A DNA stretch of 64,000 nucleotides from assembly GCF_009914755.1 (NCBI RefSeq), contig NC_060931.1, one strand, 5' to 3'. Both the position numbers and the translations under genes were made by a program. Shown piece after piece: positions 1-64,000 of this stretch (position 1 is its first letter; the number at the start of each line of letters is the position of its first letter). Below the pieces are notes generated by a model. The model saw only the letters and a list, made by a program, of their open reading frames with translations, made no database searches and was not told the DNA's origin. Origin of the DNA: the human T2T-CHM13v2.0 reference genome, Homo sapiens.

Positions 1-1402
1 AATATTGTAGAAATAAAAGCATTTATTTTTAACAGAGTTTAAAGAGAACTCTAGAAACAAATCATGAGAAAGTGATAACTTTAATGTAGGTTGAGTTTTC
101 TCTTAGTATTATCTTTACAGCTACTGCATTATAAAACAAGTTTAAAAAAGCAACATGTGATCAGAATATCTCAAAAGAAATTCTATCCCGAAATTTAAGA
201 ATTCTAACTATATTATTTATATCAGGCACTTAATAGTATTTTATATGTACAGACTGTGATTTAATTTACGATAGTTTTAACTACTCACCTGGTAGCACTT
301 GGACTCCTGCTATAGTCCTAGTGCTCCTCAATCTCTAGCATTTCAGGTCAAATATGAATAGAGGCCATGTTTTCAAGGTTATGAAACATGGGAGTGAAAC
401 ATGAAGGAGGGAGGAAGTCATGAAGTTAAAGACTTCAAGTTCAAGTGAAGCTAGGACCAAGGAGTGTACAGATTATGTAGGAGATGTCACCATCCCCAAG
501 AACATGGAGGTCATATTTTAATAGCATCCATGTAAGAAATGCAGGGCTTTTCCAAGAGACATGTAAGAAATTTGGAGTCCCCTACTAAGTTTTTATGAGT
601 AAAGAACGCATAACACTGGGACAATATTTTTTTTTTGCCAAAGTATTTTTCTTAAGTTTTAATATCTTTGGCATAATTAACTTGAATCTCTGCCTGACAA
701 ACATCTCAATCAAATGTGTAAAATAATTCAGTGCCAATGGTGTAGCAGTGGCTTAGACCATAAAAGTGCAAGGAATGGGGAACATTAAAAATGGTGAATG
801 TAGTTGTTACCTCAAGAAAATTGTAGTCTTGTTGCTCTAAACTACATGTATAAAAGTGAGCAATAGGTCCTTTATTCAGCATCCCCTAGCAATTTTTAGG
901 AATATCAGGGTGTTTGCACAAACAAGAAAAATATATTTCTGTTGATTTTCAATCTGAAACTTTCAGGATTGCATTTACTTCCCTGTTTTCCACTAAATCT
1001 GATGCACAAGCAAATCACTGTTAAACATGTTCGGATTCTGCATTAACTCCTTCAAATCAGATTCTTCATCGAGTCCTTTAATTTATCTAAGTTTTTCCTG
1101 GAGACTTGAAAGAATTCGTGCACGTTGCAAACACGAATTACTTTTTATATTTGGGAATTGGCCTGAAACTAGGAAATATGATCCTTAAAGACTAGGCTCA
1201 GAGGTCAATGACACAAGCACCCATGGTGCCATTCTCAAGATGCTACAATGATTTGGAAACAAGTGACCTATTGTCTAGTTTCTACCAATCTAGTGAAACC
1301 TAGTCACTCATGGCAATTAATCTATACCCAGACTGATTGGATCTTGGTTTAAACTTGACTCTCATTGTTATTCTCAGCCATGTTTAGACTACATTATGGG
1401 AT

Positions 1403-2040
1403 AGCTCTCTGACATTTAAATATAATGCAAGCCACAATTGTGTTCTGCAAATGTCAAGTTAAAGCTTTGTAGTAGCCATATCAGAAACATAAAAACATAA
1501 TATTAATTTTAATAATTTATTTTATTCAATATACCCCATATATTAACAGTTCAAAATGTCATTTATATTTTTAAAACACTAAGGAATAAATTTTTCTTAC
1601 TAAGCCTTTCTTTTTTTTTCTTGAGACAGAGTCTCACACTGTCATGCAGCCTGCTGAAGTGCAGTGGCACAATCTTGGCACGATCTTGGCTCACTACAGC
1701 CTCCATTTCCCAGGCTCAAGCGATTCGTGTGTCCCAGCCTCTCAAGTAGCTGGGACTACAGGCATGCGCCACCATGCCAGGCTACCATTTGTATTTTTGG
1801 TAGAGATGCTGTTTCGCCATGTTGGCCAGGCTGATTTTGAACTCCTGGACTCAAGTGATCTGCCTGCCTTGGCCTCCCAAAGTGCTGGGATTACAAGTGT
1901 GAGTCACGGCGCCCGGCCTACTTACAAAGTCTTTGACATGTGATGTTCATTTTATATTTATGGGACATTTCAATTTGGAGTAGCCACCTTTCACCTCTAT
2001 AGCCATGTGTGGCTAGTGGCTACCATTTGAGACAATGAAG
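1403..2040. mobile_element. MER33-like hAT/Charlie MITE, split by an Alu
   Basis: AAATATAATGCAAGCCACA..TAGTAGCCATAT at the left end and TAGCCATGTGTGGCTAGTGGCTACCAT at the right end match the recalled MER33 consensus; the Alu interrupts it at ~1608-1918. Confidence 0.75.
1608..1918 (-). mobile_element. Alu, full length (AluJ/old S)
   Basis: Poly-T, then GAGACAGAGTCTCAC...CCCAAAGTGCTGGGATTACA...GCGCCCGGCC; small internal duplication of ATCTTGGC. Confidence 0.97.
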
Positions 2041-2222
2041 TTACAGTTTCAGATGTTTTAAACAGTCCAAGCAGAGCACCATGAGCTTGAAGATTATTAA
2101 AATGCTCTTTGATTTTGATGGTATAACTAAAAAGTGGCATTCTGGAAGCTCAGAATAGATCTCGCTGAAATACGCCAGATTTCTCAATATTTATGAGCAT
2201 AATCCCTGTAAAAAATTATCTG

Positions 2223-2382
2223 TTTATTTATTTTAGAGATGTAGTCTTGCTACGTCACCTAGGCTGGAGTGCAGTGGTGTGATTATAGCTCACTGCAGCT
2301 TCAAACTTCCAGGATCAAGTGATCCTCCCACTTCAGTTTCCTGAGTAGCCGGGACTACAGGAGAACTCCACCACACCTGGCC
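2223..2382 (-). mobile_element. Alu monomer (FRAM or AluJ right arm)
   Basis: AGGCTGGAGTGCAGTGG...GGGACTACAGG...CCACCACACCTGGCC; single arm only. Confidence 0.9.
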
Positions 2383-2759
2383 TAGTAACAGGAAGTTTTA
2401 ATAATACTGAAGTTGCTCTCAGTTTTAAGTTATTTACTCAGAATTACAAAATAAGAAAGATTACATGCTTTTAAACATTGGCTTTTCTAGATGAAAACCC
2501 ATGCTTCTCATGAAATTCTTATTATTCAAACGTGAAATTATTCAAATTATTCAACGTGAAATTCTTTTCATATGATTTGTAATTATTCCAAATACATAAT
2601 CATGGAAATGGAAAAATGAGTATATCATATCAACTTCAGGTGAAGGTGATAATTCAAATTACTTATGTAATTAATTAAAACAATATTCTAATGTCAGAAT
2701 TCCCTGAGCTGATCATTTTTATCCTGTCACTAGAGTTTTAAAAATTGGGCTATCCCTTA

Positions 2760-3320
2760 TTTTGAGGTAAGTAAATATATATATGTAACATAAATATATA
2801 TATGTATATATACACACACACACAAATTGTATTATTTTAACCATTTTTAAGGGTACAGTTATGTGATATCAAGTATATTCACATTATTGTCTAACCATCA
2901 GCACTATGTATCTTTAGAACTTTTTTTATTTTCCCCAACTGAAACCTCTTTACTCATCAAACTAACTCCCTCTCTTCCACTCCTTCTCAGCCCTAGCAAC
3001 CACCATTCTACCTGTGTCTCTGCGAATTTGACGACTCTAGGTATCTCGTGTATGTGGAATCATACATTTGTATTTTCGAGAACTGGCTTGTTTCACTTAG
3101 CATAAGGTCATCAAGCTTCATTCCTGTTGTAGTATGTGTCAAAATTTCCTTCTTTTTTAAGGCTAATATTTCTTTACATGTATAAGCTACATTTTGTTTA
3201 TCAAATCATGCTTCTATGGACACGTGGGTTGCTTTTGGAGCTTTTAGTTATTATGAATAATGCTGCTTTGAACATAATTTCCAAATATCTGTTTGAGTCA
3301 TGGGCTTTCACTTTTATTAC
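2760..3320 (-). mobile_element. L1MB-type 3' end fragment
   Basis: TTAACCATTTTTAAG..TACAGTT, CAACCACCATTCTAC, GGAATCATACA, TTTCACTTAGCATAA are typical antisense L1M 3'UTR/ORF2-end motifs. Confidence 0.85.
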
Positions 3321-4589
3321 CTGTCTTTAGTTTGGGGCCCAGTTATTTTTCATGCTTTTGTCTCATTAAAATGGTATTGAAGTTTTCTTTCACTTTAGAA
3401 TGAAATAAAATAAAGCCATTTTGTGTGTGTGTGTGTGTCTTGATAGTATTTATAGTCCTTCTTCCTAATAGAACAGATACATTCACTCACGTGGACATTT
3501 AAATTTTTTCTGCCCCTTATTTTCTAGTTCTGATTCCACCATATTTTCTAAAGTCATTCTTCTTTAATATTAAACCACTTCACCTGTAGAAATATCAGCA
3601 TACTGAATTCCAAAAATTAAAAATGTCTCTAGAATATTCTAAGCTACAGCTCCCAGGGTCCCAGATAAATTATCCCAGTGTCACATTTTCTGTCGGAATT
3701 TATCTTGTCAAATATCCCAGGCTTCAATCTTTCAACCCTCTTCACTCTATTAATTCTTCTCTTAGCTCCCACACGTGAACTATTCTTGGTATTAAAAACT
3801 CATTTTTAAAGCAATACAATTTCAACAACTAAAATACCATGTGTGCTTGATTAGGGTAAATTTAGCCCTATGAAACTGCACCTTAGCAATTTTGCAGCAT
3901 CAGTTAAGTGCTTCCTCTATCTCCAATTCCCTTTTATTCCCAATCCACAACTCACTTTCCATTGTGATTCCTTCCCCTCTAGTAAATATGACTTTGAGAA
4001 CACATGATCCAAACCAAGGAAAAACAAATAAAAACAGTGAAGCAACAAATACGATCTAAAAATAGGAGAGCAAAGCTCTTAAAATCCTGAGAAAAAGTAG
4101 ACTTTTCTCTAACTTTTTCAATGCCATATTTGGAATGTTCAAAGATGTGTGAGAGGAATTCAGTAATTTTATTAATAACCAGAACTATTCAAAGGACCTT
4201 CACCACCTGAATTTCTAACACTCGGCGTTCCTTGCTTTAAGCTATTTTTATTTGCAAGTCTTAGAAAAAAAGGAAGAGATATATAGATAAGCAGTAGTAA
4301 ATAATGCAACATTTAATTTTTACTTCAACTTCAATAAATAAACTACTCTCCTATTTAGTATACCTATGAGGATTGCTCTTGGGAATGTCAAGCAACCACA
4401 TAAATGAGTACCAATGAGAGAGATAACATGGAAACAAAGTAATCTGCAGCACAACCTCAGGCTAGCGGAGTGTGCCTGAGAGCCACCAGAATTGATGGCT
4501 GTGGAGCCCTTTAGCAGCCACCAGATATTTTCTCCCCAGAGAACATTTCTCTCCTCTTTCTTATCTAACCTTTTTGCTTCACCTTGTAT

Positions 4590-6060
4590 TACCTTTGTCT
4601 CTTGTAGACTGTATATAGCTGTATGTTATTTTTAACTCAAAATTAAACTGTATGCCATTTAATAGAAAAATTACATATATTTATATTTATTGTAATAACT
4701 TACTCCTGTCATCTTGCTTTATGCTTTTAAGCTGTTTTGTTTTATATGTTTTGTGATATATAATGTTTTCTTTCATTGAATCTTTTACTCTAGTGATTTT
4801 TTAAAATCCTTCATTAACTTCAGTAGTTATGATCCATTTGTTATATTATTTACACATTTTCATTGGTGTTATCTGAAAACTAAGAAATGAAATTATTTGC
4901 TTGTGTTTTTATATTATGTGTTTGCTTTTGATGAACAATTTTGAAAATTTCTATTCTATCGCCATATTTTAAACAAATATTTACAATGCATTCTATTTAT
5001 ATTCAATTTTAGTAATTGCTATTAATCTTATATTCCATACGTTTTCTCAATTCTGTATTTTAGTTTATTTTCTAGTTGTTGGAAGACCATAGTGAACATT
5101 ACAATTGATTCCTCAATATTTATTCCACCCAAGATGGGTAATCCAAGCCAACTAGAGACTGGTTCAGGCATGGTGAGTGACCCAATTCTATTTAATGGGA
5201 TATAAAAGGATATCCTTCAGAGAGCTTCCAGAAAAAGTGTCTTCTCTCTTAAGATATAACCACAAGAAAAGTTGGCTCTTTTCTTTCTCTGGACATTGGC
5301 TACGACCATTACAACCACTTTATTACCAGAGTGAGGTCAAACCAGTACCAAGAACAGCAAAATAAAGTGATGGAAAAAAATGGGATTTTTAAAATGATAA
5401 CACTGAGCTGTTTTTATCAAGCCTGAAGCCTACATTACCTCTCCCTTCTTGCTGTATGAAAAAACACAGAGATATGTATTGTAGTCACTTTGAGTCAGGA
5501 ATTCTGTTATTGTGGCTGAAAACATTCTCTACAATAAGAATTTTTTAAATTAATTTTTTATTAAAAATGAGTAATCTTCAAGATCGAAAGACTTATATAA
5601 ATGTTTGGGTATTGGTATCTGTTACATTCATTTATGAATGGAAATGTGATTGAGCTAAGAATTCTGGAGTCATTTCCCACTCAACATTCAACTGACAAAC
5701 GTTATTTTTCTCTGAAAATTGGTTCTGAAGAGGTAAATTATGAAATCTGACCAAATATTCCTCCTTTAGATTACTTGCTTAAGGTGCTTGTAAATGTTTT
5801 CTTTATCCTTCAAATTCTAAAATGTTATGAACATACTCTAGGTAACTTTATTCATTTAACCCTTTTGATCAACAGAGTTATGCTCTTCTTCAGCTCAGAA
5901 AAGTTTTATTCTAATACATAACTAATTAATATTTGTGATCTATGCCTTTTGCTCTTTTATTCTGGCATTTTAATTACAGCATTTTATAGTTTCTCTAACC
6001 TCCATATTTCTTCTTTTTTCTAATAGTTAATCCTTTTCCTGTCATTCTACATTATTACAC
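4590..6060 (-). mobile_element. Very old L1ME/HAL1-like fragments, interrupted by an MLT1
   Basis: T-rich decayed sequence with AGAATTCTGG..CATTTCCCACTCAAC and CTTCAGCTCAGAAAAGTTTT motifs. Confidence 0.45.
5090..5533 (+). mobile_element. MLT1 (J/K-like) MaLR solo LTR
   Basis: GACTGGTTCAGGCATGG..TGACCCAATTCT; 3' end TTCTGTTATTGTGGCTGAAAACATTCT. Confidence 0.7.
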
Positions 6061-7074
6061 ATGAAATATTACGAATTGTGAATGAATACAGAGGGGTATA
6101 AACAGGAAATGGATTGATATAGAAAGTAAGAAAACATGTTCCACTTTGTTTTTATGTTTATTGAAGTCTCCTTGTTTCCATCTTTATAGTGGCTGCTTAT
6201 CTAACTGTGAGTGATGGCTGTCACTATTCACTGTGGGACAGGTATCAAATGTCAGCAATCTCTTCTGTAAGTAAAGTCTGCATCCAGCGCATCCCATTCA
6301 CAGACCCTGATACGGAAAATGTGTCTCCAGCTCATCCTCTCTTGCTCATCCTAAATTAGTAGAGTCCTTGCTCCCAGGTCCCCTTACAGCAGGTCTCCCT
6401 GTTGATTATGGCACACACAAAATATCTCAAGTCTGGATATCTTTTGGCAAATCCATTTAACCTATGGGGAACTCACACATCCTTGCCATGCCAAAAGATG
6501 AGATACAGGTTGCCCCATTTCTGCCCTCTCTTTTTGCAGCTATTCATTCCACATGATTATTTTTTTCTCTTGCTTACATAGGTGCTATGGCACATTACCT
6601 AAGTCTAACCAGAGATCTGACAAAGAGTTATGTGCCTTGTTCTCTTCTAGCCATCCTGATCTCTAGGAGTGGCTCTCTTGGTGACCCCATCCCCTGGGTT
6701 TAGTGTTGGGGATAGAGAACTTCAAACCACAGAACCACCCACCAAGCGGGTTCAGAACTCCCTCTTCCTCCCTTTGATTATTTCCTTATTCAACAGCAGC
6801 ACAAAAAGAGGTCATGAGGAGGTCACAGACTGTGTACAATCGTGATAAGAACACATTGCTGGGAACACACTGGGGGAAAGCATTCCCTGGACCAGATCTG
6901 TTGGGTACCAGGGGATGGATAAAATATAACTGCTCAGGTGAAACTGAAGGAAGAATATGCAGCTTTTAAATGTAAATGGCTCACGCTGCAAGCTGTTATA
7001 ATACTAGGCATTGCTATATTTTATCTCTGTAGAGAGTAACCACAAAGTCCTATTCTTTCATTAAAAATTATCTC

Positions 7075-7392
<318 letters not shown>

Positions 7393-7554
7393 CCTCATGT
7401 TCCTTTTCATTCTCCACCCAGACTGCCAATTTGCTGTTTGTTTTTCTCAACTCTTCTCCATGTTGAATCCTGGAAGTTATTGAAACAATCCTTGATCATT
7501 GCTTTTAGTCTCTAGTTGTTGTTAGGCAAAAGGATTTGCGGCTCCTCATCAGAA

Positions 7555-7745
7555 TAGCAAGTGAATAAAGAGCATGGATTATGGAATCAGACCAGATTTA
7601 CACTTCTGACTGCATGTTATAACTGTGCCACCTCTCTAAATCTTAATTTTCTTGGTTGAAAAAAATAGCAAAAACAATACTATCTCGTACATTTGATGTA
7701 ACGATTAAATGAGATGACGAGAGCAAAGGATTTAACATGATTTTT
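7555..7745 (+). mobile_element. MIR
   Basis: AAGAGCATGGATTATGGAATCAGAC...GATTAAATGAGATGA core. Confidence 0.75.
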
Positions 7746-10330
7746 TACATATGCATGAATTTAATTATTCCAATAGGATGATATCTACATTCTGTCAACA
7801 CTTTGTAATAGCAAAAATAAAACCACCTGTGAACCAACATATGCTGAAAATAACATTGACTTTCTCCAGGTACCCAACATATTTATGTAATGTTATTCAG
7901 GGATAAGCTGGTGAGTTTGTGTTCTCTGCTGCTAGTTGGACACACTAATATAAAAACTTGCAGATTATTAACACAGTTTTCTGTATGTAAGATGTTTCTT
8001 TTCATAATATGCATTAATATTTTATCTTTTTATTTTCCTACTTTCTAATCCCTTCTAAAGCTCAGATCCAGTTCCAGTTTTTGAGATTTCAGGAAATAGT
8101 TTACACTATATTATATAAGGGCTAATAGTTTCCTGAAGTCCATCTCCAGGTTATTTTGATTAGAAGATCATCTTCCTCGGGGATCTTGACTTTCACTTCT
8201 GATAATATTGCGTTATGGTTGCCCCTAACACATGCATATATCTGACTAGATGTTATTGAGATATTTTAGTTACTTCTTCCACTGAGAGTGCATCCCATTG
8301 TCTGAGGAATGTTGTAAAGTTTTAACTTGTCAATCATAATACATGTATAGTTACACCAGAATAAGAATTGATTGGCAAGTGTCTAGGCTCAAAATTTGGT
8401 TTTAGTTTGAAAACAACAAACAAAAAAGATGAAATCTAGCCAGATGCTATGATATTTTTTAAAAAATCAAACAAAACCAAATAGAAATAAAAACATAAAA
8501 GCTTCTAAGGTATTGATGACGATAAAAACAATCAGAATGGTAACAAAGTAATTTAAAAATGAAGTAAACATTGGGTTTTGATTTGTAAGGTTGTAAAAAT
8601 TTTTCTCTTTATTGAGGCATTTCATATATATGCTTCTACAGTAATTTACTCATTTTTAGAATTTGAATAAGAGTTAGGTCTTTTAATTAACATACATTTT
8701 TCCTTCTTGCCAGGGAAATGCATGTTTTCATCTAAAATAAGCACAAATGACACAATGTTTAGATTATATTGTCAAAACCAATTGTCTACTTAGTGTCTAT
8801 TTCCATATCCCTGCCACAGATATTGACAATAATGATATAGCGCAAAGTGAAGTCTATTTTTAAATGCTTCCTATTGAAACATATTAAAGCAAATGTACAT
8901 GTGCATATAGAAGCACACAAATTATGGCATGATGCTGACAGCAAGAATCAATTCTGGTGACAAAAAAAAAAATCAGTAGGCGTTTCATGTATCTGCCAAG
9001 CCTAATTCTGACTTTCTCTACTAGGTGCTAATATAAGAGAAAGCAACCCAGATACCAACTGGGAAAAACTCCAGATTTTCTCTTGGGTACACAAATTATG
9101 ACTTTTGCTAGGAAACCATGATAATAACAAAATCCCAGAAGATTATAATGTGAATTCTTAAGAGCCTTATACCTGTATATGCTCACTGAAGGGGTCCCCT
9201 TAACAACTAAGATACATTTATTTCAAAAACATCAAGGGCCATTGAATAATCCTCCTACAAGTGACCATTGAAAGTAGTTTAAAGGTATTTTCCAGAAATA
9301 TAAATAAAATGGCTAAGTCAAGGGAGGTCGAATTTCTATTCTTTATTAATTCAGATACTTAACTCTGCCTCCTCTAATGCACACAGTTCTAGAATCTTGA
9401 ACCAGCAGGCTCTGATGGGAATGGCAGCCTGCAAACATAAAGGGTGAGTGATAAATAGCCAGGCTGTGTGGCCCACTGTGTTCCCCAGCGGAAAGGAGAA
9501 ACAGCCCACTATACTTCTGCAGGTACCCTTTCCCTTCTGCTTCCTGCCCTATTGCCACAGTATCCAAAAATTGGGTAAAACTCTGAGTAGAGGACATGAA
9601 GAAAGGAACTATAGAACAGCTACGACATAATGGAAACAGAAATGAAGCAATGGCTGTTTGGAAAAGAAAAAGAACTGAAGAATACAATCACCTCCAGTCA
9701 GATTAGTTTATCAGTCAGGATTCTAAATTCAACTTTTAGTTGTGAAATGCAAGTTTTCTAGTGAGGAGAAGGGAATGAGGATAAAGGCAATAATATGTTA
9801 ATTGTAGCTGAATCTATATTTGGACTGCTGTATGCTCAAAATTCTACATATTAGGGGTGGTAGGATTTGAGGAGGAGAGAAAAAACGATAGAGAGGATGG
9901 TGTTATGTGGAAGCACCGAGGTTTGAAGTCTGATTTAAGTGTCTACTACACAAATAGGCATAGCTCTGCAATCTAAGAATGAATATGATAGCAAATATTT
10001 AGTTATTGATTATGGAACTGAGCGTATCAAATCTTTAGGCTATTTGCTCTCTCCTCTACACAACTCCTGTGTCCACCTTCCACTTCCTGCTGGTTTTCTC
10101 TTAGTCTACGCCCTGTCCTTTCCAGATGCCAATGATTCATTCTCTTTTCATATTCTATTTATTTTTTCCACTCTCTTCCATTCATCTAATACATACAGAG
10201 TACCTAGTGTGTATAACCCTGCTGGATAATTGGGACATAGGGTCCCTGCATTTAAGATATATGTGTTCTTTCTGGATAAATAAATAATTTTCCAAGTATA
10301 TAACAATAGTGAGTAATGATAATAATTGCT

Positions 10331-10638
<308 letters not shown>

Positions 10639-10659
10639 ATAATAATTGCTAATACTACA

Positions 10660-10810
10660 TCCCTATGACACACATATGGTACTATAATTACCCACATTTT
10701 ACGAATGAAAAATCTGAGACACAGAGATGAAGAAACTTGAACAAAGTTGTATGGTTTGTAGAGTTAAAATTTAAATCTAGGCAGTTAAATTCCAAGCCCA
10801 TGTTCTTAAT
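10660..10810 (-). mobile_element. MIR
   Basis: CCCACATTTTACGAATGAAAATCTGAGACACAGAGA core in antisense. Confidence 0.75.
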
Positions 10811-12259
10811 ATCTATACCATATATCTTTAAGAGTCAAAAAAAAGTATATGAAGTAAACACACTAGGTAAAATATTAAAACTAATAGAAGGGTCAAATAA
10901 ATGGCATAGCCAAGAAATGCAATGAATTCCAGAGACCAAGATTGGAATAGGTATAAATATTCAGAGAGGTTTTTTAACAGCCACCCTCCGCCCCAGCAAA
11001 CACACAATCCATATTGTGTTTTGGGTTCTTTTAGGGAGAGAGATTTTTGAATAAAAGAGAAGGTAAAGAAAAGAGAGGTAGAAATTACAATTTTTTTATC
11101 TCTCTTTTTTAGTACTGGCATGAGACTAGCTCATTGTAGTAGGAATTACCTAGTAACATTCAATCATCTAATGATGCTTTATGGCTTTAAGCCATACTTG
11201 GTCACCTTTTATATAAATAATATAGATCCTAGATCAATAAAAAAACCCTCTAAACCAAATTTAAATTCATGTTTTTTAAAAACACCTTTTAGAAAATACT
11301 ACTCCTTTATTATTATAATAATATCTAGGCAATCTCGTGTTAAATAAACTTGGAATTTAGTAATGTTTTTTCATTATTTTCCAAATTGCTTGTGCCATAG
11401 TGTATTGTTTAAACGCTATAGTATGGTGTGCCAAATGCTAAAATCCTATGCAACCCCTGGCAATGGTATTCTGCAGTGCCTCTTATTACAGTGCATGCAA
11501 CAATTTTCTTGGGTTGGGCATTTCAAATCATTTTAAACTGCAAATATAATCAGGAAATTGTGTTTTACCATTTATAGTTTCCAAATAATTAAAGTTTTAC
11601 ATTAGCTAGGCTTATTGCAAACTTCAAACTATTTCAAATTAAATCAAGAAAAGTACAAGAAAACAGCAAATGCTCTAAATGTCATTGGATGGATAGTTGG
11701 GGAATGTTTCATGTAAGCGTGTTATATATGAAATGCTATGGAGGATAATGCTCCTTCCTTGACATGTCCATTCTGTTGGGTTTAAGGCAAGAAACTCTGA
11801 CTATGTTAACCCAAAATTAACATAGTGTGTTTTCTCAGAGACAGAACTTTGAAAAATTCTGCAGCACAATGTGGCTCGGTAATTAAATCAAGCTGGACCC
11901 AGAGAACTGCATTGGGTCCACAGAAGACTTTTTGGGCCAAATTTCATAGTTATTATCTTAGACCAGGCTTTTTAGAAACAACTTAGGTATATACAGTAAA
12001 TATACTGAATTGTCTGTCCTCTCTAGGAACATGTTTCACCAGATTCCAGAAAGGTCTATGCTCCTACCCCATAATCACTTAATCACTTAGAGATAAAAAA
12101 AGGTCTATTCACATTTAAGTCAATAACATACCTTTGACTAAAAAGGGTAAAATCTTAAAGTTAGAAGAGTTTATTTTTGTATCGAAGCATCTTTTATCCC
12201 CTAACAAGTTTCTTTCTATATATGAAGACTATAGCTATTTTTTCTATTTACCCTAGGTG

Positions 12260-13630
12260 ACATTGATTCATTTGACCCATACTTATTGAGTGCCTATTAT
12301 ATATTAAATGCCATGTTTATACATTGGATACATATTTGTGAATAAGTAAACTATCTTCAGAAACTAAAGATGATGAACACAAATAATTTAAATAGGAAAT
12401 ACACAAATCCAATCACATTAACTGTGTTGAAGAAAATGAACAGGGTATTGATGTAGATAATATCAGAGAGGAGGAACTTCAAGTGGCCAAGAGAGGTCTC
12501 ATAGAGGGGCTGGCATTTCAGCCGAAAACTGAAAGGTGAAAAGGAAGCTTGGGAAAAATAAAAATAAAAATATATTCAGAAAAAGGGAGCAGAATACGAC
12601 AAGACTAGTGTGGCTGATCGTAGAAGGCAAAAGAAAGTGGTTTTCAGATGGGTTTGAAAGGTGGGCCAGAGAACATCCACATACGTCTTACAGGACATGA
12701 TAGGGATTCTGAATAGTGCTTTATGTACATCAGGACATCAAGATTTTAGGCAGGGGAATGACATAGTTGGATTTATATTTTTCAAGGAATTTATTGGCCT
12801 CTCTGTGTGGAGGACATGTTGGAGAGAGACATGGAGAAGAGGCAAGAAGACCAAGAAGGAGGATCCTGTGGTAGTTCAGGAAAGACTGGTGACTGAGCTT
12901 ACAGTGGGAACAGCATAAATTAAGAGAAATGGTGAAATTATTTTAGATAGTTGACCTGCTGGTAGTTGGTATGTTGAGAGTGAGGACAAGTCATCTTGGA
13001 TGCATTAAGGTTGAGTCATAACTTTATTTTCCCCCAAAGTTATGGAATGATGGTAGCACAAATTAAAAATGCAATAGCCTAAGGGAGAGACAGAGATGTA
13101 TTTAATTTTCAGTTTACTTTAATCGGGCAGAAAGGGATTAAATAATGCATTTTTTAACTGTTAAATGTGTAATTCCAGTGAGCCATCCAATTGAAGATGT
13201 CAATTAGACAGCTGCTTATTCAAACCTGAAATTGAGAGGAGAGGTTTGGGTTAGAAATATACATTTGGAAGTCATTGTCACACATGTGATATTTAAAGCT
13301 TTGGAACAGATGATCACAGAGGAAATGAAAGTTAAGTTTTAAAAGGGAACATAATCCAGGAACCAGCCAAGATTTAGAGGTCAGGTTTAGAAGGAAGACT
13401 TTAAAAAGGAGAATGAAAAGGATAATCAGATATAGGGTAGGAAAGAAGAAATTATGGATCTAGAAGCGAGACAGTTGAGGATTTGGGGGAGAAATGATTG
13501 GTTACTAAGTCAAATAATTTGAAGAGCTCAGGTAATGAAGTTAAAACTATTGACCATTAGAACCTTAGCCTTAATAGTTTTAGAGATTGTTAAGAGCAGA
13601 AGCCAGACAGCTAAGTAGAACAGGGAGTAG
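12260..13630 (-). mobile_element. L2 (L2a-like) 3' portion
   Basis: Starts CATTGATTCATTTGA..TTATTGAGTGCCTA (L2 tail, antisense); internal GATTTTAGGCAGGGGAATGACAT and ATTTGGAAGTCATTG motifs. Confidence 0.85.
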
Positions 13631-14908
13631 ATATGTTTGGTCAAGCTGTTGTTATATGACAGGCTATTCTACAGTGTATTTAGAGGTTGATAGAATCATA
13701 GAGAAAATAAGAATTGTAGGTGTGGGTCTACAGAATAGAGGAAATCCTTGAAATCAATCAACTTTAGAGCTAGTGAGTTGATAGAAGGTTAAATATTAAC
13801 TACGAAATAACAGATCAAAGTGTTAGTTTCTTCCACAATTGTTCTAACAAACACAAAATTGCAAATTAAAGACTTGAACTTCTGATTATGACAATCTATT
13901 TCTACTTACCTTGTTCTTTCATCTCAGAAATCAGAGATGTCTTCAAATATATTTTTCTACATAATATCTTAATTATAATTGGATAATTCAATCCATTTTC
14001 AGCTGAATTTACCAAGCATTTAACCCAATTTACCTATTCTATTGTAAATAGTACTTTTTAAAAAAATTTAAGAATTACATATATGTCTAATTATCTCATC
14101 TCATACAATTACAAAGAGTCTCAGATATCTTTGTATGTTAAAAGAAAATTAAGTTAAAAAAACTATTCAAAATTTGTAAAGAAACAGTGAGATTTCTATA
14201 TAAAATAAATTAGGTAGGGTATACAATTAGGCAAATTAATGGATACAGTATTGAAATATGTAGATAAGCTACAATATATAATTATTAATTGATTTTTAAG
14301 ACCTATTTCTGCTTAATTACTACTTTTTATTTCTAAAACCAGCAGATTAAAAATATTTTCTCAATTTAAAAATTTGATCTCTGTGGTAAAACTAAACATA
14401 GAATGTTTTTGCTCTGTTAGAAGTTAGCCTTTGGAGAGAAAACACAGTTATTGTAACATATTATTCAAGGTAAAAATCACTAAGACATAGAGAATTTCAG
14501 ATTTTTTTTGCTAATTTCTACTGAGAGAACTGTTTGGGAAAACTGAGAGAACTAATTGAAAGAGTTGACTATCCATGCTTTAAAATGTCAGATTTTAAAA
14601 TCTATCTCTGCACTAAAGACATCATTATTTTTGACACTGGGAAAAAGAAAAAAACAATGTTTAGAATTTGTTACCCCAAACAAAATAACAGCAATTAAAA
14701 AACACAGCAATGAAACTGTGATTGAAAACATCTTAGAAGAAAGTGAGGCTAAAGGTATTACATTTTTCCCTGCTTCTCCATATACTGCAGGTTACCTAAA
14801 AGGAATTCATATAGCTTTTAAAAATAAAATGTAATTTCATCAGTTGCCCTTGCCTACTAATCTATATTAACATGACCTGTATCACCATTGACTTTTCTTT
14901 TAGCTCTA

Positions 14909-15274
14909 TGTATTCATCTGTTCTCACGGTGCTAATAAAAACATACCTGAGACTGGATCATTTATAAAAGAAAGAGGTTTAATTGACTCATAGTTCCACA
15001 TGGCTGGGGAAGCCTCACAATCATGGCAGAAGGTGAATGAGGGTCAAAGTCAAGTCTTACATGGCAGCAGGCAAGCGAGCTTGTGTAGGGGAACTCCCCT
15101 TTATAAAACCATCAGATCTCATGAGACTTATTCACTATCATGGGAAAGAGCACAGGAAAGACCCACCCCCCATGATTCAATTACCTCACACCAGGTCCCT
15201 CCCAGGACACATGGTAACTACGGCAGCTACAATTCAAGATGAGATTTGGGTGGAGACACAGACAAACCATATCG
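14909..15274 (-). mobile_element. THE1 (C/D-like) MaLR solo LTR
   Basis: TGTATTCATCTGTTCTCAC..GCTAATAAA..CATACCTGAGACTGG through GAGATTTGGGTGGAGACACAGACAAACCATATC; ~366 bp. Confidence 0.95.
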
Positions 15275-16010
15275 CTGCATAACCTTGTTCTCCTCATTTT
15301 TTTTCTCTCTAAACAGTAATTGATAAATTAAGTTTTCACGTTAAAAATATAATAATTTTGTTTTTGCCTTTTAGAATACTTGTTTTGTTCTGTCTGGCTT
15401 TAGAATTGGGTAAGGACATAGAACGTGTAAGGGAGAAAAAGTAGGAGAGAAATAGAAATAAGTGAGAAGACAGACTAAGCAAAAGAGAGAGTGGGAGATA
15501 GATCAAATTTAGATATTTTGTGAAATGAAATTACCAAGTTATTTTTATTCCTAATCAGCATTCAGAAAGCTACATTATATAATATAGTTGAAAGAATAAT
15601 CAAGAACCTCAAAAATGTTTTCATTAGCCTAGACTTAAAGAAATATTGGTAAAGATTTGCTTTGTCACAGCACGTCACAACATATTTTCTGAGCTGTGAT
15701 CCAAGGTGAGTTACATGAGAAATTAGAAAATGTGTTGTTTATGTACATTTACCCTTTTAAAAATTATTAAATTGATCTAGTCTTTGTCTTTCAAGATCAT
15801 AGTATATGAAGTTGTATAAAATGTCATTTAGAGGTCTATTTTTATTGATTACAATGTTACATAATTTTAGATTTTTTTGATTATTGTAATAATATAATCC
15901 ATCCCATATTGACCAGTACCAAGAAAAATAGCTGATTTGCTGGACACATAAACTGAAGCCAAACTAACAAACTAATATGTACCTAAATCCATATATACAT
16001 ATTTATCTCA

Positions 16011-16038
16011 TATATGTGTGTATATATATATGTATGTG

Positions 16039-16083
<45 letters not shown>
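16011..16083. repeat. (TA)n/(TG)n microsatellite
   Basis: Long pure TA run preceded by mixed TG/TA. Confidence 0.97.
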
Positions 16084-16086
<3 letters not shown>

Positions 16087-16229
16087 ATGTACTAGGTAAG
16101 CAGAGATATATAGAGCATTAATTTATCAATACTGTTGTTCTATATGTGTTCCTGAGTGGTGTGAAATGTCTGGCATGCAATTGGCTTGAATTGAGGAGCT
16201 GCCCTTCAGAGCAGGGCTGTCTTCTAGAT

Positions 16230-16753
16230 CACTGGTCCCCAGACTTTTTGGCACCAGGGACCAGTGTCATGGAAGATAATTTTTCCATGGACCAGGGAGT
16301 GGGGAAATGGTTTCGGAATAATTCAAGTGCATTACGTTTATTGTGCACTTTATTCTATTATTATTTCATTGTAATATGTAATGAAATAACTATACAACTC
16401 ACCATAATATAGAATCAGTGGGAGCCCTACGCTTGTTTTCCTGCAACTGGATGGTCCCATTGGGGATGATGGGAGACAGTGACAGATATCGGATATTATA
16501 TTTTCATAAGGAGCACACAACCTAGTCCCTTGCATGTGCAGTTTACAATAGGGTTTGTGCTCCCGTGACATCTAATACCACCCTACTCTGACAGGAGGCA
16601 AGGCTCAGGTGGTAATGCAAGCGATGGCGAGTGGCTGTAAATACAGAGGAAATTTCACTGGCTCACCTGCCTCTCAGCTTTTGCTGTGCAGCCTGGTTCC
16701 TAACAGGCCATGGTACCAGTACAGGTCAGTGGCAGGGGTATTGAGGACCCCTG
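16230..16753 (+). mobile_element. MER1A hAT/Charlie DNA transposon
   Basis: TIRs CACTGGTCCCC...GGACCCCTG; ~524 bp; 8 bp TSD TTCTAGAT / TTTTAGAT. Confidence 0.93.
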
Positions 16754-17602
16754 TTTTAGATCAACTAAGCTCTCCATAAATACGTTAGAAAAAGTTCACA
16801 ATTTAAGCAAATGATCCAGGCAATTTTTCCCTTCCTTAAAATTAACTCTCTATGCAAAACAAAACTACAAGTGAGCTCTTACCTCTGTATTATATCAACA
16901 AATGATAAACTATTAGGAGGAGGATTGAAGGAACACAAACACGGAGGTCCCTTGGGCTTTCTGACTAATTCTTGTCATTTTTGTCAATTGCATTAACTCT
17001 CCAAAGTTCCCTTTGACCACTTATGGGATTATAACTTCAGCATTTCTCCTTACTGCTGCTGCCTGAGGCAGCCTATTTGATTTTGCCTACATCGCTCTGG
17101 GGCTTGCACGAAGTAGCAGTGTTAAACTTGCAGTGAAAGTGAGCCAAGCCTTTAAGTGCCTACTCAAACAACTTGGCTGACCTCATCATCCTTCTTCTTA
17201 CTAACACCTGGAAATGGATTCGGCCTGGGAGAAATAGATCCTTTTCTTCGTGGAAGCTTCTGCCTATAACTTCTAATTATTCCATGGGACTCTCGATGCT
17301 TTCAAAATGAGTCCATATTCCCCGTCAATCAGAACTATCTTAAACCTCTCTTAAAGGAAACACTTTCAAAATTATCCTTTCTTGGACCAGTTGATTCCAG
17401 GAATTACCATACTTTATATTTTGTCTTAGTCATATCAAACATTTTCACCTTTCATGAATAATTTGAACTTAAAGCAGAATGGGGCTTCCTGGTCCCTATA
17501 TTCATTTTCTTTCTTTCTATTTGCATTCCTGTTGGAAAGCAGTTTTGCTAGTTTGTAGTTTGTTTTTATTATAATGATCACCTAAAAGATAATATATCAA
17601 GA

Positions 17603-17872
17603 GCCAGTATAGCAGAGTGACTAAGAGCATGGATTCTGGAAACAGTCCATCTGATTTGAACCATGACCCTGTAGTTTAAGATCCCTTTGACCTTAGGCAA
17701 ATAAATTATTGAACTTCTCTGGGCTTTAATTTCCTCATCGGAAAAATGGCAATAATAATAATAAGTACTGGCTTGGTAGAGTTGCTATGGAGACTAAATG
17801 TGTTAACATAGTTAAAATTTAGGCATAATGTGACCTATAATAATAAGCTCTTTATAAGTGTTAGATATTATA
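17603..17872 (+). mobile_element. MIR, near full length
   Basis: CAGTATAGCAGAGTGACTAAGAGCATGGATTCTGGA...TTTCCTCATCGGAAAAATGG...AAGTGTTAG. Confidence 0.88.
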
Positions 17873-18269
17873 TTTGCCATCTAAGATATGCTCTGAGTGA
17901 TGATAAATATCAGCATGTAAACACTGTTTGTCTTAAAAATGCACTACTGTGAATACTCTAAAATAGCCTAGTGAGCCATCTTTTGCTCTTAGGGGTACAT
18001 CCATGAATAATGGCTAGCCCTGAAGGTACGTGATGCTAAAACAATGGCATTGCCAGTTTTAACATTGTGGGACTCAGGCAGAATGGAGTCAAAAGACTAA
18101 GAATGGTCTACAAGAAGAAAGAAGGAAGGGAAACAGAAGAAAGACCACCCAACCAATAAACAAGTGTTTTCACCCATCCTGTGTATTCTAGGTGTATTTT
18201 TGATTACCTTCTCATATTATCATATTATTTGTGGAATGTGGACTGTACAGGGACTACCTTTAAAACATT

Positions 18270-18662
18270 GTGTGAACTAATAAATAGCATGAGAACAACT
18301 AGATAAGGCATTACCCAGAATTTTTGACCTGTGGAATGGTCACACCTGAATCCAAGTATGCCACTGAAAGTTTCAGAAGCCTCTTCTGTGGCATTTAAAC
18401 TGAATAATAGAGAGGCCTAGAGCATTTGCGGGGCAGAAAGACAGGGAGAGAGAGAGAGAGAGACAGACACAGACAGACAGACAGACAGACTAACTACACG
18501 GAGAAATCTCAACCTCTAGCAGTGGACTTGATGGAAGAAACTACTCTTTGAAAATGCTGTTTCTACTCCAAAGTCATAACTAACCCATATTATGTATGTT
18601 TATCAGATTTATCCCTCAAAGAAATTTCTTCCAGGAAATATTGGGTCAAGGAGACTGTTACA
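18270..18662 (+). mobile_element. LTR81-like Gypsy LTR (5' LTR of the fossil provirus)
   Basis: GATAAGGC.TTACCCAGAAT..GTCACAC..GTATGCCACTGAAAGTTTC..AGAGAGGCCTA followed by a (GA)n tract matches the recalled LTR81 consensus; ends in TGTTACA; lies just upstream of gag remnants. Confidence 0.7.
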
Positions 18663-18852
18663 GAATAACTTATCCCTTATTTATTGTGCATTGTTTATTT
18701 TTGAAATGTGGAGACGCCTTATGGAGAAGAAAGACTTATGGGGGGTATGGTTTAGTTTGGTGGTCTACATAATATCTGGGTAATCTCCACACAGATCCTG
18801 TGTTGTAGACAATGATGCATAAGTAGCATAGCTTCTGCTACATGTCACTAGG

Positions 18853-19361
18853 CACTGAAAACTCAAAATATTTGTCAGGCTATTGAGAAAGTTATAGGGA
18901 AAGAAAATTTGAACAAGCAGTAGATAGACAACAGAAATATGAACTCCGAAATGAATGTGAAATGTGGGAGGCTGGAATGTCAGCTTCAAGGTGGCTTATG
19001 GAGGAAAATCTGGAGAAACTTGGGGAAGGTGGCAGCACCAATGTTTTGCTGAGGTCTGTGTGATCAGTAGTTTATAAAGTAAATCTTCAGTAGTTTAGAA
19101 AATGCCAAGATACATATGCAAGTTCTTAACAACCTAGACAAGAGCAGATAAAATAAATGCAATTTTGTGATATACTAGAAAGTTTTTTAAAAGGACATTA
19201 GAGAGGAAGGCTTAGGAAAATGGAACCAATTGAGACTCAGTTAAGAGCTGGTGGGAGTAATATATAGCCTAGTGCCAAGCTCTGCCCGACAACATAAATC
19301 TCTCCAAGATGTCTGAGCATCCCTGTGATTTCCATTAATTCAAAGAGAAGCAAGATGGGAA
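18853..19361 (+). pseudogene. Decayed Ty3/Gypsy gag capsid, PNMA/MOAP1-like
   Basis: Manual translation with slips: H*KLKIF/SG ... RWLME ... K*IFSSLEN .../KFLTT* ../FVI/LESFLK/RTLERKA ../NQLRLS*ELVG ... LIQREARWE. This is colinear with PNMA1/2 YRKLRVFSG ... RWLAE ... KQVFGSLES ... KFLNTY ... YVIRLEPLLQKVVEKGA ... NQARLEQVIAG ... VIREEE. Confidence 0.8.
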
Positions 19362-20242
19362 GTCAGAGGTTACTGACAACCAAGAAAAAAAATGAAATAG
19401 TTGAAGAGGCAAAGATCATAAATCAACTCATACGATGTGTCTTATTGAAAGCTGACATATTGGTAGATGCCTTAGACAGTTGGAATAAGAATTTCCAATC
19501 CTCACCTTCACGGGAAGGGGCGTAACAACATGGGCAAGCTCATGAATTCCCCTCAAAACGACACCCCACCTCCTGCTACCAGTACTATCTGAGAGAGTAT
19601 TTAGTACATACTAGTAAATTATACCTCTAAGGAATTACTTCCTAGAGTTGGACAAAATGTCATGGTATTGGATTTGCTTGGGTTCTGGCAGTAACATACT
19701 ACTAGAGCTCCTATCTTGCAATACTCTGAGAAAAGTGTAAGCAGTCTAAAGTTTCTGCATTAACAGATGAAGACAAATTCTGGACAAAGACTCTCAAGTC
19801 ACCATTATTATTTAGTCCATTTCTGGGCATCAGCGTCCACATTTTCCCACAGTGATTATTGACATAACACTCAGTAGTCTGAATGTAGGACATTATCTGC
19901 ATCTGGGCAAACTGTGCTGAAGAGCCCCTGAAGTTGCCAGAGGAGATCAGAGAAGTGACACATGTGGAGCCAGAACTTGCAACCAGACTAATGTTGCTAA
20001 GCAAGAATGTAAGTCAGAAGTTTATCAACAACCTAGAAAAAAAATAGAAATGGTTCACGAGGCAAAGATCATAAATCAACTCAGATGATGTGTCTTATTG
20101 AAAGCTGACAGGTGGGTGGAAGTGTTAGATGGTTGGAATGAGAATTTCCAATCTTTACCTTCATGGGTAGGGGTGCATCATGGGCAAGCTCATGCCATTC
20201 TCCTCAAAAAGGCACCCCACCTTCTGCTACCAGTGCTGTCTG
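19348..20242 (+). repeat. Dispersed direct repeat of ~244 bp: copy 1 at 19348-19591, copy 2 at 19999-20242
   Basis: Hand alignment gives ~83% identity, with shared core GAGGCAAAGATCATAAATCAACTCA.A.GATGTGTCTTATTGAAAGCTGACA; offset 651 bp. Confidence 0.95.
19672..20010 (+). pseudogene. Decayed CCHC zinc knuckle plus retropepsin (Gypsy protease)
   Basis: ICLGSGSN/H (19672-) resembles a degenerate Cx2Cx4H knuckle. INR*RQILDKDSQVTII (19759-19809) corresponds to Gypsy ING...LLD[ST]GSQVTII. It is followed by QRPHFP, YLHLG, LKLPEEI and MLLSKN, which fit the usual HLPI, YPYLG, LEFPEEV and LLGTN. Confidence 0.7.
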
Positions 20243-20900
20243 CAAATTCTAACTACTTTTTGGTATTGACCCATTATTCATTACCACTTATGGAAGAAAG
20301 TGTCTGACATCTTATCATGCTCCCCTTAAATGCCTTTGTGCCTACTTGTATAATTAGATAAAAGTCAGAAAGTACCATGAGAAAATTTTCAGATATCTCA
20401 GCCTACAGGCTGTCGGGAAAAGAAGTCACACACAAAGTATAAGCTTCTTTGACACTGGAAGGTTTTAGATACCCAAGCACTTGAAAGAATCTGTGACAGG
20501 GAAACTAGAAGGGAGGAGGAAAAGCTCTCTCATGTTTTGCGAAATGTAGACTCAGGAACAGTGGAGCAATATGCAATTCTAGGACACCTGGAGTTTTATC
20601 AGTGAGCACTTTAGGAATGTCTGTTTCTCCAAGATGGATTCCTTGAGGGATTGCGTGAAGCAATCCTTATGTTAATGGTGTTATTTTTAAATTCTGAACT
20701 CCATGCTTGTTTGATCATACTGTAGATAAGGTAACAAGAGGAAAATTAACACAGAACTCTATGATTATGGCAGCCAATAGGAGAAGAAAAAATCCTTCAA
20801 GATGCCTTCACTAGAAAGCAGCTTTGGAAAAGACAAAACATATTATTAATTGAGGGGTATCACAGAGTAGTGCCTCATAAGTGGCTTGTGGCTACAGTTA
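20010..20900 (+). pseudogene. Decayed Gypsy integrase
   Basis: In order: MVHEA/KDHKS/*CVLLK (end of the HHCC region; copy 1 of the repeat retains R at the stop), NFQSL, NYFLVLTHYS (20251-20280), AFVPT (20332), AYRL (20401), F*IPKHL..S/QGN (20463-20505), LMF (20529), NTELYD (20748). The 3' boundary is uncertain. Confidence 0.6.
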
Positions 20901-21927
20901 TTGCTACTTCGGAAATACTTCCCAGAAATGCTGAGAGCAATGCCTCATGTCTTTGAAACCAAGGGAGGGAGAAGGCACTGGATATCATCTGATACCTAGG
21001 AAGAGAGAAGGCTCTAGAGATCACTGGGCAGTATTTCTGGCCCCAGAAATAAAAAATGTTTAAGGACCATTATCTTTAATTCTGGCACCTGCAAAGATGA
21101 GTATGGGGAGGAGAGTGGAAAGTAAAATGTGCCCTCCAGGAAGGTTTATGTAAAATGCATCTGACCAGTACTTTTTAAAAAAAATTGTATGTGTTGATTT
21201 TTTTCCCATTAGAAACAGCTAATCTGATATTAGTAAGAGAGTTTTACAGCAGTCATACCAAATCATATCCTATGAATAATCAGAATCTATTCTCTCTGTT
21301 CCATGGATGCTGTGGGAGTTTGTTCATTACAGACTTCCTCTTTGAATTCCTTCTAACCAAGGCAGAGCTTTTAAGAGCCCATTTCTAGAGAAATAATTTT
21401 ATTAGGCAGAAATTTCAAAAAAAAATACCATGACTATTCTCTAATATCCATAGTGAGGCTGTAAACCAGAAATATTTAGCAGAACTTTGTAAATATCTGG
21501 GGAACTCTCCTTTCAAAGTCAAAGCTGTAGTTACTAGCATTTTATTCCTTTCCTGATATCCTACCCCAAAGCTTTCATTTTCCACTGACCTCAGTTTTGG
21601 GGTATGTTTCAAGAGACAATGGATTGCCTTGATTCAGTAAGAAACTAACCTGAAAAATATTCTAGAAGTTTTTCATCATTTGGCAGCTGCAGTCACTCAA
21701 AAAGCAACACAGCCTGCTCTAAAGACACTATGACACCATGTGGGATATCAATGGCATGCTGGAGTTTCATTCACTTGCAAGAGTTTTCAAGGCATTTTAC
21801 AAAAGAAGTTACTGCAGCTAGATTAGGGCCATTTGACCTCTTGCCCCAAATTATTTATTTTTCTATGTTCATTTTATAATAAAGTACTGAAAATAACTTA
21901 ATGATAACTAATATTTGTAAGAAAAAC

Positions 21928-21978
21928 TGTGTGCACACACATGCACATGTGTGTGCATGTGTGCATGTATGTGTGTGA
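21928..21978. repeat. Alternating purine-pyrimidine (CA/TG) tract containing a palindrome
   Basis: TGCACACACATG-CA-CATGTGTGTGCA at 21932-21957. Confidence 0.9.
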
Positions 21979-22343
21979 ATATCTGTGTGTTAAGAGACTT
22001 AGTTTTTTAAAATGAAATGGAAGAATTAAGACTATTTTTCATGGCTAGGTTCTATTAAACACAGCAATTACGTGAATTCCCCTTCATTCTTCCTGGATAA
22101 ATATAGAAAAGTGAGTAAATCTCCTACTTTGAAAAAGTAGGGCACAAATAAGATGTATCTGAGAACCTAGTCATAGGGCAAAGGGAGAAAAATAAACGGT
22201 GAGAGACCAAGACAAGGAGACTTCTGTGCACAAATCTGAGGATATATTTACATGGACCAAAAGGCAACCTGATGGGGAAATATGTATTTTGATTACCTTC
22301 TGGACACTGATAATGATGCTAATGGCTACTATATGCTAATATT

Positions 22344-22790
22344 TATTGAAAGATAATTCTCAATGTTTCCTTCATGTTTCTGTACATTTCACAAGCAGAA
22401 GCATCTACAGCCTATGTTCCAGACTGTCATTCCAAGGATGTTTTTGTAGTGGACAACCTTGGGAGACAGAGATTATAACTCTCCTTTGAGCAAAAAGAAG
22501 ATGTGTTTGTTGTGCTTTATAAAAGACTCAGATTCCCTAAATTTGGGGATTTCCTCCTGACACAACTCTCTGCTTGTGCAGATGTGACCTGGCCCTTTTC
22601 ATGTTTCCCAATAAAACTAAAGTAGGGGGACAGAAAAAAAACATGAGGTACATGCTGTTTGCTATGACATAATTAATACAGTTCTTTGTCTCAGAGCCAG
22701 GAGTCTCATGTCTTCTCCTAGCATCCGAGGATCTGCAGCAGGCTATCTTATTACACAGTTATTACAGAAATATTTCAGACCTTCCACAGT
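22344..22790 (+). mobile_element. LTR40-like ERVL solo LTR
   Basis: AGATAATTCTC..GTTTCTGTACAT..CAAGGATGTTT..TTCCCTAA..CAGGAGTCTCATGTCTTCT..CAGACCTTCCACA matches the recalled LTR40 consensus. Confidence 0.75.
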
Positions 22791-23069
22791 CTGGGCAATG
22801 GTCTTTCTTGTAAAATGCCTTTTTGAGTATCAGAAAATAATCATTGCTCCTAACGGATTTGAAGATAAACTACGCTTATTTACGTTCCAAGAGGTAAAAG
22901 AAGAAAATCAGACCACTATAAGCAGAAGGACATTTCTCACATAGTCTCACCAAAGCAAATTGCAAAATTCAATAAAGAATATATCTCGGAGAAGCCAAGA
23001 TATAGAACTATAGAAAAAGAAAAGATAGTAGAACAATAACTCAGTACATCCTAATAATAACAACGAAAG

Positions 23070-23250
23070 CAATAATTAACTTACATATGGTGGTTTGCAG
23101 TTTACAATGCATTTCCACACATTATTTTATTTGGGTCTTATAACGACCTTTGAAATAGTCTTTTTTATTTTCTTAATTACACAGTTGAGAAAATTAAAGT
23201 TTAGAAAAGGTTACATAAGTTGCTGACGGCCAAAACTAACAAGTTAAGGA
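23070..23250 (-). mobile_element. MIR (MIR3/MIRc-like)
   Basis: TTTGCAGTTTACAATGCATTTCCACACATTATT...ACAGTTGAGAAAATTAAAG. Confidence 0.65.
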
Positions 23251-23359
23251 AATAAACAATTGATATAGACTCAAGCAAACTGAATAAAACCAAAAACAAA
23301 AATCAAGATTTGGCCTTAGGATCACAATCTTTTGTCACAAATTATTTCCTTTCTGTTTT

Positions 23360-25080
23360 AAATCTTCCACTTGTCCCCTGTGAACATGTCTTTCTCTCCT
23401 ATGCAGAAGAACAAAATCCCTCTATTTACACTGTTTACTTTAGTTATAATCCTTCCACTTTGTTTTCATGGTGAAATTATATAAAGAGTAGCTTACATGT
23501 GTTCTCTCTGTCTTTCCTGTTTTCCATCCATTTCATCTATTATTGTTTTTTAAAAAAATCCATATTAAAATCACCAGTGGCATTCTAAATGATAAAGACT
23601 CGGGATGCGTTTTGGTTATTATCTCAAGTTCAATCTCATTTTTTGAAAACATGTTTCTTCTTTGGATTGTGGAATACTTTCAATCACTTATTCTCTTCTT
23701 TCTTTCTGGTTACAATTTCTCAGTTGTTTTCATGGAGATCTCATCTTCCAACTGTCTTATAAATAAATCTTTCTAGAGTTTCATCTCCATCCTTCTCTCC
23801 TTGCTCAATCTGCTTCCACTAAAACATCTCATCTATGCCCATGATTTGATAACTACTCACAATGCAAAGGCACACCCATTCTATATGTCTGGCTCTGATT
23901 TCTTTCTTGAGCTCCAGATATGTATTTCCAAGTATCGAATTTATATCTCAATCTGATAACCTGTGAACTTAAGGTTCAATATGTCCAAAATCAAACCACT
24001 CTACTTTCCCTCTAAATTATTTCTTTTTGTTTTCCTTTCCTGGATTGGGTGAGCCACACTGACTTACTTCTAAAAGCTGAAATGCCCCATCCTTCTTCCT
24101 TAGTCTCCATATTCAGTTGGTGATTGAATTCGGTTCATTCTGCCTCTAGATACTCCCTGTAACATGTGCTTATCTCTCTGTTAACAATGCCTTAACCTTC
24201 ATGGAACCCCACATATTCAATAGGCTGCCCTAGTAAAATAATCTCCTAATAGGTTTTTAGTCTCCTTTTCATCAAAGATACAATTTATTTACTTCTTTCT
24301 GAAATTTAAATCTTACAATTTTGCTATCTCCAGAATTAAAATCTTCAATATCTTCAGATATTTTACTACCTCCAAAATTAATATTGAAGATATTGATTTA
24401 TGTTTATGTCTTTATGAAGATTTATGTTTGTTTTTATGTTTATGTTTGTGTTTTTATGAAGATTGATTTGTTAATAAATAGGTTCTTAATCATGTTTCAG
24501 GAATAGGAAAAGCTAGACTCCAGGATTTGGATTTTAACATCTCCACAAGGAAAGGGGAGAGGGGCTTGACTTCTTCTCAGGAGTGTATTCATTTCATTGT
24601 TAGGCAATGTTGATGGATAATATTTTATCAATGGCATCTAAAGACCCACTTTTTGTGACTATTGCTAAATTCTTCAGCCTTACCTTCAGTGCTTAGACTC
24701 ATGCCCATGTACACACATGCATGACATGCATGCTCATACACAAATATGTCTATACACCAACACACACATCAAGTTCTTCCCTGATATGTAACAGTCATTC
24801 CTGCTTCTCCACATGCTCTGATAACTGCTTGGAGTTTCTTTTCTTCCCCCACCTCTACTCAATACTTTCTATTCAAATTAAAACCCCATTCCACTCTCAA
24901 CTTCTATCCATATGCGCAGAGTTAAAATCTCTCCAAGAATCTTGCATACGTAACATTCAGAGAATGCATTTCATTGCTTTGTCATCATTTGCCACTGGAT
25001 CTGTCTCTCCGAACAGGCTGCTGAATAATGAATACAGTTAAGTTCCTCTAGCTTGTGTACTCTATTTATTATTTACTGTG
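23360..25080 (+). mobile_element. L2 fragments
   Basis: Pyrimidine-rich L2 ORF2/3' motifs (ATCTCATCTATGCCCATG, TCTTGAGCTCCAGA, AATATGTCCAAAATCAAAC); broken by low-complexity sequence at ~24380-24480. Confidence 0.7.
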
Positions 25081-25378
25081 GCACTTCCTATAATAATGTG
25101 GAAAGTGGTAACTAAGGAAACTTGGAAAATTCTAGTGAATCACAACCTGTAAACCATCACTGAGTTAAGGATAAAGTATCAACTTAAGATACATAAGCCT
25201 TAGTGATAATTTTTGTTATAAATTGTTATAATAATATTACTAACAAAAATAAGAGCTATCATTTTATAGGTAGGGATTATTATCTTCAGTATAAACTGAG
25301 GGGATGAAATGAAAGTATAAAGAAATTGTGATGACTTGGCTAATGTCCCAAGGTAAATGGTAGGTTCTATTTTACTCC

Positions 25379-25785
25379 TGTGATAATGGCCAAATTAGTA
25401 GTTTTCACCAAATAGCTCAGTTCTCCCCTGGCACTGGGCAGATGGAAGAAATGCTACTCCCTTGAAGTTAAATATGGTCATGTGAATTGCTTAGGCCAAA
25501 GAAATATTAGCGTATCACTTGCAGGGAGAAGGTATCAGAGCCAGCACACAGTCACGAGTGCTCTCTCTCTCTCTCTTTCTCTCTCTGTCACAGCAACTGC
25601 CAATTTTTAAAGCTCATGGCTGCTCCATCTGACAGGGACTTCACTGTAGACAATGTGAGATGAAACCACTTGCTGACTCAGATTGGAAATGTAATATGAG
25701 CAAAAAATGAACTTCTGTTGTGTTAGCCCACTAAGACTTCGTACATTTTTCAGACATGGCATGATTTGGCTCACTTTGACCAACA
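25379..25785 (+). mobile_element. MLT1I-like MaLR solo LTR
   Basis: CCCTTGAAGTTAAATATGGTCATGTGA..TAGGCCAA; ATGAGCAAAAAATGAACTTCTGTTGTGTTAGCCCACT. Confidence 0.75.
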
Positions 25786-26889
25786 TTCCACAGATGCCAT
25801 TACTTCAGTATCAATGTTTGCTTGACCATAAATTGGACTCAAATGGATTTTTTGGGGGGAGGTCAAGTCTGAAAAGAGCTTACCCAAAGTTTTGCATCTT
25901 TAGGGTACGAAAATTATGGGAGTTTAGACGTTCATAGTTACTTTTTTCTTTTACTATTGCAAAACTTAGGTATTGAAAGATTTAAGACATATGGACACAG
26001 AGAAGCCACCAACAGGAAATTGTGTCTGAAGCAGTACAACAAATAGGAACCAGAGCCAGAGATGAGGCAAAAGAATATATGAAGCCAACATATATTCTAG
26101 AAATATAATCTGGGTCAGAGCCAGGAACTGCTGAGTTAATCAGTGTGAATCAGAAGAAAGAGTCAGAAATGAGAGACATGCACTACCTAAAACAGTTGCA
26201 GATTCAAGTTTCAGACCAAGTGTCAGGGTAAAGTCAAGACATTTCTGGTAAGTCAAAACATTTCAGATAAGTGTTTTAACTGAAAAGGCTTAAATATTTT
26301 AAAAGTCCACATTTCATATTCAACTGCCTCAGCCACCACTATCACAATCCTAATTATAACAGTAATATATTAAATTCCAAGCACTTCACATACATTTCCA
26401 TATTTAATCAGCAAGGCAACTCCATGAGGAAACTGAAGTATACATCACAGCACTAGCCTTCAAACCCAGTTTTGTCTGACATCAAATTACGTGTTCTCAG
26501 ACACTGCGAAATGGCCCTGTGCCATTTATCCTTCTGTCTCATACAAAGAGGGTAATTATCAATAAGTGGCTGGGCTTCCCAAAATAGAGCCAATCTAACA
26601 CAGGGCTCAGGACAGAAGTAAAAGCTAATCTCAGCATGACAAACGGGCAAGAGGGCTAGCGTGTGATCTAAATTTGCCTAAAAATAAATTGACTACACAC
26701 CTGTGAGGAGGTCAAGTCTCTCTCTCTCTCCCCTTTCAGGACCAAGATATCGTATTATCTGAATCCTGGATTCTAGCTTTTCCTATTTTGGAAACATGAC
26801 TAAGAACCTGTTTATTAACATATCAATCTTCATGAAAAACATAAACAAATTATTCCTGTTTTGACCTTTGTTATCACTTATTGTGCCAC

Positions 26890-27228
26890 AGTTCTGGTCC
26901 AGCTACTCTGCCATAAACAGCAATAATTTGTCTCCCTCTGAGGCTTACTGCGAGGATTAAATGAGTTAACACTTGTATACTATTTACAGTAAGGCACTGA
27001 AAATCCATTATTTAGTATGACGCTGATTATAGTCTCATTAAATCCTACAACAAGATTTTGAGGTGGGATTCTACTTTTTCAAGTGAGAAAGCTGAGGCTC
27101 AGGTAGTTTATGTTACATTACGAAGGCCATACCACTAATAAGTAGAAAACAGGGCTGGGATTCCACACCGTCAAATATTTGCCTGCAAAACCAAAGCTCT
27201 TTCCACTAAGTCACACCACATGCCTCAC
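26890..27228. mobile_element. Two tail-to-tail MIR fragments (+ at 26890-27020, - at 27030-27228)
   Basis: GAGGATTAAATGAGTTAA on +; ATCCTACAACA..GAGAAAGCTGAGGCTCAG..GCTCTTTCCACT antisense. Confidence 0.75.
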
Positions 27229-29609
27229 TGCAATGGAAGAAACTGCACACCAGGTCCAAACATTATGCACATTCGTCCTTATTGAAAAGAACAAATTCAC
27301 TGTAATTTTGCAACTCCTCACAATGCCAGCTGCTATAAACTGTATGAAATTTATGAAAGTTTGGAAAGGTTCCCACCATAATAACATAGTATTTTTCGAA
27401 AATAATTTGCATGCTATATAACACACATTATATATAGCAAATAAAAAGCTAACCCTAAGTGACAATACGTGGGCAGATAATGAATCATTTGGAAATATCA
27501 CGTAGATTTCACATAGAAAATATTGTTATCCATGAAAAGCCCAGGAGTTTCTTAACCCTTTGCTGTGACGTGGAACCACAGCAGAAAGCACCGACAGACC
27601 AATAATGTGATAAGCTTAATTCTCTAAAGGGCAGGAGTGAGAGCTTTCTATCCTATAACAACAGTTTGGATGACTTTATATCAAGAGTGAGGAAGAAAAT
27701 TATACTCCTCTCCCACATATCAAGGGAAATGCTTCCCATGGAGTGACTCAGCCTGAAACCCTAAACCGGAGCACGGTCACAGCATGCTGTAGGCAGTCAC
27801 AGCAGGCTCCGTATCAGCTGCCTTCGGCATTTGTAGGGACAACACAGAGCGGAGGCTGCCAATTACACCAGAAGCTTCTACCTTGTGAGAAGAGTCTAAT
27901 CTAGTGGAAGAAAAACAGACACTGACTCTTCATGCTCCAAACTGTGGCTCTTTTCTACTTGATCATCAACAATATGTTCAAACAGCCAGAAGAACACACT
28001 CCCTCTCTAGTAAGATAATAATTGTAAACAGTCATATCACTAGCAATTTGCCAGGCACGGCTCTCATTACTTCATATATACTAATTCATACTTCATATAT
28101 ACTGATTCATTCAACTTAATACTTATAGCACTGGACATATTTTTTTCCATATAAAACACAGATATATTAAGTTACCCAAAGTCAGATATCTGAAGTATGG
28201 TAGGATCAGTATTTAAACACAAGCTGTCTGGTATGCTAGATACCTATCCAAGAATACTGTGCCAGTATCACCCTACTTATCCTTAATTATTTTTAAGAAA
28301 AGCCTAGCATTTAGGAGAAAAATCATAGTTACAGGGTGCATTCTGGCAATTGTGGAGGAAATGTAAAATCAGATAACTTGAGACAATTATCTTTATGGTA
28401 TTCTCTAGGTCCAACATTGAATGATTTGGTTTTGCTGGAATTGGTGTCCCATGAGCTCACTCATCTTGCCCAATAGTTCCACAGCCCCACCTTATTCCAA
28501 GAAAGCAAATAAAATACTTATTTGATATATACCAAATATAATCTTAGCATGTTGCAAATTTAACTTTAAATCAATAACTTGATTTTTTATACTTCTTTAA
28601 TGTACATAAAGAAATTCTTATTAAAAGATACAAATCAAACTCAAGAAAGTGAATGCATTGTATCATTTTTCTAATAGAGTATGGAGGAATGTCACTTACC
28701 AATACTGCATTGCAACATGAAAAATCTAATCTTTAAAGCCCCCGATAAACTGATCATGCATATTGAACAGCATGAAAAATGAATGACTTCTATAATCTTC
28801 AGGATGATGTTTGTTTCCTGTTATATTTTGGCACTGGCAATTTATTACACAAGAATAGGTTCTAATCATGATATTCTTTGCTTCCTAATTATTCAGGAAA
28901 GTCCTTGGAGCAGGAAATCTAGCACTTTTCATGTTGTCTTTGTTATTTAAAAATAGCGTAATAATCATGGAATTGGCACTATTTCTTTAAAAGTCACAGC
29001 TAATCTGTTAATTTGTCTTCTCATAGAATCCATTTTAATAATGCTCTTACACTCAGTGTGACATTTCATACTACCAATTTACTGAACAACCATTGATCTT
29101 TGTCTCAGTATATTATGGATTTTATATTTATGATAATTTTTATTACCACTTGTTTTAGGAATTTTCACAAATTTATTACTGATTTGTGTATTCTTATGAT
29201 ATAATTAAACGTACCTCCATATTCATTAGCCAATGAAATACAAGTAGCAGCCTATAATACACTGAAGAATTTAGTAGAAATGTCTTTCTTCTAATCAATT
29301 CAAATGGAATTTCTATATCTGAGCAATAGCAATTATGAATAAAACATTAGCTATCATAGCAATAATTTATATATTTTATAGTAATGTTTCATATAATACA
29401 GGAACTTTTCTTATAAGTACTTAAACACTGGAAAATATATTTTAATAAACAAGCCAAATTCAACATAACCTAAGCCAAACTCAATGCTTTCTTTACTTGA
29501 CAGATATCACCATAATCCCTTCTTTTAAAACTGGAGGAAAATTTCAGATCACTCTCTCTCTTCCCCTCTCTCTCTCTCTCTGTCAGTTGTTCTATTTTAT
29601 TATTTTACA

Positions 29610-30290
29610 AGATATCCTCTGTTAATTTCAATATTATAAAATCTGAATCCCCACTTTTCCAGTCGTCTTTCATGATCTACGTTATGCAGTCTACACCAAT
29701 ACCCTACTAACTAGTCTCTAGTCTCTAGCATCTTTCCATCACCATATACCATCTTCTCAGTCGTCAAAGTAAACTTCTCGAAGCATAACATTGCTTCTGT
29801 CACTCTACCACTTATAACTGTACAATGACTTCATTGTTTGACTCAAGTACGGCATATTTTGATATGCTTGCATTCTTACAGACTTCACTCACTCCCTTCA
29901 ATTGTGATGGGCTAAATGTGCCTCACCTCCCTTCCTCAAATTTATGCTAAATTTTCCTTTTTATCCATATCATTTCCTTTGTCATTTACCTTAAACCTAA
30001 TTTTTAAATATTTGTTTCAAATCCTCCCTCTTGTATGAAGACTTCCCTTTCCGTTCCTATCTCCAATGGAATTGTAAAACCCCATATAACCTTAAAGTCT
30101 GCTTGTATCACATACAATATTCTGGCTAGACATAGAATTATTTATCTATTAGTTTCTAGCCTTCTTTAAACTATAAATTCCTTGAATGGAGGACACATAT
30201 CTCTTCATATTTGCATCTCCTGCAGCACCAAGCAGAAAACTCACTCTGAAGAAGATGCTCAGAAATATTTACTTAATGATTGGATTACCA
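29610..30290 (+). mobile_element. L2 3' end
   Basis: CTATAAATTCCTTGAATGGAGGACACATATCT...ATGCTCAGAAATATTTACTTAATGA terminus. Confidence 0.7.
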
Positions 30291-30425
30291 CAGCAGCAAA
30301 GAGCAGAGCATATGGAAATTTGAAATCATAGGCAAATCAATTTTTAACCAATTTAGAAAGTATTGAGTATAAGACTGCAAGTGATAAAGAAGAAGTAGGC
30401 CATTCTGAACTAAATTTTCTTTACT

Positions 30426-30692
<267 letters not shown>

Positions 30693-31725
30693 CCTAAATG
30701 TAAATATTCGTAATATGATAAATGCATATATTGTACATTCAGAGGCTCTACACAGTTTTGAGTGTGAGAACCATAAGTTATGTCAAAATTTCCAAATATC
30801 ATATATTTTGTAATCATATTTTTATTATTATTGACTCAGTCAATAGTCATAGACTTTTTTTAGTTTTTTAAAATGCCTATGAAATTATAGATTTGGAACT
30901 TCCTTACAAATACCCAGCAGCATTCTCATACCCTCATTCAATCCACAGACTAGGAAGCTTCTAGAATACCTTTGAAACTGGTCTTTTCAGATAATATACA
31001 TGAAGCATTTATTAGTGTTCCTGGCTCATAATATGTACTCTATAATTAATGTGAGTGATAGTATTCGCTATTACTATCACATCTATCTTCATGTTCTAAG
31101 TCCCTATATGTGTTTAACCCTTTTCTCTGCTTCTACTTTATAATATCATCCAACTAATTCCTGATACACATCTCTTATATCCCACAACATCTTTCTGCAT
31201 AAGTTGACCAGATGCCTTAATTTTTACCTCGTTCACTATCACGTGCTGTTTGGTTCTTTTTCTCCTTTCCACTGCTTGCATTTTATTCTCCCTGTCACCA
31301 TGTTATTCTTTCCATTCTTATCATTCTTATTGCATTCTCTATATATTGCTTTTTCTGTACTCATCATTTTCCAAGTCTTTTGGTGCCTGCTATTAATTAG
31401 TTGTTTCTTTTTCTCTCTTCAACACCTGACCCAACTGCTGTTCATATTTATAGTTGAAAGTCACTTTATGAAATAGACATATTCCTGAAAATCTAGAATA
31501 AAAACAAATTTCTTATAAATAAAATCTTACTCTACATATGCAAAGAAACAATATTTTCTTTTTAAAACTTACAGTGAAGTGAATGATCATAGCCTATCAC
31601 TTGTATCAATGCACACACTAAAAGAGTTGTGCGGTCCTAACTTGAGGTCCTGACACCTCTTTCTTTTACAACCTCTGATTCTAATTCCATAATGTATCTA
31701 TGACTCCCTGCTTCCTACTCTCTTT

Positions 31726-31727
<2 letters not shown>

Positions 31728-31767
<40 letters not shown>
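31728..31767. repeat. (AC)20 microsatellite
   Basis: Uninterrupted AC run. Confidence 0.98.
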
Positions 31768-31769
<2 letters not shown>

Positions 31770-32201
31770 CTCCCTTTTCCCTCCCTCTTGATATCTATGA
31801 GTCAGACCATACTGTCTCAAGCACAGCATTGCTTTTTTCTCCTCTTTTTCCTTCCTTCTCACTCTCTGCGCCCGTTTGTCCTTCTCCCTGTCTGTTACAG
31901 TATTACCACTCTCCATTTTGCCAGGCTGTCTCATCCTCTGCTTTATTTCTATTACAGCTAGAGTGTTTTCCAAGCCTAATTGTGCACCTAACATTTTAGT
32001 TCCTTTCCTTCAAGATGTAATACTTGATTTAATTTACCTTTTCCTTTCTCTTGTGTCAAAAAGGTAGTCTCAAGTCAACCTGACTTGTAAACACAAAAGG
32101 CAGAGCTGGATCTATCCCCATGAAGAACAGGATCTATGATCCATTCTTATAAATAAATGATACTTTGTCTAGCACAAATGTCAAATAATCTCATAATATC
32201 A

Positions 32202-32351
<150 letters not shown>

Positions 32352-33897
32352 CTATGCTTCAAAGATTCCACATGGCATGTTTCATGATAAAATACCTCAG
32401 GCTTTCAAAATATGCAATCTGTCCACATGAAACTGCTTTGGATGCTTGTAATTTCAATAATGTGTTAAAGAACTGCAAAAAAAAACAGATCAAGATCAAA
32501 AGATTAACATGATTGCACAAAGGAAAAAAATGTCAAGGTGTTGAATGTTAAATACTTTTTAAATCATATAAATTAAGAGTACAAATTGTGAGAAGAATCT
32601 TATAAAGCACATTTTCATAAATGTACATTTTTATGTCTAGTTTTACAAACTCCACATTCCACGAGTAGACAGTGGTATCATTTTTATCAGTCTGTACCAA
32701 TTTTTTAATATGTAAACATTACATATAAAATCTAGACCTAAATTATCCAAGGAGGCTAAAATAAGCTCTCTAGCTCCCTATACATATGATTTGCTAGTTT
32801 ACAGTATAGACTGCCAATAATTGCTTGGAATGTTCATCAGCACTAGCATATATATTTCCAATCATATGAATTAATTTTGGAGAACTCATATAATTTGTTC
32901 TAGCAATCAAATAAAGATTAAGTTTTAGTTTTATGATTTAAAAAAATTCAAAAGATTGGCCAAATTAAAGCAATTCCAAATGTCTGAAAGACTTGTGTAA
33001 TGACAGTAGATGATTCTATTGTGAATCACGCTTTAAAATAAATCTCTAGGTTGTCATGGACCTACATTCACTGGCTATATCTGTAAAGGCAAACAAAATG
33101 AAAAACCATCTGGTTTCAACATTTTTATCAGAGACTATAATCAATTGCTCAATAATCAGCCAGATTGGCACTGTATTCTTTACAGAAAATGAAGTATTTA
33201 GTAAGAGTTACTTTTTTGTAAAATTGTAATCATTGCAAGGTTTATTTATACAGATGTCATTACTTAAAGTCACCTTACTTCTACAGACAAGACTCATTTG
33301 GTCTTAGTGCCTTGCCTTTCTTCAACATCTCTTTACTGTCTTCCAATATCAACCCCAGGACCTCACTGTCAAATCCTGTCATCCTTGTCTTTAAAAACTG
33401 TTCTTTTTGGTCTCGTGGGGTCACGTCCCTGTACTCTGTTTTACAATATGGTAGTTTAATATACAATGGGGAAATGATGATATTGATGTGCTCACAGAGA
33501 CCAAACTGCTGGATATCTTTTCTCTTTTCTCTCCCAAGGGCAACCATGGGTTTGGGGAAGCAACACAAGTGAAAGAGAATGGGAATATGCAATGACAATT
33601 GTGGACATCTTCCACCCAGTTTCCTTCTGCTGATTTCATCTTTCACACTAATTTCATCCTAACTGTCTGTCTCTCTCTGGTTACAGGCAGTTTTGGTGGG
33701 ACTGTGAAATGATGTGTTCTGTCCTCCTCTAACCAAAGGGAGACAGATGATTCTGTCACATTGGCACATTACACCCTGTCTCCCAGGGCTTTAAATGTTG
33801 AGTGGAGTGATTCAATGACAGGGTGAAAACAGCTGTACCTAAATCATAACAGAAATAATTGGATACTCATTCCTGTCTAAACCTGACTCTCCAGCTA

Positions 33898-34245
<348 letters not shown>

Positions 34246-34254
34246 AAGGATTAA

Positions 34255-34332
34255 ATGTATACATATACCAAGACATCACACTGCACCCTATAAATACATA
34301 CAATTATTATTTGTTAATTAAATTTTAATAAC
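34255..34332 (+). mobile_element. L1MA extreme 3' end
   Basis: ATGTATACATATACCAAGACATCACACTGCACCCTATAAATACATACAATTATTATTTGTTAATTAAA is the L1MA terminal motif. Confidence 0.8.
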
Positions 34333-34647
<315 letters not shown>

Positions 34648-35018
34648 AATAACTTTTTTTAAAGTCAAGGATTAAGTGAGCCAGAATAAGTTTTTAATTG
34701 CCAACAAGGCAAAAATCTTAACTGGTAATAACAACGGTTTATTTGTTTATTCAAATATTTGTTGAGCCTTGCTGTCTGCCAGAAAGCTTTCTAGGCAATG
34801 AAGCTAGAGCAAAGATCAAAACATAAAAAGATGAAAATAATGCTATTCCAACAATGTGTCAGCTTTATTGAGAGCTTACAGTTAGCGAAAGGCAGTCTCC
34901 TAATCACATGACTGTATTAGGTCATTCAATCTTCAGAAAGCAACTCTGTGAGGTAGGTGCTAATAGTCTCCCCTTTTGACAAATAGAGAAAGTGACACTG
35001 GTGACTGAATCTGGTAGG

Positions 35019-35345
35019 TGTAGCACAGACTGCTCCAAGCCCACCCAGTATCCATTCTCTTTTGCTTACTTGGTAACAAGAAAGATAGTGAAAATAAATC
35101 TGTTTAAATGACTGCATTCCCTAGGTTTCTTACATGAAGAAGTGGCCAATGAGATGTAAGTAGATGTTGGTGAAGCATATAGAAAAGTTCTATTAGAGGA
35201 AATAGTTGCTGGCAAGTGCCCTTTCAACCTTTTATTCTTTTCCTCCACCTTACCACCTGAAATGGTGACATGTTGGCTGCAAACCCAGAAGTTTCTTGTA
35301 CTAAATAGACAACTTTAATATGGAGGCTATGTGTTAGGGATAGGA
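35019..35345 (+). mobile_element. MLT1J-like LTR fragment
   Basis: TGTAGCACAGACTGCT..TCCATTCTC..GGCCAATGAGATGTAAGTAGA. Confidence 0.7.
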
Positions 35346-35362
35346 GGCCCACATAAACTAGA

Positions 35363-35457
35363 CAGGGGTAAGCAAATAACTAATCAGGGAACAAATTTGG
35401 TCCACCACCTGTTTTTGTAAATATAGGTGATTGGAGCACACAGCAATAGGTTGTTTT
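35363..35457 (+). mobile_element. MER58-like MITE fragment
   Basis: CAGGGGTAAGCAAA..CCACCTGTTTTTGTAAATA..ATTGGAGCACACAGC. Confidence 0.7.
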
Positions 35458-35824
35458 TGAAGGGATTTCAATACTAAATAAAGAGGCTTGGGCATTATCC
35501 TCAGGGAAATAAGATACAACAAAAGGACTACAAAAAAACCCAGAAACCTGATCACTCTTACATTTCTGAAATGTCAGTATCTTCATTGAGTTCCTTTCTC
35601 TCTCACTTGCATTGTTGTGATAGCTTCTTAACTCGCTCCCTGAGCTCTCTCCCTTTCTTAACATGGCCATTTCCCAAACCCCCTTGGTGTCCTTGGATGG
35701 TCATGAACTAGGATGATTCCTGAGGCCTGTCTGACAAATTACCAACAACAAGTTAATTAATAAGTTATAATTGTAATAATTATCTTAATTATATCTTTCC
35801 ACCTGCCTACCTGCTCTGAAATTA

Positions 35825-36168
<344 letters not shown>

Positions 36169-36529
36169 AATATCCCCCAGTTCATTATGAGAAATTCAAA
36201 TTTAAAATGACTGGTGAACTGCCATCCTTAGATCTGTACAGGAATGCTAACCATGTATCAAGGCTCACCTGGTTATTGAATTTAAAATTGCACACTCATA
36301 CAGACCATCCCTTCATTCATTTTTTACATTTGTTTTGAATATAACATTTTAACATCAAATACTTCATTTATTTATATTATTTAACATTTGTCTCCACACA
36401 CTACAATTAGGGGAAATATAAGTTGTTTTGAGCCCTGATGGAATTTCACAAAAAGGACAAAACACCTAAAAGTACTAGGTTTGCCCTTGATTTTCATCCA
36501 ACCTATATATTAGATTCTGCATCACCATC

Positions 36530-36665
36530 CTGCGCTACACTCCACGATGTAAGCCCCATGGAGGGCAGGAATTTTTGTTCATTTGTTCACTGCTGTTTTC
36601 CCAGTGCTTAGAAGAGTGCTTGGTATATAGTCTCAGGTCAATGAATATTTCTTGAATGAATTCAC
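36530..36665 (+). mobile_element. L2a 3' terminus
   Basis: TGTAAGCCCCATGGAGGGCAGGAATTTTTGT..TTGTTCACTGCTG..AATATTTCTTGAATGAAT. Confidence 0.85.
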
Positions 36666-38013
36666 TTATTTCCTTTTTGTTCATAAAGAAAAGGTTGAGT
36701 GGAAGAATTAATTAGAAGGAGGCCCTGAGGTTGAGAAAGAGAAAATAGTGCATAAAGGAGACAAGAACAGAAGTCACTCTGGGTTTCAGTTTTCCTAGGG
36801 ACTACATCCATTTTCTTCAACTGAATGGGCATTAAAAAAAAAAAAAGAAGTGCACTTTCAGGTACAAAGCTTTTACAGTTGAAAATGGGTGGCATTATTT
36901 CACACATTTTGTGAATTTTTTAAGTAAAACTAACTCCATATAAATAAGCATCATTCCCAAGGGATGCCTTGTGATGTCAGCTAACCAATTTACCATAACA
37001 ACACTTACACATGACCACCAAGTATATTTTTATTTATCAATATCTAACAAAAACACCACTTAACTTTCTTTAATTTAGCATGACCTGGTCAACTTAGGTC
37101 TTCACTTTTTATAACAAGGACAGCTTCTCTGGATTGATCTACCCCTATTTGCATTTTGACAAGTGATATTTACAAAATAATGGTATCTCTGAGTGGCTCA
37201 AAGTAAATTTACTTTGGCTGTTGGATTTGGTTTATTCCAATACCAAAATGCTTTGAATAAATCCTCTCTTTCTCACCTTTCTTCTAGTGTAAGCCATTGG
37301 TTTCTCATAATTCTCATAGTTCTAACCCTCATCACGTGATATGACATGTAGCTAAATAGTAAAAATAAGGGTTGGTTACAAGTGAGGAATTTTTTCTTAG
37401 TCAAATCTTTTTACTAGCTGAACTGGCATACACAAGCCTATGAAAAAAGAAATGTTTCACGTGTAATTTCAAATACAGAGGCACAGCTATATCTCATGCC
37501 TCAGAAGGTAATGAAAATGATGGCAGCACATTCTTATAGTCCCCGCCTCTTCATAAATGGGTAGAAAGAATGTGACAATATTCACCTGAGATTCCCTGCG
37601 GTGCATTCACAAGTTTCCTGTTCCCCTGCAGAAGTCTTTCTTTAGGCACATAAAATGAGTGTCAGGAGGGATCCACTTTGCTGGCTTTTAGCAAGCAGTC
37701 TAATTCTGGCTTTCTCTTCTAGTCAGTGGATGTGCCACTTTGCTTAGTTTGTAGCAGGAAATAACTACGTTGGAAGAGTTGAAGAAAGCTCTTTGGGCCA
37801 TTGTACCTGGGCTAAAGCACAATCCCTATAATTAGGCGAGAAATCAACCTACTCGTGAAGACGCCATTCGGCAATATCTAGATGAGTCAATCTATTGGGT
37901 TGGACGCATCATCTGTGAGTCACATTAAGTGTAGATTTATAAGTAATTATTAGAAGTCAGTATTTCATGACTTCAATAATTGAAGAGAAGTTAATAAACA
38001 TTAAGACATACTG

Positions 38014-38351
<338 letters not shown>

Positions 38352-39571
38352 TCATAAACTCCAAACTGTAAGATTTCCAACAGAAAAAAATCCTAGGGAT
38401 GGGAAAGGATGCAGAGCCAAAATAAAAACTACAGAATTGCTGAAGAAGTAGGATGAAATTACATGGAATATAAATTCTATAGGTTGGTTTATAATTGCTT
38501 GTTCATTTAACCATAAAAAGAAGTCTAAATTTGAGACCCAATGAATGAGATGCAAGGCATCATGCCAGACACTGGGGATGTAGTGTTATGCTAAACAGAT
38601 ATGATACGTGAGCTATTAAATTGTGTTTAGGGGGAAAGAGCTACAATAACTAAACCAACTACACCCATAAATAAATGCAAACTGTGATAAGTTATATGAA
38701 AAAAGGCAACAAAGTCTATAAAACTACAACAGGAAGTCCTGATTTCATTTAAGAGATTCAGAGAGCAATTCAGAAAGCCAGGTTTATTTAAACTAACTGA
38801 CAAAAGTTAAATAATTTTAAACTTGAATAAAGATTAAAAACATCCTGAGCAGAAACTTAGAAGTAAAGAAAAAAACTACAAATATTATAAAATCTCAAAA
38901 GAAGTCAGTTATGACTGGATCCTGGTAAGCAAGAAGTAAAGGAGCACATGATTAGACTGGAAAAATTAAAAAGAGCTACATAATTGAGATTATTAGAGGC
39001 CATGTTAAGGACAGTACAATTTGTCATAAGTAAATTATGAAACCATTGAAATATTTTTGTGCAGGAGATTAACATGACTGATTTATATTTTAAGAAGTCC
39101 ACTTTAATCAGTGGATATGAATAGGACAAGAATGGAAGGGGGAAGACCAATTAAGAGGCTGTTCCAATATTGTGTGAGAGCTGGTGGCTTTAGGGAATGG
39201 CAATAAAGATCAAGGTTGAAAACTGAACTCAAGACATATTTTTGAAGTAGGACTTGAAAATGAATAGGATAAGTTCTGTGCAGAAAGAGGGGATCAAGAA
39301 TGACTCCTGTATTTTGGCTTGAGTGCAGGAAATGGAAAGGTAGAATTTAAACAATTTCCAAATACTAGAATAGAACCAGGATTGATGAGAACAGAAAAAT
39401 CACTATGTTGTTTTGGGATGTATTAAGTTGAGATGATTATCATATATCTGAATTGAATGTACTAGTAGATTTTGAGTTAAGCTTAGAGCTAAGATAAGAG
39501 ATAAGAGGTATAATATTATCAGTTTTCTATATAGATGATATTTCAAGAATTGGGAATGGCTGTTTGCCTGA

Positions 39572-40066
39572 TGTGGTGACAAAAAGCTATTCCCCTAAGC
39601 TCTGCTTCAAAATAGAACTTGCCATTCAGGGCAAAGACTGCAATTAGCAGTCTGTACTTCTTAGAGCCTGTACTTCTTCTTGTCTTCAGAAGTCAACTTA
39701 GGTTTTGAACTGAGGTCACACTTTTCCCAGACAAGAATCAATAACAAAAAGATGATGGATGTATTAGGACCATGAAATTTCTGTACAATGGAGACCTCTT
39801 AAATGGTCCATATTTGTTCCAGAGCTCCCCAATGGGCTGGTTGAGAATTTATCAGGTCTGCACTGTGGTCTGAGGCTATTTCTGACCAACCCTGCATATC
39901 CCCTTCTCTTTTCAAAAGCATCAGTTTTGTATTACAATCTGAAAGCTTTCCTTGCCCAATTCTGCTTGCTTTTTTCCCCTTTTTGTGTTTCATAGGAATA
40001 ATTATCTGATATGTGTTTGCATCCCTATCTCCATATTGGTGTTTGTTTCCTAGTGAAGAATCCCAC
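39572..40066 (+). mobile_element. LTR16A-like ERVL solo LTR
   Basis: TGTGGTGAC..GAGGTCACACTTTTCCCAG..TCCAGAGCTCCCCAATGGG..TGCCCAATTCTGCTT. Confidence 0.7.
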
Positions 40067-40067
40067 A

Positions 40068-40900
40068 TGTCAGGATCCCAGTAGGAAACAGATGGCACAC
40101 TTAAAATTGATAATTAAGAGTTTAATGAAAAGATTATTTAGGAAATGTGGACAGGTAAGGAAAGCTATTGGAGACTAATGCAGTATCCTGAACTAGCAAT
40201 AGTAGGCAACTTATTGAACATCCTGAAGGGACTAAGGATGTTTTAGCTAACAAACCCCAGAGTAGCTGTATATAGAGGGTCATCTGATAGGAGTAGCTAT
40301 AATTTGAATATTTGTCCCCCTCACTGCTGCTGAAATTTAATTGCCATTGTAACAATATTATCAAGTGGGACCTTTGAGGGGTATTTAGGCCAGGACGGTT
40401 TCACCCTTCTAGATGGGATTAATGCCTTTATAAAAGGGCAAGTTCAGCCTCCTTTGCCCCTTTGCCCTTCCATCTTCCACCATGTGACAATGCAGCAAGA
40501 AGGCCCTCACCAGATGCTGGCACCTAGATCTTGGATTTCCCAGCCTCCAATACTGTTATAAAATAAATTTCTCTTTATTATAAATTACCCAGTATCAGTA
40601 ATTCTGTTAAGAGCAGCACAAAACGGACTGAGACAGGAGTCATTTCCTTTGATAACAGGACACATTTCTTTTTGGATGACCTAGCTGGGCATGAGGTGGA
40701 GTAATAAATTACCTAATGTTATCCTCCAAATCTCCATTCTCCTCCAGTGCCTCACACTGACCAAACCTCACCATAAGCCAGAGGACACAGACCACCACTG
40801 ATCAGTCTCACCAATTTCAAACAATCTCAAGAGGCACAGAGCCTCAAGACAAGGATAAAGGGAGGATCTAAAGGGGAAAAATAGACACTATCCATCACAT
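40068..40900 (-). mobile_element. LTR41-like ERVL solo LTR, split by an MST
   Basis: CAGGATCCCAGTAGGAAACAGATGGCACACT at the start; GGATCTAAAGGGG..TATCCATCACA at the end. Confidence 0.75.
40295..40635 (+). mobile_element. MST (C/D-like) MaLR solo LTR
   Basis: GCTATAATTTGAAT..GGCCCTCACCAGATGCTGGCACCT..GCAGCACAAAACGGACTGAGACA; perfect 5 bp TSD GGAGT. Confidence 0.9.
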
Positions 40901-41859
40901 ATGGGGCAAGAGTGTAGTGGAAGAAAGAGACACAGAACAAAGCTCTGAGGAGACGAGTTCTTATATTTAGAGATTAGAGGTGGAAAAAGCCTCCCCCACT
41001 TTATCCTACCTCACCCCATCCCCTAAAAACAAGTGAAAGAATATGGTGTCAAAAAAGACAACAGAAGAGAAAGAAAAGAATCCCTCAAGGAGAGACTAGA
41101 AGACACTTTTCAAAAGTTTCTGAGCAATTAAATGACAATTGAAGCATCCATTGGCAACATGGTGGCCACTGGTGACTTTAGCAATAGCAATTTCTTTGAA
41201 GCTGGGCAAGTTAGATAGTAAAGGTGGCATGATGAAACTGAGTACAGGAAGTGAAGACTGACTCATCAACCCTTGGAGAGTATGATTGTGAGAAGCAGAG
41301 AGACAGAAGTAGTTATCCAGAGAAAAAATATGAAATCAAGAGACTTTTTTTTCTTGTAGAAATTACTGGAATCGATTTTAAAGTTAATGAGAAGAGTTTA
41401 TTAGTGAGACTGGTTCAAACTTCAGGAGAGAGAAGCTGAGTAGTGTTTTAAACTCCTTAGAAAAGAGGGAGAGATAAGTCCCAGAAAGTCTGTGAGGGCC
41501 AAAATTAATCTTAAGGATGGATACAGATGCAAGTAGTTTTGTGGATTTAGTGTTTAGGAAATGGAGGATGTCTGGTTGATTACTTCTGTTTTCTCAATGA
41601 TGTATAAGTCTTAGTGATGAACTGAGAGTTGAGTTAGGAGGAAATGATGGGGGAAGAGGGAAATAACAGTGTGAATATATGAAAAAATTACCTAAAAATG
41701 TGGTGAAGTGATCTCACTAAAGACATAGTAAAAACAGCAGAGTTAAAAGCCAATTGCATATTACTATTCATTAACTTAGAGCTACAACAATCAGCTTCCT
41801 CTTAATTATTAATTTATAGACTAAGGAATCTAAAGGACAAATAATCATATTCTTACACA

Positions 41860-42060
41860 TTTGAGTTAGATAGACCTGCATCCTCATTCAGTTTCTGAGC
41901 TATGTGTCTTCACTGTGTAGTGAATCATTAAATCTATCTGAGCCTCACTTTCCTTTCTCATGAAAAGTAGATAATATCTCCCACTTCACAGAGCATTAGC
42001 ATTTAAAGAAATAGCATGTGCACAGTACATAACAAATAAGAGACTCTCAATAATGGTTAT
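41860..42060 (+). mobile_element. MIR
   Basis: TCTGAGCCTCACTTTCCTTTCTCATGAAAAG..CACTTCACAGAG..CTCAATAATGG. Confidence 0.7.
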
Positions 42061-42511
42061 TTTCTCTTTGCTTTTACAAGTAGAATTGCTTTTATTAGTA
42101 GAATTGAAATTGGACATATATACAGTACATATACGGGGGAAAAGATTGGAAATCTAAACTCTTTTAGAGGAGTATGTGGGTGGCTTAATATAAAATTCAT
42201 AATTGTGTTATTTTTGGACTCTGCTGACACAAAAAATCTAAAAGAAAAAATTCAAGGGAAATCTTTGGTGATGCAAAAGAGGAAAATATAGCAAGCTTTG
42301 TACTGTGTATGTTTTTAAAGTTAAGATTTTGAATTTGGTTTATTATCTTATTCTTGTTAAGAAAGTTCCTTCAAGTGAATTTTCTATTCTCTTTCTTTTC
42401 ACTTATGATTTTAAAATATCTTTTAGTATTGAGACTGGCAGGTTAGGTGAAAATAAAGATAGATTCTATCCATAGGGATAGAATCTTCTCAATATGAAAT
42501 AATGTAAAATG

Positions 42512-43104
42512 CTATGATAGATCCTATTTTCCAAGAATGATGATACGATATCTTTCATCTCACATGGTCTTCAGGAACACTGTTATACTTCTTCAGCAGG
42601 TGGTGTCTATGGCTTCTCCCCTTGCACTTAATACCTTTGTGACTTTCTGAAGCTATACCTTATAGCAGAAGTGATGCTCTGCATGTACATCATAAATTGT
42701 CACACACTTCAGCCTTTCTTTCTTGGGATACTTGTTCTTGGAAGCTTGCCAACATATCCAAAGAATGCTCAAAGTAGCTCATGTGAAGAGATCACTTGAA
42801 GAAGCCATGTATAAGTGTAACAGGAAACAGCCCAGATGAAGTCACAGTCAGCAAGCCAGCTTCCACCCCCAAACATGAGTAAAGACGCCTTCAGATGATT
42901 GCAGCCCAAGCTGTCTGCCTAGTAGCCCCATTCTCCAACCTTGAAGTTTTCTCAGCTGAGCTACCAGGATACCATAGAACAGAAACAAGCCAATTCTACT
43001 ATGCCCATTCTGAATTCCTGGCCTACCAAATCTATAAACACAGTAAAACGATTATTTTACAGCACTAATTATTGGTAGTTGGTTATGCAATAGTAACTAC
43101 AACA
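42512..43104 (+). mobile_element. MLT1G-like MaLR solo LTR
   Basis: GCAGAAGTGATGCT..GCCTTCAGATGATTGCAGCCC..TGAATTCCTGGCCTAC..ATAGTAACTACAACA. Confidence 0.8.
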
Positions 43105-44600
43105 AGTTACTTCAGGTAACATTTGACACATATAAAATGAAATTAAAATACTGTTACTATTCCAGTTATTATTATTATATTTTAACATATGCTGAAAGAA
43201 GTATATGTGTGTGTATGTTTAACTCTTAATTTATTAAGTTATTATTGTTACCATTTTTACATTTTAGCATATGCTGAAAGAAGTGTGTGTGTGTGTGTTT
43301 GTGTGTGTGTGTTTAATTTAATTTACCATTCTTACATTATATAGCCAGGTGCATATTGTTTATCAATTCTCATCTCCCTCTGAAGTGAATAATAAGGAAG
43401 GGCTTTGGTAGTTGAATATAAATATTTAATCCAAGTTTTCTTCTTGCTTTGGACTTTGCAAAGAGGAATAGCTAAAATAGTGAAAGTCAAAAAAAAAAAA
43501 AAAAAAAAAAAAACAGAAATCAAGCATAGTACACTGGAAAAAGAAAAAGGTTCTAAGCCCAGAAAAAGAAAAGATCCATTTTGTAGGACATGTTTTGTTA
43601 TTTTTGTTATATTTGTTTTTGTCTTTCATAAAAATTTTCCTAATACAAATATGAGCCCAAACGAAGAGGAGAAAAATGACTACGAATAAAGGATAACTCT
43701 TTCCTTCCCCGCCAGGATAGAATACCGATTAAAGAAGAATGCAGTTGAATGGCTTTCTCAATCTATCTGACCTGGGGCTTTTTCAACAGAAACAGATATT
43801 TCCTAGAATGTTGATTATTGCAAATTGATAAATTTATCTTTATTTTCCATCCCCAGCTTAAGAAAACAGAAACTTACTAAAAATAATTTTCCAGTGAAAA
43901 ACTCCTTTCCCAAGGACACTATGATATAATACATATTCTGACTTTGTATTGAATTAGGAATTCATGTGCTAACCAATTATACAATTTTTTCTATTAATTA
44001 AAAAATTATAAATTCAGTAACGAGCACTTCCTGGAAACTGATGATTGCGGGCAAAGAACTAATATCTTTCAAACCTTTAATCCCTGGAAAATAATCTACT
44101 CTAATGCTGTTATTCAACCTCAAAACAGAGTACAAAATTGCCTAAGGAAAATCACTATTGAAGCACGCGAGGGACTTTTTTACCAAACGATATTTGATGT
44201 CTGCACTGAGAAACAAATAATGCTTGTAGTAAATTCACAGTATAAAAACAGAGAAATGGACTCAATTTACACAGCATAGATGTCACCAATAGAAAAATAC
44301 ATATTTTGACTGTATATGCTTTTATTTTCTTCTGAAAGCATTGCCTTATACCTTTCATGTACATACTGGCTCACCAAATATACCACTAAGAAACATTTAC
44401 AATATCATTTTCTCACTTGTTTTCTGTATTGTTGCTACTACTAAAATCTATAATATTGCCTTTTTCTGCTTGATAGAATATTAAGTGTGCTTTGTTTAAA
44501 AATTATACATGACTAGGAATGTTTAAGCCATAAATTGCAAACACTTTTAGAAGTGAGTTTAAAACATTTTTGAAATATAATTATTCTTTAAAATTTATCA

Positions 44601-44930
<330 letters not shown>

Positions 44931-45382
44931 TCACATGACATTCTATTAGTAAAATATATTTTGCTTTTATCCCTCTGGTCATTGAATTACTTCACACCTT
45001 TATCACATCTTGCCTGACTCATTAGCAGTAAGCTCCCTTTATTTCATTATCTGCGGTAAGATCAACATACTGTTTCCAAAAGTCTATCTGCATATGATTT
45101 CCTCATCTGGCATCTTTTAATAATTTTATATTACCCATAGGATTATATGCGATTTGCAAAGTTAAACGTATATAATTTAGCCATACACTCTGAACTGATT
45201 AGCATGTGACATTTCAGTAAGGTAACTCTGGAGCTTAATCTGCCTAAAACTGTCACTTTGACATTTAAATTCTTTATACCTGATTCTCATGGTGAGCAAA
45301 AGGATAATATAAATGATCTCAGGAGGACTAAATCTGTTGTGTAAGACACTTAATACCTGCCACAACGTTTATTATAGTAGAT

Positions 45383-45742
45383 CAGCAGTCCCCAACCTTT
45401 TTGGCACCAGGGACCGGTTTCGTGAAAGACAATTTTTCCATGGACGAGGGGTGGAGGCAGGTGGTTATGGAGTGGGGGAGATGGTTTTGGGATGAAACTG
45501 TTCCACCTCAGATCATCAGGCATTAGATTCTCATAAGGAGTACATAACCTAGATTCTTCACATACACAGTTCACAGTAGGGTTTGTGCTCCTATGAGAAT
45601 CTAATGCGGCTGCTGATCTAACAGGAGGCGGAGCTCAGGTGGTAACACTTCCTGGCCCACTGCTCACCTCCTGCTGTGCAGCCCAGTTCCTAACATGCCA
45701 CAGACCAGTACTGGTATGAGGCCTGTGGGCTGGGGACCCCTG
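45383..45742 (+). mobile_element. MER1B hAT/Charlie DNA transposon
   Basis: TIRs CAGCAGTCCCCAACC...GGGGACCCCTG; perfect 8 bp TSD TAGTAGAT. Confidence 0.95.
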
Positions 45743-46994
45743 TAGTAGATGACTGAACTGAAAGAGGGGTTGTTAGTACGAGCTATGATTTTCTTTTTAA
45801 TCTATAGAAGTTTATCCACAGAATTACAAAATAACTGATTGATTAATAAAATTGGTCTACTCTGTGTTACGTGGCCTATATGAAGGGAAATAGACACGTA
45901 ATAGCTCTTAAAACCAAAGAATGATTTAAAAAAATGAACAAATTCTGAACTGGAATAATTGCATGATGAGATGTAATGCATTCAAGAGAACCCAAGAGAC
46001 ACCCTTCAAATGAACAGAAACTCTAAAAAAACTGAACCATATTATAAAGGCTCTAATGTAGGTTTCTAAAAAAAGCTACTAGAAATAAATTACTCCTTTT
46101 TAAGACAAATTCAAGGTGTGAAATGAGGTTGTAATATTTTAAATTAGGTCTATCTCAAAAAAAGATTGGTGAACAGCAGCAGCTGTTTGGAGATCAGCAG
46201 AGAAATAGCATGCCTCAGCCTCTCCTGGTTAGAATGAACTAAATTTAGCAACACTTGGAAATCCAGGGAGAGCCTAAATCACACAGTGACATTGACTTTC
46301 AACTAACAGATTCCTTCTTCAAGGTTCCTTCAGAGACAAAATATATATCCCTTCTACTTAGGTATATAGTTTTAATCTTGAGGTATTTATTATAAATATG
46401 TGCTACATATAACATAGTAGGACATACTAGAAAAAAGATCTAGAACTGAAAATTTGATTACATAAGTCTGTATTTGCATTGACCAACAGACATAGCTGAC
46501 CTCCAACCCAAATAAGCACACGTGCATTCACACACAAACACACACCCACACACAATACATACATACCCCCATGCATATGCACACATTTTGTCAGATGCTG
46601 ATTCAGCATTTTGCCTTCCTAGGTTATAGGTGAGTAAGTTCTTTAAGGAAAGTCTCAGTTATTGCTTTACTTACCAAAAATTCTTTTGATCATAATGTTT
46701 TTGGAAAGCCCAGATTCTTTTCATATTTAATTTCTTGTCCTCATTTTCATTCCTAAATATTAACACCTTATTTGATGTGGATTAGATAGGACTTTTGATA
46801 TAATTTCAATTCTATTTCTGTAAAGAGCAACTCATATATATCTTTGAAAAATATTTATCCTGATTAACTTATCATAAATAATAGAAACATAAAACTTTAA
46901 CATGAAGTATGTAGGACACACTATATTAAAATATTGCTACTTTTCTAGTAATACTAGTAGTATTTAGTGACAATATGCTAATTTAGATAATGTG

Positions 46995-47034
<40 letters not shown>

Positions 47035-47914
47035 AATAATTAACATACTCCTAAACCTCTACAGTGCACTTGAATTTTGAAGCACATATGCCTATCAAGT
47101 TTAATGACAGATAAAATCAGATCTAAAAGTCAGATATAAGTCTAATGGCATTAAGAATACTTTTTATAAGGAACCCATAAGTGAATCACTTTCAACTTAT
47201 GAATGTTTCCTTATTAGTCTCCTGAGGCTTATTTCTAAGAGTCGTAAAATTCCAGATTAAAATTTGAAAACTACCTCAGTAGAACAGAAAACACAAAGAT
47301 CCTGAACTATCCTTTGAAATAAGATTCTCATTGAAATACAAAAATAAAAGTATACAACTATGATTGATGTTTTTTCAATTGGTAAGCCTATATTTTATTC
47401 CACATTCACAGAAAACTCACCTTTTAAATTCCAGATGTTAATACCACTGTTTATTATTTCTATGCTTCTTTTATTCTTTTACTGAATGTGAAATATATAT
47501 AGTATCCACACATTATAGTACCATTTTACATGTTTGAACTTTTATAAAACTTGTATCAGATGGCCTTTTAATGCAACTTGCATTTTTTACTCAAGTTTTT
47601 CAGATGTATTCATATTAGTGCACGTGGCTCTGTCTCATTGATGTCACTGCTGTAGAGTAAAAGTATTCATTGTGTGTGTGTGTATATATATATAAAATTT
47701 ATTCATCTAGTATTCTATTAATGAAGATTTAGGCTTTATTTTTAATTTTTCATTATTAAAACCAATAATGCAAAAACATACCCACACTTCTCTTGGACAC
47801 ATTATTATGCATTGTATTACTGGGTTTTAGGGTATGCTTTATTATAGGCTGCCAAATTCCTCCCAAACTGGACTTACTTTAGTCAGCTTCTTAAGTATTT
47901 GCCCATAAATGAGT

Positions 47915-48215
47915 ATGGGGAACACACCTTAGGGTAAGCACCCATGAGTCACCCCTAACCTCAGCTCCCCTCCCCTTGCATGTGGGTAAAACCTGAAACA
48001 TGTTCCTGACCAATAGAACATGGCAACATGAATGGGATGTCATTCCCTACATTAGATGACATTATATGTCCAACCTCAGGTGCAATCAAAATTCCTAGTC
48101 AGTTGACTTTAAGTTCATCGAAAGAAGCTTATTCTGGGTGAACTCCATCTAGTAGATGAATTTTTAAAAATAAGGTCTAGAGGTAAGAGAATTGAAGCAG
48201 CAAGGAAGATCTCTC

Positions 48216-48246
<31 letters not shown>

Positions 48247-48266
48247 TCCACCCAACCCCCTGCTGT

Positions 48267-48321
<55 letters not shown>

Positions 48322-48598
48322 GCTGGCACTGAAGGAGCAGGCTTCTATGAATTCCACAGGTTCAAGGGAATACATTCTGTCAACAACCTGAAGGACCCCC
48401 AAAGTGGATCTTTCTCTAGTCAAACTTTCAGATGAGAATACAACCCACAGACACTTCGATTTCAACCTTGTGAGACGTTAAGCAGAGAATTCACCTACAC
48501 CAGGCTCAGATTCCTGATCTACAGAAACTGAAATAATAAATAGCGGATGTTCGAAGCTGCAAAATTTGTGGTAATTTGTTAAAACATAAAGTAATAGA
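47915..48598 (+). mobile_element. MLT1E-like MaLR LTR containing (CT)n and (TG)n
   Basis: CCCCTTGCATGTGGG..CCAATAGAACATGGCAA..CAGATGAGAA..CCTTGTGAGAC..AATTTGTGGTAATTTGTTA. Confidence 0.8.
48210..48319. repeat. Compound (CT)n and (TG)n microsatellites
   Basis: CT run at 48210-48246; TG run at 48265-48319. Confidence 0.97.
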
Positions 48599-49869
48599 AT
48601 GTTTATGAGATGGCATCTTATTTTTGTTTTATTTTCCATATTTAAAATTCTAAAACACTAAACATATTTTTATGTGCTTTTTGAAACATCAAATATTCTG
48701 TTCAATAAACTGCCTATTTATATCATTTTTCCATGTTTCTTTTGGAATGCTTTCCTTTTTCTTTTTTATATATAGGGGTTTTTCATATATAGCTTCTTTG
48801 TTTAAAGCATTTTTCAGTTGGTGGTACTAGTTGGTGCCTTTTTTGTTAGGATTTTAAATTTTACTTTATTTAAATGTATCAATACATATTTTATAATTTA
48901 TTATACACTTTTTTCATACCACATTCAGTTTTAACTATCTCAGTTAAGAAACATGAAGTCTAGAAAATATGTGTCCAATGTGAATGTATCTTTGGCCATA
49001 TGGATAATTATTTATTTGACTGGTGAACCTTTATAATTAATGCTCAAAGGATAGTAGTTCTCAGCCATTATTAAGGCTTATATTCCAGTCACATATAACA
49101 GCATTTTTCATTGTAATGCAAATGGATATTCATGACAGGAGTGAGGAACGGGTATTTGATGGTAAAATTGTTTTCCAATATTAACAATCAGCAGTTTAAA
49201 AACATACCCTGGAACCAATTTTAGGGCTTCTCTTTTGCTTTAAATTGCCACAATACAATGCTGCTTCACTGGAAACAGCCAGTATTTCAACGTATTTATG
49301 TTCTTGCCACAACCAAATTGTCTACAGCAGATATCTATGTTCAAGAATGACTACAATTTAACTGTAGGCCTTTGAAAATAAATAGTAATACACATCAAAG
49401 AAAAATTATGAACATACTTTTCTCTTACTTATTTTAGGATATGAATGTATTTCTTCTGAGAAAATAAAATAGAAAATATGTACAGAAAAATATGAATATA
49501 TGAAAAAGCAATGAAAGACTTTTGTGAAAGGGTACAGTAACCTCCATATTTGATTAAGATATTGCCCTGTGGAGCAGGAACAAACAAGATTTGTTAAGTG
49601 GGATGGCAGCTTCAAAGGGTTATGCAGTAATTACTGGGTCTGCAGAAGGTGGATTATCATTAGGTGGCAGAGCACCGTGAGGGATATTAAGTTGTCACGG
49701 TGTCAAATGGCAAGAGATCAAGGAGTAAAGGAAAAGAGAAAGATCAACCAGATCAGCAGAAAGCCGAGATATGAGTAGGAGCTTTAGGTAATTGACCAAA
49801 ATATAGAGACAAAGTAAATCATCAAGGCAGTTGATAAAGACTAGCCAGCAAAACAGATTACAGATATTC

Positions 49870-50420
49870 TAACCAAACATTTATTGAGTGACAAGTGCAT
49901 GTCACTGTCATAGGTTCCGGGAAAAGTAAACATGATTAAGCAGTGCCTCAGATTTCAATAATCTCAGTCTATTAGGGAAAACAGACAAACATATTCATCT
50001 TCATATGAGACAGCTTGATAAATAACAGAATGCTTGGGAAGCATAGAGGTGAAAGTGTGATTCTAACTGGAGTCAGTAGAGAAACCAAGAAAGAGGAAGT
50101 GGAATCAAAGTCTGACCTGGGATTATGTGTTGTTCACCAGGAGCAAAAGAGAGAACAGGAGAGAAGGCAAATTCCAGGCAGCAGAAATGTCATGATCAGT
50201 AATCAAGAAATGATCGAGGCAGAGAGTATGGGGTGTGGGTGGATGTTGGAAATAGAAACTGAAGTCTGGGAAAAAAAGCAGTTTGTACCTGGACAAAAGA
50301 CCTGAATATCAAGAAAAGAGGAAGGTAAAAAGGGAGGCAGAGTCAAAGTCTGAGGCTCCTTTGTCAGTCTCAGTAATGAGATTTGATTTCCCAGTTATAT
50401 GTGAAAGCCACAAAATGTTA
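49870..50420 (-). mobile_element. L2 3' portion
   Basis: CAAACATTTATTGAGTG..; ATTCCAGGCAGCAGAAA. Confidence 0.7.
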
Positions 50421-52479
50421 TTACTTCATTAGATATATTTGTTCAGAGTCAGAAACGGACTATATAGGTGAGTCAGAAAGAAGATAAGAAAATGACTTCA
50501 AAAGGTGAAGCAGAGAGCTCAAGTACAGGGGAACACTGCACTCTATAGAATGTGCAAGAGTGACAGAGGTAACTAGTGGGTTACAATAGATATAGAAGCA
50601 ATGGCATAAAAGAAAAAGCTGAGAATGGGAGAAAATACACATTTTCAGGGTTTTCGTTTTCCTTGTTGTTGGAATTCACAAATTTTCTTTTCCATTCTCT
50701 ATCCAACCCTCTGAAAGTAACTACATTATCTTGATGCAACATTTACTTCGGAACTTTAATTATGAAACTTACCTGTTGTTTAATAAATATTTTCCTATCT
50801 CCCCGTACCTCCTTCCCTGACTAAATGCAAATATCTGAAATGCATAACTGTGCGTCTCACAATAGCTTGTGTTAAAGCCAATGATCCCATCTATGTTATA
50901 ATGTCACTTTATAATACACAACATGGGCAGTTGATTGGACACAGCACCAACTTTCACCGAAGTTGTACCCAAAGCCCAGAAATAAAAAGTTAGGCAATAT
51001 GACCCAGAAAGTTTTCTTCTTAAGAAATAAGAAGCAATTTGATGATACCTACTTACTTATTTTTCACTGTTGAAAACAAAACGACAAAAAGAAAACAGTT
51101 TCTTTAAGCACTGAAATAATGGAAAAAGCAGCTCTGTATTTTCATACTTACATGATACACTCTAACAACAATATGCCAAGTATTTTCCTTGTTCAATACT
51201 GTCTTTGACTAAAAAGGACAGCATAATATAAACTTAAAATATCTACCATTTTAGAAATTGTGAAATTTCAGAGCATAAATCACTTACTTAAAAATATTTT
51301 AGATTTCAAATCTATAAAGAAGTAAGCATTTTCTTACAAAAATTTATTTCATTCTTTCTAATTCATCACCTGCCTTGTAACATAAGTGTTTCTTAGATCA
51401 AATTTGAATTTTGATGACAATTGCATACATTCACGTCTTCCATTGTTTATTTCTTTTGTATGTGTGCTCGACGCCTAACAAATTAATATTCAGGAAATTA
51501 TTTCATGAAGGGCAGACAAAACCCAAGATAAGTAGGTAAGGAAAAGAGGATTTTAAAAATGGTATTTTACTGTAATTTCCCAAAGATATATGCTCCATTC
51601 TGTTTTTGTCACCTCTTATAAATGAATAATATGTAAATCCTAAGAGACGAGTATTTCAGTGGCCGAACATTTATCTAGAGAAAAATTTTAATTAGATGAT
51701 TTTTACTGTTAGTTAGTTATTGATTTTGGAGTTTCAAAGCACACAGTTATACTATGTTTAGAGGATTGTAATAAGAACCTCCTTGGCTTGAGTCTTTCCC
51801 TAGGGCATTAAGTTGTTCATGTATATTTTCAGGGGGTCTTTGAACAACCTGATTTTATGTGAAAAACTGTATAAATATGGATGCATACCTAGAAAATTTA
51901 TAGATTTTGTGACATTTTCTTAGGAAAATACAATTATAAATATTAAGATAATAGATTTTTCTGAGAATTAAAGAAGACACAATGTATGTCCTTCATAAAC
52001 ACTGCATGCCACACTATATCCCTGGCAATTAGTTGTTATTAATAATCACTTTCTTAGCAGTGATGTAAGAGATCAATATAGGGAGAATTCAGACTCAGAA
52101 TGCAAAACCTAAGTGATTTTCACACAATCTCTTTGTATTTCCAGGTATCTGGCATATGTGTGTAATAAATCCTAGACCACTGAAATTCTCTGACCACCAT
52201 ACTTGGTATATAATTCATACTGTTTGAGTATTTTATATTTTATATTTCATATTCTCTAAACTTGAGGCATCCAATAAGATGTACAAAACTATTTCTGCTC
52301 AGTTATATGTTCAAAAAGAAAATACCGTTACTACATAGATTTTTTGAGTATAAAAACGTATTAAAATATTTGACTTTCAATATAATCCATATTTAAGAAG
52401 TTTCTGATATAGCTAAAAATAAAAACCAAAAAAATTGTTAGCAATAAGCTTTCAAATATAGTAAACATAGCTGATCTTT

Positions 52480-53165
52480 TTTTCATTATTTAAACATTTC
52501 ACTTGTGAAATACATTGTACATATAGGAAATGTATAGGATTATATAAAAAGTTGAAAGAAAAATAATAAAGTACCCTCCCTTGTACCTGCTATGCAGTTT
52601 ATGAAATAGAACATTACCAGCACATTAGATGCCTGTTTGCCTGTCTCTTAAAGCACTCCCTTTCACACTGTTTCTCATTATGTTTTTATGATTATCTATA
52701 TAGTTTTACCACCTATTATGGCCTGGCCTGTTTTGAACTTTACCGTGATGAAATCATACTCTATTTATTTGTCTGTGCTTGCTTCATTTCCTCAGTATTA
52801 TGTTTTTTGAGATTCATCTACATTGAGGCATAGAACTGAATTCCTTCATTTTCACTGCTGTGACAATTCCATTGTCTGAATACATCTTAATTATTCTCTT
52901 CTACTGTTGAAGGGCATTTGAGCTGCTTGCAAGATTTGTTCTTATGGAAATGCTGTTAGGAATATTCTTATACCTGTAAGGTGATGCGTCACCGTTTTCC
53001 AAAGAGTGTTTCTCATTTATATGACCACCAGCACTTACCACTGATCCACATTATCATCAATACTTGATAATATCTGACTTCTTATATTTAGTCAACATGA
53101 TCCATATGAAATGATACTGTGATTTTAAATTTTTGCTTCCTTAACTATTAATGAACTTGAGAATC
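52480..53165 (-). mobile_element. L1ME 3' region
   Basis: GAAATAGAACATTACCAGCAC, CCTGTTTTGAACTTTA, TTTGAGATTCATC, TTCATTTTCACTGCTG. Confidence 0.8.
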
Positions 53166-53169
53166 TTAT

Positions 53170-53435
53170 TTTCTTTCCCCCCCAGCTTCACCGAGGTAAA
53201 ATTGACAAATAAAAATTGTGTATACTCAAGGCATACAAGGAGATGATTTGATATGCATACACATAGTGAAATGATGACCACAATCAAATTAATTAACACA
53301 TTCATCACCAGACATAGTTACCACTGTGTGTACGTATGTGTATGTACATGATAGGGACACTAAATGTTACCCTCTTATCAAATTTCAAGTAAATAATCCA
53401 GTGTTCTTAACTATAATTACCATGCTGTACACTAC
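53170..53435 (-). mobile_element. L1MA9-like 3' end
   Basis: GAGGTAAAATTGACAAATAAAAATTG..AATTAACACATTCATCACC..CCATGCTGTACA. Confidence 0.85.
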
Positions 53436-53439
53436 AATA

Positions 53440-53710
53440 GCTGCTAATGATTTTTAAGTGTTCTCTATAACCTAAGTACATTTTTTAGAATTTATGTTTA
53501 TTTAGTGGTTATAACAACTTTCTGGGTGAGGTATTATAATAATATTATTTTCATCTTACAGATAAGAAAACTGACATGAAGAGTTTACATTATTTGCCAA
53601 AAGTCACACCGTTAATAAGCAATGAAGCCAGAATTCAAACTCTTGGAGTTCAATAAAGGAGCCTCAACTCTTAGCCAATTGTAATTACACTATACTCTGT
53701 TGCCTCCCTT
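53440..53710 (-). mobile_element. MIR
   Basis: TTACAGATAAGAAAACTGA..TTGCCAAAAGTCACAC..GCCAGAATTCAAAC. Confidence 0.8.
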
Positions 53711-54654
53711 ATATACGGACTAAATGTTTTTTGCTTGTACTTAAAAGTACAGAATTCAAAGCGAAAAAAGCCAAAAGAAAAGAATCAAGAACGCTTATAA
53801 CTTCTCTGTACAAATTGTTCACTGTTTTTTAACATATAATGCAACTTTACAACTTCATTCAACATTCACTATTTTGGATATTTGTGTTTTATTTCAGCCA
53901 CTTTAATTCTACTGTGTTAAACATATTATATAGCCACAAAATTTAGTATACTAACCTTTGATTTTTTTTCTCTGCTTTCCCTCTGAAATGATTATTTTAA
54001 ATGCCTTTCGACAGAACTCATTTTATATTAGATACTGTAAGAGGTCACAATAGCAACATTTGTATAAAAAGTCAGGAAATGTAAATTTGGTCATGGTGGA
54101 GGGCTGAAATTAAATGCTTGATATCATTTTTAATAATATTATTTTTAATTTATTTTTATGTGGTAGTTTAAAGTGCCAAACCATTTAAATTGTATCCCCT
54201 TAAATTTTAGAGATGTTGTGAAACTTTCCATATTTATTAAGCATTTGTAATTGTGTGTGTGTGAGTTTGTGTGTGAATTGTCTCTTCAAATTTTGAGTAT
54301 TTTCTACCAATTTTCTTAATATAATAGTTTATATTAGGTACTAACCATCTGTGTCTTTTATGTTTTATAAATATGTTTCTCATTTAGATTTAAAAATTAT
54401 TAGTCATATTTTTAAACTATGGTCAAGAAGGTAATAATATTTATATTAAAAATTAAATAATTTAAATTAACTATAAAACTAAAATTTCCCAATACACTAT
54501 TTGGAAAATTTCATCTTTATATTAATTCTAAACCACATCACTTTAATATAGGAGAAAGTAGAAAATCACTGTAAACATAATAGAGATGGGCATATACTAC
54601 ACACTTACAGTGCTACCTAAATAAGAATGCTGTAATATGAATTAAAATATAGTT

Positions 54655-54815
54655 TAAAGTTTTAAATTTATTTGTAATTGACAAATAATAATTGTGTATA
54701 TTTATGGGATATGATGAAATGTTTTGATCTACATGTACATTATAGAAAGATTCAGTTAAGCTAATTAACGCATCCATCACCACATCAACTTTTCATGTTT
54801 TTTGTGGTAAGAATG
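54655..54815 (-). mobile_element. L1MA 3' end fragment
   Basis: TAATTGACAAAATAATAATTGTGTATATTTATGGG..GCTAATTAACGCATCCATCACC. Confidence 0.8.
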
Positions 54816-54865
54816 ATTCTGGGGCAGTATATGTTAAATTAAAAAAAAATTAACTTAAAAATGGA

Positions 54866-55164
54866 GGCCGGGTGTGGTGGCTCATGTCTCTAATCCTGGC
54901 ACTTTGGGAGGCCTAGGAGGGTGGATCATGTGAGGTCAGGAGTTCGAGACCAGCCTGACCAACATGGAGAAACCCCATCTCTACTAAAAATACAAAATTA
55001 GCCAGGCGTGGTGGCACATGCCTGTAATCCCAGCTACTAGGGAGGCTGAGGCAGGAGAATCACTTGAACCCAGGAGGCAGAGGTTGCGATCAGCCAAGAT
55101 CATGCCATTGCACTCTCCAGTCTGGGCAACGGGAGCAAAACTCTGTTTCAAAAAAAAAAAAAAA
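54866..55164 (+). mobile_element. AluSp-like
   Basis: CCTGACCAACATGGAGAAACCCC and GCCATTGCAC diagnostics; A tail. Confidence 0.95.
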
Positions 55165-55439
55165 GGGAACATTGACACTGGAAAATTGAAATTATTGGAA
55201 AATTTATAACCAATTGTATTTGTTATTTTATAATTATATGATTTTTATTTTACATAATAGTTTCGTACAGATAACTTTCTGTGTTTTCCTAGTTGTGTTT
55301 AAATCACTTAAATAGCAGAATCTATGTCAAATATTCACCAAAAAACAATAAAAACAAACATACACATGCACATACAAACACACCCATGTAATCAGAGTAG
55401 AGCTAACTTAGTGGATCATATGAGCACTTGAAATGCACC

Positions 55440-56250
55440 ATCCTTCAATCAATATGTCTTTATGTAGCGTCCACAATAGGCCTAGCATGTTACCACATTC
55501 TAGTGATACAAAGGTAAATGAAACACAATATTTGCCCTTGAAAATTATACAGTCTGATTGGAAATAAATGTTATGTATGTATTTTGAATATAGAAAGAAA
55601 AATACAAATAGAGTTATGCCCAGGTATATTGAGTGATAGGAAACAATTGATTCCGGGCTTTAGAGAAGAGGTTTTGCAGAAAATAGGATATCAGAGCAGA
55701 ATCCTCTAGAAGCAGCAGCGATTAGCCAGGCAGAAAGAACAATATACTTAAAGACAGAGAAATGTACAACAGTCGGGGTGTTACAAGCCATGTAATAGGA
55801 CTGAGCAGAGGCTATGGACAAAGGGATAAGAGATGATGACAAAAAAAAAAAAATATGGGGCTAGAAGCCAGATCAGGTCTTAAGACTTAATCCTTTAGGG
55901 ATGGGTAACTATTTTTAAAATACAAGTGGGAGAATTTCATGGTTTCATTCATTTTCCAGACAGAATTCTGCTAACATTTAAGGAAAGACTGGAGGTGGAG
56001 CTGCTAATGAGAATGCCTTGCATGGGTACTAGAAGAGACATATTAAGAGTAGACGCAAAAGTCACAGCAGCAGAGATGAGGGATGAAGAGGAAAAGGCAA
56101 TTCCAGAGTTAAAATTGTAAAGAATTGATGACCTATTGGTGAACTAAAATGTGATCAAGATGACCCATGTAAATGTTAATTCCATTAATGGAACTCTGGA
56201 GGAGCAACAGAGTTGTGATAGTGTTAAGAAAAAATGAGTTGAATAAAAAT
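55440..56250 (-). mobile_element. L2 3' portion
   Basis: CATCCTTCAATCAATATG..GATACAAAGGTAAATGAAACAC..TGCCCTTGAA. Confidence 0.65.
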
Positions 56251-56252
56251 TA

Positions 56253-56690
56253 TGTTGCATTTCTCTATCTGTGAATCCCAGTTCTTGCTTATTTATCCTC
56301 AGTTCCATTGCCTTTTCTCCTACTACATTTCCTGGGCGCCCTTGCCATCTGGGTTTACCAAACTATCTCATAGGAATGAAGCAAGTAGGAGTACTCAAGG
56401 TATTTCTTCTCTCTTGCCCTGCCTGCATGTGGATAGTTCTATTTCTGGCAGTTGGCTGCATCTCATTTATAATTCTAGCTCCTCACCTTATTGGCCATCC
56501 CACTGTGGACTAAGCTCCCCCAGGACAGCTTCAACATTTGGATTATTGTTAAAACTTCTCTTTACCGTCTTCAATTCTAAAGTAGTAGTGGCTTCCTGCT
56601 GTTGCTATTCTCCGTTTGGCTTCCTTTTTCCATTGTCTTTGTTACCAAATGCCTAAAATGGTTCCTGTATCTTGGCTGAACTTTGGTGGA
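56253..56690 (+). mobile_element. ERVL solo LTR (LTR33/41/67 group)
   Basis: TACATTTCCTGGGCGCCCTTGCCA..GGTATTTCT..GTAGTGGCTTCCTGCTGTTGCTA..AAATGCCTAAAATGGTTCCTG. Confidence 0.6.
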
Positions 56691-57132
56691 TTCTCTGTAG
56701 AATATTCAAGCCATCATATACAGTGAGAATGAGTAAATGCCAGAGTGGTAATCCAGGGTGGAGTTGAAGTCGAATTTAAAGATTTGGGAGTCATCATGTG
56801 CATAGGAGAGATAATTACTCCGAAAGCACGTGCTGAGTAAAAAGAAGACCATGAATAGAGTTAAGCTAAAATGAGAGAGGTAAGGTTGAGGGATAGAGGA
56901 CTTTGTATGGCTCAGAATAACTTGAAATGTACTTGAGAAAAAGTAAAACCTAAAGAGACCACTTAAAATATAACTTTCATGAGTTAAGGTGGAAAATAAG
57001 GCATTTCACTGTATAACCAAAGACACAGAGATGAATACAAAAATACAGATCATAATAGAAGGGAGATGAGAAGTGGTAATAGAGGAAGGTTACTTCCAAC
57101 ACAAGAGTCCTGGCTAAGAGGAGCATAGACTT

Positions 57133-58570
57133 GTTTTTTAAAGACTTAATTTTTCTTAAAGAGCAATTTTAGATTCATAGCAAAACTAAGAGGAAGGTAC
57201 GGCGATTTTTCTCATATCCCTGCCCATATACATCCCTAGCTTCCACTCTTTTTAAAATTTCCCACCAGAGTGGTACATTTGTTGCAACTGATGAGCTTAC
57301 CATGAGACACCATAATCACCGAAAGTCCATAGTTTACATTAGGATCTCTCTTGCGCATTCTATGGGTTTGGACAAATGTATAATGACATGTTCTTCATTT
57401 TATAGAGTAGTTTTATTGCCTTAAAAATGCTTATTGTTCTACTTATTTATCCCTCCCTCCCCACAACCCTTTGCAAACACTAATCTTTTGTACTGTTCTG
57501 TAATTCTGCCTTTTTCAGAATGTTATATACACTTAGAATCATATAGTATATAGCTGTTCACTTAGTAATTTGCATTTAAGTTTCCTCTATGTCTTTTCAT
57601 GGCTTGATAGCTAATTTCTTTTTAGCACTGAATAATATTCCATTGTCTGGATATATCATCATTTATTTATCTAGTCACCCTAGAAGGACATTTTGGTGGC
57701 TTTCAAGTTTTGGCAATTATTAATGAAACTGCTATAAACATTCATATGCAGATTTTTGTGGAAATAATTTTTCATATCCTTTGGGTAAATACTAAGGCAC
57801 TTGATGATTGGATCATATAGAAAGAATATGATTCATTTCGTAGAAACCACCAAACTGTTTTTCAAAGTGACTACACCATTTTGCTTCCCACCAGCAATGA
57901 GTGAGAGTTCCAGTTTCTCCACATCCTTAATAGCGTTTGATGTTGTCAGTGTTCCAGACTTTGGCCATTTTAATAAGTGTGTAGTAATATCTCACTGATG
58001 TTTAATTTGCATTTCACTGATTACATATGAGGTAGAACATCTTTTCACATGCTTATTTAACATCTGTATATTTTCTTTGGTTAAGTGTCTGCTAAAGTCT
58101 TTGGCCCATTTTTAATTGAGTTATTCGTTTCCATATTGTTGAGTTTTAAGAATTCTTTGTAATTTGGATAAAAGTCCTTTATGAGATGTGTGTTTTGCAA
58201 ATATTTTCTCTCAGTCTGTGCCTTGTCTTCTCAATCACTGATAATTGTCTTTCACAGAAGTTTTTCTTATAATTTTAATGAAATTCAGTTTATCAATTTT
58301 TTTCATGGACTCTGCCTTTGGTGTTGTATCTGAAAAGTCATTACCATATTCAAGGTCATCTAAGTATTCTCTTATCTTCTAAGATTTTGCTACTACTGCA
58401 TTGGATATTTAGGTCTACAATTAATTTCAAGTTAATTTGTGTGAAGAATGTAAGGTCTATGTCTAGATGTCTAGATTCTGTTTTTTTTTTAAATGTGGAT
58501 GTTCACTTGTTCCACATTTTTTTAATGTGGATGTTCATTTGTTGAAAGACTATCTTTGCTCCAATGTATA
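57133..58570 (-). mobile_element. L1MC1-like 3' UTR and ORF2 end
   Basis: AGAGCAATTTTAGATTCATAGCAAAA, CACCAGAGTGGTACATTTGTT, CATTCTATGGGTTTGGACAAATG, CCCACCAGCAATGA; internal ~33 bp tandem duplication at ~58484-58543. Confidence 0.9.
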
Positions 58571-59369
58571 CTTCTTACATTTAAAAACTGATTTTGTGTT
58601 TCCTGATAGTGGAGCACAACTTTTTTCAACCTCATTTGCTGCATACTGTTTGTGAAAACTAATTATAAACCTCTAAATATGTATAAATTATTAAAATATA
58701 AATGTAATTAACTCATATAAATATCCCTAATCATATTTTCATTTTAATATATCGTAAAACTAATTTAAGCTTCTGTTTACTCCTTTGAGAGCGCTCTTTA
58801 TAAATATACTAGCCGAGCAGCGAAAATACGGTTCCTTAGCATATGCATGTAAAAACAATTAGCATGGATTCCTTAACCTATGTCTAATTTTAACTGAGGT
58901 ATCTGCCAAAACAATCAAATCAGCTGTCCCAGTCAAACATCATTAGCACTAATTAAGGTAGCTTCAGCGAAGAATCCTGCTGCATTCTTGAGGTGCTCCC
59001 CATTGGATTTACAGCTGATTTCAAATTGCACGAAAAGAGATACGGGAACAAAACAATTGAGATTTGAAGTCAGACCGGCGTGGATTGAATCCCAATTTTT
59101 AATCCTAATTAACACCTCTGCGTCTCCATTTCATCATCAACATATGTCCATGTAACTAGACCTTCTTCTTCTGGCTCTGATGTAACCAAGAACCCTCCTA
59201 GGGTCAGTCTTTCACTGACAATAATGTGAATTTTGTGGATGCTTTTGTGGAAAAATACAGAGGCAGCAGCTATGGTACACATTCTTCAAAGCAAAATGCC
59301 CCTTCTGTCACTGCCCCCTATGCTTGCCTCTTGCCACTTTTTTCTATAGTCAGACTTCACAGACTTTCT

Positions 59370-59616
59370 TTTTTCTTTCCTTTTCATTTTTTTTTTTTTA
59401 AGATGGCATCTCTCTCTGTCACCCAGGCTGGAGTGCAGTGGAGGATCTCGGCTCACTGCAATGTCCATCTCCTGGGTTCAAGCGATTCTCCTGCCCCAGC
59501 CTCCTGAGTAGCTGGGATTACAGGCGTGTGCCACAATGCCCAGCTAATTTTGTGTATCTTCAGTAGAGATGGGGTTTCACCATGTTGGCTAGGCTGGTCT
59601 CGAACTCCTAACCTCG
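59370..59616 (-). mobile_element. 5'-truncated AluS with TSD
   Basis: Stops at CTCCTAACCTCG; 17 bp TSD GACTTCACAGAC(T/C)TTCT at 59353-59369 and 59617-59633. Confidence 0.95.
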
Positions 59617-61039
59617 GACTTCACAGACCTTCTATGTGGAATAGTAGCTCTAGCTCTGCCCCTCATCCCAATTTCTTCTCACTTCTTCCCTTTAACTCTC
59701 CCCATCATTTTACCTATAATGAGAAATTGCCCTTCTCCTCAATTTCTCCAATTTTCCACTTTCCATTCTTCCTCTTTAGAAATGGAAGAGAAGGTAAATT
59801 TTCCTTCTTAACTATAATGTGGGAAAATGCTGACTACCTCAAAGCTGAGGTGAAATTAAAGGCAATACTTCAGAATCTAGCAGATTCTGTTGCATATTTA
59901 AGCACTAAATCAGTGTTAGTAAACTGTTAGTTCTTTGCTTCCTTGCATGGATGCAAATTTTAAATTCCTCAGGGAAGATCAAGACATAAAACAGCTCCAT
60001 GAAGACACTTGGAGAAAGAAATCCTCACCACTGTTTGTCTTAGAGGTAAAGATAGAACATTTTTTCAAATTCTAAGGACAGTCCTTCTAGGTGTTTTAAT
60101 CCAAACATTGTCAGAATTCTTCATGACTAAATGTTATCATTTCTGACCTGGCATGTCAATCTATAAAATAACCAAGCCCATACAGATAAGGAATGGCATC
60201 TTGCCAAAGGGAATATTACATTAAAAAAAATTGTTCTTCATCAAAATGAGTAATGAAAACTAAAAATAATCTATTGCAGTTCTTAGAAAACAAAATTCAA
60301 TTTAGATTTTAGCCTTGCCTTTTACTTCACATTGGGGTTTACCTTGGAGACTTTGAAATCCTGTCAGATTTTGACAGGATTATACACTTAAGGTTTAACT
60401 GGGTCCGTAATTTCTTGTATATTTTAAAGCTTAAAGGTTTTCTTTTATTTTTTCCTGACACATTGTATTACAACTTTACAATCGATATACACTCCTCCAA
60501 TTAAGAAACATTCTTTGTATTTTTACAAAAGTGTTTAAACTCATGTGCTATCATGGTATTTTTTATTAATGCTCATTCTTGAAAAAATAAAATAATTCAT
60601 ATCAAACAATTACATGCTTTACTTTTAAAATGAAATATAATCAATCATACTTCAACAAAAGCTTTTCTGTCAGTTTATTCTCACTGAACTATGTGAAAAT
60701 AGACCATTAATAGGGAAGAATATATTATACATAATTACTATGCATGGGCACTTCTCTATTCTATACTTAAGTTACTAATGTTTTTCAACAGTTATATACA
60801 CAATATATATTCATATATTTAAATTAATTTTGTTTATATTTACATATATTTACACATATCCAGTCAGTATTGATGGGTTATGACACAGTAATAAACAAAC
60901 AAGAGATGACTCGCTAATGCTCATGCTATACCAGATCTAGTTTATGATCTGGAAGACAATTTAAATAATGTTTTATAACCCACGATTTTTTTATTACACT
61001 CTCTCCTGACTTCTCCAACCTCTCTATTTTAAAATTTTT

Positions 61040-61380
61040 ATTTAGCAGTTTTTTCTATCAACATGTTAAATATTGAGACCCAGAGTTGCATCTTGGGTGT
61101 CTTGGCTCTAGATGCTCTTCCCTGAGTGGTCTTATTCACATGTATGGATTCCATTGCCACCTGTATGAAAAACCTTTCTAAACCTAACTGCAGCCCACCA
61201 TTCTCACCTAACACCCAGGCCCACAGAGCCATATACTCACTGGAGATCTTTAACTACGTAGCCTACAGATACCTCAGATAAAGTGCCCTCTCCACTCTCC
61301 TGTTTCTTCTACCTTGTAGCTTCCTGTAATCTGCATTTTATGTGCTCAAACGATATTGAATAAATGAGTAAAATGAAAAG
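61040..61380 (+). mobile_element. L2 fragment
   Basis: TCCCTGAGTGGTCTTATTCACA..ATGGATTCCATTGCCACCTGTATG; terminal ATATTGAATAAATGAG. Confidence 0.65.
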
Positions 61381-61539
61381 AGTAAACACATAATTAATGA
61401 GTTAATTCTGTAGAAAATACCTTTGCCTTCTGGCTCAGAAAAATTTCCCAACCATCTCTGAAAAATTATTTTCCTGTTTTCTCTAATTATGGAAATCCTG
61501 ACAAAGACTTAAGTACGAACTTTTGTTAACATTATATTT

Positions 61540-62155
61540 TACTTTAAATTAACAAATAATTGGCCAGGTGTGATGGCTCATGCCTGTAATCCCAGCACTT
61601 TAGGAGGCCGAGGAGGGCAGATCGCGACATCAGGCGTTTGAGATCAGCCTGACCAACATGGTGAAAGTCCGTCTCTACTAAAAATACAAAAACACCCGGG
61701 CATGGTGGCGTGTACCTGTAATCTGAGCTACTCAGGAGGTTGAGGCAGAAGAATCGCTTGAACCCAGGAGGGGGAGGTTGCAGTGAGCCGAGATAGTACC
61801 ACTACACTCCAGCCTGGGTGACAGACCGAGACTTTGTCTTAAAAAAAAGAAAATTAACAAATAATAACTATATATTTATGGGGTAAAATGTGATGTTTTG
61901 GTACACATATACACTGTGGAATGATCACATCAGGCTAATTAGCATATCCATCACCGCATATATGTATCATTTCTTTGTATTGAGAACACTTAAAATCCAT
62001 TCTTTTAGCAATTTCAAAATACATAATACATTTTTATTAACTATAGTCACCATGCTGTGCAATAGGTCACCAGAACTCATTCCTCCTATTATCAGAGGCT
62101 GGTGGGGGTTGACAAAATGTGATGGGAAAGGGGAGATGCTGGTCAAAGAGTAAAT
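61540..62155 (-). mobile_element. L1MA 3' end with inverted 5' segment, split by an Alu
   Basis: Antisense L1MA terminus up to 62090 (TATAGTCACCATGCTGTGCAATAG..GAACTCATTCCTCCT), then sense ATCAGAGGCTGG..GGAGATGCTGGTCAAAGAGTA. Confidence 0.8.
61562..61851 (+). mobile_element. AluS with TSD
   Basis: Full dimer; AAATTAACAAATAAT on both flanks. Confidence 0.95.
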
Positions 62156-64000
62156 AGTCTAATCACTTTGAAAAAGATTGTCTTTAGTTACCATGATCCA
62201 CCCTACTCCAATTTACTATCCACAGAATCAATCTCGTACAGTTTATCACTTACTTATGAAGCTGTTGCTGTTCTCTGGTATGGGGATGCTAATACGCCTA
62301 GATACTTGGTATGCTATGATCACCTGGAATTTAGACTGACTGAGAAGAATTAGGCCTTCTGTTTCTTATAAAACATACGTAACACAATGCTGAGAAAATA
62401 TATTAGGAACACGCAGCTCACTCATCTATCAAATCATTAATAAGCATTTGTGAGCTTTTTCTAAGTGCCTAGCACTGTTTATATTTTACAAAAATGTTAA
62501 CATATTTATTAGGCAGATTGCTATATATGGGGAGGTGTGGTGATGGATGGCATCATGCAGACATTAGTGGATTATAATTAAAATGAATTTTCAATTTTAC
62601 CCATTTAGTTTTCATACTTTTATTTTAAATAACCTTTAGAAGTTTGAAATACAAGTATTCTCTGAAGTTTTTTGCTAAAGCTTCTATGATTTATACGGCA
62701 CTTTGCCCTAAATACAGCGATCTTCAAGACAGAACCGGGATTCTCAGGAACATTAACCTCTACAAGTTCTTTGTGAAGCAAAGGGCAAAGTGGTGATTCA
62801 CTAGATCTAAAAATAAATATGAATTTTTCAAAGATGAAGGATCAAGCATCATAAGTCATCTCTAGGGTTTAATAAGAACCTGTCATATATTAATCTGTTC
62901 ATATTTCTCATTGCGTAAATATGCAACTTATAAATGACACCAATTTCTCCAATGAAATGTTATTTCTAAATAAGAGCGGCAGAACAGGAATAACAAACAT
63001 ACGCTATACCTGCTACCACTAGCAACAATCACAAATAAATGATTAAAACATTTTGCTGATGATTCCAGAGGCAGCAGACTCAGGATCTCCGCAGAGCACA
63101 CTATAGGCAAATACTACCGGTTGACTGATGTTGGCATATGTGATGAAAACTATTTGTCAACACCTGCTCTAGAATTGCAGAATTTACAGAAAGTAACTTC
63201 ACAGCTAAGTTTCTGCCTTATGTTATATGCACTCTCTATGCTTAACGTAGGTCCTATTTAAGGTAGATACTGGATACATTTTGGTTAAACGAATAATGTA
63301 GTATTTTGGTGAATGTTTATAAAGCACAGTGACACCATTATACTCACTGTTTAAAGAAACTAAGTTGTTGCAAAAATTCTGAAATCAAAGCTTGTTTCAC
63401 AGACATTAGATACTGTGCGGCCTCAAGGTTTCTTTACTCAAGGACACTCTTGTAGCTTCACTCTTGGATTCTGGGAAAGGGGACCTGCTTCCTAAAATTC
63501 TAAATTTGATTGTTTATGTAACATATATGTATATAATATAATTTATATTTATAATGTATATAATATATTTCATAAAGCTTTAATATTTTCCAATTTAAAA
63601 AGATTTTCCAATTTAAAAATCAGAGCCAATACAAAAGGAGCTAAGAATTCAACATTTTATTTGATAATCAAGAGAGTAAGAACACAAATATTTAATGATA
63701 ATCATAACACATTAAAATGTAATCCCTTGCCTCCGATGCCAAAGTGTAAGTTCTAAAAAGTAACCAGAAACGAAAATAATCTACAATAATTGACTTAGGT
63801 AATGGGAAATTCAAACTACCCTAAAATATTTTGTTATCAAAAGGCATCCTGGCTGAGAAATAGAATTTTCATGAATGTTCGTTAAACTTCTCAGGAATAA
63901 CTTTTTATCTTTGGGAAGTTCTTGTCTGGTAATAACTTTCTTGACATAAGGTCAATGGGGCTAGCACCCCTTTCTATTACACTTTCTGTGGTCTTGCATT

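What the first reader, a model, noticed from the sequence alone, without database searches (positions are those of the whole stretch)
18853..19361. PNMA-type capsid relic still attached to its retroelement context
Eight motif blocks align in order and at plausible spacing with the PNMA1/PNMA2 capsid domain. Several stops are single-base decays of the expected residue (TGA from CGA Arg in H*KLKIF; TAA from CAA Gln in K*IFSSLE and RLS*). Because protease and integrase remnants follow, this is better read as a wild relative of the PNMA/MOAP1 progenitor than as a processed PNMA pseudogene (inference). A reconstructed Gag could show what the pre-domestication capsid looked like.
Basis: partly seen in the sequence, partly recalled or inferred. 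Interest (0 to 1): 0.72.

Follow-up and report, generated by a model that had tools for sequence, protein, structure and literature searches.

The report
Dead ancient Gypsy retrotransposon relic
An intron of the human DGKB gene holds the badly decayed remains of an ancient Gypsy-type jumping gene of the kind that gave rise to the PNMA genes, which is a known sort of genomic fossil and too worn to teach much.

Summary

**Capsid stretch (18835-19332, +).**
- It does chain in order along the PNMA capsid profile: 46 of 159 columns identical, with 8 stops and 10 frame changes.
- The match is borderline. Pfam PNMA does not score it.
- Under strict scoring it sits at background (24 of 250 bins score at least as high). 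It ranks first only under lenient scoring, and 1 of 14 shuffled windows matches that score.

**Downstream remnants, same strand.**
- 20890-21558 is a clear integrase relic with zinc-binding and core parts. It gives BLASTP E 1e-10 against a natural fish Gag-Pol that carries PNMA_N and PNMA capsid domains.
- It resembles that clade (scores 51.5-69) far more than two human ERV integrases (18.5-21).
- 19777-19963 aligns to the protease, starting at the active-site stretch.
- Reverse transcriptase and RNase H are not detected. The spacing implies about 1.5 kb was lost.

**Conclusion.** This is a dead, internally deleted Ty3/Gypsy element of the PNMA-progenitor type. That type is called Barthez in print and MamGyp-int in Repbase. 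The element lies antisense in a DGKB intron and is not a processed PNMA pseudogene.

**Novelty.** The kind is already known, and intact relatives exist in fish, frogs and turtles. This copy therefore adds little, and interest is low.

The parts
18835..19332 (+). Putative capsid (Gag CA) remnant of PNMA type: a collinear chain over three frames
   Evidence: profile positions 1-169 of 186, 46 of 159 columns identical, 8 stops, 10 frame changes. Lenient scoring ranks it 1 of 250 bins; strict scoring puts it at background. Pfam does not score it. Wild-element capsid profiles give background here.
19348..19594 (+). Copy A of a local 245-nt duplication, lying between the capsid and protease remnants
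   Evidence: 85% identical to copy B over 241 compared bases, K2P 0.168. The own-genome DNA search found no other copy.
19777..19963 (+). Aspartic protease remnant; the alignment begins at the active-site stretch, whose motif is itself mutated
   Evidence: aligns to natural protein P0200 aa 563-624, 18 of 61 identical, 1 stop, 2 frame changes. The protease sub-profile ranks it 1 of 250 bins under both parameter sets. Against this, 0 of 12 single natural elements place their best protease-region match here.
20000..20246 (+). Copy B of the local duplication, lying behind the protease remnant
20890..21558 (+). Integrase remnant: H2C2 zinc-binding part plus the catalytic core
   Evidence: aligns to natural Gag-Pol P0205 aa 1420-1642, 69 of 210 identical, 11 stops, 8 frame changes. 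BLASTP of the single-frame piece 21280-21510 gives 44.3 bits, E 1e-10, 27 of 67 identical, to P0205 aa 1555-1619, which lies mostly inside its Pfam rve domain (1510-1606). HMMER 25.3 bits, p 1.1e-10; integrase-core sub-profile scores 57.8 and 72.1 bits, rank 1 of 250.

Best explanation
Window 18835-21558 (+ strand, antisense to DGKB, inside an intron) is the decayed and internally deleted body of an ancient Ty3/Gypsy (Metaviridae) LTR retrotransposon. It belongs to the clade whose Gag carries a PNMA-type capsid.

**Shown:**
- An integrase relic with zinc-binding and core parts.
- Its specific likeness to PNMA-type Gypsy integrases.
- A protease-like stretch upstream on the same strand.

**Inferred:**
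- The weak capsid-like chain at 18835-19332 is the Gag remnant of the same copy.
- Reverse transcriptase and RNase H were lost by deletion of about 1.5 kb.
- A 245-nt piece was later duplicated locally.
- The copy inserted in an early mammalian ancestor and has drifted neutrally since.

It encodes nothing and does nothing now. All frames are broken about once every 20 codons.
For: **Integrase relic.**
- tblastn with a frog Gag-Pol gives E 0.004.
- BLASTP to fish Gag-Pol P0205 gives E 1e-10.
- HMMER with a 42-sequence Gag-Pol profile gives p 1.1e-10.
- The integrase-core sub-profile scores 57.8 bits. In the full-profile scan the best score elsewhere in the window is 24.5.
- A 223-residue alignment covers the H2C2 and core parts.

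**Clade.**
- 10 of 10 PNMA-type Gypsy proteins score 51.5-69, against 21 and 18.5 for two human ERV integrase ORFs.
- The median over 120 relatives is about 55.5, with three more distant Gypsy Pol proteins at 18-20. Six further relatives also scored 15.5-44; three of these are long proteins whose integrase may lie outside the part scored.
- The relatives carry PNMA_N, PNMA, RVT_1, RNase H, Integrase_H2C2 and rve domains.

**Protease.** The sub-profile ranks it 1 of 250 bins under both parameter sets, and the alignment starts at the active-site stretch.

**Order and spacing.** Capsid end 19332, protease 19777-19963, integrase 20890-21558, all on the + strand and in element order.

**Capsid.**
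- It ranks 1 of 250 bins under two lenient parameter sets.
- 1 of 300 and 0 of 300 scrambled profiles reach it under those two sets.
- Its density of stops and frame changes is like that of the integrase relic.
Against: **Capsid.**
- No Pfam hit, and not among the 36 PF14893 matches in the genome.
- Background under strict scoring.
- 1 of 14 shuffled windows reaches the lenient score.
- Weaker than all 20 PNMA-like relic loci used as positive controls.
- Capsid profiles from wild elements give background: ranks 113, 76, 103 and 3 of 250 with the frog and turtle profile. True relics also lose roughly 40% of their score with such a profile.
- No PNMA_N signal upstream.

**Protease.** 0 of 12 single natural elements put their best protease-region match there.

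**Missing parts.**
- No reverse transcriptase or RNase H signal.
- No zinc knuckle seen.
- No flanking long terminal repeats found.

**Integrase.** Pfam rve and the solved-structure search do not see the fragment.
Confidence: 0.8

Rival explanations
1. Only the pol remnants (protease and integrase) are real. The capsid-like chain at 18853-19361 is a chance match in purine-rich DNA, and the Gag part of the element is gone or lies elsewhere.
For: - Strict scoring is at background, and 122 of 300 scrambled profiles do as well.
- 1 of 14 shuffled windows reaches the lenient score.
- The unrelated PNMA_N profile reaches 28.2 bits somewhere in the same window.
- Wild-element capsid profiles give background.
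- There is no Pfam hit.
- The region is purine-rich, which favours K/E-rich translations.
Against: - The top-ranked capsid bin of the whole window falls just where the protease and integrase remnants predict it.
- 0 of 300 scrambled profiles reach the score under the most lenient set.
- 2 of 12 single wild capsids also place their window-wide best in the 18500-18999 bin.
Confidence: 0.15
2. The capsid-like stretch is a processed pseudogene of a PNMA gene that happens to lie next to an unrelated retroelement fragment.
For: The capsid stretch scores better with the human PNMA profile (29.1) than with wild-element profiles (16.8).
Against: - No DNA or translated similarity to any of 12 PNMA loci at the capsid positions.
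- No PNMA_N domain upstream.
- No poly(A) tract beyond an 8-base A run that is also part of the local duplication.
- The neighbouring integrase is specifically of the PNMA-type Gypsy clade, which would be a large coincidence.
Confidence: 0.03
3. The remnants come from an endogenous retrovirus rather than a Gypsy element.
For: The integrase core is shared by all retroelements, and ERV fragments are very common in the human genome.
Against: Two human ERV integrase ORFs score at background against the relic (21 and 18.5), while 10 of 10 PNMA-type Gypsy proteins score 51.5-69. Only two ERV sequences of unknown class were tested.
Confidence: 0.02

Closest known systems
MamGyp-int (Repbase/Dfam ancient mammalian Gypsy internal sequence, with MamGypLTR1a-d, 2, 2b, 2c)
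   Same: It is an ancient, dead Ty3/Gypsy element of mammalian genomes. The PNMA2 reading frame is described as the Gag part of such an element (10.1101/2023.02.09.527862, passages read), and Kojima 2018 lists the family among human repeats (PMC5753468, passages read).
   Different: This copy lacks reverse transcriptase and RNase H and carries an internal 245-nt duplication.
Barthez clade of Metaviridae (named as the PNMA progenitor clade)
   Same: Kokosar and Kordis 2013 (PMC3670739, passages and Table 1 read) give Barthez as the progenitor of the PNMA family and report full-length copies in reptiles. The natural Gag-Pol proteins that match this relic carry PNMA_N and PNMA capsid domains.
   Different: The clade name was not tested here. 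I did not place my relatives or the relic in a tree with named Barthez elements.
Human PNMA-family genes (PNMA1-6, MOAP1, ZCCHC12/18)
   Same: The capsid-like chain follows the order of their capsid domain.
   Different: Those genes have intact frames of 351-647 residues and score 158-246 bits against PF14893. This stretch has no open frame and no Pfam score, and it sits next to pol remnants, which the genes lack.
Other weak PNMA-like relics of the human genome (24 weak PF14893 matches; 20 loci fetched as L015-L034)
   Same: They are broken capsid-like stretches with stops.
   Different: They score 26-140 bits under strict scoring, against 15.1 here. In four of them, 7 kb downstream showed no pol match at E<=0.01, whereas this locus has pol remnants.

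Membership tests
Ty3/Gypsy (Metaviridae) LTR retrotransposon of the PNMA-type (Barthez / MamGyp) clade | Integrase with an H2C2 zinc-binding part and a DDE core | tested here: met
   the remnant at 20890-21558 gives E 1e-10 and 69 of 210 identical residues. It is broken by 11 stops and 8 frame changes.
Ty3/Gypsy (Metaviridae) LTR retrotransposon of the PNMA-type (Barthez / MamGyp) clade | Integrase closer to this clade than to ERVs or more distant Gypsy elements | tested here: met
   scores of 51.5-69 against 18.5-21 (two ERV ORFs) and 18-20 (three distant Gypsy Pol proteins). No tree was built.
Ty3/Gypsy (Metaviridae) LTR retrotransposon of the PNMA-type (Barthez / MamGyp) clade | Aspartic protease between Gag and the polymerase | tested here: inconclusive
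   rank 1 of 250 bins, and the alignment starts at the active-site stretch, but the motif itself is mutated. 0 of 12 single elements agree.
Ty3/Gypsy (Metaviridae) LTR retrotransposon of the PNMA-type (Barthez / MamGyp) clade | Reverse transcriptase and RNase H | tested here: not met
   no signal between the protease and integrase remnants. The spacing implies a deletion of about 1.5 kb.
Ty3/Gypsy (Metaviridae) LTR retrotransposon of the PNMA-type (Barthez / MamGyp) clade | Gag with a PNMA-type capsid | tested here: inconclusive
   a collinear chain that ranks first only under lenient scoring. No Pfam score.
Ty3/Gypsy (Metaviridae) LTR retrotransposon of the PNMA-type (Barthez / MamGyp) clade | PNMA_N RRM-like domain ahead of the capsid | tested here: not met
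   18340-18860 ranks 95-166 of 250 bins.
Ty3/Gypsy (Metaviridae) LTR retrotransposon of the PNMA-type (Barthez / MamGyp) clade | Parts in the order Gag, protease, integrase on one strand | tested here: met
   18835-19332, 19777-19963 and 20890-21558, all on the + strand.
Ty3/Gypsy (Metaviridae) LTR retrotransposon of the PNMA-type (Barthez / MamGyp) clade | Flanking long terminal repeats | tested here: inconclusive
   no direct repeats were found other than the internal 245-nt pair. Repeats less than about 65% alike would be missed.
MamGyp-int (Repbase/Dfam) | Alignment to the family consensus or model | not testable with these tools
   No Repbase or Dfam library is on hand. The name is taken from papers.
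PNMA gene family or a processed pseudogene of it | Score at or above the PF14893 gathering cut-off (25 bits) | tested here: not met
   no match at E<=10; not among the 36 matches in the genome.
PNMA gene family or a processed pseudogene of it | UTR or DNA homology to a parent gene, and a poly(A) scar | tested here: not met
   no similarity to PNMA loci. Only an 8-base A run follows the stretch.

The most novel reading that the evidence does not exclude
This copy keeps Gag and pol remnants of the mammalian Gypsy lineage from which the PNMA genes were taken, still linked at one locus. Its orthologues across mammals could then date the last activity of that lineage relative to the domestication of PNMA.
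Probability: 0.5. Interest if true: 0.3.

Novelty: new member of a known kind. Interest (0 to 1): 0.22.

Why it matters
It matters little for biology.
- Ancient Gypsy relics of this type are a catalogued human repeat family.
- The link between that family and PNMA genes is in print.
- Intact relatives with the full Gag-Pol exist in fish, frogs and turtles, so the undomesticated capsid can be studied from living elements.

The useful lesson is about method. A six-frame Pfam scan missed an integrase relic. Natural proteins of the right clade, compared with a frameshift-tolerant alignment, found it at E 1e-10.

Tried and rejected
**Searches that found nothing useful.**
- The Pfam six-frame scans found nothing relevant. 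For the integrase this was a false negative.
- The own-genome DNA search found only the window itself and the local duplicate. The own-genome protein searches with window pieces found only the window itself plus two weak hits, E 0.18 and 8.7; the first, L035, has no PNMA signal.
- tblastx against PNMA genes and relics found nothing at capsid positions.
- Relic loci show no DNA similarity to each other at the capsid match.
- Genome-wide searches with PF17921 and PF17919 were swamped by ERV copies and were uninformative.
- The Rfam scan gave only sub-threshold microRNA-like hits on simple repeats.
- The solved-structure search gave one chance hit at E 1.2.

**Analyses that did not discriminate or were discounted.**
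- A five-sequence pol profile matched mostly K/E-rich linker regions, and I discounted those matches.
- A wider capsid profile of 137 relatives lowered the score of the claim (29.1 to 25.0). It lowered 14 of 20 true relics as well, so it did not discriminate.
- Single wild-element capsid and protease searches gave scattered best places.

**Calls that failed.**

Full report
**The locus.** The window is an intron region of human DGKB, which is transcribed on the - strand. The flagged stretch, 18853-19361, lies on the + strand. The quoted motifs are there, but they sit in three different frames. Those frames carry 20, 9 and 10 stops in 170 codons.

**First tests went against the finding.**
- Pfam hmmscan found no PNMA, protease, reverse transcriptase or integrase family at E<=10. 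This covered all six frames of 17001-25002 and of 18853-19364, read with X at stops.
- A six-frame search of the whole genome with PF14893 gave 36 matches at E<=10. Twelve were strong PNMA-family loci, 11 of them with open frames across the match. The other 24 were weak and mostly broken. None lay in this window, although only 40 candidates were scored.
- The finding's own refutation test, a score against the PNMA HMM, is therefore failed.

**A frameshift-tolerant test of the capsid claim.** I built a profile from the capsid part of 10 intact human PNMA-family reading frames. I then wrote a local aligner that steps through DNA by codons and allows frame changes and stops at a penalty.

| Test | Result |
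|---|---|
| Strict penalties | 15.1 bits; 24 of 250 bins of 510 nt (both strands) score at least as high |
| Lenient penalties | 29.1 bits; rank 1 of 250; next independent bin 23.8 |
| Most lenient penalties | 44.1 bits; rank 1 of 250 |
| Dinucleotide shuffles of the region | 0 of 300 reach the lenient score (maximum 27.8) |
| Block-shuffled whole windows | 1 of 14 reaches 29.1 |
| Order-scrambled profiles on the same DNA | 1 of 300 (lenient), 9 of 300 (intermediate), 122 of 300 (strict), 0 of 300 (most lenient) reach the observed score |
| Unrelated PNMA_N profile | reaches 28.2 bits elsewhere in the window |

- The lenient alignment runs over profile positions 1-169 and window 18835-19332. 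It has 46 of 159 identical columns, 8 stops and 10 frame changes.
- Positive controls were 20 loci holding weak genome-wide PF14893 matches. They score 26-140 bits strict and 36-160 lenient, all above the claim. Their wrong strands score 13-23 and 15-28.
Of the stops in match columns, 2 of 8 lie opposite residues one transition away, against 7% in shuffled alignments. That is only mildly unusual.
- On its own, the capsid stretch cannot be told from the best chance match in a 64-kb window.

**Other negative or neutral checks on the capsid stretch.**
- The region has no other copy in the genome by DNA or protein search, apart from a local duplicate.
- tblastx against PNMA genes and relics shows nothing at capsid positions.
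- The PNMA N-terminal domain gives no signal in the 500 nt upstream.
- The + strand of 18000-21250 is purine-rich, which favours K/E-rich translations.

**The turn: natural relatives.** An exhaustive HMMER search of a 1.84-billion-protein library with the PNMA capsid alignment returned 1,921 proteins at E<=0.001.
- Some are long Gag-Pol polyproteins. They carry PNMA and RVT_1, most also RNase H and two also PNMA_N; one has a zinc knuckle, weak protease matches and part of an integrase.
- tblastn of five of these against the window gave one clear hit. A Xenopus protein's integrase-core part matched window 21307-21489 on the + strand at E 0.004, with 23 of 63 identical residues.
- A word-indexed search seeded with that integrase part found 2,406 relatives. 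Many are full-length elements of about 1,950-2,040 residues from fish, frogs and a turtle. These carry PNMA_N, PNMA, RVT_1, RNase H, Integrase_H2C2 and rve domains.

**The integrase relic is solid.**
- A profile of 42 such elements, scanned under strict penalties, gives 57.8 bits ending at 21489. The best score elsewhere in the window is 24.5 and the median is 15.5.
- HMMER gives 25.3 bits, p 1.1e-10, for the single-frame piece.
- The BLASTP tool gives 44.3 bits, E 1e-10, 27 of 67 identical, to P0205 residues 1555-1619. That range lies mostly inside P0205's Pfam rve domain.
- A frameshift-tolerant pairwise alignment extends the relic to 20890-21558, matching P0205 residues 1420-1642. This covers the H2C2 zinc-binding part and the whole core. 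It has 69 of 210 identical residues, 11 stops and 8 frame changes.
- Pfam rve and the solved-structure search do not detect the fragment. The earlier Pfam blank was therefore a false negative.

**Which kind of element.**

| Compared with the integrase relic | Pairwise score |
|---|---|
| 10 of 10 PNMA-type Gypsy proteins | 51.5-69 |
| Two human ERV reading frames holding an integrase core | 21 and 18.5 (background) |
| 120 relatives | median about 55.5 |
| Three more distant Gypsy Pol proteins (40-49% identical to the seed) | 18-20 |
| Three long proteins | 15.5-19.5 |

- The low scores of the three long proteins may arise because only the last 900 residues were used.
- The relic therefore belongs with the Gypsy clade that carries a PNMA-type Gag.
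- I built no tree and tested no named clades.

**Other domains.** I scanned the 42-element profile split by domain.
- *Protease:* its window-wide best is at 19914-19963 on the + strand, rank 1 of 250 under both parameter sets, though by small margins. The alignment covers window 19777-19963 and P0200 residues 563-624. It has 18 of 61 identical residues, 1 stop and 2 frame changes. It begins exactly at the active-site stretch, whose flanks are kept while the catalytic motif itself is mutated. As a caution, 0 of 12 single natural elements place their best protease-region match there.
- *Integrase N-terminal part:* it peaks at 21046-21092, just ahead of the core, at rank 2 and rank 1.
- *Reverse transcriptase and RNase H:* no signal between protease and integrase.
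- *Spacing:* 927 nt are observed where about 2.4 kb is expected, which implies a loss of about 1.5 kb.
- *Capsid part of the wild profile:* background at the claimed stretch (16.8 lenient). A frog-and-turtle capsid profile gives ranks 113, 76, 103 and 3 of 250. True relics also lose about 40% of their score with the wild profile, so a 29-bit match would be expected to sink into the background. This replicate does not decide the question.

**Putting it together.**
- Capsid-like chain (18835-19332), protease remnant (19777-19963) and integrase remnant (20890-21558) lie on one strand in element order. The capsid ends about 450 nt ahead of the protease, where roughly 680 nt are expected in an intact element.
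- The window-wide top capsid bin falls just where the pol remnants predict.
- Its density of stops and frame changes matches that of the integrase relic.
- With this context I put the capsid remnant at roughly 0.8 and the element as a whole at well above 0.9.
- A processed PNMA pseudogene is unlikely. There is no parent-gene homology, no PNMA_N domain and no poly(A) scar, and a clade-matched integrase lies beside it.

**What is known.**
- Kojima lists MamGyp-int and its LTRs among human Repbase families (PMC5753468, passages read).
- Kokosar and Kordis name the Barthez clade as PNMA progenitor and report full-length copies in reptiles (PMC3670739, passages and Table 1 read).
- Henriques et al. 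searched the T2T genome in six frames with capsid HMMs. They found 3,140 capsid-like sequences, of which 2,673 were broken. They state that Metaviridae stopped transposing in an ancient mammalian ancestor (PMC11011659, section 5 and passages read; supplements not seen).
- I could not test membership in MamGyp-int, because no repeat library is on hand. I also could not check whether this copy is already annotated.

**Verdict.**
- The object is a member of a known kind, dead and heavily eroded.
- It cannot show what the undomesticated capsid looked like better than the intact elements of fish, frogs and turtles can.
- The proposed repair-and-fold step is referred.

Noticed in passing
window 19348-19594 and 20000-20246: A 245-nt local duplication, 85% identical (K2P 0.168), with no other copy found in the genome. 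One copy lies ahead of the protease remnant and one behind it.
   Followed up: partly
L015-L034 (20 loci elsewhere in the genome): Weak, broken PF14893 matches that score far above background with the frameshift-tolerant aligner. They show no DNA similarity to each other at the match. In four of them, 7 kb downstream held no pol match at E<=0.01.
   Followed up: partly
window 20890-21558: Six-frame Pfam hmmscan and a solved-structure search both missed an integrase relic. A clade-matched natural protein finds it at E 1e-10, which is a warning about relying on blank Pfam scans for old relics.
   Followed up: yes
window 16018-16092 and 21929-21993: TG/CA-rich simple repeats give sub-threshold Rfam hits to mir-297, mir-466 and mir-3149 (51 bits at best, against gathering scores of 85-100). 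They are most likely repeat artefacts.
   Followed up: no
window 18395-18500: A GA/CAGA-rich simple repeat lies just upstream of the capsid-like stretch, where the N-terminal Gag domain would be expected.
   Followed up: no
P0146 (Xenopus tropicalis predicted protein, 1709 aa): This natural Gag-Pol lacks the zinc-binding part and the first half of the integrase core, so the prediction or the copy behind it is itself incomplete.
   Followed up: no
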